This document shows, piece by piece, positions 1 to 57,139 of a stretch of 57,139 nt of DNA; the first letter of the stretch is position 1, and each line of letters opens with the position of its first letter. This DNA comes from Promethearchaeota archaeon. Its GTDB lineage: Archaea; Asgardarchaeota; Lokiarchaeia; Sigyniarchaeales; SOKP01. The DNA is taken from positions 1-57,139 of the forward strand of contig JABCSY010000012.1 in the NCBI GenBank assembly GCA_018238625.1, written 5' to 3'. A model generated the notes under the pieces. That model searched no databases. It saw only the letters and a list, made by a program, of their open reading frames with translations, and had not been told where the DNA came from. The position numbers and the translations under genes were made by a program.

Positions 1-227
1 AGATTCAGCATCCATTTCCAACCATACTTTTATTCCAAAATGGGAAGTTGAATTATAGTATTATTTATAAAAAAACAAAAGGGTCAACCTTCGAAAATAG
101 AAAATAACCATTTACATTACTGCTAAACTCTATAATTTACATCTTATGACAATGAGTTATCAAGGAAAATCTGAAGGCGCTAAAGATACAAATAGGGAGT
201 GCGGAAATTTTAAAAAGTGAAAAATCA

Positions 228-1697
228 ATGGACGTAAAGGGGCGAGATTCTGTAGGAGGACTTCCTAAGTCTATTAAAATAAATTCCAAAGAAATATCAA
301 GCATAATATATACTCTTGAAAAACACCCAGAACAAATTGAACAAATAATTAAATTAATAAAACAAGGAAAAATAGATCAAAAAAACGCTGAAAGCATTGC
401 CAATTCTCTTGAAAACAAGCCAAAACAGACTATGGAAGCAATAAAATTAGCTGAACTAGGTATAATAGAAAAAGGGAAAATAACAGAAATTGCTAAAACT
501 TTTCAATCTTCTCCAAAAAAAACAAGAGAACTAATGAAAATAGCAAAAGAATTAAAAATAAAACCAGACAACCTTGCAGAAATTATGATGGGTTTAGAAT
601 CTCATCCAACCATTACCAAAAAAATATTAAGATTAGCAAAAGAAGGAAAAGTAAACAAAGAAGAAATAACTCAACTTATTTTTGATGTTAGAGTTAACGA
701 TTATGAAAAATTACCTCAGGCATTAAAATTAGCAGAAGAAGGAAAAATAAAACCAGAAGATATTACAGGAACTGCTGGAACTATGAATTCAGTTTTAAAA
801 GATTATGCAAAAGAAATAATGGAAATAAATGAAAATAAGATTTTGATAGGGACTTCGGGATGGGGTTATGATGAGTGGGTAGGGCCATTTTATCCTAGGA
901 GTTTGAAAAAGGAGGATTATCTTTCGTATTATTCGGAAATATTTTACACGAACGAGATAAACACTACATTTTACAACATTCCTTCGAAATTAGTCGTAAC
1001 CCGCTGGAGAGACAAGACTCCCTCAGATTTCTTGTTTACTGCGAAACTTCACAGAAAGATTACTCACGAACATAAGTTAGATATTAATTTATGTTTAAAC
1101 GATCTGGATTATTTTTTAGAATCGATGAGCCCTTTAATAGAATCCAAGAAGTTATTAGGGTTTTTAATACAATTACCTCCTTCCTTTAATAAAGAGGAGC
1201 ATTACGATAATTTAAAAGATTTTATTCAAAATTGGCCGGGAAATCCAGAACAAGAAGGTTATAATTTGATAATAGAATTTAGGCACGAATCTTGGATGGA
1301 CGATGATGTTTTTAAGTATTTAAAAAGAAATTCGCTTACATATTGTGCCGTTATTGAGCCATTATTGCCCCCTAGAATGGACGTTACAAATCCAAAATTT
1401 GCTTATATTAGATTTCATGGTTATGGGCAAAAAATTTGGTTTAATTATTGTTTTAAGGAAGAAGAGATTAAAAAATGGGCAAGTTCAATAAGAGAAGTTG
1501 TTCAAAAGGTTGATAAAATAGGGATTTATTTTAACAATCATTTTTCGGGATATGCTACTAAAAACTCTTTAATGATGATGCGAGAGTTAAATCTAGATCC
1601 CAGAAAAGAACCTAAACAAGTTAGAATATTGGATATAAAGAAAAAGTCTGGTACTTACTCGAGAGGACAAACAGGTTTAGATAAATTTTTAAATTAA
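228..1697 (+). CDS. DUF72-family protein (from about Met198, nt 819) preceded by an apparently unrelated region: MreB-like fragment plus helical repeats
   Basis: IGTSGWGYDEW, EINTTFY, QLPPSF, EFRHESW, YIRFHG and YFNNH are DUF72 motifs. The first ~197 aa look unrelated and may be chimeric. Confidence 0.8.
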   Translation: MDVKGRDSVGGLPKSIKINSKEISSIIYTLEKHPEQIEQIIKLIKQGKIDQKNAESIANSLENKPKQTMEAIKLAELGIIEKGKITEIAKTFQSSPKKTRELMKIAKELKIKPDNLAEIMMGLESHPTITKKILRLAKEGKVNKEEITQLIFDVRVNDYEKLPQALKLAEEGKIKPEDITGTAGTMNSVLKDYAKEIMEINENKILIGTSGWGYDEWVGPFYPRSLKKEDYLSYYSEIFYTNEINTTFYNIPSKLVVTRWRDKTPSDFLFTAKLHRKITHEHKLDINLCLNDLDYFLESMSPLIESKKLLGFLIQLPPSFNKEEHYDNLKDFIQNWPGNPEQEGYNLIIEFRHESWMDDDVFKYLKRNSLTYCAVIEPLLPPRMDVTNPKFAYIRFHGYGQKIWFNYCFKEEEIKKWASSIREVVQKVDKIGIYFNNHFSGYATKNSLMMMRELNLDPRKEPKQVRILDIKKKSGTYSRGQTGLDKFLN

Positions 1698-1760
1698 AAC
1701 ACAAATTTAACTTGTGAGAAAACATAGTAGATTCTGTTGTTAAAAGAGGTTGGTTAAGAA

Positions 1761-2768
1761 TTGAATCGCAACATACTAAGAATTGGATTTATTGGTCCAG
1801 GATCTATTGGTAGTTTATTCGGAGGCTGTCTTGCTTCTGTTCATACTGATGTTAACCCGTTAGAGATTGTTTTTTTTTGTAGAAGGGGTCATGCTAAGGT
1901 AATAAATAAGTATGGAATAAAGATATTCAACGATAAAGGTAATTTAACGCTAACTAATATTAAAGCTTTTGAGAACGCTGAAGATTTTACAAAAGGATTA
2001 GTTAATGACAAGATATACAAATTAGACTACTTGTTTTTAACGACTAAAACATACGATAGCGAGAGAGCGATGATTCAATATGAACAATTGATTAATTCGA
2101 GTAATTGGTTAATAATTCTACAGAATGGTCTCGGTAACGAGGAATTAGTGAAGAAATATTGCGATAAAAAAAAAATAATAAGAATAATTACTTCGCATGG
2201 TGCAATACTGAAAGATAATGGTTGCGTGTATCATACAGGCCCAGGATTTACAAAAATGGGGTTTGTCTATTTAAAACCCCAAAAGCAAAATCATCGTCTT
2301 TATGAGAGTGGTTATGTAAAATTAAACGAGTTAAAAAATCATTTAGACGCGGGAGGTTTAGAAACTGAAATTGTTGACGATATTATTAAGCACACTTGGG
2401 AAAAAGCATTTGTAAACATTGGAATTAACGCTTTAGGGGCGTTAACTCGTTTAAATAATGGAAAACTTTTAGAGAATGAAAAATTGAAACAATTAATGAG
2501 TATTGCGGTTAAGGAGGCGCTATATATAGCTAAGTTAAAAGGCATCGATCTTTCAGATGTGGATTATGTCAGGTTAATGTATTCTGTTGCCGAAAAAACA
2601 TACGATAATAAAAATTCAATGTTACAAGATATATTAAAAGGAAAACTAACGGAAATTGACTTTCTTAATGGTCGAATTGTAAGTTTAGCAAAAGAAGTAG
2701 GTATTAAAGTCCCGATAAATGAAATGCTCACTGATTTAATAAAAGGGTTAGAAGAATCTTTTAGATAA
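1761..2768 (+). CDS. panE: 2-dehydropantoate 2-reductase
   Basis: GPGSIG Rossmann motif, LQNGLGNEE, WEKAFVNIGIN, NSMLQDI, TEIDFLNG. Confidence 0.92.
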   Translation: MNRNILRIGFIGPGSIGSLFGGCLASVHTDVNPLEIVFFCRRGHAKVINKYGIKIFNDKGNLTLTNIKAFENAEDFTKGLVNDKIYKLDYLFLTTKTYDSERAMIQYEQLINSSNWLIILQNGLGNEELVKKYCDKKKIIRIITSHGAILKDNGCVYHTGPGFTKMGFVYLKPQKQNHRLYESGYVKLNELKNHLDAGGLETEIVDDIIKHTWEKAFVNIGINALGALTRLNNGKLLENEKLKQLMSIAVKEALYIAKLKGIDLSDVDYVRLMYSVAEKTYDNKNSMLQDILKGKLTEIDFLNGRIVSLAKEVGIKVPINEMLTDLIKGLEESFR

Positions 2769-2773
2769 GTAAA

Positions 2774-3298
2774 TTAGGCTTTTAGGGTCATATAGTACGC
2801 ATTTTCCCCGTCTCTATAATATTTTTCTTTTATGTTATGGGTGGTAAAAATAAATTTTTTGTACAGATTAATAGCAACATAATTACTCACTCTTACTTCT
2901 AAGACAAATTCGTCTATTTTGTATTTTTTTAATTTTTTCATAGAGTTTGATAACAAAGTTGCTGCTATACCTGACCTCCTATAACTCTTTAAAACTGCTA
3001 TTGAGACCAAATGTCCTTTATTCATCAATTTCAAGCTATTCATCGATGGAGCTCGTTCAACCCTCCACATTATATATCCAATAATTTTTCCGTTGTTATT
3101 ACAAGCAACTTGAAAGGATTCTGGATAATTATCTAATATGCTTTTGTAAAAAAAATAAGGATAATCTTCGGGTAATTCTTTTTCGTTTACTTCGATAACG
3201 CCTTCTAAGTCTTCTAAGGAGCATCTTCTTACAACTATTGGTTTTTTATCATTGAAAAGATTGAAGTAATTAGTCCGCGTATCTTTTTCTGTACCCAT
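2774..3298 (-). CDS. Ard1/RimI-like N-terminal acetyltransferase (GNAT)
   Basis: LPEDY, GHLVSIAV, YRRSGIA, LEVRVSN, YYRDGENAY. Confidence 0.9.
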   Translation of the reverse strand: MGTEKDTRTNYFNLFNDKKPIVVRRCSLEDLEGVIEVNEKELPEDYPYFFYKSILDNYPESFQVACNNNGKIIGYIMWRVERAPSMNSLKLMNKGHLVSIAVLKSYRRSGIAATLLSNSMKKLKKYKIDEFVLEVRVSNYVAINLYKKFIFTTHNIKEKYYRDGENAYYMTLKA

Positions 3299-3402
3299 AG
3301 TTGTATGAGCTCAAATTATAGTTCTTGATATTTTATATTATAGCTATATAAAATATTATTTTAGAGCTTTTTAAGCTTTTTTAAATAATAAAAAGGTTCA
3401 AA

Positions 3403-4197
3403 TCAATTTTTTGTGATTTTGAATGCAACTTTTTTTTGTCTTTTAACATATCGAATTATAGTTTCTAAAGATAAAAGAATGTTTTTTCTGTTATTGAAAT
3501 TATCGACAATGCTTTGCAATTCTTTCTTATTAGCGTGTTTTAATTTTTCAGCGATCGAAATCATTATCGGTAGTGTTCTGACAATATTATCTACAATCGT
3601 AATATCTGCCCATATTGAAGTTCTACTAATTGGATTTAAATCAACTGCGATTACTTTTTTTCCGATCCTTTTTAAAGCTTCTGTTCGGTCTCCATCTTCT
3701 AAAGGGACCATAATTACATCAGAATTTTGAATTGATTCTACCAACCTTCTATTACTATCCAATCCTTCAATTTCAACCATTTTTTCTTCATTAATACCTC
3801 GAATATCAATAGCTCCTGCCTTTTCCAATACATCCTTAATAGCCTTGATTCGTCCTGCTTTCCTATAAAATAAATTTATTTCGAGCGGAGCATCTATCAC
3901 ATTCGAAAGTTTAGCGAGTTCTTGAGGTACTAATGCCGCGATATTCCCATTTACGCTAATCACTGGTTTTTTAGCTAGTAGAAGCATTGCTACTGCAGCT
4001 TTAATGGCTCTCTTAGCAGCGTCATTTGTTTTTTCACCTAAAATGTAGTCAAAACATTCACCTCTCCCATGAGCTATTAAACCTGCCTCAGCTACAACTA
4101 GATTCTTCATCCCTTCTATAATTCTATGACGATGTTTTAAGCTCTCATATCGGGGATGAGTTTTAGGAACATCGGAATGATTATTTTTGTTGGTAAT
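3403..4197 (-). CDS. Phosphopantothenate synthetase; start extended to a probable ATT
   Basis: GLIAHGRGECFDY, SVNGN, PLEDGDR and DLNPISRT motifs. The conserved VPKTHPRYESL segment lies in frame upstream of ATG 4110. Confidence 0.88.
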   Translation of the reverse strand: MTNKNNHSDVPKTHPRYESLKHRHRIIEGMKNLVVAEAGLIAHGRGECFDYILGEKTNDAAKRAIKAAVAMLLLAKKPVISVNGNIAALVPQELAKLSNVIDAPLEINLFYRKAGRIKAIKDVLEKAGAIDIRGINEEKMVEIEGLDSNRRLVESIQNSDVIMVPLEDGDRTEALKRIGKKVIAVDLNPISRTSIWADITIVDNIVRTLPIMISIAEKLKHANKKELQSIVDNFNNRKNILLSLETIIRYVKRQKKVAFKITKN

Positions 4198-4285
4198 CGT
4201 AAAACAACAATTATTATTATGTAGGCCTTTATATAGGTTGAAAAGGAAGAAAAATTATTAATCTTTTGTTAATTTTATCTCATTA

Positions 4286-5569
4286 TTGATGATTATGGCT
4301 CCAACAGAAAGTAAAAAAAGCGAGGATTTAAGACGTTACAAGATAAAAAAGCTTTTGGACAAGCTTAAATCCAAAAAAGGATTTCATACAGAGTTGATAT
4401 CATTATATATTCCTCATGATCGAAAACTTTCGGATGTTACAAATTATTTAAAAAACGAAGTAAGCGAAAGTCAAAACATTAAATCAAAATTAACTCGCAA
4501 AAATGTATTAGATGGAATCTCAACACTTATAGGGATGTTGAAGAATTATAAAGAAGTTCCAAAGAATGGATTAGTTATGTTTGCTGGAGCTATCCCTCAA
4601 AATAATACCCCTGGTACAGAAAAAATGGAAAGATACATCATAGATCCTCCAGAAAGGGCAAAAACATTTAGATACCACTGTGCGAGCGAATTTTTACTGT
4701 GGCCATTAGAGGACATGCTCAAATCAAAGGAAACTTATGGATTGCTTGTTATCGGCCGAAAGGAATCCGCAGTTGGGTATATCACGGGAAATCATGTAGA
4801 AATTGTGAGAGATTTTACCTCTGGGATTCATGGAAAGCATAAAGCCGGTGGTCAATCGCAAAAAAGATATGAAAGATTAATTGAAGAGGGAGAAAAGAGG
4901 TTTTACAGAAGAATATCTGAAGAAGTTAACGAATTATTTTTGAAAATAGAGGATTTACAAGGAATTTTTATTGGAGGGCCTGGTCCTTCTAAAGAAAAGT
5001 TTGTAAACGATGAAAGCTTAGATTATCGACTACGAGACAAAATCTTAGATGTTGTAGACCTTGGTTATGGAGGACCTGAGGGAATTCGCGCTTTAATTGA
5101 AAAGATTAAAACGAAAATATCAAATGTAAAATACATTCGAGAAAAAGAAGTTGTCCAAGGATTTTTAAAGGAGATATCAAATGAATCGGGTTTAGTTACT
5201 TACGGTCTTAAAGAAGTAGAAAAAGCTTTGAATATGGGTGCTGTTAAAAAATTAATTCTTTCTGAAAAATTAGATATTTATCAATTAAAAATTGAATGTT
5301 TGAATTGTGGCTATAAGGAATCTCGTACTGCAAGGGAGTCAGAATTAAACAAAGTAAAATCATCCATCCAAGAAGAAAGTTGTCCAAAATGTAGCTCAAA
5401 TACTTATAACCTTGTAAACACGGTTTCTATAATTGAAGAGCTGGGTTCCATAGCAGAATCTATGAACACTGATGTAATACTTATTTCTCCAGAAACAGAA
5501 GAGGGAGAAATGCTATATAGTACTTTCGGAGGAATTGTTGCAATTCTTCGTTTTAAACTTACTTATTAG
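4286..5569 (+). CDS. prf1: Peptide chain release factor aRF1
   Basis: NIKS and GGQ motifs, YxC, CxxC insert in the C-terminal domain. Confidence 0.97.
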   Translation: MMIMAPTESKKSEDLRRYKIKKLLDKLKSKKGFHTELISLYIPHDRKLSDVTNYLKNEVSESQNIKSKLTRKNVLDGISTLIGMLKNYKEVPKNGLVMFAGAIPQNNTPGTEKMERYIIDPPERAKTFRYHCASEFLLWPLEDMLKSKETYGLLVIGRKESAVGYITGNHVEIVRDFTSGIHGKHKAGGQSQKRYERLIEEGEKRFYRRISEEVNELFLKIEDLQGIFIGGPGPSKEKFVNDESLDYRLRDKILDVVDLGYGGPEGIRALIEKIKTKISNVKYIREKEVVQGFLKEISNESGLVTYGLKEVEKALNMGAVKKLILSEKLDIYQLKIECLNCGYKESRTARESELNKVKSSIQEESCPKCSSNTYNLVNTVSIIEELGSIAESMNTDVILISPETEEGEMLYSTFGGIVAILRFKLTY

Positions 5570-5604
5570 TAAAAATCACATAACTCTTAATTCAAAAAAA
5601 CTGG

Positions 5605-6597
5605 TTGATTAGTATGGAATTAAAAGAAATGTTATTAAATTTAAAAATAATCATGTTTGGTGGTAAGGGAGGCGTAGGTAAAACAACTTGTGCCTCAAGT
5701 TCAGCAATCTGGGCAGCAGAACATGGTAGAAATACATTAATTATTAGTACAGATCCCGCACATTCACTAGGAGATAGTTTAGGGACCGAACTTCCCCCCG
5801 GCGAGCCGACACCTATACCTGGAATAAATAATTTGACTGCTTTAGAAATCGATCCAAAAAAAAATTTAGCAGAATATAAAGGATTAACGAGTGTAAATCC
5901 CATGGAAGGGATGGATATGCCCGGCTTAATGGAAGGTATTCCAATGATGGAGGATTTGCAAGATTTAACTTCAATGAATCCACCAGGTATCGACGAAGCT
6001 TTCGCATTATTAAAAGTATTAGAAATTATAGAGACAGAACACGACTATGATTTAGTTATATTTGATACTGCCCCAACAGGCCACACTCTTAGGTTTTTAA
6101 GCCTTCCAGAAACGCTATCGGGGTGGATAGGTAAACTATTGAAAATGAGATTAAAACTTGGAAGCATAATGGGTCTAATGAAAAGTTTATTTTCTAGTAA
6201 TGAAAAAGAAAAAGATAACTCTTTAGAAGTTTTAGAAAGATTAAAAGACTCTATCATTAATGCACGAGAAGATCTCACCAACCCTTTGAAAAATTCTTTT
6301 GTTGTTGTGATGATAGCGGAAGAGATGGCTATTTCAGAAACAGGGCGCCTTATAAACGAATTGTATAAATTTAAGATTCCTGTTTCAAATATTATAATCA
6401 ACCAATTATATCAAGCTGAAGAAAATTTATGTGATTTTTGCAAATCACGACGAAATATGCAACACCGTAATTTATTGAGCATTAACAAAATTTTTAAAGA
6501 AAATTTGGGAAAGAATTTGATTGAAATTCCTCTTTTCCGAGAAGAAATTAGAGAATATGATAGATTAAAGGAATTTAGCGAATATTTAATTAAATAA
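5605..6597 (+). CDS. ArsA/GET3-family ATPase
   Basis: GGKGGVGKTT, STDPAHS, PGIDE, DTAPTGH, CxxC. Confidence 0.93.
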   Translation: MISMELKEMLLNLKIIMFGGKGGVGKTTCASSSAIWAAEHGRNTLIISTDPAHSLGDSLGTELPPGEPTPIPGINNLTALEIDPKKNLAEYKGLTSVNPMEGMDMPGLMEGIPMMEDLQDLTSMNPPGIDEAFALLKVLEIIETEHDYDLVIFDTAPTGHTLRFLSLPETLSGWIGKLLKMRLKLGSIMGLMKSLFSSNEKEKDNSLEVLERLKDSIINAREDLTNPLKNSFVVVMIAEEMAISETGRLINELYKFKIPVSNIIINQLYQAEENLCDFCKSRRNMQHRNLLSINKIFKENLGKNLIEIPLFREEIREYDRLKEFSEYLIK

Positions 6598-6599
6598 TT

Positions 6600-7601
6600 T
6601 TATCTATTAAATTCTTTTAAATATTTACAATACAAACATAGATTTGTATTTCCACATGGATATCCACACTCTTCACAAGAATTATACGGTTTTGCTTTAT
6701 ACTGGTAATAAAATATTTCAGACATTTCTAAAAAACCATTGAGTAAATTGAATTCTATTTCTGGGCTAAATTTTTTACATTCTAAAATGAAATCTAGAAC
6801 TCTTTTCCTTAGAATTGGGTCTTTCTCTCTGTAGGGGCAATGCGAGGGATAATAGTCGAACTTTTTCATATTTGAATAAAGAAAGATTTCTTCTTCAGGA
6901 ATTCTCATCAAAGGAGTAATTCTTCTTACGAAATACTTGCTAATTTCTTTATTATCTCTTTTAAAAAGATATTGATTAGAGATTTTTCGAAATCTCTTAA
7001 ATAAAATGTTCATAAGGTATGTTTCTGCGATGTCTGTTAGGTTATGACCCATCGCAAGAACATCAGCACCTAATTCTTTAGCTGTTTCGTTTAACAGTCT
7101 TCTCCTAAATGTTGCGCAGTAATTACAAGCGTATTTATAATCTATAGTTTTACTTTTTAATTCTATAATCTCATCTAAAGTCTTTCCTGTTTTTTCTTTA
7201 AATGAAACAATCTTATGCTCAATCCCATATTTTTTACAAAATTTATTGGCATTCTTTATACTATTGCTTCTATAATCTTTGATCCCCTCGTCAACGGTTA
7301 TAGCGATAATAGGTTGAGAGTGGAAATTATTTTCTTGGATTTTTTTAAGATTGTAGAGTAATGCTATAGAATCCTTTCCACCAGAAAGTCCTACAACAAT
7401 TTTATCTCGAGGTTTTAGCATTTTAAATTTGGATATTGTCTTATAGATATTTTTCTCTATTCTTTTTGTGAAGCATTCAGTACAAATTAGCTCACCAGAA
7501 TATTTTCTGTGGATAACTAATGCATTTTTATTACAATAATCACACGTACTTATTTTCATAAGCACATTATAACTATTTTCACGATTGCTTATGAAGATCA
7601 C
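6600..7601 (-). CDS. TtuA/Ncs6-family tRNA 2-thiolation protein (real start probably near 7559)
   Basis: SGGKDS PP-loop, CxxC, GHNLTD, N- and C-terminal zinc fingers. Confidence 0.88.
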   Translation of the reverse strand: MIFISNRENSYNVLMKISTCDYCNKNALVIHRKYSGELICTECFTKRIEKNIYKTISKFKMLKPRDKIVVGLSGGKDSIALLYNLKKIQENNFHSQPIIAITVDEGIKDYRSNSIKNANKFCKKYGIEHKIVSFKEKTGKTLDEIIELKSKTIDYKYACNYCATFRRRLLNETAKELGADVLAMGHNLTDIAETYLMNILFKRFRKISNQYLFKRDNKEISKYFVRRITPLMRIPEEEIFLYSNMKKFDYYPSHCPYREKDPILRKRVLDFILECKKFSPEIEFNLLNGFLEMSEIFYYQYKAKPYNSCEECGYPCGNTNLCLYCKYLKEFNR

Positions 7602-7614
7602 ATCAACTAATTAA

Positions 7615-9405
7615 TTAAACCCAAAAAAGTTCGAATCCAAATTTTAAAAAAGATAATAGGAAATTACCACCTATAAGAACTAATGCGATAATTCTGATTG
7701 TATTCAACACAATATTTTTAATTCTTTTTTTGTCGTCATACAAATACTCGTAAGAGATTTCAAAAACAGTATTTTTTTCAAGTTTAGTATTTTCTGGCAA
7801 ATTCACTGATACAGTATCTTTATATCCATCGCCTATTTTATCCACTAATTCATAGTTATCTTCGCCTAAAATTATTTCACCACTTTGATCCTCTCTATCG
7901 TCTTTTAAATATATTTTCACATATTCTACTTTTTCTACCCGGTATTCGGTCAATTTACATTCTGTATCAATTCCTTTATATATGAGCTTATCTTTTTTCT
8001 TCTTTTTAGATTTGTAATTTTCACCAAAAATCCAATTTACCAATTCTTTCACGAATCTATCTCCATCAAATATCGGTAAAGGCATCATGTTGAATAATGT
8101 TATACTAAATGCTATGATAAAAAGCCACATAATTTCTCTAAACAAGAAATCTGGCCAGTTTGAGGTAAAAAACTTTGCAATTTCGTTTAGATGCATCCAA
8201 TAGTAAGTACTTTGAACACCCACGAAGACACCTTCAACCTCAACATCTAATATGTAATCAATCCCCGAATTGGAAGTTAGGTTTATGGCTTTTAATGTAA
8301 AACTTGTTAGTAAAATTTCTAATGTGTCGCCGTTGGACTTATTTATTGCAGTTCCATTTACTTTTGTGATTAATATGTTTGTTTTCGTTTCACTGGAAGA
8401 ATTATAGGTAATTCGTAATCCCATACCATCATCCTCATACTCATAATTGATTCCTATATCGTAACGAGGTCCTAAAGTAACATTTTTTTTAGAATAGGAT
8501 TCACTAAAAGGGTTATAAGTTTTAAAAGTTAAATTATCTCCAATTGAAAATTTAATTCTAGTATTATTACTTAATACAGAAGTAAGGCTAATTCCTTGGT
8601 TTAAATCAAGGTTCAAAAAATTAGCATCTGGTTCGCCTGAATTTTTAATAGCAATGATAGCATCTCCTGCTTCAAGAGTACCATTATTGAAGCCTCCATC
8701 TTGCGGTGTTAACACAGTATAAACTTGAGTGACTTGTATGTAAAAAGGAGAAATTATTGTTGGAAAACTAAGAATTAGCAAGAGTGCTAAACCAGCAGTT
8801 AACGCATTTACATAAGTTCCTGCTGCGGCTATTCTAAACCTTGTGTTTCGATGGAACTTTGACGATCTTAATTCTCTTTCATCAATTTCTACAAATGCGC
8901 CAAATCCCACCAGGTAAAACAAGCCAACTCCAAGTACACCAGTAGATTTAATTTCCACACCATCGATGCTAGCCGAAATTCCGTGAGCAAATTCGTGTGT
9001 AGTCATAATAAATAATAATGGTAAAAACAAGTAAAATAAAATAGGAAGATCAATTGTAACTCCAGGGATGAGTGGAACAATAGCATTTTCAATACTTGGT
9101 TGAAATAATAAAGACAGAATATTAGTAAAAAAGAAATAGAAACCAAAAATTGTAAAACCAAACGATACAAATATTCCAATATTCCAAAATATTCTCCACA
9201 GTTTTGGTTTTCTTTTAGAAATGTTTATGATAAAGTTATTCAGCTTTTTAGTTTTAAATAACACCAGTAACGGAAAGAAGAAACTATATGCTTCTTTTTT
9301 ATTTCTTAATAAAAAAACAAATACGATTACGATAATCCAAAACGCTAAGGAAATAATAAACCAAGGATTGAGTAGGAAATCTACAATAATATCAAGTAAA
9401 GTCAT
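7615..9405 (-). CDS. Site-2 protease (M50) intramembrane metalloprotease
   Basis: HEFAH, AAAGTYVN, NMMPLPIFDG, several TM segments. Confidence 0.92.
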   Translation of the reverse strand: MTLLDIIVDFLLNPWFIISLAFWIIVIVFVFLLRNKKEAYSFFFPLLVLFKTKKLNNFIINISKRKPKLWRIFWNIGIFVSFGFTIFGFYFFFTNILSLLFQPSIENAIVPLIPGVTIDLPILFYLFLPLLFIMTTHEFAHGISASIDGVEIKSTGVLGVGLFYLVGFGAFVEIDERELRSSKFHRNTRFRIAAAGTYVNALTAGLALLLILSFPTIISPFYIQVTQVYTVLTPQDGGFNNGTLEAGDAIIAIKNSGEPDANFLNLDLNQGISLTSVLSNNTRIKFSIGDNLTFKTYNPFSESYSKKNVTLGPRYDIGINYEYEDDGMGLRITYNSSSETKTNILITKVNGTAINKSNGDTLEILLTSFTLKAINLTSNSGIDYILDVEVEGVFVGVQSTYYWMHLNEIAKFFTSNWPDFLFREIMWLFIIAFSITLFNMMPLPIFDGDRFVKELVNWIFGENYKSKKKKKDKLIYKGIDTECKLTEYRVEKVEYVKIYLKDDREDQSGEIILGEDNYELVDKIGDGYKDTVSVNLPENTKLEKNTVFEISYEYLYDDKKRIKNIVLNTIRIIALVLIGGNFLLSFLKFGFELFWV

Positions 9406-9510
9406 ATAAGTTTTTTGAGCTCTATTTTATCGAATATCAAGGTTAATTAAGAATAAAAATTAAGTTTATTCTTTTTACTGATATGAGGCAATTTTCTTTA
9501 AAACGAGTAA

Positions 9511-10248
9511 CTAAGGAATTAAATTATTTTTTTTTAAAAACCAATTATTAATCAAGAATTTTTGAGAAAGGTTCTTTTGAGAAAGATAATGATTACTAAT
9601 AGTAGATTTCGGCACCCACACCTCCTTATTATCGAATTCAATTAAAATAGCCTTTTCTGTTTCTCCCAAGATTATTCCATCGACATTACTCAAGTCTTTA
9701 AGGATATCTCCTCGAAGTTTTATTTCAGGAATAAGTTCTTTTTTGTAACAATCAGATTCTTCATTAATTACTTCAATTTTATCCCTATTAGAAAGATCCT
9801 CTTGTTTGAGTTTTATTACTTTATTTTCGTTGCTATTTCTTTTTGGTATCGTCGAATAAGCTATTTTTTCCTTGAGTAAATGGATCAATAATAGCCTTAA
9901 AATTTCCGTTTGAGCAAGATTAAGCATTTTAGAATAAATTCCAATATTAATCCACAATATGTTTGCATCTTCATCTTCCCAACTAAAAGATAACGAAGTT
10001 TTCTTATCCTTGTAAATATGATGACTTTGCCAATTTTGAGTTTGACGATTTAATACTCGCAAGATCATAATTATCTCTTCTAACGAGATTTTTATTATTT
10101 TACCTTCATTGATTGAAGGTTTTTCCCAAATTCCATCAGGTTTTTTTTTAATGCAATGTATAAAAATAAAAGGGTCTGAGCTCGAGGGACTACTCACAAT
10201 CATCCCGGTGTTCTGTCCGAAAAAGCTTTTTGAATGTGAATCCACCAT
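9511..10248 (-). CDS. Hypothetical protein
   Basis: 245-aa ORF ending in a small ETEKAILI..VWVPKS domain. Confidence 0.65.
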   Translation of the reverse strand: MVDSHSKSFFGQNTGMIVSSPSSSDPFIFIHCIKKKPDGIWEKPSINEGKIIKISLEEIIMILRVLNRQTQNWQSHHIYKDKKTSLSFSWEDEDANILWINIGIYSKMLNLAQTEILRLLLIHLLKEKIAYSTIPKRNSNENKVIKLKQEDLSNRDKIEVINEESDCYKKELIPEIKLRGDILKDLSNVDGIILGETEKAILIEFDNKEVWVPKSTISNHYLSQKNLSQKFLINNWFLKKNNLIP

Positions 10249-10404
10249 TTTTTTAAAGAGTTGTGTTTATTTTAAATAATTGTAAGTTAATATATTTTGA
10301 ACTAAAAAAATACCACTAAATCACCATAAAAATGATAAAAAATTAAAAGATAAAAAAATTATATGATCTATAAAAAAGAGTTATTCCCATAAGAAACAAA
10401 CCTT

Positions 10405-10511
10405 AGCGGGGTGGGCTAGCCTGGTTTATGCCGCAGGGCTCATAACCCTGAGAACACTGGTTCAAAAGATTTTGATTGATTTACAACAATCTGAGATTCC
10501 AGTCCCCGCTA
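10405..10511 (+). tRNA. Initiator tRNA-Met(CAT) with a T-loop BHB intron (10467-10497)
   Basis: A1-U72 pair, GGG/CCC anticodon stem, CAT anticodon. BHB is TTCA/TGAG with AAA and ATT bulges; splicing restores TTCAAAT. Confidence 0.93.
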
Positions 10512-10678
10512 TTTTATTTCATTCTTTATCTTAAACGATATAATCTTTAAAAATGTTAAATGGATTAAAATAAAGAGAAAATTAGTTATATTTAACAATT
10601 AATAATAACGCCTATATTTCATAAAATTTGTTAATATAGTAATCGATTGTATAATAGAAATTTCACATGAGTTAAATT

Positions 10679-11410
10679 ATGAGTGGAACTCAATCTTATG
10701 AGTATTTTCCAGCAATTCGTTGTTGGGTTAAACATCTTTTAGAAGGGAAGTATAACGCTGAAGAAAAGTCATTATTCACGATCTTTGGAGCTCTTAGAAA
10801 AATTCGATTTGTCGCAACAATCACTAATAGAGAAGATTTCGTTAGTAATACATCAACAGGAGATTTAAGCACCAATTTAAGATTCGAACTGGATGATGGA
10901 ACGGGGTTAATTTCTGCTGTCAAGTGGGGTGTTGATTTAGATAAATTTAACGAATTAAATCGAGGAGATGTTGTAGATATTTTAGGACGCGTAGGTTTTT
11001 ATGGCGATACCGTTCAAATTAGTAATATCAAATTGATAAAAAAAGTAAAAGATCCAAATTATATTTTATTACGAGACGCTGAAATAATAAAAAAAATTAA
11101 ATCTGGTGATATCCACGAGATTCCAATTGATTTCGAAACGGAGGAAGAGTTCTCTTTTGATAATGCTTCAGAAGAAATTCGCATAGACAAAATATTTGGA
11201 GAAGAACAGCCTTCAGAAGTTGATAAACTTAAAGAAAAGATTTTTTCGATAATATATGAATATTCTCAAGACGGAAATGGTATAAGTCTTAAAGAATTAC
11301 AATTGAAGTTGCAGATCCCCGAAAATAAACTGAGGACATATATTAACGATTTGGCGATGGAGTCAAGAATTTATCTAACAGAGGAAAATATATATCAAAG
11401 TTATATTTAG
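10679..11410 (+). CDS. RPA32/RPA2-like OB-fold plus winged-helix protein
   Basis: LDDGTG OB-fold motif, acidic linker, C-terminal WH-like domain. Confidence 0.8.
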   Translation: MSGTQSYEYFPAIRCWVKHLLEGKYNAEEKSLFTIFGALRKIRFVATITNREDFVSNTSTGDLSTNLRFELDDGTGLISAVKWGVDLDKFNELNRGDVVDILGRVGFYGDTVQISNIKLIKKVKDPNYILLRDAEIIKKIKSGDIHEIPIDFETEEEFSFDNASEEIRIDKIFGEEQPSEVDKLKEKIFSIIYEYSQDGNGISLKELQLKLQIPENKLRTYINDLAMESRIYLTEENIYQSYI

Positions 11411-11537
11411 AAAACAATTCTATCTATAAGCGATTTTTTTGAATTTTCTTTTCAAATAATTTTTTAAAATCGAAAAATTATTTTTGTTAGAATGAATATT
11501 ACATTTAGTAGAAAAAGTAAAAAAAAGGTAAAATAAA

Positions 11538-11951
11538 ATGGATATAAACAATTATCAAGAATTATTAGACGAGGGTTATAAAAATATCCCCGACAACGTA
11601 AAGAAATTGTCTAGATTTGAAATACCAAAAGCTCAGATAAGAATAGAAGCTAAGAATACCTATATTACAAATTTTAATAAAATTATCAATACTTTAAATC
11701 GCGAGCGAAAACATTTCATTGTTGAGTTTTTAAAAAAAATAGGTACGATGGGGGAAATGAGGGGACAGCATCTATTTTTAAAAGGGGTTTATAAAGTCCA
11801 AGCATTGAATCGGATAATTGAATTATATTCTAAAACTTATGTTTTATGCAAAATTTGTAATAAACCGGATACAGAAATTCAAAGAGAAGGGAAAAAAAGA
11901 TTTCTTAAATGCACTGCTTGCGGAGCACATGAAGAAATAAAAGAAAAATAA
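11538..11951 (+). CDS. eif2b: Translation initiation factor aIF2 beta
   Basis: RFEIP, ITNF, CxxCxxPDT..CTACGA. Confidence 0.95.
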   Translation: MDINNYQELLDEGYKNIPDNVKKLSRFEIPKAQIRIEAKNTYITNFNKIINTLNRERKHFIVEFLKKIGTMGEMRGQHLFLKGVYKVQALNRIIELYSKTYVLCKICNKPDTEIQREGKKRFLKCTACGAHEEIKEK

Positions 11952-11972
11952 ATTTAGTTTAATGATTGCCAG

Positions 11973-12269
11973 ATGAAAGTATATCTTAAAATCCATCGTC
12001 GAAATGGTATCGATACGGTTGCATGTTGCGATGAGTTGTTATTAAACCAAATTTTTATTGAAGGCAATTTAAAAATTGAAATTAGCGATCGTTTTTTTGG
12101 GGGCGATCTTCTAAGCATAGATAAGGCTGTAGAGGTGTTAAAAAAAGCGTTGTACTTTAATATAGTGGGTGAAAATATAACCAATAAAGTAATTGCCCAT
12201 AAAATCCTTTCTAAAGAAGGAGTTAAAAAAATTAATAATATTCCAATGGCAATAAAAATGATGTTTTAA
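11973..12269 (+). CDS. DUF424-family protein
   Basis: VACCDELLL, FFGG, NIVGE; usual position between aIF2b and NMD3. Confidence 0.85.
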   Translation: MKVYLKIHRRNGIDTVACCDELLLNQIFIEGNLKIEISDRFFGGDLLSIDKAVEVLKKALYFNIVGENITNKVIAHKILSKEGVKKINNIPMAIKMMF

Positions 12270-13186
12270 TGCCTCATAGATTTTGTGCAATATGTGGGAC
12301 GGCTCTAGAAGAAAAAGCACCTTATTTTAGTATGTGCCTTAATTGTTTTCTAAAAGAAAATCCACTATTTGAATTGCCAAAAAGTTTCAGTTTTAAAATG
12401 TGTAGCGATTGCAAGAAATATTCAAAAAAAGAAGAATGGATTGAACCTGCTGAAAATGAATTATTTCCTATTATAGAAGAGGCGATATCTCGATTTTTAT
12501 TAAAATCTCATTTAAAAAAAGATTTAATCACCTTTTCATTCTCATTTGAAGAATTAATATTCACTCAAAAAGATTTATTATCTTCTTTTGATCTTACAAT
12601 AACAGGAAACTTGAGGGAAGATCATAAAATTACTCATCAACAAACGATAAAAATCAAATTAAATTACGAATTATGTAAAAATTGTTCTAATTTAAGAGGG
12701 GGGATGTATTTTTTATCAATTATTCAATTACGGGTAAAAAATGAGAATCAATTTGAGCTTATTAACGAAGTTTTAGATGATATCCTTTATTTTGTAGAAA
12801 ATATCTTTAAAAAAGACGATAAACAATATATTTCAAAAGTGGAAGATCAAAAACTTGGTGCGGATTTGTATTTAAGTACGAATGAATTAATGAAACACGT
12901 AGTTTCATATTTAAAGTCAAAATATAATTTTATACTAAAAAGAACAAAAAAGCTAGTAGGTAGAGATAGTCAAAAGGGAAGAAATCTCTATAGATTAAAA
13001 ACACTTATTAAATTTTTACCAATTAAAAAAAATGACTTTATTTTTATAAATAAATCCAAATATTTTGTAGAAAATATTACCAAAAATAGGGTTTTACTAA
13101 GAGACGAAAACCAAGTTAAACTCATAAAAAACTTTTCTTTTTTTGATGATAACAAATCGTTTAAAAGGATTATGGAGGTGGATTAA
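12269..13186 (+). CDS. nmd3: NMD3-family large-subunit biogenesis protein
   Basis: Four CxxC pairs, IIQLR, KLVGRDSQKGRNLYR. Confidence 0.9.
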   Translation: MPHRFCAICGTALEEKAPYFSMCLNCFLKENPLFELPKSFSFKMCSDCKKYSKKEEWIEPAENELFPIIEEAISRFLLKSHLKKDLITFSFSFEELIFTQKDLLSSFDLTITGNLREDHKITHQQTIKIKLNYELCKNCSNLRGGMYFLSIIQLRVKNENQFELINEVLDDILYFVENIFKKDDKQYISKVEDQKLGADLYLSTNELMKHVVSYLKSKYNFILKRTKKLVGRDSQKGRNLYRLKTLIKFLPIKKNDFIFINKSKYFVENITKNRVLLRDENQVKLIKNFSFFDDNKSFKRIMEVD

Positions 13187-14059
13187 GTGGAGGAAAAAAA
13201 CAATGGCTTTATTGATGAAGATGAGGAAGAACTTGAAAGAGAAGTTTTAAATGATGGTTTTAATAAAAAATTTAACACAAGATTAGATGATTTGGAAAAA
13301 AAGAAGATTGATTCAATAAGAATTAAAAAAATTGATCAGACTAAAAAAAGAGCCACTGTAGATTCTGTTTTTGATGAAAGAATGTATTTACATATAAATA
13401 AATTGTTAAAAACTGGACATTTAGACAGAATTGAGGGGATAATTTCTGCAGGTAAGGAAGCAAATGTTTACCTTGCTTACGGTGAAAATAATCGCGAAGT
13501 TGCGATAAAGATTTATAAGATCGATAGTAACACGTCAAGATGGATGAGAAATTATATTATTGGAGATCCTAGATTTAAAAAAATACCACATAACATATCA
13601 AAAATTATATTTTTATGGGCAAGTAAGGAGTTTAAAAATCTTAAAAGGGCTTATAAATCAGGTTTGAGCGTACCTGAGCCAATATATGTAAAAAATAATA
13701 TTTTAATCATGGAATATATTGGTTTTGGATCAATTCCTGCACCAAAACTTAAAGATATAGCGTTTCCAAAGGAACCTGTTAAACTATTAAATGAAATTCT
13801 TGGTTTTATTAAAACATTATATCAAAATGCAAACTTAGTTCATGGCGATTTATCTGAATTTAATATTTTATATCATAATCAAAAACCAATTGTAATTGAC
13901 ATCTCACAAGCAGTCACTACACATCATCCAAAAGCAGAAGTTTATTTAGTGAGAGATATTAAGAATGTTTTTAATTATTTTGAAAAAATCGGAGTTGAAA
14001 TTCCTAATCCAGAAGATTTTTATTACGAAGTTATAAATTTAGACAAAATAAAAAAATAA
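13187..14059 (+). CDS. rio1: RIO1-family kinase
   Basis: ISAGKEANVY, AIKIY, LVHGDLSEFNIL, IDISQAV. Confidence 0.95.
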   Translation: MEEKNNGFIDEDEEELEREVLNDGFNKKFNTRLDDLEKKKIDSIRIKKIDQTKKRATVDSVFDERMYLHINKLLKTGHLDRIEGIISAGKEANVYLAYGENNREVAIKIYKIDSNTSRWMRNYIIGDPRFKKIPHNISKIIFLWASKEFKNLKRAYKSGLSVPEPIYVKNNILIMEYIGFGSIPAPKLKDIAFPKEPVKLLNEILGFIKTLYQNANLVHGDLSEFNILYHNQKPIVIDISQAVTTHHPKAEVYLVRDIKNVFNYFEKIGVEIPNPEDFYYEVINLDKIKK

Positions 14060-14097
14060 GCTTTCATTATCGAATGTACTAAAGTTAAATTAGAACT

Positions 14098-14655
14098 ATG
14101 AAAATAGGAAAAAATAGAATAGCGGTAATAATTGGAAAAAACGGTGAAACTAAACGACAAATTGAAGAGTCACTGGGAGTTAAGATTAATTTGGACAGTG
14201 AGTCTGGAGATTGCGAAGTGAGACCTGTTATAGGGCATCCAAAATATAATCCCCTTAATATCTTCACTGCTCAAAAAATGATTAATGCTATAAACAGAGG
14301 TTTTAACCCAATTAAAGTTATGAAACTTCTAGACGAAACATATGACATAGAAGTTTTTAATTTGTATAGCATATTAGGAAAATCTGAGAAGAAAATAAAA
14401 AGATTGAAAGGAAGGATTATTGGTAGGAATGGTGAAATGAGAAAAGCAATCGAGAGATTTGCGGAGAGTCATGTATCTGTCTATGGGAAAACAGTTTCAA
14501 TCATTTCTGATTATGAGAATTTACAAATAGCAAGAAAAGCAGTAAGTATGATATTGGGTGGGATGCCTCATCACTCAGTACTAAAGTTTTTAGAAAACAA
14601 ATACAACGATAAAAAGAAGGAAGAATTTAAAAAATTATATAAACCTCAATTCTAA
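14098..14655 (+). CDS. KH-domain pre-rRNA processing protein (Dim2/Pno1)
   Basis: IIGKNG and RIIGRNG GxxG loops; follows rio1. Confidence 0.92.
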   Translation: MKIGKNRIAVIIGKNGETKRQIEESLGVKINLDSESGDCEVRPVIGHPKYNPLNIFTAQKMINAINRGFNPIKVMKLLDETYDIEVFNLYSILGKSEKKIKRLKGRIIGRNGEMRKAIERFAESHVSVYGKTVSIISDYENLQIARKAVSMILGGMPHHSVLKFLENKYNDKKKEEFKKLYKPQF

Positions 14656-14706
14656 TCGGCGTTTTTAGCTTTGTTTCACACTGAGTTGAAATAGTTACAA
14701 ACATTA

Positions 14707-15057
14707 CTATAACAATTTCTTGATATTTCCTAATATGTCTTTTCCATAGATAATTTGCTTTATTTCACTTAATAGATTAGAAATAGAGTAAATACTTTCT
14801 TTAACATAAAGCTCCTTATAAGATTCGCTTTTGATTTTATCTAAGTTTATTTCAAAGCTTTTAATCGAAAAACTTTCCTTAGAGTAAGGTTTGAAAATCA
14901 CTATACATCGAGGATACATGCTCTTTTCTCTTAGATATACTGCCCATCCTTCATAAAAATATTTTACCTTGATAGAAAATAAATTTTCCCACTCATATAG
15001 ACTTTTTAAAACTGTACTTACTTCTTTTTGGGTTTTAGAGCAATATTTCGGATCCAT
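14707..15057 (-). CDS. Hypothetical protein
   Basis: 116-aa ORF downstream of ftsZ. Confidence 0.6.
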   Translation of the reverse strand: MDPKYCSKTQKEVSTVLKSLYEWENLFSIKVKYFYEGWAVYLREKSMYPRCIVIFKPYSKESFSIKSFEINLDKIKSESYKELYVKESIYSISNLLSEIKQIIYGKDILGNIKKLL

Positions 15058-15104
15058 ATATTTAATTAAAGAAATGAATTTAAAAAGGAGTATTAAAAAT
15101 TACA

Positions 15105-16211
15105 TCAATCAAAAGCAAGTTCACCGATGTTAAAAATGTCATTTGATAATCCAATTTTTTTATTAGATATGTTTTTGTTATTAAATGATTGAATTGGTGA
15201 TATATCTTGTCCAAAAATCTGCGGTGACTTAATTCCAGTAATAAGGAGCATAACTCTTAAATATCCCTCGAATTCATCGTTTACTCGAGCACCCCAGATT
15301 ACCATTGCATTATTCACATCCATTCTTTCAGAAATCTTTTTTGCTACAGAATTTGCTTCTGCGAGGGTCATATCGTTTCCTCCGCAAATATGAATTAAAG
15401 CACCCTTTGCGCCGTCAATAGATACATCTAATAGTGGTGAGTTGAGTGCGTCTTCAATGGCCTCTTCTACACGGTTACCTTTATTACCTGATTCACCCAC
15501 TCCCACAATTGCTACACCTCCCGTACTTAAAATGGTTCTAACATCAGCAAAGTCTAAATTAATTAGCGAAGGCAAAGAAATTGTTTCAGTTATTCCCTTT
15601 ACCATCGTTGCTAAAACTTCATCGGCGACGCTAAACGCTTCGATGATCGGTAAATCTGGAGCAATGTCTAAAAGGCGATTATTATCGATTACTACTAGTG
15701 TATCCGCATATTTCTTTAATTCATTAAGCCCCATTTGAGCTTTTTCTATTCGTCCTATTTCAGTATCAAACGGTAACGTGACTACACCTACAACTATTGC
15801 CCCCTCAAGTTTAGCTATTTCAGCTACTATAGGAGCACTTCCGGTTCCAGTCCCCCCACCTTCCCCACAAGTAATAAAGACTAAATTAGCTTCTCTTAGT
15901 ATTTTTGTTAAATCTTCACGTGATTCTTCTGCTGCCGCTCTACCAATGTCAGGATTACCGCCTGCACCTAAGCCCCGTGTTAGATTTTTACCAATTAACA
16001 GTTTTATGTGGGCCTCAACGCTTTCTAAGTGTTGGAGATCTGTATTTATCGCTACGCATTTTGCTCCTTTTATTCCTATTTTCATTAACCGATTAATGGT
16101 GTTGTTTCCAGCCCCTCCGCATCCTACAATTTTTATATTAGCGTAACCAAAATTTTCACGAGTTGGTTTAATTACTTCTCTCTTTCGAGCATTTCTTATT
16201 AGAGATTCCAT
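15105..16211 (-). CDS. ftsZ: Cell division protein FtsZ
   Basis: GGAGNN, NTD, GGGTGTG signature, INLDFAD. Confidence 0.97.
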   Translation of the reverse strand: MESLIRNARKREVIKPTRENFGYANIKIVGCGGAGNNTINRLMKIGIKGAKCVAINTDLQHLESVEAHIKLLIGKNLTRGLGAGGNPDIGRAAAEESREDLTKILREANLVFITCGEGGGTGTGSAPIVAEIAKLEGAIVVGVVTLPFDTEIGRIEKAQMGLNELKKYADTLVVIDNNRLLDIAPDLPIIEAFSVADEVLATMVKGITETISLPSLINLDFADVRTILSTGGVAIVGVGESGNKGNRVEEAIEDALNSPLLDVSIDGAKGALIHICGGNDMTLAEANSVAKKISERMDVNNAMVIWGARVNDEFEGYLRVMLLITGIKSPQIFGQDISPIQSFNNKNISNKKIGLSNDIFNIGELAFD

Positions 16212-16326
16212 TAAAAAACAACAGATTGTTTTGTATGTGTTATAGAAATAATATAAATGAAATTTTAGAATTAATATAATATGCTCATATTATTTGCAAA
16301 TTGCAAAAAAGAACAATTTTAAACTA

Positions 16327-17556
16327 CTAAGTTAGGGAAAAATCATTATTTCTCATAGGATCAAAAATTTCGGTAATAGTTTTATTTTTAACAAGAAGTA
16401 TTTTAGGGAGCGTATATGGAAACCGATTAGAAAAAGTCAGAGTATACGCTCCGACATTCGTAACCATTACAATATCATTTTCTTTTAAGTCTTTAGTAAA
16501 AAAATAATTTTTCGCTAATACATCTTGGTCCGTAGGCACAATTCCAGCTATTGAAGTTTTAAATTTATGTGGTTCGTTGATTTTTGAAGCATTGTAAAAT
16601 CTTAAAGAGCACTTTGCGAATTTGGGACAAATATGATTTCCTATATCTAAAAAAATCCATCTATCTTCAGATACCTTAATAATTTTAGAAAGAAATATAC
16701 CAGCATCTCCAATAATATAGCGCCCTGGCTCAAAATATATGTTTTTAAAATTGAACTCAGAGTTATTTAGGGTCGAGTTTATATTATTCGCGATTTCTCT
16801 TAATTGGGTTTCTGGCATTATAACTGCTTCTGGAAAACCGCCCCCTAAATTAATATTTTCTACATTAATTCCAGCATCTGATAAAATTTTAATATTTTCT
16901 ATGAGAGATTCTATATTTTTTTTAAACTGTCCAAAATTATTCATTTGAGTAGAATAATGAGACAAAATCGTTGTTAATTTGATGTTTTCACATTCTTTTA
17001 CTAAATTTGTTAATTTTATTAATTTAGATTTGTCTAATACGATTCCTAATTTACTCCCATATTTTTGAGAATTAATTCTAATGCATATATTTTGAATTTT
17101 ATGATATTTTTTAGCAATCGAGTTAATTTGAATTAAATCTTTTAAGTTGTACACTATAATTTCTTTTACATTCTCTTGTATGCATTTTTCGATGAGATCA
17201 TGCGGTAAATAAGGACCTCCTACGATAATTTTATTTGGGGGAAATTGCAATTTTAGCGCTAAATTTAATTCAGGTAGTCCGATTAATTCAGCACCTATAC
17301 CTTCCGATTGAATAATATTACAAATTTCTGGGAGAAAATTGGCTTTAAATGAATAAAAACATTGAAAATTTTTAAAAACAGATTTAAATACTCTACAAAA
17401 AGAGTTAATATTGTTTCTAACTCTATTTTCTAAAAAAATCATCAATGGAGTCGTTGAATTTCTTAAAATGTCGTTGAGTAGAAGCGTATCAATCAACAAA
17501 TTTCCCTCTTTTTTATTTAAATAGGGATTTCCAGATATTTTCTTCAATTTAATCAA
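16327..17556 (-). CDS. PLP-dependent fold-III decarboxylase (LysA-like, divergent)
   Basis: YSFKAN, NLGGGF, EPGRY, VGAYT. Confidence 0.8.
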   Translation of the reverse strand: MIKLKKISGNPYLNKKEGNLLIDTLLLNDILRNSTTPLMIFLENRVRNNINSFCRVFKSVFKNFQCFYSFKANFLPEICNIIQSEGIGAELIGLPELNLALKLQFPPNKIIVGGPYLPHDLIEKCIQENVKEIIVYNLKDLIQINSIAKKYHKIQNICIRINSQKYGSKLGIVLDKSKLIKLTNLVKECENIKLTTILSHYSTQMNNFGQFKKNIESLIENIKILSDAGINVENINLGGGFPEAVIMPETQLREIANNINSTLNNSEFNFKNIYFEPGRYIIGDAGIFLSKIIKVSEDRWIFLDIGNHICPKFAKCSLRFYNASKINEPHKFKTSIAGIVPTDQDVLAKNYFFTKDLKENDIVMVTNVGAYTLTFSNRFPYTLPKILLVKNKTITEIFDPMRNNDFSLT

Positions 17557-18853
17557 CTTTTTTTGAAATTAATTCTTGATAAGTTTCATGAGTTTTTCTA
17601 GCTACTATATCCCAAGAAAAATTTTGACGAACTCTAATTTTACCTTCTGATCCTAATTTTTTACTGAAGTTCTTCCTTTTTAGAAGCGTTACAACTTTAT
17701 TAGCTATATCTAAATGGTTATTATATTCAACTAATAAACCATCAATGTTATCCCTAATGACTTCTGGAGTTGCCCCTACATTTGCACCTATAACTGGTTT
17801 ACCAGAAGCCCAAGCCTCTAAATACGCAATGCCAAACGCATCGCTTCGGCTTGGCATTAAATACACATCTGTTTCGTTAAAAGCGGCTATTTTTTTTTCA
17901 TCGTAATAACCTTTTAAATTATCTGGAGTTAGATTAATAACTCGTCGAGTTATCGTTTTTTTAATTTTTGAGAGCTCTAGATTAAACGCAATAGTGGAAG
18001 GTCCAATAAAAACAAAATATACTTTCTTATATTTTTTAATAATATAGGGAATTGCTCGTAAAATAGAAATCGCTCCTTTCTCGTAATTTTTATAGCCACA
18101 AAATAAGATCATTTTATATTTCTTTTCTTTTGGTTTGAAGTACTTTTGTTTAAACTTAAATTTGTTGTTACTTCGACCAGAAGAGAGATCAAACTTTTTG
18201 TAGTCTACTCCCATCGAAATAACTTTAATTTTATCTTTGGGTAAGTTAAACTTTTCTACCATTACTTTTTTTTCAAGATTCGTACACGCAATGATTTGAT
18301 CAAATTTTTTTAAAGCTTCAAAAAGATTTTTATTGAGATATCTAGGATTAGAGAAATGAAAAAAAGGCGTACAAACAGTAGGTTTATTGATAAGTTTTCC
18401 AAGTATTAAACTATTTATAAGATTAAAGTATGGAAAAAAGGTTGTGTGAATTAAGTCAAAGGAAAATTTAGTTGATTGCGCTATTTTTTCAATTATATTT
18501 CCTAAATAAGGACCATTTTTTAAAAAACCAATCAAACAATCATCAGATAGTTTCAAAAGATTGTAGGATGGAAGTTTTTTAATTAATTTAAATTTTTCTT
18601 CTAATAAAACTTTATATTTTACAGGAAAACGCGTGATCTTTAAATTGTTTACAACATCATAATGTTTATCCCCAATATTTATTATTCTACCATTAGGTTG
18701 TCTTAGGGCTTTAAAATCAATTGCGGTGGAGGTATAGATATCAACTTGGTAATTGTGTTTCGAATTTAAAATCTCAGCCATCGTTTGGATATAAAATTCT
18801 GCCCCCGAGATTGCGGGGAAATATCTTGTCGGAAGATATAAAATCTTGTTCAA
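17549..18853 (-). CDS. GT4 glycosyltransferase
   Basis: PSRSDAFGIAYLEAWASGKPVI. Confidence 0.92.
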   Translation of the reverse strand: MNKILYLPTRYFPAISGAEFYIQTMAEILNSKHNYQVDIYTSTAIDFKALRQPNGRIINIGDKHYDVVNNLKITRFPVKYKVLLEEKFKLIKKLPSYNLLKLSDDCLIGFLKNGPYLGNIIEKIAQSTKFSFDLIHTTFFPYFNLINSLILGKLINKPTVCTPFFHFSNPRYLNKNLFEALKKFDQIIACTNLEKKVMVEKFNLPKDKIKVISMGVDYKKFDLSSGRSNNKFKFKQKYFKPKEKKYKMILFCGYKNYEKGAISILRAIPYIIKKYKKVYFVFIGPSTIAFNLELSKIKKTITRRVINLTPDNLKGYYDEKKIAAFNETDVYLMPSRSDAFGIAYLEAWASGKPVIGANVGATPEVIRDNIDGLLVEYNNHLDIANKVVTLLKRKNFSKKLGSEGKIRVRQNFSWDIVARKTHETYQELISKKVD

Positions 18854-18902
18854 ACTTAATATCCTTTTTATTTATCAATTATAATTATTATATGATAACT
18901 AA

Positions 18903-19340
18903 ATGTCTAAGGATTTATTATTTGATGTTTATTCAATTGCAAAAAAGAAAGGCGTAATCGATGATGAGTTAATAAATTTCATTGATACGATTTTTCCTAA
19001 TAAGGTTGATAAGGTTTTAGATGTTATAAAAAAAGGTATAACAAAATATACTTTTAAACCTTCGAATAGAGTTATTTGGCTCGCTTTAGGATCCATAAAG
19101 GATGTTAAAAAGCGTTCTAAAGACAACTTAGATACCGTATATCGCGAATATTTAATATATCCTAAATTGTATTGTTCCTGTCTAAATTTTTATAAGGAGG
19201 TTGTAAAAAATCAATCTATAGGATATTGTAAACATCTTATAGCTCAAGTAATATGTGAGGCATTAAATAAATATAAAAAAGTTGAGCTAAAAGACAAGGA
19301 ATTTAAAGATTTAATTAATAATTTGGAATCAAAATTTTAA
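18903..19340 (+). CDS. SWIM zinc-finger protein
   Basis: YCSC..F...CKH. Confidence 0.8.
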   Translation: MSKDLLFDVYSIAKKKGVIDDELINFIDTIFPNKVDKVLDVIKKGITKYTFKPSNRVIWLALGSIKDVKKRSKDNLDTVYREYLIYPKLYCSCLNFYKEVVKNQSIGYCKHLIAQVICEALNKYKKVELKDKEFKDLINNLESKF

Positions 19341-19964
19341 TACTTCTGCGTTTTCTATTGAATTTTCGACTAAATCGAAAATATTGATTTTTGATTCTGA
19401 ATGCTGTATTTCGTGAGGTTTTGCGTGAGTTTCAGGGTATTGTGGATTAAATTTACACCCTGCTGATGGGATTGAAGATACTTCATATGACCCAATTTTT
19501 TTATTTATATTTATTACTTCTTGTTTATCACATCCTATTAACGGTCTTAATACTATAAAATCTTGAATTATACTATTATATGAATATAAATTATCTAAAG
19601 TTTGACTGGCTTGTTCTCCCAAAATATCTCCTGTAACAATTATTTTAGTATTTTCTAACCTCCCTAAACGTTTTGCTGTTCGAAGCATTAATCGCTTGCA
19701 TAAAACACAAGTTAATTTTCTGTCGCAAAATTGTTTAAAAGCTTCCAAGTTGTTATCGTGGTTAATAATATAGATTTTTAATTCGTTATCTGTGTATTTT
19801 GATAATAATTTGACAAGATCTATAACTTTGTTTTTCATAGAATGATTTTCATCATCTGAGGTTAAAAATGAGAGAAACACCGGAGTAAAACCCCTTTTTA
19901 TCATTAAATACGCTGCGATTGAGCTGTCTAAACCACCTGAAAGTAAAGATATAAATTTTCTCAT
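19329..19964 (-). CDS. ThiI-like PP-loop sulfurtransferase (catalytic domain only)
   Basis: LLSGGLDS, CVLCKR, TGDILGEQASQTL, RPLIG. Confidence 0.85.
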   Translation of the reverse strand: MRKFISLLSGGLDSSIAAYLMIKRGFTPVFLSFLTSDDENHSMKNKVIDLVKLLSKYTDNELKIYIINHDNNLEAFKQFCDRKLTCVLCKRLMLRTAKRLGRLENTKIIVTGDILGEQASQTLDNLYSYNSIIQDFIVLRPLIGCDKQEVININKKIGSYEVSSIPSAGCKFNPQYPETHAKPHEIQHSESKINIFDLVENSIENAEVLKF

Positions 19965-19979
19965 CGTTCGCTTTAAATT

Positions 19980-20582
19980 TTAATTTGTAGTTATTTCTTC
20001 CCTTTCCCATTCATTTAAATATTTATTAAAATCATCAAGCATAATTTTTCTCGATATTTGAATTTTGTTTTTATATTCGAGTTTTTTAATTTTTAACATA
20101 ATCTTTTTATTCTTTTTTAGGTGTTCTAGAGCTTTAGGATATTCATCTCTAAAAATCTTTTTAATGTTATTAAAATCCGCATTTTTTAGGAAATCGTAAT
20201 ATCTAATTACATAATTACATAATGGATCAATACTTATTTGAAAATTAAAGGCATCAACTTGTTTTAAAGCCAAGGGGTAAGCCTTGCATGCTAACGGTTT
20301 AATTTCTTGTACTGTACAACCATTTCTTTTATCATAAAAAGGACATCCTTGAGTTTCGTTGTCCAATCGTATTTTATATGTCACAACAAGTATTTTTTTG
20401 TTTAAAATATCTGGAAATACTAAGTCTTCGATAATTTTAAAGGCAATACCCTTTTTTTTAGCGATTTCTATTAATTTATTTGCCTCTTTAGGATATATTG
20501 GTATTCTTTTTTTGGAACCAAAAATTTCATGACAACATGTTCCGCATTTTATACATTCATAATTTAGCTCAGTCAATTCCAA
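19980..20582 (-). CDS. YkgJ-family cysteine-cluster protein
   Basis: CxxCGxCC, CPF, C, KPLACKAYP. Confidence 0.85.
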   Translation of the reverse strand: MELTELNYECIKCGTCCHEIFGSKKRIPIYPKEANKLIEIAKKKGIAFKIIEDLVFPDILNKKILVVTYKIRLDNETQGCPFYDKRNGCTVQEIKPLACKAYPLALKQVDAFNFQISIDPLCNYVIRYYDFLKNADFNNIKKIFRDEYPKALEHLKKNKKIMLKIKKLEYKNKIQISRKIMLDDFNKYLNEWEREEITTN

Positions 20583-20775
20583 AAAATTACCTTTTTCAGA
20601 TGATATTGATATGAAATCCTCATTATATTTATAAATACCTTAAAAAATTAATTTAGGTGATAATATTAATATATTACTTTAACAGTAAATCATGAGTCTA
20701 TTAGGATAACACATTGATTTAAAGATATTAAAAAGATTCTAATTATATCGATAAACAATACTTAAGGTAAAAAAA

Positions 20776-21591
20776 TTGACTGAGTCTGGGATAAGGATTA
20801 TTAAACATAATAATATTAAAGAAGAAGAATTTAAAGCCCCTATTTGTATTTTAGGAATGCCAGGTATCGCTGATGTTGGAAAATTCGCTATAGATTCTTT
20901 AATTGGACAATTAGATGCCCAAAATTTTATGGATTTTATATTTGATGATTACCCCGCAGGAGCGATAGTTGATGATAGCCTATTATCAGCACCTAAAGCA
21001 GAAATTCTTTTTTGGAAAGATCCAAGTAATAGAAGAGATATTATTTTAATTACTGCAGATGCGCAAAGTTTAACACCTAAAGGCATATATAGAATTTCAA
21101 ATTTTCTTACAGAGATAATAAACCAATGTAAAATTAAGTTGATAATTGCTTTGGGAGCGTATCCCGTAAATAGTCGCAAGATTGATTCAAAAATTCCAAA
21201 AATATTTGCAAGTTCAACTAACCGAGAACTGTTAGAGAATTTTTTATCAAAAAATAATTGTGAAAAAATCCAAAAAGGGGTTATTATTGGTGCTAATGGG
21301 TTAATTCCAACTTTGGCAAAAGCGAGATTTAATATAGACGGGATTGTTCTTTTAGCCGAAACGGATAATATTGCGATGCTTAATGAGGATATCACCGATT
21401 TAAAAGCTTCAATAACACTCTTAGAAATGATTAAGAAATCTTTTATGTTACCAATTAAAAAGAAATATTCTCTTGATAATTTAGAAGATATTACGAAAAG
21501 TCTTCAAAATAAAAGAGAACAATTGGAAAAAGATCTCGGTACATTTCAATTTGTTGATATTGACGATAAGAGAAAATCATTATACATTTAA
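20776..21591 (+). CDS. PAC2-family proteasome assembly chaperone
   Basis: GMPGIADVGK, IIALGAY, IIGANGLI, LLAET. Confidence 0.85.
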   Translation: MTESGIRIIKHNNIKEEEFKAPICILGMPGIADVGKFAIDSLIGQLDAQNFMDFIFDDYPAGAIVDDSLLSAPKAEILFWKDPSNRRDIILITADAQSLTPKGIYRISNFLTEIINQCKIKLIIALGAYPVNSRKIDSKIPKIFASSTNRELLENFLSKNNCEKIQKGVIIGANGLIPTLAKARFNIDGIVLLAETDNIAMLNEDITDLKASITLLEMIKKSFMLPIKKKYSLDNLEDITKSLQNKREQLEKDLGTFQFVDIDDKRKSLYI

Positions 21592-21690
21592 AACTATTTA
21601 TTTTTTTACATTATTAGTGTTTTTAGGAATTCTACTAACAACTTTAATTATTTGCGAAAAATATTTTAACTTTAATTCATTTTAAAAAAT

Positions 21691-21840
21691 ATGAAGTATG
21701 TCTGCGCTAGAAAAAGTTGTGGGAAAGAAGTCTCTAAAAAGGAATTAAACGCTCTTCCTGGAATTAAATGTTCCCACTGTGGATTTCGCATCCTATACAA
21801 AAAACGCCCTGATGTTATAAAAAGAATTAAAGTGATATAA
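21691..21840 (+). CDS. rpoP: RNA polymerase subunit P (Rpo12); absent from the ORF track
   Basis: MKYVCARKSCGK...IKCSHCGFRILYKKRP, 49 aa. Confidence 0.92.
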   Translation: MKYVCARKSCGKEVSKKELNALPGIKCSHCGFRILYKKRPDVIKRIKVI

Positions 21841-21869
21841 GACTTTATTAGTTTGAAAGTAAGATCTTT

Positions 21870-22805
21870 TTAAATGCGATCTATGGATTCATATCTCATA
21901 TGATTTACAAGTTCTTTATACCTATTCCGTATAGTAGCTTCAGTTACCCCTGCTGCTAATGAGATCTCTCTTTGAGTCCTGCGTTCTCCCTCTTGTATCG
22001 CCGCTACATATAAAGCTGCACCCGCTAGACCAGTGGGAGCCTTTCCAGCCGTTATATGATACTTTTTTGCTAATTTTAATAATTCTGCTGCGCGATTCTG
22101 AGTTCTCCCTGAAAGATTTAATTCAGCACAAAATCGAGGGATGAAATTTATTGGAGAGGAAACTTGAATATTTATTTTTAATTCAATTAGAATTAACCTA
22201 TAACAACGAGCAATTTTTTTTTTATCGACTAAGGCAAATTCGACAAAATCATCCAAAGTTTTCGGAATATTATTCAACCGGCATGATAAATAAATGGAAG
22301 CTATTAACATTGCCTCAATAGATCTTCCTCTTATTAGATTTTTATGAGCCATTTTTCGATATATATGAGCTGCTGATTCTTTTAAGGCTTTGGATAGATT
22401 CAATTGAGAAGAAAAGCGATCTAATTCGTTCATAGCATGAGCTAAATTTCGATCTATTGATTTATTTGTCCTCGTCCTTACATGCCATTTTCTTAAGCGA
22501 TACACTTCAGCCTTCATTTTTGGGCTTATACATTTACCGAAAGCGTCTTTATTTTTCCACCCAATCATAGTACTTAGTCCTTTATCATGGAGTGTCAAAG
22601 TTGTTGGCGCTCCTACTCTGGCTTTTTTATTGGCTTCTTCTGAAGAGAAAGCTCTCCATTCAGGACCAGAATCAATGATTTTTTGGCTTAAAACTAAACC
22701 ACATACATTGCAAATTAACTCACCACGGGCGCTATCAGAAATCAGATTTGTGTTTCCACATTCTGGGCATAAATTTAAATTATTTTGAAGCATTGAAAGA
22801 TCCAA
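21870..22805 (-). CDS. tfb: Transcription initiation factor TFB
   Basis: CPECG zinc ribbon, GPEWRAF, HDKGLST, two cyclin repeats, VTEATIRNRY. Confidence 0.97.
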   Translation of the reverse strand: MDLSMLQNNLNLCPECGNTNLISDSARGELICNVCGLVLSQKIIDSGPEWRAFSSEEANKKARVGAPTTLTLHDKGLSTMIGWKNKDAFGKCISPKMKAEVYRLRKWHVRTRTNKSIDRNLAHAMNELDRFSSQLNLSKALKESAAHIYRKMAHKNLIRGRSIEAMLIASIYLSCRLNNIPKTLDDFVEFALVDKKKIARCYRLILIELKINIQVSSPINFIPRFCAELNLSGRTQNRAAELLKLAKKYHITAGKAPTGLAGAALYVAAIQEGERRTQREISLAAGVTEATIRNRYKELVNHMRYESIDRI

Positions 22806-22973
22806 TTACTTATACCCACACATATTTCAATTCCTTAATTTCTATAATTAAAGTCATACTTTTAAATGTTTGCGTTTTTAGGATTTATCAGTTAATAAAA
22901 ATCACATTTTAAAATTTTTGTTCTTAACATTTCACCGAAAAATTTTAATAAGTTATATTTTTCTGATTATATA

Positions 22974-23420
22974 ATGCGACATTTTTATAAAAGTCATGGT
23001 AAGCATTGTTATCTTCGATCATTTCAGACATCTTGCAGAAAGTGTGGTGCAGATGTGTTATATTGGGAATGCACTCATGGAAGTAAAATCTTTTTTGAGT
23101 ACCCACCTTACGGAAAATTACGAAGGCATTATTGTCGGAACCTTGATGGAAAATCACATCAAAGAAAGATTTTTCCAGTTGTTGTTCAAAAACCTAAAGG
23201 TCTTTTGGAAAACCCATATTTCAGTTGTCCCGTGTGTGGGAAATTGTTTAGAAAAGAAATTTTTCTAAAAGATCATCTGAATGAACTAAAAAAAAATGAT
23301 TCCAAACATAATTTATTTTTTCAAAATAAAATAATATTTAAAAACAAATTGAATGAAAAGAATGAATTTCAAGATAAACCTAGGTTTGGGAGAATTAATA
23401 TAAGGTCATCAAAAAAATAA
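22974..23420 (+). CDS. Zinc-finger hypothetical protein
   Basis: CRKCG and C2H2-like CPVCGKLF...H. Confidence 0.6.
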   Translation: MRHFYKSHGKHCYLRSFQTSCRKCGADVLYWECTHGSKIFFEYPPYGKLRRHYCRNLDGKSHQRKIFPVVVQKPKGLLENPYFSCPVCGKLFRKEIFLKDHLNELKKNDSKHNLFFQNKIIFKNKLNEKNEFQDKPRFGRINIRSSKK

Positions 23421-23530
23421 AATTCCGAACCCATAACATTTTAATAAAAATTTTATAATTATATTTATACTAATATATTATTATTAATTCTTCACTAGAG
23501 GATATATAAATCTAAAAAATTGAGGAAAAA

Positions 23531-24133
23531 ATGCCAGCTGATCCAGCAACTGTTATTTATAATTTAATGCAAAAAGATCCCAGTATTATTGCTGCTGCTG
23601 TAATTCAAGGAAGAAATAACATTCTTTACTCAACAGATAATTGGGACATTAGTTCTGATATTGGTAAAGTTAGTTCAAGTTGGAGCGGTTTAAACGCTCC
23701 GTTTATCATAATTTCGGGTGTAAAATATTCTGTGCTTCAATGTACATCAGAAAGGATGGTAGCTACTTCAATTAAGGGCGAAGGGCACATAATTGGAGCA
23801 AAAGATGAAGAACACAAAGTTTTAATATATCTTGAACCAGATGGTGAACCTATGGGGGCAACGATGGATACATCAAGAGCAGTTTCAGAGTTAAGTTCAA
23901 AACAAGCTTATGTGGGCGCTAATACTCAATTTAGTGAAAGCGGTGTTGCGCCTGTTGCAGGAAAAAGTGTAGAACCTCAATTAAAAGGGGAAATTCAGTC
24001 TTTCTTAGAGTGGATAAAAGATGGCGAGGGGCTTTCAGGATACATTAACTATTATCTTCAACAAAATAACGCCCATATCATATCCGAACTTTCAAAAATA
24101 TATAACGAGTTAAGACAAATATTTGGAGTGTAA
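23531..24133 (+). CDS. Asgard profilin-like protein with a C-terminal extension
   Basis: AAAVI..STDNWDIS, ISGVKYSVL, ERMVATSIKGEGHII resemble Loki-type profilins. Confidence 0.72.
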   Translation: MPADPATVIYNLMQKDPSIIAAAVIQGRNNILYSTDNWDISSDIGKVSSSWSGLNAPFIIISGVKYSVLQCTSERMVATSIKGEGHIIGAKDEEHKVLIYLEPDGEPMGATMDTSRAVSELSSKQAYVGANTQFSESGVAPVAGKSVEPQLKGEIQSFLEWIKDGEGLSGYINYYLQQNNAHIISELSKIYNELRQIFGV

Positions 24134-24285
24134 ATTGACTTTTAACTATAGCGATATTATTGGAAAGTTCTCAGAAATAATGTAAAAACAATCAAAAATC
24201 TTCAAAAAGTAGTGACAAAATACCTATCTCAAACAAATTACATTTCAAAAATCTTAATTCTCAAAATAGCAACGAGCGTAGAAAA

Positions 24286-24684
24286 GTGGTTAAACAACTA
24301 AAAAAAAAAATAGATAAAAGAAAAACAGTGTATAAAACAGATGAGGATTTAGAAATGGATATTCCCTTAGTTCCTGAAGCACCAAAAAATAAAGAAAAGT
24401 TAACGGTTAATTCTCCGGGTCTTTCTACTGACTTGCTTATTAAAATGAAAAAGCTTGGATCGGAACAAATAAAAGTAGTTTTAGTCAATTGTGAACGGTG
24501 TAATGAAATAATCCCCGTGCCAATTCCAAAGAATTTTATATCAAAATCAAAGCTACCTGTTGTTCCTATAAGTTATGTTCACAATAACCCTCAAAATAAA
24601 GATCAACATTGTATCACTCTTCATGTTGATCATGATTTTGATATACGTCGGCAACGTATATCAGATGTTGTTTTTTCTCCTTAG
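24286..24684 (+). CDS. Hypothetical protein with CxxC
   Basis: 132-aa ORF; CERC and His-rich C-terminal region; start uncertain. Confidence 0.65.
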   Translation: MVKQLKKKIDKRKTVYKTDEDLEMDIPLVPEAPKNKEKLTVNSPGLSTDLLIKMKKLGSEQIKVVLVNCERCNEIIPVPIPKNFISKSKLPVVPISYVHNNPQNKDQHCITLHVDHDFDIRRQRISDVVFSP

Positions 24685-24693
24685 TAATTGTAT

Positions 24694-24915
24694 TCACATT
24701 AAATTAATAACGATCACGATAACAAAGGGAATTAAACATAATAAACAGCTAAAAGCAATAAAACTATTCCTCCACTTCAAATCGTTAGGATTAAGAATTG
24801 CGTTGCAATTTTCACAATATTTCCGAATTGGGTCGTTTATTTCACTATCACAGTTATAGCATCGTGTTAGCGCAATACTTTTTTTAATTGTAGAATTGTG
24901 TTTAGATGTAGACAT
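24694..24915 (-). CDS. Small zinc-ribbon membrane protein
   Basis: CYNC..YCENC plus C-terminal TM helix. Confidence 0.65.
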   Translation of the reverse strand: MSTSKHNSTIKKSIALTRCYNCDSEINDPIRKYCENCNAILNPNDLKWRNSFIAFSCLLCLIPFVIVIVINLM

Positions 24916-25029
24916 TAGAATTCAAGTACTTATATAATTTAATAGAATTAAAAAAATGCTGTAAACTATATTATATAATTCTCAATTAAAATAAAATTAT
25001 AAATTCATTGTTTAATTGGTGAGTAATCG

Positions 25030-25842
25030 ATTTCGGGCTATATAGGCAAAAGAATTAGATTAGAACGAATTTTTAATAGGGAAACAAATAAGACGATCAT
25101 AGTTCCTATGGATCATGGATTAACTGTAGGTCCTATTAAAGGAATTAAAAGAAGTTTAGGTGAAATGGTAAACAAAATAGCTTTAGGGGGCGCAAATGCC
25201 GTTTTAGGGCATATAGGGATTCCGTTATACGCCCATAGAAGATATGGTCCAGATATTGGCTTAATTTTACATTTATCTGGTTCAACCTCTCTAAGTCCTG
25301 AGTCGAATTATAAAGTTTTAGTAAATAACGTATTAGACGCAGTAAAATTAGGGGCCGATGGTGTATCTTTGCATATTAATATTGGAACAAAGGCAGATCC
25401 AGAAATGCTAGAAATTCTAGGAGTAGTTTCACGTGAATGCCGAGAGTTTGGAATGCCCCTTTTGGCTATGATGTATCCTAGAGGGGAAAATATCGAAAAC
25501 GAACACGATGTTGAAGTCGTTAAAATCGCAGTAAGAGTCGCTGCTGAATTAGGGGCAGATATTGTGAAAACTAATTGGACGGGTGACCCTGATTCTTTTA
25601 GTGAAGTAATTGAAGGGTGCATGGCACCAGTAATTATCGCGGGAGGAGTTAAAGCGGGGATTAAAGAAATTTTAGAAGTAACTAAGCAATCCATAGATGT
25701 TGGAGGCGCTGGAGTTGCCTATGGAAGAAATGTATTTCAAGCGGATAATCCTACTAAAGTTGTGAAAGCGCTTTATTTAATTGTTCACAAAAATTATGAA
25801 GTAGAAGAAGCCATTAAAGAAACAAACATAAAAGGTTTATAA
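25030..25842 (+). CDS. Class I aldolase (ADH synthase / archaeal FBP aldolase family); start extended to ATT
   Basis: GKRIRLERIF..IIVPMDHG, MMYPRG, ELGADIVKT, AGG, GRNVFQ. GGTGA Shine-Dalgarno at 25018. Confidence 0.9.
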   Translation: MSGYIGKRIRLERIFNRETNKTIIVPMDHGLTVGPIKGIKRSLGEMVNKIALGGANAVLGHIGIPLYAHRRYGPDIGLILHLSGSTSLSPESNYKVLVNNVLDAVKLGADGVSLHINIGTKADPEMLEILGVVSRECREFGMPLLAMMYPRGENIENEHDVEVVKIAVRVAAELGADIVKTNWTGDPDSFSEVIEGCMAPVIIAGGVKAGIKEILEVTKQSIDVGGAGVAYGRNVFQADNPTKVVKALYLIVHKNYEVEEAIKETNIKGL

Positions 25843-25881
25843 AACGCAGATTTATTAATTTAACAATAGTATTGATAATAA

Positions 25882-26250
25882 ATGAGACCCATAATCGAAA
25901 AAACTAAAGAGATTGATAAGATTAAGATTTATTTATCGCTTTTTAAATTGCAAAAAAGTTATCTCTTACTTATCTCTGATCAAGAAAACAGAGGTATCGG
26001 AAATGTAACTTTAGGAAGCCCACCTACAATTGAAGGAATGAAAGCGTCATCAGTTACACATCAGTTATTCGGAGTCCAAAGAAAATTATTAAGTAAAATT
26101 ATTGTTGATAAGACAACTTCTTATCTTAATGCCCCAGTATTATTATTGTTGTTTTTGAAATCAGTAGAAAACGAAAGCGAGATCGTAAAAGCGCTGATCT
26201 TATTTTTAAATGAAGCGTTAAATGAAATCTCTAACAATTCTGATAAGTAA
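25882..26250 (+). CDS. Hypothetical protein, possibly PAC3/PAC4-like chaperone fold
   Basis: IGNVTLGSP...QLFG...APVLL pattern. Confidence 0.45.
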   Translation: MRPIIEKTKEIDKIKIYLSLFKLQKSYLLLISDQENRGIGNVTLGSPPTIEGMKASSVTHQLFGVQRKLLSKIIVDKTTSYLNAPVLLLLFLKSVENESEIVKALILFLNEALNEISNNSDK

Positions 26251-26290
26251 TTATTGAGGTTGAAATTAGAACTATTTTGAAGAGAAAAAA

Positions 26291-26456
26291 TGCAGAGAAG
26301 GGGATTTGAACCCCTGTAGACCTATGTCAATGGATCTTGAGTGTGGTTCAAAAACGCAAATGATTATGGTTTTTGAAAATGTCCATCACCGGTTGCCGCT
26401 TAATTATTCCTTATTTAGAAATAATTCTTGCTTTGACCTGGCTTGGTTATCTCTGC
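26291..26456 (-). tRNA. tRNA-Leu(CAA) with two introns (26392-26432 D-loop; 26341-26380 at 32/33)
   Basis: GCAGAGA/TCTCTGC acceptor stem and long variable arm; removing two relaxed BHB introns gives CT-CAA-GA. Confidence 0.9.
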
Positions 26457-26542
26457 TCTATTTTAATCCTTTATTATCTCTTATTTATTTTGTAATGATA
26501 AATGTAAATTAATAATTTTTTGAAGATGATGTGATATTCGCA

Positions 26543-26773
26543 TTATGGTTGTAAAAAGAACATAAATACAAAAAGGACCGCCATCATCCCGAACATAAAA
26601 AGCATTTGAACTCTACTTTTTTTCTTTTTCTTTTTTTCATGTGTGAGATAATTATCTCGACAAGTTTGACTGCAAAACTGTTTATCCGTTGGCATTGCTT
26701 TTCCGCATATTGGACAATGACCATGAGGACCCCATTTCTTTTTAATTTGGTCTTTCCATGAAGTTTGAGACAT
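26543..26773 (-). CDS. DUF2116-like zinc-ribbon membrane protein
   Basis: PHGHCPICGKAMP..FCSQTC plus TM helix. Confidence 0.8.
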   Translation of the reverse strand: MSQTSWKDQIKKKWGPHGHCPICGKAMPTDKQFCSQTCRDNYLTHEKKKKKKSRVQMLFMFGMMAVLFVFMFFLQP

Positions 26774-26853
26774 TTTTATTTCATCTATATATTGACTGTT
26801 TAGAACTATGTTAGTAAAATGTTACAAATTAAAATAATTTATCATAAAAAAAC

Positions 26854-27561
26854 TTAGTTTGATATAGTAGTACCAATAATCTCTTTTTCATTTTCCCAAA
26901 ATTTGTTAAATTGAACTAACTTTTTTCCGGAAATTACCAATATTGTAATTTTACTTCTTTTTAAAATTTGTAGAGAAACTGCATCAAAAATCCTATACTC
27001 TCCCGCAGCTGCTTGCTTATCTCCTGATGATTGTAAAATTATATCTCGTAGTTTACCATAAGAAAGATGTTTAATCAATTTTGCATCTTTAAAGAGCTTT
27101 GGATCTTTATCAAATATACCTTCTACATCTGTGAGGATTATTAACTTGTTTGCATTTATATACTCTGCAACTTCAATTGCTACGGAGGTTGTCGATTGAC
27201 CCAGTTGTAAACCACCCATTACTACAATTTTATGAGTTAGAATAGCAATTGATAACTCTTCAATTGATTTTGGTACTTGGGGGTAAGCAAATTCTTTCAA
27301 ATTGGAAATAATTAATCGAGAATTTATACGCGAAATATCAATTCCAATCAAATCACATAAGGCCTCATTCTGAGTAAAATCTCTTATAACATCAATGTAT
27401 TCCCTCGCTATTATTCCTCCTCCACAAACAATAACAATGGAATCGTATTCTTTATTGTTTTTGACTATATTGCAAAATTCAGTAATTTTTTTAGAATTTA
27501 TCGTTTTCCCTTCAGAAAATAAAAGAGAACCCCCAATCTTTATCACAATATTCTTTTTCAT
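26854..27561 (-). CDS. pyrH: Uridylate kinase
   Basis: KIGGS, CGGGIIAREYI, GQSTT, TDVEGIFDKDP. Confidence 0.93.
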   Translation of the reverse strand: MKKNIVIKIGGSLLFSEGKTINSKKITEFCNIVKNNKEYDSIVIVCGGGIIAREYIDVIRDFTQNEALCDLIGIDISRINSRLIISNLKEFAYPQVPKSIEELSIAILTHKIVVMGGLQLGQSTTSVAIEVAEYINANKLIILTDVEGIFDKDPKLFKDAKLIKHLSYGKLRDIILQSSGDKQAAAGEYRIFDAVSLQILKRSKITILVISGKKLVQFNKFWENEKEIIGTTISN

Positions 27562-27637
27562 AATAAAATATAATTGATTTTTATTTTTTAATAATATATA
27601 TTATAATTGAATTGATAAATTTGATTATTCAAGGAGT

Positions 27638-28591
27638 ATGGCTAATACGACAAATAAAATTACAGTTGAAGTTCCACATCGTATTTCTGGCTTTTTTGAG
27701 ATTGTAGATAAAAAGAATGGTAATATAATTAACACCCCTGAGCAAATTGGTTCTCGAGGAGCCGGATTTAACGTAAGTGGGAAAGGAAGAACAGATTTAT
27801 CATTTGAAAACTTAGAGAAGGGAAAAGAAAGTTGTTGTACAATTTATATTAATGAAGAAAAGTTTGATAAAAAAGCAGAAACAACACATTTTATCTTTGA
27901 TTATGTTAAAAAATTGATAAAGGATCCCGTTAAAGTTAAAATCGAACATTTTTTCGATTTACCCGTTGGATGCGGATATGGCGCAAGTGGTTCAGGTGCA
28001 TTAGGAACGATTTTTGGGTTGAATAAACTATTTAATCTAAACTTGGGCGTTTTAGAAAATGGAAAGATTGCTCATATTGCAGAAGTTGTAAAAAAAACGG
28101 GATTAGGAACCGTGTGCGGCCAATTAGGAAGAGGTCTATGCATATTAAAAGAACCAGGTTATCCTTGCACCTATGAACGCTTAAAAAGTCCTAGTGATCT
28201 TTTAGTGATTTGTGGCTCTTTTGGAACGATACAAACAAAATCGATCTTATCAGATGCAAGTTTGAGTTCAAAAATAAAACGAGCTGGTAAGATTGCTTTG
28301 AATAAATTAATGTTAGAGCCTAATTATAGAAGTTTTATTAGGGTTTCATTTCAATTTGTAGAGGAGTCAGAGATAATAAATATTTTACATTTAGATAGAA
28401 TTAGGGATTTATTAAATGATTTACACAAATTAGACATCATTGGTGCCAGTATGAATCAATTAGGGCGCTCAGTTTACATATTTTGCAAAAAAGGAAGCGA
28501 AAACGAGGTTTTGGAAGTTTTAAATACATATAAACCAGATATATTAATATTTAAATTAACTATTAATAACAAAAATACAATCTCTTTTTAA
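27638..28591 (+). CDS. Pantoate kinase (GHMP family)
   Basis: VPHRISGFF, GSRGAG, PVGCGYGASG, AHIAEV..TGLG, ASMNQLG. Confidence 0.88.
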   Translation: MANTTNKITVEVPHRISGFFEIVDKKNGNIINTPEQIGSRGAGFNVSGKGRTDLSFENLEKGKESCCTIYINEEKFDKKAETTHFIFDYVKKLIKDPVKVKIEHFFDLPVGCGYGASGSGALGTIFGLNKLFNLNLGVLENGKIAHIAEVVKKTGLGTVCGQLGRGLCILKEPGYPCTYERLKSPSDLLVICGSFGTIQTKSILSDASLSSKIKRAGKIALNKLMLEPNYRSFIRVSFQFVEESEIINILHLDRIRDLLNDLHKLDIIGASMNQLGRSVYIFCKKGSENEVLEVLNTYKPDILIFKLTINNKNTISF

Positions 28592-28596
28592 AAAAA

Positions 28597-29421
28597 TTAA
28601 TTTTTAGTTTTTGCAGAATTCAATGATTTTGATTTTATTGTAGCTGATTCTACGGCCCTAATCATGGTTGCTCTCAATTTAGCTGATTCAATTTCATGTA
28701 TTGCAGTAATAGTCGTCCCTCCAGGGGTGGCTACCATATCTTTCAGTTCCCCGGGGTGTTTACCTGTTTCTAATAGTAATTTTGCAGAACCCAAAACCGT
28801 TTGAGCAGCTAATTTTAGAGATACGGCTCTAGGTAAGCCCATTTTCACGCCACCGTCAGCTAATGCTTCAATAATAATAAAAATATATGCAGGACCGCTT
28901 CCAGATAGTCCTGTAACCGCATCTAAATGAACTTCATCTAATTCTACTACTATACCAACAGCATTAAAAAGTTTTTTAACAAAGTCTATTTGGTAATTTT
29001 TGATGTTTTCATTGTATGCCATTGCCGTTGCTGCAGCACCTACAAGTGCTGGAGTGTTTGTCATTATTCTTATTAATCCAATTGGGCTATTAATATATTT
29101 AGTAATGTGAGTAAGAGAAATTCCTGCTGCTACAGAGATAATTGTTTGTTGTTCTGTGATTATTGAGCCAATTTCAAGCAAAACGGTATCAATTACTTGA
29201 GGAATAACAGCAATTAAAATGTATTTGGATGAACGCACTAAATCCGCATTACTTTCAGCAATCTCAACATTAAATTCCTTAGATCGTATATTTCTTTTGT
29301 CTTCATCAATATCAAAAATAATAATTTCATTTTTATTAAGAGTATTCGTAGAAATTAATCTCTTTAATAAACTAGAACCGATTTTTCCAATCCCGATAAT
29401 TCCCAATTCTTTGTTGTGCAT
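28597..29421 (-). CDS. proC: Pyrroline-5-carboxylate reductase
   Basis: GIGKIG, RIMTNTP, TGLSGSGPAY, VATPGGTT. Confidence 0.95.
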   Translation of the reverse strand: MHNKELGIIGIGKIGSSLLKRLISTNTLNKNEIIIFDIDEDKRNIRSKEFNVEIAESNADLVRSSKYILIAVIPQVIDTVLLEIGSIITEQQTIISVAAGISLTHITKYINSPIGLIRIMTNTPALVGAAATAMAYNENIKNYQIDFVKKLFNAVGIVVELDEVHLDAVTGLSGSGPAYIFIIIEALADGGVKMGLPRAVSLKLAAQTVLGSAKLLLETGKHPGELKDMVATPGGTTITAIHEIESAKLRATMIRAVESATIKSKSLNSAKTKN

Positions 29422-29507
29422 AAATTTAGTTTATTAATGTAACCAAAATAATGTTATTAAATAGAACGATTATTTTAAAAATTTAAAAAGCATTTCTCAG
29501 ATAATAT

Positions 29508-30032
29508 TCAATTAAATACATCACTAAGATTATTTGCTATAAAATCAGAAGATCTTATTCCAAAATCGGTCCATAAATTAATTTCTAAAATAATTTTGTC
29601 TTTTACTTTGTTAATTTGATGAAACTTATTATGTTGAAAAAATTGAATCCCTTTTTTATATTTATGAGGTAATTCTACAAAAATAGAAGCAATTCCTTTT
29701 TTTTTTTGAATGGCTAAGTAGTTTATTAATATTTTTTTTCCAATATGCTTTTTCCTGAAATTTGGATTTACATATATTAGATAGAGATTCGTTTTAGGCA
29801 CAATTTTTTCCAAAGAATCAACCTTGTGATTTTTTTCTTCCGCAACTAAAATTCCCACTAAAAGTTTCTTATAATATGCTTTTAATGTGAAATATTTGCG
29901 ATTTAAAAAATTAATATTAAAATCTTCAATTAGTTGTAAAAATTCTTTAGCACACAGATTCAACTCTATTAAATCTTCTTTATTTGCTTCTTTTATAATG
30001 ATGTCTGGATCGTCTATTTGAAATTCTCTCAT
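29508..30032 (-). CDS. GNAT acetyltransferase
   Basis: YVNPNFRKKHIG acetyl-CoA motif. Confidence 0.8.
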   Translation of the reverse strand: MREFQIDDPDIIIKEANKEDLIELNLCAKEFLQLIEDFNINFLNRKYFTLKAYYKKLLVGILVAEEKNHKVDSLEKIVPKTNLYLIYVNPNFRKKHIGKKILINYLAIQKKKGIASIFVELPHKYKKGIQFFQHNKFHQINKVKDKIILEINLWTDFGIRSSDFIANNLSDVFN

Positions 30033-30039
30033 AAACGGT

Positions 30040-30774
30040 TTAATTGTATAATTCTGATTTTAATTCTTCAATAAGATATCCTTTTATCATTCCATGATTT
30101 CTGTCATATCCTTCACAAACCACGCTCCTAACGCCAATTAAATCGGGTGATATCTCTTTTATTTTCGGGATTGAATCTTTCAATAAGTTTCCAGCTAGAG
30201 CAACTTCAAGGTTTAACTCTTTTGATTTATCTCTAAACTGTTTAAGTTGTTTAACATTTAAAAAATCGAACAAATTTTTTCCATCTTTGATGTATGTATC
30301 AAGCATTGCAATATCAGAACCAGATTTTTCTGCGATAGTGGGAATGGATAAAAAATCTGGTGATGAATTCATCCGTATTCTGTCGGCATAACCCGCTACG
30401 ACGATCTTTATACTCTTATCATAATCTTTTACAGCTTTTACAACTTTAGTCATTAAATTAATGCCTTCTTTTTCGGTATTTGGCCCTTTAAGCCCCACTT
30501 TAATAATATCCGCCCCCGATACTGCAGCACCTAGAGCGGCTAACGAAGCTGAACCCGGTAAATTAGGGAAATCTCCAATAGTTGCGCTCAATAATTGAGA
30601 GTTATTAGGAGGAATTAGGTTTTTCATTTTTTTTATAATCCAAGGAAAATTTGCTCCAAGAGAACCTTCGCTTGGATTTTTACAATCGATATAATTCACA
30701 TCTTTATGTTGAACAATAACTTTTGCTTCCTCAATATCTTTAGGGCTTATCAATAATTTGATTCTTTTTTGCAT
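30040..30774 (-). CDS. mfnB: (5-formylfuran-3-yl)methyl phosphate synthase (methanofuran biosynthesis)
   Basis: LLISP, IDCKNPSEGSLGANFPW, SATIGD, MLDT..KDG, ALAG, GVRS. Confidence 0.92.
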   Translation of the reverse strand: MQKRIKLLISPKDIEEAKVIVQHKDVNYIDCKNPSEGSLGANFPWIIKKMKNLIPPNNSQLLSATIGDFPNLPGSASLAALGAAVSGADIIKVGLKGPNTEKEGINLMTKVVKAVKDYDKSIKIVVAGYADRIRMNSSPDFLSIPTIAEKSGSDIAMLDTYIKDGKNLFDFLNVKQLKQFRDKSKELNLEVALAGNLLKDSIPKIKEISPDLIGVRSVVCEGYDRNHGMIKGYLIEELKSELYN

Positions 30775-30904
30775 AATCAGTCAAATTTAAATGTCTTTTT
30801 GAATGGAACGATTAGAATTTACTCATTTAATAAATAAATGCGTTTAATAATAGATCTTTTATATTACTAAGCTAAAATAATTTTTTATTTTTAGATATTT
30901 GTAA

Positions 30905-30990
30905 TTAAATTAAAACATATAAAGAACAAATGATATAAAAATTTAAATTAAAACATATAAAGAACAAATGATATAAAAATTTAAATTAAA
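30905..30990. repeat. 38-bp tandem duplication (two full copies plus a 10-bp partial)
   Basis: TTAAATTAAAACATATAAAGAACAAATGATATAAAAAT at 30905-30942 and 30943-30980. Confidence 0.95.
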
Positions 30991-31028
30991 TAATTATTAT
31001 TAAATATCAAAAAAATCATGAATTTATT

Positions 31029-31559
31029 ATGTCACCAAAAGAAATCACAAAAGTAGACATAACAAACGAAGTATTTAGAGAGCCATTTGAAGTTATTAAA
31101 CAAATATCCTTAAATTTAGATGGATTAAAATATACTAAAGTTATTCAAACATTTGTAATGGAAGATCGAAGATTGAACCTCTCTTTAGAAAATCAAGGAT
31201 CCAGTTATTTCAAGGGTAAAGTTGTTTGGATTGGCAATAAAAAGGATGATAGCGAAGGAACTATCTTTTGCGTTGATATTAAAACGGAATTAAAACAGAT
31301 TAATCCTACTGCTGAAAATACTGAAAATGTTGTGCTTGATATAAAAAAGGAAATTATTAGAATATCTACTGCATCCAAAACGAAATGTACAGTTTGTGGA
31401 AAGCCCATTGAAATTTTCGATGAAGTAACTGGTTGTCCAATTTGTGAAGCGAAAGCCCATAAAGGACATTTCATAGATTGGGTAAGAATGAAACATGCTT
31501 GTCCAGTTTGTAAAAAATCATTAAATGTATCAAGTTCTGGTGTGATTTTTATCGATTAA
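31029..31559 (+). CDS. Protein with a C-terminal RING-like zinc finger
   Basis: CTVC-x12-CPIC-x4-H-x2-H-x3-W-x6-CPVC. Confidence 0.7.
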   Translation: MSPKEITKVDITNEVFREPFEVIKQISLNLDGLKYTKVIQTFVMEDRRLNLSLENQGSSYFKGKVVWIGNKKDDSEGTIFCVDIKTELKQINPTAENTENVVLDIKKEIIRISTASKTKCTVCGKPIEIFDEVTGCPICEAKAHKGHFIDWVRMKHACPVCKKSLNVSSSGVIFID

Positions 31560-32299
31560 CTTTGATTAAACCTTCTTATTTTATCAAAATTGATAGTTCC
31601 ATCGTGTAAAGCGGTTCCTATTAGAACTCCTGAGAAATTATGCTGATGATATAATTTTATATCATCTATATCCTTAATTCCCCCTCCAACGATTATATTT
31701 CCCTTAAAACTATCCCTTATTTCTTGATATAACTGCGGGATTCCGCCTAACTTTTGCCCTATTTTATAAAGATCAAGTAGAATTATTTTTTCAACACCTA
31801 AATTTTCAATCTTCTTTATAATTTCAATTGGTTTCTGTTTTTGTAATTCTTTTATATTGGTTTGAATCAATTCGTTGTACATATCAATACTTACAATGGT
31901 TTTATTCTTACCAAAAATTTGTAAACATTTAGAAATGACTTTTAATTTTTTTATCGTCTCTAATCCTAATATTAATGCATCTATGTTATATTTAGAATAC
32001 ATTCTAACATTCTTTATAGATAAAATTCCTGGATCTATAATGATTTTAACATTTGGTATGGCTAAAATTTTATCTAATAAACTGAAATTAGGTTCTTTTT
32101 TGATTATTGCATCTAAATCGGCAATATATATATCATTAATTTCATACTCATCTTTTAATTTTTTAACAATTTTTATTGGATCACAGTTATTTATCCATAC
32201 CGCCTTTAACGGTTTATATCTCTCTCGTTCCCCTTTTATTGCATGGACTGCCTCAGAATTTAACACGTCAATTACAGGTATGATTTTAAAACTACTCAT
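31556..32299 (-). CDS. HisA/HisF-related TIM-barrel protein
   Basis: IIPVIDV, YIADLDAI, VGGGI, GTALHDG. Confidence 0.85.
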   Translation of the reverse strand: MSSFKIIPVIDVLNSEAVHAIKGERERYKPLKAVWINNCDPIKIVKKLKDEYEINDIYIADLDAIIKKEPNFSLLDKILAIPNVKIIIDPGILSIKNVRMYSKYNIDALILGLETIKKLKVISKCLQIFGKNKTIVSIDMYNELIQTNIKELQKQKPIEIIKKIENLGVEKIILLDLYKIGQKLGGIPQLYQEIRDSFKGNIIVGGGIKDIDDIKLYHQHNFSGVLIGTALHDGTINFDKIRRFNQS

Positions 32300-32460
32300 C
32301 TTTTTAACTTAAAACTTTTATTTTTTCTAATATATCGACAAATTACCAATATGAAATACTCTTTTTTTTTTTTAATAGTGATTAATTAATTATTAAATAG
32401 TTTTATTTTTAAAGTATTAATTCTAAAATTATCTTTGAATAAACAAACCTTTTTAAAGTA

Positions 32461-34185
32461 GTGAAAGAAATGAAAACGGAAGCATATATTAATAAAATTA
32501 TTGAGGATACAGGGCTATCTAGAACTGATATTCAAACTTTAGTGGAAGAAAAAAAAGAAGAGCTTAAGGGTTTAATCTCAGACGAAGGAGCTTTGTTTGT
32601 AATTGCTAAAGAGTTAGGTGTAGATGTGACGAGCGAAAATAAGGAACTCTTAAACGAAATTGAGTTAAATATATCAGATATTACATTAAATATGAAAAAT
32701 ATAGTGATTGTCGGTAGAATTAAGGAAATTCATCGTGTTAATAGTTTCAATAAAAAAAGTGGAGAAACGGGACATGTAGGGTCGTTTTTGTTGCATGATA
32801 ATACAGGGGATATCCGAATTGTTTTATGGGATGAGCAAGTGAGTATTTTTAAAGATGAACGCTTTGAAAAAAATGAGATTGTTAAAATTTCAAATGCTAA
32901 TGCAAAAAAAGGAAGAGAAGGCGGAATTGAAATTCATGTTGGAGGATTTAGCAAGATTAATTTGGCTCCTGAGGATGTAGATTATAAAAAATACTCAAAA
33001 ATTAAAGAACAATTCGTAAAAATACAAGATATCAATGAAAATTTAGGATCTATATCGACTGAGGGAAAAGTAATGAGCCATTTTCCCGTAAAAGATTTCG
33101 TTAGAAAAGATGGTCAAAACGGTAGTGTAAGTTCAATAATACTGAGAGATTCGACGGGAAAAGTGAGAATTACTTTTTGGAACGAAGATATCGAAAAAAT
33201 CGAAAATCTTGAAGAAGGTGATTTTATTTCACTGACTAACCTAAATCCTAGAAAAAGCACCTATGCAGAAAACAGAATCGATGTGCACGCAAATTCGTGG
33301 ACAAAAATAACTAAAAAAGATAAAAAATTGAATTTAGAAGCAAAATTTATTGATAAAATCGTAAAGCTTCAAGATGAAAAGGGTTACATTTCATTTCAGG
33401 GCGTTATTACCGCAGTAGAGGACTTAAGAAGGATAACGCTAAAATCAGGAGATGATGTATCTCTATTAAGTTTTACGGTAAGTGACGATACTGATAGTAT
33501 AAGAATTACTGCGTGGCGAGAAAAAGCAGATGAATTATCGAAGTCTCTAAAGGCTGGAGAGGGTATTTCGTTAAAAAGCGTTGAATTAAGATTTAGTAAT
33601 TATTCGGATAAAAATGAAGCAACAATTTCAATTGATTCAAGTTTAGAAAAAATAGATCTAAAAATCTCAAATTTAAAAATTGCTAAAACCCCTACTAAAG
33701 AGAAGACTGGTTCTTTTTCGAAAAATTTCACGGAAATTAATTCGATTCAATCATCTGGCTTTTTTGAAATTAAAGGTTTTATTTCAAATGAGTTGAAGAA
33801 CATCAGATTCTATGAAGCATGTACAAATTGTAGAAAAAAGATTGATAATTGTACTTGTGATAAAAAGGGAGATAGTAAAATGACGATGATCGTTAGTCAT
33901 ATCGTTGAGGATGAAAGCGGTAAGATTAGGGCTACTTTTATTGGAGAAGCTGCAGAGAAATTAGTTGGTACTGAAGCTGATTTAGTTGTAAAAGTGAAAG
34001 ATACTCCAGATTACGATAAATTGTTAGAGAAATTCTCCTCAGAACTCGTGGGAAGAGATATTATGATTAGAGGAAAAGTTAAATTTAATGATTATAGCGA
34101 TTCCTACGAAATAGTTGCTTCAAATTTCCAAGATATTAATGTGGAAGAAGAATTAGATAACATAATGAAAGAAATCTTGACTTAA
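32461..34185 (+). CDS. Replication protein A large subunit (multiple OB folds)
   Basis: Repeated DxTGxIRxxxW OB folds; YEACTNCRKK zinc motif. Confidence 0.9.
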   Translation: MKEMKTEAYINKIIEDTGLSRTDIQTLVEEKKEELKGLISDEGALFVIAKELGVDVTSENKELLNEIELNISDITLNMKNIVIVGRIKEIHRVNSFNKKSGETGHVGSFLLHDNTGDIRIVLWDEQVSIFKDERFEKNEIVKISNANAKKGREGGIEIHVGGFSKINLAPEDVDYKKYSKIKEQFVKIQDINENLGSISTEGKVMSHFPVKDFVRKDGQNGSVSSIILRDSTGKVRITFWNEDIEKIENLEEGDFISLTNLNPRKSTYAENRIDVHANSWTKITKKDKKLNLEAKFIDKIVKLQDEKGYISFQGVITAVEDLRRITLKSGDDVSLLSFTVSDDTDSIRITAWREKADELSKSLKAGEGISLKSVELRFSNYSDKNEATISIDSSLEKIDLKISNLKIAKTPTKEKTGSFSKNFTEINSIQSSGFFEIKGFISNELKNIRFYEACTNCRKKIDNCTCDKKGDSKMTMIVSHIVEDESGKIRATFIGEAAEKLVGTEADLVVKVKDTPDYDKLLEKFSSELVGRDIMIRGKVKFNDYSDSYEIVASNFQDINVEEELDNIMKEILT

Positions 34186-34272
34186 ATAAATTTTTATAAA
34201 AAAGCTTTTTTATTAATTTTTGTTTCTATTTCATAAATTATCTTAAAAATTATTAATTTTTAGATTGGAAAC

Positions 34273-35208
34273 ATGAGGCATGTCGATATTGTTGGGTTAG
34301 GCGAAGTCGTTTTAGATTGGGTTGCTGAAATACCACACATTCCAAAGCCGGACGAGAAGATTGATGCATTAAGCGAGAATTATTTTCCGGGCGGTGTTAC
34401 AGCAAATTATTTAGTAGCGGTAGCTAGATTAGGGGGTTTATGCGGATTTATAGGTGCTGTTGGAAATGATTCGTACGGTGATTTCTTGGTTGAAGATTTC
34501 ATTGAAGAAAAGGTAGACACAACTTTTATTGTAAAGAAGCCAAATAAAAAAACACCTGTTAACTTTATATTTATTGCTCAAGGGGAAAAGTCAATAATTC
34601 AATCTCCTCACATGCAAACAACAAAAATTGATGTTAATGATTTAAATGAATCATTTATAGCAGAATCTAAGCTATTACATACTACAATGATTCATCAGGA
34701 AGTTACTGAAAAAGCCATTGAAATTGCTAAAAGAAATAACGTTAAAATCAGTATTGATTTAGAATCTCAAATTGCGCAAAGAGGTTGGCAAAATTTAAAA
34801 AATATGCTTTTAAACGCTGATATTTTAATTCCAAATAAAGAAGGGGCAAAATCAATAACGAACAGCGATAGTCCTGAAAAGGCAGCTAATATTTTAGTGA
34901 AAAAAGGGATACCTATTGTAATTATTACGTTAGGAAGTAAGGGGGTTTTAATAACCACAAGTGACTTTCAAAAAAGGATACCTACTTACGATATTAAACA
35001 TGTTATTGATACTACGGGGGCAGGAGATACGTTCAATGGCGCATTTTCCCTAGCTTATTGGATTAAAGGCTGGGATTTGGAAAGGGCTTGTAAATACGGT
35101 AATGCGGCAGCTTCTTTGAAGATTCAAAAATTAGGTGCGAGATCTGGTATGCCTAAAGAAAATGAGTTATTAGATTTCCTAAAGAAGAATGATAGCACAT
35201 TCTTATAA
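34273..35208 (+). CDS. PfkB/ribokinase-family kinase
   Basis: PGGVTAN, GAVGND.YG, DTTGAGDTF. Confidence 0.93.
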   Translation: MRHVDIVGLGEVVLDWVAEIPHIPKPDEKIDALSENYFPGGVTANYLVAVARLGGLCGFIGAVGNDSYGDFLVEDFIEEKVDTTFIVKKPNKKTPVNFIFIAQGEKSIIQSPHMQTTKIDVNDLNESFIAESKLLHTTMIHQEVTEKAIEIAKRNNVKISIDLESQIAQRGWQNLKNMLLNADILIPNKEGAKSITNSDSPEKAANILVKKGIPIVIITLGSKGVLITTSDFQKRIPTYDIKHVIDTTGAGDTFNGAFSLAYWIKGWDLERACKYGNAAASLKIQKLGARSGMPKENELLDFLKKNDSTFL

Positions 35209-35223
35209 ACTTTATAGGCTTCA

Positions 35224-35661
35224 TTAAGAATAAATTACGCTTATATTTTTAAAATTTTCACTATTGGTAAGAACATCTAACTTTTCTAAAATCATTTCTG
35301 AGGTAAGTTGAGTATTCGGTTGATTAAATGGCCAAATACCAATTAAAATATCTCCTAGCTTTTTTGCATTCCCAATTAGAAAACCTTCCTTTTTTCCATC
35401 TGATAAAAATGTGTAGAGAATAACGATATAATAATTAAAATTATAATTAAAAGCGGCATCTCCACTTTTTATTACTTCTCGAATGTTTTGAAAATTTATT
35501 ACATTTTGACGCTTTTGGCTTAATATTTTTAGAGACGAAAAATATTGAGAAGGAATATTAATCGGTTTATCAGAGATTATACTTTTAAAAGTTAGTGAAT
35601 GGGATTCGTTTTTATCTCCTTTAGTCCCTTTAAAAATTACTTTGTAAAATATTGCACTCAT
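35224..35661 (-). CDS. Hypothetical protein
   Basis: 145-aa ORF with AGGAG upstream. Confidence 0.65.
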   Translation of the reverse strand: MSAIFYKVIFKGTKGDKNESHSLTFKSIISDKPINIPSQYFSSLKILSQKRQNVINFQNIREVIKSGDAAFNYNFNYYIVILYTFLSDGKKEGFLIGNAKKLGDILIGIWPFNQPNTQLTSEMILEKLDVLTNSENFKNISVIYS

Positions 35662-35739
35662 CGAAATCTATTTTATCTCCTTTTTAATACTAAAATAGAA
35701 TAAAAAAAAAACAAATGAACTATCGGTACTATTATTATT

Positions 35740-36087
35740 TTATCGTTTTCTATATGGTTTCTTCATCATCCCTTGTCGAATGATGATATTTTCTTCAGGA
35801 AAGCCCAAGTCAATTAAAAATTTTTTCAACTTAAACTTGTGGTCGCCTTGAAGCTCGATTAAATTTCCTCTAACAGTTCCTCCAGAAGCACATTTCTTTT
35901 TAGCTTGCGTAAGAATATCCTTTAAATTTGCGTCTATATTCCCTTCGAAGGTGATAACGGTAACCACACGCCCCCATTTCCTTCGATCGTTAGAGATAAT
36001 AATTTGTTGTTCATCTGCGCTTAAACTATCGCATATACATAGGTCTTTCGGAAAACTACATACCGGACAAATGTCTTCTTCTTTAAT
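35740..36087 (-). CDS. sui1: Translation initiation factor aIF1/SUI1; start extended to ATT
   Basis: ICPVCSFPKDLCIC, RRKWGRVVTVI, KKKCASGGT, IELQGDH. Confidence 0.92.
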   Translation of the reverse strand: MKEEDICPVCSFPKDLCICDSLSADEQQIIISNDRRKWGRVVTVITFEGNIDANLKDILTQAKKKCASGGTVRGNLIELQGDHKFKLKKFLIDLGFPEENIIIRQGMMKKPYRKR

Positions 36088-36315
36088 ACTCCTTTTTCAC
36101 AACCTTTATTATTGAAACTTATTAAAATACAGTACTAAAAAATAATAGAATTAAATCTTATAAAAACCTTTTTTTATTTTGGTTTTGTATAATTTTAAAA
36201 ATGTTAAATTTTTATATGGAGTTGGTTTTTGGGTTTTTAGGTTTTATGATTAGCAACATTATAAAAATAAATTCTTATTTAATATTATTAAAAAAAACAA
36301 TTCATGATATAAAAA

Positions 36316-36840
36316 ATGATGAGTTCATGGATTTTTAAAGTAATCGTAGCAGGAGCAGGTGGTGTGGGAAAAACTGCTATGGTGACTCGATATTGTAAAG
36401 GAAAGTTTGAAGAAGGCTATAAGATGACTATAGGTGCGGGATTTCACACAAAGTCAGAAGTCCTTGACACAGGAGAGTCCGTAAAAATGCAATTATGGGA
36501 CTTCGCAGGAGAAAAACGCTTCCGAGAGCTTTTACCAGACTATTGTAAGGGTGCTAGTGGAGCTTTTATTTGCTTTGATGTAACGGATTACGACACTTTC
36601 AGAGAAATTCCAGGTTGGTTAAAAATAATTCGCAAAAAAGCAGGTTTTGTGCCTATTATTCTTATGGGTATGAAGTGGGATTTATCGAACCACGAAGTGG
36701 ATTACGAAATCGCAAATGAATACGCCCAAAACGCTAAATGCAATCAATGCGTTCTCACTTCTTCAAAAGAAAATATAAACATAAACGAATCGTTTCAAGC
36801 CATGGCTAAGTGGCTTATATTTTACGCAAGTCAAACATAA
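36316..36840 (+). CDS. Rab/Ras-like small GTPase
   Basis: GAGGVGKT, TIG, WDFAGE, MKWD, SSK; no prenylation motif. Confidence 0.92.
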   Translation: MMSSWIFKVIVAGAGGVGKTAMVTRYCKGKFEEGYKMTIGAGFHTKSEVLDTGESVKMQLWDFAGEKRFRELLPDYCKGASGAFICFDVTDYDTFREIPGWLKIIRKKAGFVPIILMGMKWDLSNHEVDYEIANEYAQNAKCNQCVLTSSKENININESFQAMAKWLIFYASQT

Positions 36841-36925
36841 TTTGCCCTATTTTTAGAAATTGCCATATTTCTAAGTTATGAATTTAAACATTAACCCATA
36901 ATAAATAAGAGTAAGAGGATTTAAG

Positions 36926-37122
36926 CGCCCCGAGCTAAACCAAACTTCGGAAATCGATTGTTTTATGGTTCTCGTATTGCCCAGAGGTTAGTCAACAAAT
37001 CGAACATGCGACCGCCCGGTTAACTTCCGGGAATAATGGTAAATCCGTCCATTATTCGAGCCGGGTGCTCTACTTTATCAAGCACACCGATACGGTGCTC
37101 TCACTAACTGAGCTATCGAGGC
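36926..37122 (-). tRNA. tRNA-Asn(GTT) with four introns (37074-37103, 37025-37058, 36969-36998, 36936-36964)
   Basis: GCCTCGA/TCGGGGC acceptor stem; removing four BHB-like inserts gives a 74-nt cloverleaf with CT-GTT-AA. Confidence 0.85.
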
Positions 37123-37149
37123 AGATTATTTTCCAATGCGAAATACATG

Positions 37150-37281
37150 TGGTGCTTCTGCCGGGATTCGAACCCGGTTAATGATACGGATCGACATGTG
37201 CCGTATTGTCACCAGGGTGAAAGCCTAGCATGCGGAGCCCTTTCCTTTTCGGAAAGTTTGGCCGAACTACACTACAGAAGC
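37150..37281 (-). tRNA. tRNA-Glu(TTC) with two introns (37234-37257 D-loop; 37178-37207 variable/T junction); CCA encoded
   Basis: GCTTCTG/CAGAAGC stem, CT-TTC-AC loop, BHB central helices GGCC/GGCT and GGTG/CATT. Confidence 0.93.
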
Positions 37282-37443
37282 GTTTTTAAAATAACATTTT
37301 TTCCTATTCTTTTTGGCAGAGAATGCTAAAAACAATTATTTTAATAAACTTTCTAGTTAACGCTTGATTTTAAATTTTTTTATAATAGAAAAAGAAATGA
37401 TTACCTTATTAAAAATATGCTATTTTTATTATTGTAAATTAAA

Positions 37444-37528
37444 TGCGGGAAGAGGGATTTGAACCCTCGAACTCCTCTGAGACTGGATTCTAAGTCCAGC
37501 GCCGTAGACCAGACTTGGCAATTCCCGC
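37444..37528 (-). tRNA. tRNA-Leu(TAG), intronless
   Basis: Complete cloverleaf, CT-TAG-AA loop, long variable arm. Confidence 0.96.
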
Positions 37529-37723
37529 ATTAAAATAACAAATATTGTAGTAAATTTAGTATTTAAAATGCGAAAAACTAAATAAATTTTTTAGTTAAGA
37601 GTATAAAATTATTTTAGATTAAATTAATAGTTAAAAATAAAAATAAGAAATATTTAAGAATTAAGATTATTGTTATTAAAGCAGATAGAATTATAAGGTT
37701 AGATAAAAAAAATAGGTTTTTTT

Positions 37724-38722
37724 ATGAGTGTAAGAGATTCGTTAATAAAATACTTGACTTCAATCTTGAGGGCATCTCAGGGCACAATTTTGGTAATCTT
37801 ATGTGATTTGAATGGGCTTTCTATAGCGAAAATTGGAAGGAAAAGTGATATTGAGATAAACCCTAATCGTATTACTAGTTTAGCTTCGGCAGCGTTTTCA
37901 GCGAGCGAAGAAAGTTGGGAAGATTTGAGTATTAAAGATCAAGTTATTTCTTTTTCATTCTTTGATAAGGTGTGTTTAATAACGATTCGAATAAATCAAA
38001 CTCTCTTAACAATTGTTCATGATTATCATAAAGAATGGCCATTAGATGCAGATAATTTAGCAAGTTCTATGTACTATATAAAACAGAAATTAGGAGCTTT
38101 TTTTGGTAATAATGATGAAACTGAGAGAGATCTTGAATATTTTTCAAACAAAGTTCGAAGTGCGATTTATCTCTTTGGTATGGGGTCTGAAGTACCTTTC
38201 GTATCTTATTCTCCAGAAAAATTTGATTCTACCAATCTATTACCATCTATAAGTTATGTATTAGACTCAATACAAAACCCTATATATATAAGATATAGCC
38301 TTGTAAGCTCAACAGGTTTAACATTAGATGCTAGGGAAGTTAGTGGTCGTAATTTACCAATTTCGGTTGAGGCGTTTTCAGCCAGTGCTAATGTTGCTTT
38401 TCAAAAAATGAAAGAAGAATCTGAAAGCAGTTCAATCGGTGAGTTATTGTGTTATATTGCGATTTCTGGGCAAGATCCTGAAAATTTTTACGGAATTATC
38501 ACATGTCCTTCTGGAAAATTAAAGTTTTCTGAAGTGGAAGGGACATTAAATATGGAAGAGATTTCTTTTATAGGTCTCTTCACATTGACATATGGGGGAA
38601 TTCCGATTATGTGTGAATCCCGAAATATTATATTTTCAATAATGAAAATAATTGGAACTGAGCGAATCACTGAAAACTTTATAAAATCTGTAAATGTATT
38701 AACTAGTTTTAAATATGATTAA
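37724..38722 (+). CDS. Tandem Roadblock/LC7-domain protein
   Basis: Two repeats: LCDLNGLSIA..SLASAAF and LVSSTGLTL..SASANVAF. Confidence 0.7.
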   Translation: MSVRDSLIKYLTSILRASQGTILVILCDLNGLSIAKIGRKSDIEINPNRITSLASAAFSASEESWEDLSIKDQVISFSFFDKVCLITIRINQTLLTIVHDYHKEWPLDADNLASSMYYIKQKLGAFFGNNDETERDLEYFSNKVRSAIYLFGMGSEVPFVSYSPEKFDSTNLLPSISYVLDSIQNPIYIRYSLVSSTGLTLDAREVSGRNLPISVEAFSASANVAFQKMKEESESSSIGELLCYIAISGQDPENFYGIITCPSGKLKFSEVEGTLNMEEISFIGLFTLTYGGIPIMCESRNIIFSIMKIIGTERITENFIKSVNVLTSFKYD

Positions 38723-39176
38723 ATCTAATTTGGAAGAATCTATTCCTAAACTATTTTGTCTCCATTTTAATGAATGTGATAAGAAAAAATGCACAGCCTT
38801 GAAATTAGCAAGGTTCAATTTGCTAAAAATCGTGCCTAAGATTAAAGGAAGAAATTATAATGCTATTTTTTTAAATCCCTTTTCTAATAAAGTAATAAAT
38901 GATAGCGATAGGGAGATCATATTAAAGTATGGTCTTATTGTTGTGGATTGCTCTTGGAAAAAAATTTTCAATTTTAAAAACTTTAACTTAAAAAATAGTA
39001 GAAGGTTACCACCACTTATTGCAGCAAATCCAGTAAATTATGGTAAAGTGGAAAAATTGAGCTCTGTTGAGGCATTAGCGGCAGCGCTTTACATTACAAA
39101 TTTTCATACTTACGCTGATTTAATACTCTCAAAATTTTCATGGGGAGTTGAATTTAAAAAATTGAATAAATTTTAG
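38715..39176 (+). CDS. tsr3: rRNA aminocarboxypropyltransferase Tsr3
   Basis: CDKKKCT, VDCSW, RRLPPLIAANPVNYG, LSSVEALAAAL. Confidence 0.95.
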   Translation: MIKSNLEESIPKLFCLHFNECDKKKCTALKLARFNLLKIVPKIKGRNYNAIFLNPFSNKVINDSDREIILKYGLIVVDCSWKKIFNFKNFNLKNSRRLPPLIAANPVNYGKVEKLSSVEALAAALYITNFHTYADLILSKFSWGVEFKKLNKF

Positions 39177-39222
39177 CAAAAATATAGAATACAGACTAAT
39201 AAAAATAAAAAATTAAAAAAAA

Positions 39223-40827
39223 TTAATCTCCAGAGTGTTTCGAAAGTCCTGAAGCGGCAATCACATCATCAATCTTTAAAATCATAGAAGCAACTTCGGT
39301 TGCTGATTGAATAGCTTGAGTTAATACCATTAAGGGTTCAATAACACCCAATCCTATCATATCATCAGGGTTACCAGTATCAATATTAATTCCATACGAG
39401 TTTCCTTTATCTGAGTCGTGTTTTGAACGTAATTCTACAATTAAATCAACAGGATTATACCCCGCATTTTCAACCAAGGTTTTAGGAATTATCTCTAGGG
39501 CGTTAGCATATATTTCAATTGCTAGTTGTTCCCTACCACCTATAGACCGAGCATAAGCTCTTAAACGTTTAGCTAACTCAATTTCAGAAGCTCCACCCCC
39601 CGGTAAAATGTAAGGCATTTCAATTGCTGCTTTTACTACAGATAGTGCGTCATCGAACATTCTTTCTGCTTCATCCACAACGTGTTCAATCCCAGCCCTT
39701 ATTAGTATACTCACAGCCTTAGGATCAACACATTCTGATACAAAAATCATATTGTCATCCCCAATTTTCCTTTCTTCTACTTTTCCTGCTTTACCTAAGT
39801 CTTCAGCTTTAATATCGAAGATATTGTTTACTAATTTTGCCTGAGTAGCTCGAGCAAGTTTTTCCATATCTGATCTCTTGACTCTACGAATCGCTATGAT
39901 GTTCTCTTGGGCAAGAAAGTTTTGCGCCTTGTCATCAACACCCTTCTGACAAAAAACAACATTGGCTCCAACTTCTTTTAATTTAATAACGCGGGATTTA
40001 AGCATTTTCGCTTCTTCTTCAAGGAATTTATTGATTTGATCAGGTGTTTGAATTCTAATCTCTGCATCAAATTCAGTTTTCTGAATTTCAAGAGAGGAGT
40101 TAACTAATGCAATTTTTGCATCCTTGAAAGATTTTGGCATCATAGGGTGTACAATTTCCTTATCCACTATAATTCCATCTATGATTTTTGTATCTATTAA
40201 ACTTTTTCCCTCTTTTTTTATCATTTGAATTTGATCCAAATCGATTAAAATACGGTCTCCACGTTTTTCTTTTATTTGGTTTACCGCTTTAACAGCAATA
40301 TCTGCAAAATGACTTTTAACACCCGTAATTAATTTACTGTTCATTGAAGTTCCTGCAACTTTCAATAAAGTCTCTTTATCGTTGACATCAATTTTGGTAG
40401 CTAGAACTTTCAATATTTCCTTAGACTTTACTAACGCTTTTCTATATCCCCTAATTATTATCGTTGGGTGAACTGATTGATCCATTAACTCTTGAGCAAG
40501 ATTCAATAATTCTCCAGAAATGATAACGCTCGTAGTAGTTCCATCACCTACTTTATCGTCTTGCGTTTTAGCAACTTCGACTATCATTTTAGCGGCGGGA
40601 TGTTCAATATCAATAGTGTCTAAGATCGTTGCACCATCGTTCGTTATTGTTACATCTCCTAAAGAATCAACAAGCATTTTATCCATGCCTTTAGGACCAA
40701 GTGTTGTTCTTACTGCTTCTGCTACTGCTTTAGCTGCAGCTATATTATTCTTTTGGGCATCCTTTCCTTGTTTTCTTTCTGTTCCTTCCTTCAAAATAAT
40801 AATCGGGACCCCACTTAACTGTGCCAT
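39223..40827 (-). CDS. ths: Thermosome (group II chaperonin) subunit
   Basis: [33 protein letters not shown]. Confidence 0.97.
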
Positions 40828-41239
40828 TTTAAAATCACTTTATTTTTATATTTTAATTCAAAATTTTATATTACTTATATAATGATCTCTAAGTCATAAA
40901 ATTAAAAAAGTTTACGAATATGAATTCTCTCAAATTTCCTTAGTGAAAATGTTTTTAAAGAATGCATTAAAACTAAGAAATTAATTCCTTAATTATTCTT
41001 TCTTTATCTATAAATCATTCTAGGGTATTTCGACACAATTGGCATATTTCTGAGGAAACAGATCTTCTCATAATCTAAAGACATCATCAAACAGCTCTAC
41101 TTCTTATTTTGACGATTAATTTGTTCGTAGGTTACTTTTTTTAGGTAAATTAAAAATCGAGTTTTATCCATCCAGAAAATAAATGTTTTATGGTTAAATT
41201 TTTGTGTAGTTTATAACTTTTCAGCTAAAAAAAGTTAAA

Positions 41240-43036
41240 ATGGTCAATGTTTTTTTTATTTTAAATATATTCTGTTTTATAATAAATGTAGTTTATTATT
41301 TTTGTAAGAAAAGGGGATTTTCTTTACTAAAATTAAGATATCTTATATTTATTCTTTTTATAGTTGTAATATATTTTCTGTCAATTGATTTACCATTGTT
41401 TTTGATAAAAGACTCGGATTACATATTAGAAAACTTCAATAATTATATCGGAGATATTTTTAATTTTAACATATCTGTAATTTTTCTTTGTTGTTCAATT
41501 ATTTTATATCTATTAAATTGTTTAAAAGTAGATAAATTAATCATGGATTTAGAAGAACCTTCATACCAAACTTCAAAAGGGGGTTCTATTAAAATAGGAA
41601 ATGTCTTGAGGGGAAATTCAAAAAAATATAGCTTTTCCCTTTCAATAAAGGATCTTGAGAAACACATGTTTGTCTGCGGTTCAACAGGCACGGGAAAAAG
41701 TAATTTTCTACAAAATTTTTTAATAAATTTTACGAAGCAATATAAAAAGCCTTTTTTTTTAGTAGAGTTTAAGGGAGAATATCATTTCTTGCAAGACAAA
41801 CTAAAGGACTTATTAATTCTATGGCCAGGAGAAAATTTTTCGATTAATATCTTCGACCCATTGGGCGCAAACCCCATTATCCACGCCGAGAGAATATTTG
41901 ATATCTTAAAAAGTGGACAGTTTTTACATGAGAGTGCAGAATATTCTCCTCAAATGGAAAAAGTATTAATCGATATATTGACAAAAATCTGTGAAAATAA
42001 GGGACTTCAGAGTTGGAAAGGTTTTGAAATTTGTTGTAAAAAATATCTTAACATTAATCAGAATAAAATTCCCATGTTAAAACAAACACTTATCAGTCTA
42101 CAAAATAGGATCAGGAGATTTTCTATAGGTCCGATCAGAGCTGTATTTGAATCAAATTCTAAGATAACGATATCAGAACTTTTTAATAAAAATGTTATTT
42201 TGGATTTAAGTTCAATAATTCGTCTCGGTGGAGAAAAAGAAGATGCTCTTTTTTTTCTAAATATGGTTCTAAAGTATATGTGGGATAAAAATTTAACCAA
42301 GGGGGCCTTTAATTACCAAGGAATAAATCATATTACTATCGTCGAAGACGCTCAATATTTTGCCCCTCAAGACTTGTTAAAAAAGTCAAAATTGACGACC
42401 TATTTAGAAGACATTGCACTTTTACAAAGAGGTACTGGAGAATGTTTAATAACATTAGCTACTCGTCCAAATATCAGTAGAGAAATATTAGCAAATAATG
42501 GCGTTGTTTTAACCTTCAAAAACCATCTTGAAAAAGACGTCATGTGTGAACTTTTAAACTTAGATAATGAAAAAAGAAACTATTTATCACTACTGGATGA
42601 AGGCCAATGTATCATACGTGTAAACTCCATTAAAGAACCATTTTTACTTAAAGTCCCCTATATAAAGCGGCACTTTATAACAGTTTCAGAGATAAATAGA
42701 AAAAATCAGTTGATTTTGGAAAAGAGTGAAAAGAAATTGGATTCAAAAATAGAATTTCAGCAAAAAACTAGTAAACTAAACAAAATTCTGCTTAAGAATG
42801 TTAAAAAAACATTTTCAAAGCATAAATCAATAAAAATTCCGTTGAAAAATAAAGGGAATTTAAGTAAAATTTTACAAACTGGGAAAAAAGAAGAATCCCT
42901 TCTATTAAGTTCTACAAATTTAATAACGGTCAAAAATAGCGAAAAAAATGCGGTTATTATGGTTGAAAAAAAGAACTATGATAAATTTGGTGATTATATT
43001 AATAAATTATACAATGATCAAGAGAAAAATAAATAA
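41240..43036 (+). CDS. HerA/VirB4-like (DUF87) ATPase with N-terminal TM helices
   Basis: KHMFVCGSTGTGKS, EFKGEY, variant Walker B IVEDAQ, ATRP. Confidence 0.8.
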   Translation: MVNVFFILNIFCFIINVVYYFCKKRGFSLLKLRYLIFILFIVVIYFLSIDLPLFLIKDSDYILENFNNYIGDIFNFNISVIFLCCSIILYLLNCLKVDKLIMDLEEPSYQTSKGGSIKIGNVLRGNSKKYSFSLSIKDLEKHMFVCGSTGTGKSNFLQNFLINFTKQYKKPFFLVEFKGEYHFLQDKLKDLLILWPGENFSINIFDPLGANPIIHAERIFDILKSGQFLHESAEYSPQMEKVLIDILTKICENKGLQSWKGFEICCKKYLNINQNKIPMLKQTLISLQNRIRRFSIGPIRAVFESNSKITISELFNKNVILDLSSIIRLGGEKEDALFFLNMVLKYMWDKNLTKGAFNYQGINHITIVEDAQYFAPQDLLKKSKLTTYLEDIALLQRGTGECLITLATRPNISREILANNGVVLTFKNHLEKDVMCELLNLDNEKRNYLSLLDEGQCIIRVNSIKEPFLLKVPYIKRHFITVSEINRKNQLILEKSEKKLDSKIEFQQKTSKLNKILLKNVKKTFSKHKSIKIPLKNKGNLSKILQTGKKEESLLLSSTNLITVKNSEKNAVIMVEKKNYDKFGDYINKLYNDQEKNK

Positions 43037-43068
43037 ATTTTAAGAAATTGGAATTCTAGTATTAAATA

Positions 43069-44280
43069 ATGAGTTTTTTAATAGGAATTATTGGAAAACC
43101 AAGTGCTGGAAAATCGACTTTCTTAAATGCGGCATGCTTAACAAACGCAAAAGTGAGTGAATTACCTTTTACAACCATTGAACCGAATAAAGGAGTGGCA
43201 TATGTAAAGTTAAAATGTGTTTGTAAAGAATTAAATGTAAACGATAATCCAAAAAATTCTTACTGCGTCTTTGGTAATCGTTATATTCCCATAAATGTGC
43301 TCGATGTTGCAGGTTTAGTTCCTGATGCCCATAAGGGAAAAGGCTTGGGAAATAGATTCCTTAACGATTTAAGCAAAGCAGATATTCTTATCCATATAGT
43401 TGATATTAGCGGTTCTCTCGATAAAAACGGGAAAAGAATAAAAATCGGCGAAAATGACCCTTACGAAGACATTTTATTCCTTGAAAACGAAATTAATCTG
43501 TGGTTTAAACAAATCTTAGAAAGAGAAGATTGGAATAAATTCTTAAAATTGTTTGCCAGGGAAAATAAAAAGTTTGTTGGAGAATTATATAAAAGGCTTT
43601 CAGGAATAAAAGTTAAAAGGCACCAAATTGGATTAGCTTTAAAAAAATCAAATTTAGAAGATAAAAACCCATCATCGTGGTCAGATGATGATCTTTTAAT
43701 TTTTTCGAAAAATTTAAGAGAGCTTTCAAAACCTATTCTTATTTTAGCTAATAAAATTGATAAAGAAAATGGTATGGAAAATTTTGTTGAATTAAAGAAA
43801 AAACTTGATGGAGAAGTAATTCCTTGTAGTGCTTTAGCTGAATATTTTTTAAGAAAATACCACCAAGAAAAAAAGATTGTTTATCTACCCGGCTCAGATA
43901 ATTTTAATATCTTGGGTGATCAAAATTTAAGCCAAAAAGAATTACAGATGCTAAATAAGATGAAAGAGATAATTCTTAACCCGTTTAAAGAAACGGGGAT
44001 TCAAAAAGCGTTAAATTTTGCCGTTTTTAACATTTTAAATCAAATTTGTGTTTACCCCATTTCTGATATTAATAAATATACAGATAACAATGGTAATGTT
44101 CTACCAGATGCTTTCCTCGTCAAAAAAGGTGCTTTATTAAAGAATTTTGTTCGCGATAAAATTCATACTGATTTAGCTGATCATTTTATCTTTGGTATTG
44201 ATGCGAGAACCAAAAAAAGATTAGGAGAAAATTATGAATTAAGACATAATGATGTCATTAAAATTGTATCAGCAAAATAA
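43069..44280 (+). CDS. ychF: YchF/Obg-family P-loop NTPase with TGS domain
   Basis: GKPSAGKST, PFTTIEPN, DVAGLV, ANKID, IHTDL. Confidence 0.93.
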   Translation: MSFLIGIIGKPSAGKSTFLNAACLTNAKVSELPFTTIEPNKGVAYVKLKCVCKELNVNDNPKNSYCVFGNRYIPINVLDVAGLVPDAHKGKGLGNRFLNDLSKADILIHIVDISGSLDKNGKRIKIGENDPYEDILFLENEINLWFKQILEREDWNKFLKLFARENKKFVGELYKRLSGIKVKRHQIGLALKKSNLEDKNPSSWSDDDLLIFSKNLRELSKPILILANKIDKENGMENFVELKKKLDGEVIPCSALAEYFLRKYHQEKKIVYLPGSDNFNILGDQNLSQKELQMLNKMKEIILNPFKETGIQKALNFAVFNILNQICVYPISDINKYTDNNGNVLPDAFLVKKGALLKNFVRDKIHTDLADHFIFGIDARTKKRLGENYELRHNDVIKIVSAK

Positions 44281-44286
44281 AAAGAA

Positions 44287-44445
44287 TCATTCTTGCTTTG
44301 AAGTTAACAAAATATACACTAAAATAACGATTAACAAAATAATCCCCAGGGAAACTAATATGAAATTAAATATTTCTTGCTCTGGATTTAATTCTGCTTG
44401 AAATAGAAATAAAATGACAATTACAAAATAACTTATTAACTTCAT
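44287..44445 (-). CDS. Putative small membrane protein (52 aa)
   Basis: MKLISYFVIVILFLFQ...LVSLGIILLIVILVYILLTSKQE; two hydrophobic stretches. Confidence 0.45.
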   Translation of the reverse strand: MKLISYFVIVILFLFQAELNPEQEIFNFILVSLGIILLIVILVYILLTSKQE

Positions 44446-44588
44446 AGTCGTTATTCATAGAATATAAAGAATAATTAAAAAAAGTTCTGATTTTACAATT
44501 TAATAAAATAAGTTATTGTCTTATAATAATAAAAATTTGAAAAAGTAAAAGATTTTTGTGTCGCTTTATCGATCTTGCGAGAAAAAAG

Positions 44589-44690
44589 TGGACCTGACGG
44601 GAATTGAACCCGTGACCTCTTGAGTGCAAATCTCGCATCAAGCTAATTGCTAGTTATGTGTCAAGCGATCTGCTACTGATCTACAGGCCC
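44589..44690 (-). tRNA. tRNA-Ala(TGC) with a 30-nt intron at 32/33 (44630-44659)
   Basis: GGGCCTG/CAGGTCC stem with G3-U70, BHB CTTG/CGAG; lies downstream of the 16S. Confidence 0.92.
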
Positions 44691-44761
44691 TTTATGATTT
44701 AAAAAAAAAAGTTTGAAAGTTAATTAATAACTCTTATAAAAAATTCCAAGTAATAAATAAA

Positions 44762-46253
<1,492 letters not shown>

Positions 46254-46290
46254 AATTATCTAAATAAATATTGAGTTAGTCGCAAATTAG

Positions 46291-46340
46291 TTCTTAAATT
46301 TGGAATTAATTTACTTTTAGGGTTATTAATTTAACTTTCT
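46291..46340 (-). other. 5' arm of the pre-16S processing stem (pairs with about 44714-44750; contains a BHB)
   Basis: GAAAGTTAAATTAATAAC pairs with GTTATTAATTAACTTTC; AAAA/TTTT helix with GTA and ATA bulges. Confidence 0.75.
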
Positions 46341-46572
46341 TCAGTTATAATCGATTAAACTATAACTACATTTTTTATATCGTATCAATGAATTAACTTT
46401 TCATTTAACGGTTGCATACCGTAATCCAAGCTCACACCGGTAAAGATACGATTTGTTATAGTAACATATAGGAAGGGTTCATTTTAAATTTTTTTGTTTT
46501 GTTAATTTTACAAATATTCGTAGTTTAAAAATCTGAGTTTTAATTTAAAAATACTAATTTAAAAAAGAAACG

Positions 46573-47589
46573 TTGCGAATTAAAATGGATTTAAGAGAAA
46601 AGATAGGTATTCACCTGGATCAAATAAAACAGTTGAAAGGAGTAGAAAATGTGGTTTTAACTCAAAGAGATGGGAATCCAATTCAGTCAGCTGGAGTTTG
46701 GTTTTCTAAAGATGAAATCTTTAACGTTAGTTCTGCTACAAGTGCTATCTTCAACGTTGGAATACATTTACATCCAAACGATTTAAAATATATCTTAATA
46801 GAAGGAAAGAAAGCAAAAATTTTAATAGCTCCTCTTAATAGTCCGATACATTATTCTTTGAATAGAATTTTGCAAGAGCAAGGAATTCTCAATAATAAAC
46901 ACGAGTTTTTTATAGCAATTACTGCCCAACCAAATACAAACTTAGGGGGGATTTTTTTACAAACTAGCGAATGTTTAAAAAAAATCAAAACGACTCTCAT
47001 TACTTCTGGCGAATCTTTTAAACCACCTTTAGTTCAATTTGATGAACAGCGGATTCAAAGCATAATAAAAGGCTTCAGTGTTAAAGAGAATGAGAATTTT
47101 AATTTCAAAGTGTCGTCTTTTTCGTTAAATTTATCAGAAAATATATCTATGGAGCTAAGAAAAGTTTTAAGCAATTTTTCTATTACAATTCCTGATTTAA
47201 AATACGCATATATTACTATAGAGGGGGGATTTATCGCATCAAAAATTTTGAAAAATGTTAATGATAAGGAAAAAAATTTAGATAATATCTCCGCAATGAG
47301 CTATGCGCTTTTTCAAACAGCAAATAGATGCGCTTGGTTGCTTAAAAAGATGAATGCAGAAAGTATATTGTTAGATTGTGAAAAATCATTTCAATTTATA
47401 CATGGATTGGGAAAAGCAATATTTAGTACTGAGATGGGTAAATCCCGACAAAAGTTAGGTTTGATAAGATTAATTATTCCTCAATTCTCAAACAGAATAC
47501 ATTCTCTTATTAAGAAAGCTTCTGAAATTCAAGATCAAAAGCCCTTTGATATTAAGACTATGCTAGGCGAATTAATTATCAAAGGATAA
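46573..47589 (+). CDS. Tandem Roadblock/LC7 (MglB-like) protein
   Basis: VVLTQRDGNPI..VSSATSAIF and YITIEGGFIAS..ISAMSYALF..KLGLIRL. Confidence 0.8.
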   Translation: MRIKMDLREKIGIHLDQIKQLKGVENVVLTQRDGNPIQSAGVWFSKDEIFNVSSATSAIFNVGIHLHPNDLKYILIEGKKAKILIAPLNSPIHYSLNRILQEQGILNNKHEFFIAITAQPNTNLGGIFLQTSECLKKIKTTLITSGESFKPPLVQFDEQRIQSIIKGFSVKENENFNFKVSSFSLNLSENISMELRKVLSNFSITIPDLKYAYITIEGGFIASKILKNVNDKEKNLDNISAMSYALFQTANRCAWLLKKMNAESILLDCEKSFQFIHGLGKAIFSTEMGKSRQKLGLIRLIIPQFSNRIHSLIKKASEIQDQKPFDIKTMLGELIIKG

Positions 47590-47598
47590 GGTGAAAAA

Positions 47599-48495
47599 AT
47601 GATTTTTTTTGAGCTATTAGAAAAATTAAAAACAACTGATACAACACTAATTCTTTACACACTCTTAAATAGGATTCCAATTATCGTTTATGGTAATAAC
47701 GCAGAGAAAATCGATGATTTTTTAATAGACTTATCAGAATTGATTCATTTTCGAAAAGAATTTATTTTTTATACGGATTTTATTTCCACCACAGAATATC
47801 ATGACTTAGTAATGAATGAAAATATTGATTACAATACTCAAAAAATATATATACGATGCCCTACAAGCGTTGCTCTCAAAGCTCTGAACCAATTTGAGCG
47901 TTTTAATTCTTGGTTAATTGGAATTGAAATACTTGAGCAAAAAGATAAGATTCGTCAATTTATTAACAGCATTAAAAAAAAAATTAATTATTTTTTGGGC
48001 ATTTCTTTCTTTTCTGACTCATTTTCTATCGAATTAGTGGGTATTAATTGGAAACTACTTGATCTTCAATTTGAACACGGTGTTTTACAAAAAATTACCC
48101 AAGATACTGAGAAAGCCATCATCAAAATGAAAAGAGTTTTATTAGGGAAAATTAAATCTGAAGAAATTGATGAAGATTTAATAGAAATTCTATTAGATTT
48201 TAATAGAGAAAAAGAAGAACTGAAAAAGAATATCCTTAATAAAGAGATCCAAAATTTTTATTCAGGTTCTAAACGAGCATTTTCTATTTTATCCAGGTTA
48301 AACCTGTTAAATAATGTAGAAATAAAAACGCAAATTGGGAGTAAAACTCTTTTAGAAACTATAGATTATGAAGACGCTCCCATTGATAGAATAATATCTT
48401 TTATTAATAAAGAATGGGGGGAAGACTTTTCAGTTTTGATTGAAAATGGTAAAAAAGTCAATGCTTTAGATAGTATGCAATCTTTATGGGGTTAA
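47599..48495 (+). CDS. Hypothetical protein, possible DENN-like core
   Basis: ILYTLLNRIPIIVYG...DFLIDLSELI resembles the start of cDENN domains; helical C-terminus. Confidence 0.5.
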   Translation: MIFFELLEKLKTTDTTLILYTLLNRIPIIVYGNNAEKIDDFLIDLSELIHFRKEFIFYTDFISTTEYHDLVMNENIDYNTQKIYIRCPTSVALKALNQFERFNSWLIGIEILEQKDKIRQFINSIKKKINYFLGISFFSDSFSIELVGINWKLLDLQFEHGVLQKITQDTEKAIIKMKRVLLGKIKSEEIDEDLIEILLDFNREKEELKKNILNKEIQNFYSGSKRAFSILSRLNLLNNVEIKTQIGSKTLLETIDYEDAPIDRIISFINKEWGEDFSVLIENGKKVNALDSMQSLWG

Positions 48496-49094
48496 TTAAT
48501 TTGATATATGATTATGAGAAAAAAAATTTACAAGTTAAAATCGTGTATTACGGTCCTGCCATGTCAGGAAAAACAACATCAATAAAACAATTATTTTCTT
48601 ATTTCAACAAAGAAGAAAACCTAAATTCTATTGATAGTACCGTTGGGAGAACTTTATTATTTGATTTTGGTGTTTTACAATTTAAAGGTGCGGAATGGAG
48701 CTTAAAATTTCTTATTTATTCTGCTACCGGGCAAGATTTCTATGCAAGCACTAGACCCGCTACTTTAAACGGTGTTGACGGATTAATTTTTGTTGTTGAT
48801 TCAAGAGCTCAATGTTTACAACATAATTTGAGATCATGGAATGAATTAAAAACTATGTTTAAAAATGAATTTTATAACCTTCCAATTGTTATTTCATTAA
48901 ATAAATACGATATAGAAGGTCCTCAAAAATTAAACGAATACGAGTTTTTAAGTAAAATAAATTTCAATATGTTTAAGTTTATTTCCATTAATAAGACAAT
49001 AGCAATTGAAGGAAAAGGAGTTTTAGATTCTTTTAATAGGGTTATAACTTTTATTTTTCCACAATTGACTTTAAAAATGAGTATAACAAATTAA
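48486..49094 (+). CDS. MglA-family small GTPase
   Basis: KIVYYGPAMSGKTT, GRTLLFDF, ATGQ, DGLIFVVDS, NKYD. Confidence 0.88.
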   Translation: MGLINLIYDYEKKNLQVKIVYYGPAMSGKTTSIKQLFSYFNKEENLNSIDSTVGRTLLFDFGVLQFKGAEWSLKFLIYSATGQDFYASTRPATLNGVDGLIFVVDSRAQCLQHNLRSWNELKTMFKNEFYNLPIVISLNKYDIEGPQKLNEYEFLSKINFNMFKFISINKTIAIEGKGVLDSFNRVITFIFPQLTLKMSITN

Positions 49095-49098
49095 TAAT

Positions 49099-49281
49099 TT
49101 ATTTTTCAATTTTTTCATACATATTTTTCGAGAGTCTTCTAATAAAACCTCTATTATGAAATTGCTTTAGTAAATTTCTGACCTTACGTCCTTCTTGAGC
49201 ATCTACTCCTAAAACACTTATTAACTGAAAAATTGAAAATTGGTTAGGTAATTCTTCTTTTATGCTATTATAAATACCCAT
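49099..49281 (-). CDS. Small winged-helix-like protein
   Basis: 60 aa; VRNLLKQFHNRGFIRRLSKNMYEK. Confidence 0.6.
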   Translation of the reverse strand: MGIYNSIKEELPNQFSIFQLISVLGVDAQEGRKVRNLLKQFHNRGFIRRLSKNMYEKIEK

Positions 49282-49631
49282 AACTACTTCAACACTAAAT
49301 ATTATTGGTTTATGTTAGATAAAAGGATCAAGAATTTATATAAATTATTAAATTATGGGAAAATTTATATTTAAGAGATTTTGGTTTTTATAATCCTCAA
49401 AGTAACTATAACATTTCATTCCTAAATTTAATAGGTCATGTATGTTAGTTGTTTTCATTGAATTTTTATAACCTAAGGGAAGTCCTAGTATCCTTTGAAA
49501 TAATAAATTTTATTTAATAATTTAAAAAATAAAACGCATCATACCTATTTAAAAAATGAGAATTTTATCTTTTAATTAAAATGCAATCATTAGCATAATA
49601 ACAATAAAAAATTGAAATTTCGTATCTTTTT

Positions 49632-50312
49632 CTAAAATTCAGGGAGGTCTCTGCTAAAATTATTTCCAACAGGTGCTTTACCATCCCCGTATATTTGATA
49701 TAACCCCGTTCTTCTTGCGCATTCGGTAAAACTACGATAAACATCTATTTTCTTGTCGTATAATGCACATGTTTTGTATATTATGGGATTCCAAATATAT
49801 AATTCATGGTCGGGTTCATACCAAAGTTTTTCTTCCTTGAGAACTTGCTTAAAATCTTCTTCTCCAATAGTTTCACTAAGATCTTGCTTATTTAACATAG
49901 TTATCAAGGGAATTTCTTTAATCAACTTACCCCTTGTAATATTTTTTAATTCTTTTAGGGACTCAATATTATCTTCAAAAAAATGTGTTTGTGAATCAAC
50001 GACAAAAATAACCCCATCTGTACCTTTGAAAATCTTCTTTCTTAAAGGAGAGAACCTGCTCTGCCCCGCAACAGTATAAACATGATAATATACTTTATTC
50101 TGTTTAGTTGATTGAAAAATACCCCTATCAAAATATAATGTTGACCCGCTTGCCATAGAAATTTTAGTTAGATTTCCAGTTGGAGTAATATCTTTTTTTT
50201 GTTCTTTAGTTAACCTATATAATGTGTCTACTATAGTTGTTTTCCCTGATCCACCCATACCCCAATAAAGTAATTTTATGTATATATTATGATCTGCCGT
50301 CCATCGAACCAT
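49632..50312 (-). CDS. Second MglA-family small GTPase
   Basis: YWGMGGSGKTT, STLYFD, YTVAGQ, DGVIFVVDSQ, NKQD, TCA. Confidence 0.88.
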   Translation of the reverse strand: MVRWTADHNIYIKLLYWGMGGSGKTTIVDTLYRLTKEQKKDITPTGNLTKISMASGSTLYFDRGIFQSTKQNKVYYHVYTVAGQSRFSPLRKKIFKGTDGVIFVVDSQTHFFEDNIESLKELKNITRGKLIKEIPLITMLNKQDLSETIGEEDFKQVLKEEKLWYEPDHELYIWNPIIYKTCALYDKKIDVYRSFTECARRTGLYQIYGDGKAPVGNNFSRDLPEF

Positions 50313-50571
50313 AGAAAAATCCTCATTGAAGTTTACTATTTAAAAGGCTAATAAAACAAATGATTAAATTATATATAGAAAGATCGCTTTGGTCTTTATA
50401 TAATAATATTATTAAATATTAATATAATTACACATTTATAATTTTATTTTAGTTTTCATTTCTTAGCAATTTAGAAGAGTAGAAATTAAAATGAAAATCA
50501 ATTTCCAATTTAGCCTTTTTTTAATACGATAAACTTCTTTAGATTTTCTTTATTGAATTTCAAAGATTTTT

Positions 50572-50865
50572 CTATAGCTTTATTTGTTCAATCGCAACAA
50601 TATATTTCCCTTGTCTTATATTATAATTACACCATAATATTATTTCATTATATATTTCTCCTTTATAGCCTTCTCGTATAATAAGATTAATAATATCGGA
50701 ATACATAATTTCTCTCTTTCCTTTTATAATAAAGTTTAATTCTTTGAAAATTCTTTTAAGCAAATTACTATGGCTTGAAGTTATTTTTTTTATCTTTTCT
50801 AGTTTGTTTGGAGATTGACTCATTGAAATACCTCTTTTAAAATGTTTTTTTCTTAATTTAAACAA
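50572..50865 (-). CDS. Hypothetical protein (start probably 50823)
   Basis: ORF with GAGGT upstream of the internal ATG. Confidence 0.55.
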   Translation of the reverse strand: MFKLRKKHFKRGISMSQSPNKLEKIKKITSSHSNLLKRIFKELNFIIKGKREIMYSDIINLIIREGYKGEIYNEIILWCNYNIRQGKYIVAIEQIKL

Positions 50866-51057
50866 AACTGAAGCAAAATGTAGTATAAATTAAAAGTTAA
50901 AAATTGCGTTTTTTTTTTTTTACTTCCAACAATCCCTCAGCCCTTCGCTATAGATGTTCTATTCATTTTAATATAAATTTTTTCCAATTGTAAACAACTA
51001 AAATTCTACAAAATCGAGATAAAGGGTTTCTAAATTAATTACATTATAACGATTAAT

Positions 51058-52107
51058 TTGTGTGAAATAAAATTGGTAAATAGTACAAAAGAGAGGGGCG
51101 TTTATGAAAAATGCTCTGAATGTGGGGGTAGTGTCATAACAAACTCATTCGAAATGACATGTAAGGAATGTGGTTTAATATTAGATAAATTATATAAGGA
51201 TTCGTCATACATCTTTAATGAGACCAATGTTAAAAATAATTTGAATAAACAGTATGTTGCGTTAGGAGAAAGAACCGATTATATCGGGGGATTGGGTTCC
51301 TTTATAGATTATGAAAAGTCAAAATATCTTAAAGATAAAGCAGGTAGATTATTGCCACCTGATGAGCAAAAATTGTACAGAAGGTTAAAGAAAAACTATG
51401 CTCAATTTCTAAGGATTAAAAATCATGAAACAGAATATAGAATCTTCAATATTTTGAATAAAATATCAATTTACCTTAATTTAAATAAAAATATCCGAAA
51501 TAACGCTGCGTATTATTACAAAAAGATTGTTAAAAATGAGGAAAAAATCATAAACAATATTTCTTTGATCGCATTTTGTATTTTTTATTCTGTTCGCAAA
51601 GAGTACCATAATGCACCAGTTACAATAAAAGAGATTTCAGATGCCTTTCAGAATTTTGGTCATAGAGTTAATCCTAGGTTAATTTTGAGAGATGGAATAA
51701 GATATAAATTTCATTTGAATAGCAATGCAGTTCCACATAAAAGCGAAGATTACCTAATTAGATTAATAGATAGTATTGTTAATCATGAAAATTTGGAATA
51801 TAGATTAATTAAGAAAGGAAATACTTGGTCAAAAGAAGAATATAAACGCAATTTAACATGTAAATGCAGAACGATTCTAAATAGCTTGACTAAATGGCAT
51901 CGAGGTGGCCGAAATCCTTTTATTTTAACAGGAGCGGTAATCTATTTAGCTGATAAATTATTATCTAGAGAGTTTGACCAAAAAACCGTGTTAACTCAAA
52001 AATTTATTTCAGACGCAACTAAGATCGCAGAATATTCTATTAGAGACCACTATGTAAATCTACTTAAACCAATCTTTATAACAAAGGAAGTTCAAATTTC
52101 AATGTAA
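51058..52107 (+). CDS. Divergent TFB-like protein (zinc ribbon plus two cyclin folds)
   Basis: CSECGG..CKECGLI, GGRNP, TQKFIS...IAEYSIRDHY. Confidence 0.78.
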   Translation: MCEIKLVNSTKERGVYEKCSECGGSVITNSFEMTCKECGLILDKLYKDSSYIFNETNVKNNLNKQYVALGERTDYIGGLGSFIDYEKSKYLKDKAGRLLPPDEQKLYRRLKKNYAQFLRIKNHETEYRIFNILNKISIYLNLNKNIRNNAAYYYKKIVKNEEKIINNISLIAFCIFYSVRKEYHNAPVTIKEISDAFQNFGHRVNPRLILRDGIRYKFHLNSNAVPHKSEDYLIRLIDSIVNHENLEYRLIKKGNTWSKEEYKRNLTCKCRTILNSLTKWHRGGRNPFILTGAVIYLADKLLSREFDQKTVLTQKFISDATKIAEYSIRDHYVNLLKPIFITKEVQISM

Positions 52108-52327
52108 CATGTACAAACCTAAATAAATCGAATGCAATGCAATTAATATTTCTTTTTTTATTATATAGCTTCTTTAATCTTCAATAATTTGAATTTGTAT
52201 GTTAATTCATTTGATTTTCGGATCTTTTAACTGAATTTAATCAATATAATAAGACTAAAAATTGTTTTAAATAAATTTAAAATTTAGTGAAAATTTATTA
52301 AAACATTAGCTCTAAAATATTTTATTT

Positions 52328-52437
52328 GCTTCTGTAGTGTAGTCCGGTCAAACTTACTGATTATTTAACACAGAAAAAAGGATTAAGCATGCGAGGCTCT
52401 CACCCTCGTGACCCGGGTTCAAATCCCGGCAGAAGCA
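52328..52437 (+). tRNA. tRNA-Glu(CTC) with a D-loop intron (52352-52386)
   Basis: GCTTCTG/CAGAAGC stem, CT-CTC-AC loop, BHB GGTC/GATT. Confidence 0.93.
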
Positions 52438-52468
52438 TTAACATATAAATCTATGAACGTGGTTTTAA

Positions 52469-52849
52469 TTATTTAGCTCTTTTAGCTTTTTCTAACAGGT
52501 TTAAAAGATCACATATTATTTTTAAATATTTTTCAATAATATCCAATTGAGTTTCTTTCTCTAATTTTTTAGAAATCCAATTGAGTTTATCAGTAAGAAC
52601 GGATATTAATACGCTTGGTATGTTGATTTGTTTAGTGTTTTTGTTCAAAATTGTTTCTTTTTCCTCAACATTTTTATCTGAAATGTTGTTTGCCACAATT
52701 ACTTCTCTATTACAAATTGCACAAAAAGACACTCCATCTTTATTTTGAAAAATGGGATTATTACAAATAGGACAAGATAAATTTAGCATTTTATGACCCG
52801 ATCTTAGAAGATCTGCCATTTTCTTTGCGTCTTCTTTAATAAACACCAC
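52469..52849 (-). CDS. UPF0148 / autoantigen p27-family zinc protein
   Basis: MADLLRSGHKML..CPICNNPIF...FCAIC. Confidence 0.85.
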   Translation of the reverse strand: MVFIKEDAKKMADLLRSGHKMLNLSCPICNNPIFQNKDGVSFCAICNREVIVANNISDKNVEEKETILNKNTKQINIPSVLISVLTDKLNWISKKLEKETQLDIIEKYLKIICDLLNLLEKAKRAK

Positions 52850-52884
52850 ATCCGCTATAAATAATTATAAGTAAACTCAATTTT

Positions 52885-53082
52885 TCATAGTTCTCGAGAT
52901 CTGATCTTCATTAGATTAACGATATATCCCGAAATTCGATTTCTTAAGTGTTTTGAGTCTACTTCAAGATATTTATCCAACAATTCTTTATTTTTTTCAA
53001 AATCCGTAGTAAAGACATCAGGATATTTATTTACTAACTCTTTTGAAACCTTTTTTATTAATACTGTTCTAACTTTTCCCAT
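52885..53082 (-). CDS. rps17e: 30S ribosomal protein S17e
   Basis: MGKVR, FTTDFEKNK, SKHLRNRISGY. Confidence 0.97.
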   Translation of the reverse strand: MGKVRTVLIKKVSKELVNKYPDVFTTDFEKNKELLDKYLEVDSKHLRNRISGYIVNLMKIRSREL

Positions 53083-53187
53083 CTACTTTCAGCAAAACAC
53101 ATTTCTTAGTTTTGAATTTAAATATTCGATAAAATAAATGTTTTTTGAAATTATCTTAGTTTTTATAATTTAATACAAAGAATTGTT

Positions 53188-54405
53188 GTGAACAAAAAGA
53201 ATAAAATAGTTTTATTCCTGTATCTCGTTATATCAATAATGCTAATCACCAAGTCCGCTAAAAGTTTTTCCTTCGATGTTTTTGTTTTTACAAGCGATAA
53301 AGAGATTTATTATCCTAATGAAAATATTAATATTAACGCTTCATGGGATTTAATTTATGATCCTGACAATGAAGTCTCGTATTTCCAAGTTCAAATATTT
53401 AATAGATTTGATGAGATTCTTTGGAATTCTTCACAACACCATGAAATTGGTTATTCAGAAAAGAATTGGACAGCAAATATTGAATTTTTAAATATTACAT
53501 TTTCTAATGATACTAGTACATTATTTATTAAATTATACCATTTTTATATAGATCAAAACGGAGGAGGGGGCCCTGTACATTCTTTTAGAGCGGTTTTAAT
53601 CGTAAATGTGTTAAAAAGAAATGTGATGTGTCAATTAATCAATTTTAGAAGCGTTTTGAAATATGGAGAATATAACTTTTTTACGGCTAAATTTTATAGC
53701 ACAGACAACAATTCTTATTTATTTAACGAAACTTTTCATTTTGAAATAATCTCTAATAAAAAAATCCTCTATCATAATAATTTTACAACAAACGAGAGTG
53801 GGGAAATTTCATTTAATATATCAACTATTTCTCATTTAAATTTAGGGGAAAATGACATTATTTTTAGTATAAGAAATAACTTGCTCTATAATAATGCAAC
53901 ATTTTCTTATGAAATTTTTGTAGAAAAACTAGCTATTTTCATAGAAATAATGAGATTTGATAACAATTTAGAAAACGATCGTCTAATATCAATCAAGCTT
54001 TATTTCTATTATTTCAACCAAAGTATAAAACCCCTTAAAAACCAGATTTTAAAAACAATTATATATAATGATTTAACTTTGGAATATGAAGATGATTTTA
54101 AAACCAACCAATCGGGATTTGTAGATATTAATATCTCTCCAAATAGCTTTAGATTTAAAGAAAACGAAAAATGGTTTTATGTTGATATCGTCTTCAATGG
54201 TACCAAATATCTAGAAAATAAAACAATAACTTTGAATTTTAAAATTCAAAATTTTTTAAGTCAAGAGGTTTCTAATTTATTTTTAACAGCAAACATTTTT
54301 CTTTTTTCGATTTTAATTATTCTTTTTACTTCTATTTGTATGAAAGTCAATATTAAAAAAAGAACAAAATTCAAGCTAATTAGAGATCTAACCTTTAAAT
54401 TCTAA
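53188..54405 (+). CDS. Secreted, C-terminally anchored surface protein
   Basis: Signal peptide, repeated TNxSG beta-sandwich motifs, many N-x-S/T sequons, C-terminal TM helix. Confidence 0.75.
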   Translation: MNKKNKIVLFLYLVISIMLITKSAKSFSFDVFVFTSDKEIYYPNENININASWDLIYDPDNEVSYFQVQIFNRFDEILWNSSQHHEIGYSEKNWTANIEFLNITFSNDTSTLFIKLYHFYIDQNGGGGPVHSFRAVLIVNVLKRNVMCQLINFRSVLKYGEYNFFTAKFYSTDNNSYLFNETFHFEIISNKKILYHNNFTTNESGEISFNISTISHLNLGENDIIFSIRNNLLYNNATFSYEIFVEKLAIFIEIMRFDNNLENDRLISIKLYFYYFNQSIKPLKNQILKTIIYNDLTLEYEDDFKTNQSGFVDINISPNSFRFKENEKWFYVDIVFNGTKYLENKTITLNFKIQNFLSQEVSNLFLTANIFLFSILIILFTSICMKVNIKKRTKFKLIRDLTFKF

Positions 54406-54420
54406 TTTATTTATTTAATT

Positions 54421-56454
54421 TCTTGAGTTTATAAGTTATTCTTTTTTTAAAATTTTTTCTTAAATTTATTCAATATTTATTTCCGACAAATCTGTTTAGT
54501 TCTCGGAAATACTTTTCTAAGAGCTGCATGCCAGCCATTTTAATTTTTCAACTTATTCACGTGCTAAACGAAGATGTGGTTTATTTTGCTCCTATGGTCA
54601 CCAACTATTACTTGTTGATATAAGAAATTGTTAAGATATCAAAACATTTTACCGCAATATTTAAATACTTCTGTACTCCAATATTATATAGATGGTGTTT
54701 TTAGTAAAAAAGGACGTTAAAGGTAATATATACCTTTATCTTGAAGAAAGAGCCTGGATTAACGGAAAATCTAAAAGGCTATGGCAAAAATATCTTGGTT
54801 CAGAAGATAAGATAAAAGAATACTTTAAACCCCTGACAAGACCTGAATATACCATTACAACTCTCGACTTTGGGCTCCCAATTGCTCTAATGAACCTCAT
54901 AAAAAAGCTCGATCTCATCAATATAATCAACGATTACTCGAATAAACGAATTCAAGGGTTAACATTAGGACATTATATCGTGTTAGCAGCTATAAACCGT
55001 TGCGTGAAACCAACTTCTAAGGCAAAAATTCGCGGGTGGTTTGAGCATACCGCACTTTTAGAGGTATTTCCCCCCATTGAGACGTATTTAGATTCAATGG
55101 CATATACGAACCATTTCAAGTATTTAACTCCTGAAATTATTGATAAGATAGAAGCCCGCATTCACGAAAAATTAGTCTCGAAATTCGGTGTGGAAATGAA
55201 GACTTTATTCTACGACCCTACCAATTTTTTCACTTATATCAATCCTAAGCCCGGCATGGAACTTCCTAACTACGGACGTTCCAAGGAGGGGCGATTTACA
55301 CTTAACCTTGTTGGGTTAACCCTTTTCTGTACTCATGATGGCGGACTTCCTATAATGCACGAGGTATACCCCGGAAATGTTCAGGACGCCAAGCTTTTTC
55401 GGGACGAATTAAAGCGCATTTTTAAACGACTAAAGGTTATTGGTGTAAAGAACGAAGAAATATGTTTGGTCTTTGATAAGGGAAATATCTCTCCAAAAGC
55501 ATTTGATCAAATTAATGATTCGGGCATTCGTTTTATTTGTTCAATCCGTCCCAGCACGCAAAAAGACCTTCTTAAGTTGCCTGCAAGTAAATTTACCCTT
55601 GAAATGCTCCCTAACGGAAAGAAAGTCGGAGTGCTTGAATTTGAATACAAAAAATACGGGGAAAATCACAGACTTTTTGCCGTATACAATCCGAATCAGA
55701 GAGAGCGACAGGAAAAAAATCTTAAAAAAAAGCTTGAAAAACGACTCTTAGAAGTTAATGAGTGGTTTAAGGACAGGCTAAACGTGAATAAATGGAGAAA
55801 ACCAGAAAATGTTGAGAAAAAAATACGGGACATCATTAAAACTAAAGCATATTTTAATTGGATCAAATATTCCGTCTCGGGAACGTACGCTAAAGTTAAC
55901 TATTCAATTAAAATTGATAAAAATGCCTTAAACGCTCACTTGGACACCCTTGGTAAGACATTCATTCTCTCTAACCACCCGACCATGGAGCCTCTTGAAG
56001 TCACATGGTTATACAGGCAACAATACACCGTGGAACGCGCATTTGCCTATATTAAATCGCCTACAATGCTCTCAATTAGACCCCTGAACTGTCATTCGGA
56101 TGAGAGCATTCGAGGTCATTCTTTCACGTGCGTTCTCGGTCTTTTACTCCTAACACTATTAACCCGAGAGGTCCAACGTGAATATAAAGAAATGAGTCTT
56201 CCTAAAATTGTAGAAACGCTCTCAGAAATTGAGTTAGCCATAATAAAATATGAGGGTACTAGAAAAAGTATTAAAAAAATGGTTGAAATCTCAAAAGAAG
56301 CTCTGAATTTGTCTAAATTCTTAAAACTTGATGAATATCTCTAATATAAATTTTTAATGGTCACTAACTTTTTTATTACGCCCCAAGAGGAGGTCATCTT
56401 TTAAAGTTACAGAGCGCAAAAGTTTTGAATGAATGATAACTTATAAACTCAAGA
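54421..56454 (+). mobile_element. IS1634-family insertion sequence
   Basis: 19-bp perfect terminal inverted repeats TCTTGAGTTTATAAGTTAT (54421-54439) and ATAACTTATAAACTCAAGA (56436-56454) flank the transposase. Confidence 0.88.
54692..56344 (+). CDS. IS1634-family DDE transposase
   Basis: YDPTNFF, GRSKEGR, YPGNVQD, VFDKG, YRQQYTVERAF..IK. Confidence 0.92.
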   Translation: MVFLVKKDVKGNIYLYLEERAWINGKSKRLWQKYLGSEDKIKEYFKPLTRPEYTITTLDFGLPIALMNLIKKLDLINIINDYSNKRIQGLTLGHYIVLAAINRCVKPTSKAKIRGWFEHTALLEVFPPIETYLDSMAYTNHFKYLTPEIIDKIEARIHEKLVSKFGVEMKTLFYDPTNFFTYINPKPGMELPNYGRSKEGRFTLNLVGLTLFCTHDGGLPIMHEVYPGNVQDAKLFRDELKRIFKRLKVIGVKNEEICLVFDKGNISPKAFDQINDSGIRFICSIRPSTQKDLLKLPASKFTLEMLPNGKKVGVLEFEYKKYGENHRLFAVYNPNQRERQEKNLKKKLEKRLLEVNEWFKDRLNVNKWRKPENVEKKIRDIIKTKAYFNWIKYSVSGTYAKVNYSIKIDKNALNAHLDTLGKTFILSNHPTMEPLEVTWLYRQQYTVERAFAYIKSPTMLSIRPLNCHSDESIRGHSFTCVLGLLLLTLLTREVQREYKEMSLPKIVETLSEIELAIIKYEGTRKSIKKMVEISKEALNLSKFLKLDEYL

Positions 56455-56512
56455 TAATATAAAAATAAAATGAAAATCAAGAATATAAAGATAAAAAAAA
56501 GGCAAAAAAAAT

Positions 56513-56806
56513 ATGAAAATTTCAGTGGAGGATTCAAGAACTGGCAAATTAATTAAGCTGGATGTTAAAGAACATCATGTGGTTGAAAGGATAGTAGATT
56601 AATTTGGAGATTGCCTCCATTTTCAATAAATAATCATCAAACACATGGGTATTATTAGTGCTGAACAGCGTACATACACGTTAGTCCTTAAAGGTCAGGA
56701 ATTGCCTACCAATATAACGGTTAAAGATGCTATTCACAAATTTGGACTAAAAGAAGAGGATAAGCTAGCCTTATGGGCGAGAGTTGTTGGAGGCACTTCT
56801 TTTTAA
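56513..56806 (+). CDS. Ubiquitin-like protein interrupted by a 30-nt putative BHB intron (exons 56513-56599 and 56630-56806)
   Basis: Joined product MKISVEDSRTGKLIKLDVKEHHVVERIVDIIIKHMGI...WARVVGG-TSF (87 aa) aligns with ubiquitin; the insert holds two in-frame TAA codons. Confidence 0.8.
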
Positions 56807-56924
56807 TTTTTTCATTTTTTATTTTATCATATTTTATGTTTTAAAAGAGATACCTTATTTTATTAAAAGAATTATTTCTGAAAATTAATAAGATTGTGAA
56901 TTTTGTGGTTATTAATGAATAAAT

Positions 56925-57139
56925 TTAATCTTCGATGATGATTATGTCATCATCTTCATCTTCTTTTTCATCCTCTTTAACACCATATTGTTTTTTAAGA
57001 TCTTCCATTGAATTTTGCTTGAAAAACTCAGCTGCCTTCAAACACGTGTCATAATTAAGAGGATCATCGGGATTTGGATTTTCTACTAATCTTTCTAAGG
57101 CTTTGGTCGTTGTTTTCAAGTCAGAAAGTCTAGACCATT
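56925..57139 (-). CDS. C-terminal part of a ubiquitin-conjugating enzyme E2 (truncated by the window edge)
   Basis: WSRLSDLKTTTKALERLVENPNPDDPLN matches the UBC pattern WSP...LL.DPNPDDPL; acidic tail. Confidence 0.8.
   Translation of the reverse strand, partial: WSRLSDLKTTTKALERLVENPNPDDPLNYDTCLKAAEFFKQNSMEDLKKQYGVKEDEKEDEDDDIIIIED

Follow-up and report, generated by a model that had tools for sequence, protein, structure and literature searches.

A 30-nt insert with features of a tRNA-type (BHB) intron splits a ubiquitin-like gene in an Asgard archaeon

A 57,139-nt stretch of DNA from a Promethearchaeota archaeon (hereafter, the window) carries near its end a ubiquitin-like gene whose reading frame is split by 30 nt. 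The genome assembly around the window comprises 4.29 Mb in 201 contigs and is 97.9% complete. The genes and features at the locus are as follows.

54692 to 56344, forward strand: DDE transposase gene, immediately upstream of the ubiquitin-like gene (PF01609, E 1.8e-10).
56513 to 56599, forward strand: exon 1 of the ubiquitin-like gene, 29 codons, M1 to D29.
56600 to 56629, forward strand: insert (candidate BHB intron), 30 nt, with an in-frame TAA at each end.
56630 to 56806, forward strand: exon 2, I30 to GG, three more residues and the stop TAA at 56804-56806.
56925 to 57139, reverse strand: C-terminal part of an E2-like (UQ_con) gene with a weak UQ_con match; the contig end cuts the gene.

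The initial annotation of this DNA described an ATG at 56513 followed by 29 codons, two in-frame TAA codons and a frame that resumes and runs to an RVVGG end, and we confirmed this description from the sequence and its open reading frames. The two stops of the insert lie at 56600-56602 and 56627-56629, and its interior forms a hairpin (56605-56609/56615-56619) with a 5-nt loop. In a readthrough translation (with TAA rendered as X), exon 2 ends in RVVGG plus three residues, and removal of 56600-56629 by coordinates yields a spliced-in-silico product of 87 aa (hereafter, the joined product). ORF calling yields two pieces, one of 29 aa and one of 53 aa (56645-56806, starting from M35), and of these only the 53-aa second half is found in the public protein collection, as P0002. 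The expectation that ORF callers would miss the gene thus holds at this locus, where nothing but these two pieces was called.

At orthologous loci, a ThiF-type E1 gene (167.6 bits) is followed by a UQ_con E2 gene (38.1 bits), and the latter stands tail to tail with the ubiquitin-like gene. The E2-like gene of the window is convergent with the ubiquitin-like gene, and the part of it that precedes the contig end matches residues 121-171 of the orthologous E2 at 76% identity. Residues 1-120 of the E2 are absent elsewhere in the assembly, and a cognate E1 was not found in it. Upstream neighbors of the ubiquitin-like gene vary between orthologous loci, and the transposase gene stands in their place here. 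Because the E1 and the N terminus of the E2 are missing and a transposase gene lies directly upstream, the E1/E2/ubiquitin-like system may be breaking up at this locus. These same facts favor a rival to splicing, namely that the gene is a recent pseudogene in which 30 nt of unknown origin sit in helix 1 and inactivate it through their two stops. In that case, the exons would be intact merely because little time has passed, and any likeness to a BHB motif would be partial or insufficient for cleavage. We consider such a pseudogene a serious contender, at somewhat less than an even chance, and give the further evidence on it below.

What the gene encodes was assessed through its orthologues. AlphaFold2, run on an intact orthologue with the orthologue alignment, returned a beta-grasp model with a pLDDT of 87.9, and the predicted order of elements (strand-strand-helix-strand-strand-helix-strand) is that of this orthologue rather than of the joined product. 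The best 50 Foldseek matches were ubiquitin entries plus one SUMO2 entry (E 1e-7 to 1e-6, TM 0.7-0.8), with identities of 24-31% to the ubiquitin entries and 13% to SUMO2; the top ones are ubiquitin, at E about 1e-7, TM 0.72-0.81 and 26-31% identity. A profile of 16 orthologues weakly matched single ubiquitin and NEDD8 domains in the PDB (E 0.03-0.65), and the same profile matched PDB polyubiquitin with E values down to 4e-10. The C-terminal GG is invariant in 17 of 17 sequences, and in the window copy it is followed by three residues. Together, these data support the prediction that the gene encodes a ubiquitin-fold protein with a C-terminal GG. Of the earlier description as a eukaryote-like ubiquitin gene, the fold and the GG motif therefore stand, but the label itself is overstated, since the family is confined to one order and Pfam ubiquitin (PF00240) matched neither the readthrough protein nor the orthologue. 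Exon 1 is predicted to encode strands 1-2 together with the N-terminal half of helix 1. In the orthologue model, the insert would interrupt helix 24-35 midway, so reading through the insert would be expected to break the fold.

Among 17 sequencing runs listed for this DNA, none was an RNA run. The presence of the 30 nt in DNA was checked by comparing the window with contigs from four DNA runs of four studies. A contig of run X2 is identical to the window across 56538-56783, insert included. A contig of run X5, from another study, covers 56454-56759 with two differences, no gaps and an unchanged insert. Both differences (56650 T>C, GGT to GGC; 56680 G>A, ACG to ACA) fall at third positions and are synonymous. 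An insert-free form was not seen among the run contigs compared with the window. Upstream of about 56454, the X5 and X4 contigs no longer match the window, which means that not every strain has the transposase gene upstream of the ubiquitin-like gene. These contigs also speak to the possibility that the 30 nt are absent from the organism's DNA and reflect an assembly or sequencing error. The source assembly is fragmented into its 201 contigs, and run X1 gave no contig over 56510-56795, which has no evidential weight; against an error, independently assembled contigs from two other studies span the insert without a gap, one of them identical and one with its two differences elsewhere, and a cluster member with the same truncated ORF stems from further sources. 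We therefore consider an artefact extremely improbable, and the 30 nt, whose support in raw data had been posed as a check, do exist as DNA.

Comparison with orthologues revealed that the insert sits exactly between two codons of a conserved protein. As had been claimed, removing exactly 30 nt restores the register: the junction aligns without a gap in 17 of 17 orthologues, which have 65-80% identity to the joined product, and exon 1 aligns with them from residue 1 on. Four orthologues, which belong to the second family, show a gap of one residue some 10 residues beyond the junction. MAFFT set the 10 insert codons apart as a single clean block between D29 and I30. Sixteen orthologues have 37 invariant residues in common, of which the joined product retains 36; at S44 it has T instead. 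We regard the insert, its register and its reality as established.

The family itself is restricted and patchy. In a survey of the phylum it was found in 75 of 400 genomes, all inside one order, and within that order it is present in 75 of 154 genomes, often in multiple copies. The 99 rows recovered comprise the window copy, 91 intact copies, two that lie within long reading frames, one that has decayed and contains four stops, and four partial matches. Of the partial matches, two run into a contig end, another is a clean C-terminal fragment, and the last is a decayed fragment that contains a stop. The decayed copy and the fragments were found in three genomes, G131, G113 and G126. A second ubiquitin-like copy of the family was not found in the 97.9%-complete genome of the window. 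The insert is missing from all 91 intact copies of the order (154 genomes), i.e., one of 92 copies carries it. The proposed comparison of orthologues for intron presence or absence thus points to a lineage-specific insertion at an exact codon boundary. The joined product and P0004, a close intact relative, differ at only 6 of 84 residues, a closeness that suggests that any intron gain was recent.

This distribution can be read in two ways. For splicing speak the exact register, the lineage-specificity and the lack of a second family copy in the genome, together with the BHB geometry and the enzymes present (both below); against it speaks a family that is dispensable and decays. A pseudogene is accordingly favored by the presence of the insert in a single copy and by the losses and decayed copies elsewhere in the order. 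The two differences of the second strain are both synonymous, which argues against a pseudogene, but the insert-bearing alleles differ at just 2 of 306 nt, so the missing decay says little. Nor can selection since the insertion be measured from dN/dS, because the comparisons with all 13 orthologues of the same length are saturated at synonymous sites (dN 0.11-0.23); this saturation, too, leaves room for a pseudogene.

We also searched for further interrupted copies. Eight of the 120 listed homologues of the exon-2 ORF begin exactly at M35, the window's own included, and further forms with this start occur inside protein clusters. Truncated members are also present in the P0040 cluster, on contigs of up to 14 kb. 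The names given by the sources to the exon-2 homologues are Lokiarchaeia and Promethearchaeota, which supports the Asgard assignment. The ORFs that start at M35 are dispersed across the tree, with 8 changes for 8 rows; two of them equal the C termini of intact proteins (P0066 with P0093, and P0015 with P0124), and real fragments exist; most are therefore probably contig-edge or fragment calls, and we mostly rejected them as further interrupted genes. P0122 may be different. This 53-aa ORF starts at M35 and shares the derived T44, its differences being confined to two variable positions and the tail; it is encoded on contigs of up to 23.5 kb. From its sequence, P0122 may represent a diverged sister allele with the same interruption. 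Its T44, its M35 start and its intact conserved residues weigh against a recent pseudogene, and the likeness hints that the interrupted form has lasted for some time. A search for N-terminal fragments of 30-45 aa found none, cluster members of 110 aa were rejected as carriers of in-frame introns because they reflect miscalled N-terminal starts, and no relative was found on viral contigs.

As to the origin of the 30 nt, no second match to the insert was found in the genome at up to 3 mismatches, and matches from short-word blastn did not exceed 17 nt. Neither a target duplication nor terminal repeats were seen around the insert. No DNA-level mobile element thus explains the insert, and we rejected a miniature mobile element or transposon footprint on these grounds (no other copies, terminal repeats or target duplication). 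The same results argue against a pseudogene made by an ordinary insertion. The 21-nt core of the insert has two metagenome-contig and two genome-contig matches, all in unrelated contexts (Clostridium and Bacteroidota MAGs and two unrelated metagenome contigs), in a search that possibly did not include near relatives.

The initial annotation had proposed that the region folds as a relaxed BHB motif. We found all of the listed pairings in the sequence, and cuts within the two bulges remove precisely 56600-56629. The elements of the motif are as follows.

56589 to 56593, forward strand: outer exon-exon helix h, pairing with 56631-56635, 4 of 5 pairs.
56594 to 56597, forward strand: 5' exon strand of the central helix, pairing with 56624-56627, 3 of 4 pairs.
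56598 to 56600, forward strand: proposed 5' bulge, cut between 56599 and 56600, the 5' insert boundary.
56601 to 56602 with 56622 to 56623, then 56605 to 56609 with 56615 to 56619, forward strand: inner helix h', 2 pairs, a 2x2 mismatch and 5 pairs.
56624 to 56630, forward strand: central helix, 3' strand (56624-56627), followed by the proposed 3' bulge (56628-56630), cut after 56629.

The central helix consists of G.U, U-A, an A x A mismatch (A56596 x A56625) and G-C. We placed each cut after the second bulge base, which we take to be the rule from the canonical tRNA intron at 37/38. With this rule, the two 3-nt bulges and the cut positions match the ends of the insert exactly, and with only 3 of 4 central pairs the motif belongs to the relaxed class. 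Helices h and h' each have two contiguous pairs, with five more in h' after the 2x2 mismatch, where the flanking-helix criterion asks for at least one helix with at least two contiguous pairs. The inner and outer helices are in register with each other and the central helix is shifted by three, which is not what a plain hairpin insert would give. Likewise, the center of the hairpin is 2.5 nt off the center of the insert, as the BHB stagger requires.

How often such a fit arises by chance was estimated by sampling 200,000 random positions of the genome at a spacing of 30 nt, using criteria that were set after seeing the case. At least 3 central pairs alone occurred at 16.7% of positions, and at least 3 central pairs with at least 4 of 5 outer pairs at 1.4%. 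When the inner helix was added the frequency was 0.21%, and a simpler rule (at least 3 central pairs and at least two contiguous pairs in both flanking helices) gave 0.42%. A random insertion would thus fit both BHB boundaries in only 0.2-0.4% of cases, which counts against a pseudogene of the plain kind. In a variant of the pseudogene explanation, the insert may itself derive from a BHB intron that entered an RNA other than its own and was then copied back.

Folding energies were less favorable to a BHB. For 56570-56660, the fold of minimum energy is an extended, imperfect hairpin of -20.3 kcal/mol (z -2.2; 4 of 200 shuffles equally good) and not a BHB; in it, helix h extends through 56584-56586/56637-56639 and 56575-56581/56642-56648. 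An enforced BHB reaches -13.8 kcal/mol, 6.5 kcal/mol worse than the hairpin. The proposed relaxed BHB fold is thus borne out as a set of possible pairings but not as the minimum-energy fold, and the latter result favors a pseudogene. In favor of a BHB, its cost in the ensemble, +6.2 kcal/mol, falls within the range of the four tRNA introns of the window (+1.2 to +7.9 kcal/mol). A competing canonical motif that shares the 3' site and spans 42 nt (cuts at 56587 and 56629) is a point against; it would delete four conserved residues and costs +9.7 kcal/mol. On the exon side, the exon tails of the window copy show unusual complementarity, which again favors a BHB: their duplex energy ranks second among 92 copies, and when the insert was placed into the exons of each copy, the window's own fold energy ranked first of 92. 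Seven of the 91 other copies satisfy the same motif rule when given the insert, so the exon side is not unique. A synonymous GTA-to-GTT change in codon 28 would complete the central helix, and the absence of this change speaks against a BHB; 6 of 17 orthologues have an ATT codon at that site, which would pair 4/4.

The genome encodes the enzymes that such splicing would use. Two EndA paralogues matched PF01974 above its cut-off, one on contig C58 (7294-7518 region) and one on C7 (25627-25875 region), and RtcB was found at 556.8 bits, so the EndA and RtcB machinery invoked for splicing is present. [quoted passage not shown] Introns are abundant in the tRNA genes of this genome. ARAGORN made 17 intron calls, of which most lie off any BHB and are seemingly misplaced and 5 were usable. 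In the window, we placed introns in tRNA-Ala (gene at 44589-44690; 30 nt), tRNA-Glu(CUC) (35 nt) and tRNA-Glu(UUC) (24 and 30 nt). The central helix is 4/4 in all seven placed tRNA introns (four in the window and three elsewhere), a count that speaks against a BHB in the insert and for a pseudogene but is circular, because the introns were placed by best motif. The window tRNA introns had been said to be 24-41 nt long and to carry mismatched central helices; the placed ones are 24, 30, 30 and 35 nt, all 4/4, and the argument from mismatched tRNA helices thus fails for the insert. By the rule of a preprint on Asgard tRNA introns, 3 of 4 central pairs place the insert in the relaxed class only, which the preprint warns is permissive, and this counts against a BHB; the preprint also reports repeated recent intron gains in Asgard tRNA genes, which count for it (10.64898/2026.10.13.758758). 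The BHB fit of the insert is too good for random insertion, yet weaker than that of the genome's own tRNA introns.

We scanned the genome for canonical BHB motifs that bridge open frames (central helix 4/4, h of at least 2, h' of at least 3, 13-110 nt, open frames of at least 50 codons on either side). The scan returned 1641 motifs, against 1618 and 1594 in controls in which the 3' partner was slid by 1 and 2. The suggestion that bridging BHB motifs could be found genome-wide was thus not borne out as an excess over slid controls, although such a background could conceal a few true cases. The cbf5 gene of this genome is uninterrupted.

The protein could also be made at the ribosome. In such recoding, the ribosome would hop over the 30 nt, or both TAA codons would be read as sense to give a 10-residue insertion. 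Phage T4 gene 60 is a case of ribosome hopping with a take-off site, and the present gene resembles that site in having a stop right after the last exon-1 codon and then a hairpin. Hopping is opposed by the codons around the gap, which offer no take-off and landing pair that matches: before the gap stands GAT, the last gap codon is TAA and the next is ATA, and a test for programmed bypass found no GAT or GAC at the insert end. Readthrough is opposed by the gene's own terminator, which is also TAA, and by the position of the 10-residue insertion in mid-helix 24-35. A suppressor tRNA was considered and rejected, because the two "tRNA-Stop (tta)" calls of ARAGORN reflect misplaced introns, the one in the window being tRNA-Glu(CUC) by Rfam alignment. 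We consider recoding very improbable, and even taken together recoding and artefact would account for these data only in a rare case.

We judge it about an even chance, from the sequence evidence, that 56600-56629 is a recently gained BHB-type (tRNA-type) intron that is spliced from the mRNA. In this mechanism, the primary transcript would fold such that exon 1 pairs with exon 2 in the outer helix, the central helix arises between four exon bases and the 3' end of the insert, and the hairpin of the insert serves as the inner helix, a pairing that would leave two 3-nt bulges. A heteromeric endonuclease composed of the two EndA paralogues would cut after the second base of each bulge, and RtcB would ligate the exons and probably circularize the 30-mer. 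The joined frame would then read from D29 to I30 in the middle of helix 1 and be translated into an 84-residue ubiquitin fold, with the GG and its three-residue tail. The fuller account, that a BHB intron colonized a ubiquitin-like coding region very recently, that EndA and RtcB splice the mRNA and that intron-free sister alleles remain, we place slightly short of an even chance.

Splicing of this kind would be formally like that of HAC1/XBP1, in which IRE1 cuts an mRNA at stem-loops and ligation (by RtcB in animals) changes the translated product. IRE1, however, is unrelated to EndA, and HAC1/XBP1 splicing is stress-regulated and changes a C terminus, whereas the present splicing would remove stops from a conserved fold.

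The closest known system is the intron of the cbf5 pre-mRNA of Crenarchaeota (Desulfurococcales and Sulfolobales), which is, as proposed for the insert, a short tRNA-type intron in a coding frame of an archaeon with a hetero-oligomeric EndA (PMC2738675). As described there, its motif is often relaxed and is cut outside the tRNA context by a heterotetrameric enzyme, and its gain and loss are patchy among relatives (PMC2738675). The two cases differ in host gene and lineage (a pseudouridine synthase in Crenarchaeota, a ubiquitin-like protein in an Asgard archaeon) and in spread, since the cbf5 intron is common to whole orders while the insert occurs in one lineage (1 of 92 copies). Moreover, cbf5 splicing is reported to have been shown experimentally (PMC2738675, PMC7714728), whereas splicing of the present gene is a prediction from DNA. 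The 5' UTR of Haloferax volcanii HVO_1309 offers another BHB intron with an mRNA substrate, for which a circular RNA and cleavage in vitro are reported (PMC7714728); unlike the insert, it is 46 nt long and lies in an untranslated leader, leaving the frame uninterrupted (PMC7714728). The non-canonical tRNA introns of Asgard archaea resemble the insert in size (24-35 nt in the window) and in having an inner hairpin beside the 5' bulge. Gains of such introns are frequent on terminal branches (10.64898/2026.10.13.758758). The insert departs from them in that its host RNA would be an mRNA, its central helix is 3/4 rather than 4/4, and the genome holds no similar sequence.

PMC7714728 presents cbf5 as the sole known coding-region case of archaeal endonuclease-type splicing, and the literature that we searched yielded no BHB intron in an Asgard mRNA. 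If the insert is indeed spliced, this would be, as far as that literature shows, the first endonuclease-spliced protein-coding gene in Asgard archaea, the archaeal lineage closest to eukaryotes, and the second coding-region case of a kind known from crenarchaeal cbf5. It would indicate that BHB introns can invade mRNAs where tRNA introns proliferate and EndA is permissive. The gene would also provide a natural substrate, along with intron-free sister alleles, for studying how such introns arrive, a question that the preprint on Asgard tRNA introns leaves open (10.64898/2026.10.13.758758). Finally, genes of this type would be annotated as fragments or pseudogenes, and ORF callers would systematically miss them in intron-rich Asgard genomes.

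Three tRNA genes in the window, those for tRNA-Glu(UUC), tRNA-Glu(CUC) and tRNA-Ala, carry introns at non-canonical positions.

Window features discussed here
37150-37281, minus strand: tRNA-Glu(UUC), two introns (one of 24 nt within the D-loop, one of 30 nt ahead of the T-arm)
44589-44690, minus strand: tRNA-Ala, one intron (30 nt, at ~32/33)
44763-46252, minus strand: archaeal 16S rRNA gene, complete
52328-52437, plus strand: tRNA-Glu(CUC), one D-loop intron (35 nt)
54692-56344, plus strand: DDE transposase (PF01609, 550 aa), directly 5' of the ubiquitin-like gene

ARAGORN misnamed two of these three tRNAs, as tRNA-Val and tRNA-Stop, and its total for the whole genome was only 28 tRNAs. The intron-bearing tRNA-Ala gene follows the 16S rRNA gene, which is the arrangement usual in archaea, and the 16S rRNA gene itself contains no intron-sized insertions. 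The transposase upstream of the ubiquitin-like gene is essentially single-copy in the assembly, its sole further match being a 189-nt stretch of another contig (C77) at 86% identity.

The ubiquitin-like family has also left three wrecks, one in each of the related genomes G131, G113 and G126.

Decayed copies and fragments of the family
G131, contig C217, 22280-22528 (locus L109): full-length copy with 4 stops, ~50% identity
G113, contig C73, 18134-18235 (locus L107): decayed fragment with one stop and one frameshift
G126, contig C58, 20275-20406 (locus L105): clean C-terminal fragment of 43 residues

No N-terminal part for the G126 fragment was found within ~1 kb. Among the homologues from the protein collection, P0038 (74 aa, encoded on a contig of 108,841 nt) starts with four residues (MLAT) that differ from those of the family and is normal in sequence from about residue 24 onward; it is either an N-terminally truncated copy or a gene interrupted at a site other than that of the window gene. 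Two further matches lie within long open frames.

Ubiquitin-like matches within long open frames
G131, contig C248, 32-277: frame of 431 aa
G154 (a related genome), contig C59, 11015-11260: frame of 549 aa

Each may represent a ubiquitin-like domain fused to a larger protein.

In the related genome G025, the upstream neighbour of the ubiquitin-like gene at one orthologous locus codes for a protein that combines a P-loop NTPase with a TIR domain.

Upstream neighbour in G025
Locus L004, 1857-2819, minus strand: P-loop NTPase and TIR domain fusion (TIR domain: PF13676, E 3e-15)

Considered alongside the distribution of the E1-E2-Ubl cluster, which is patchy and multi-copy, this TIR-fused neighbour hints that the cluster belongs to a defence island rather than to housekeeping ubiquitylation.
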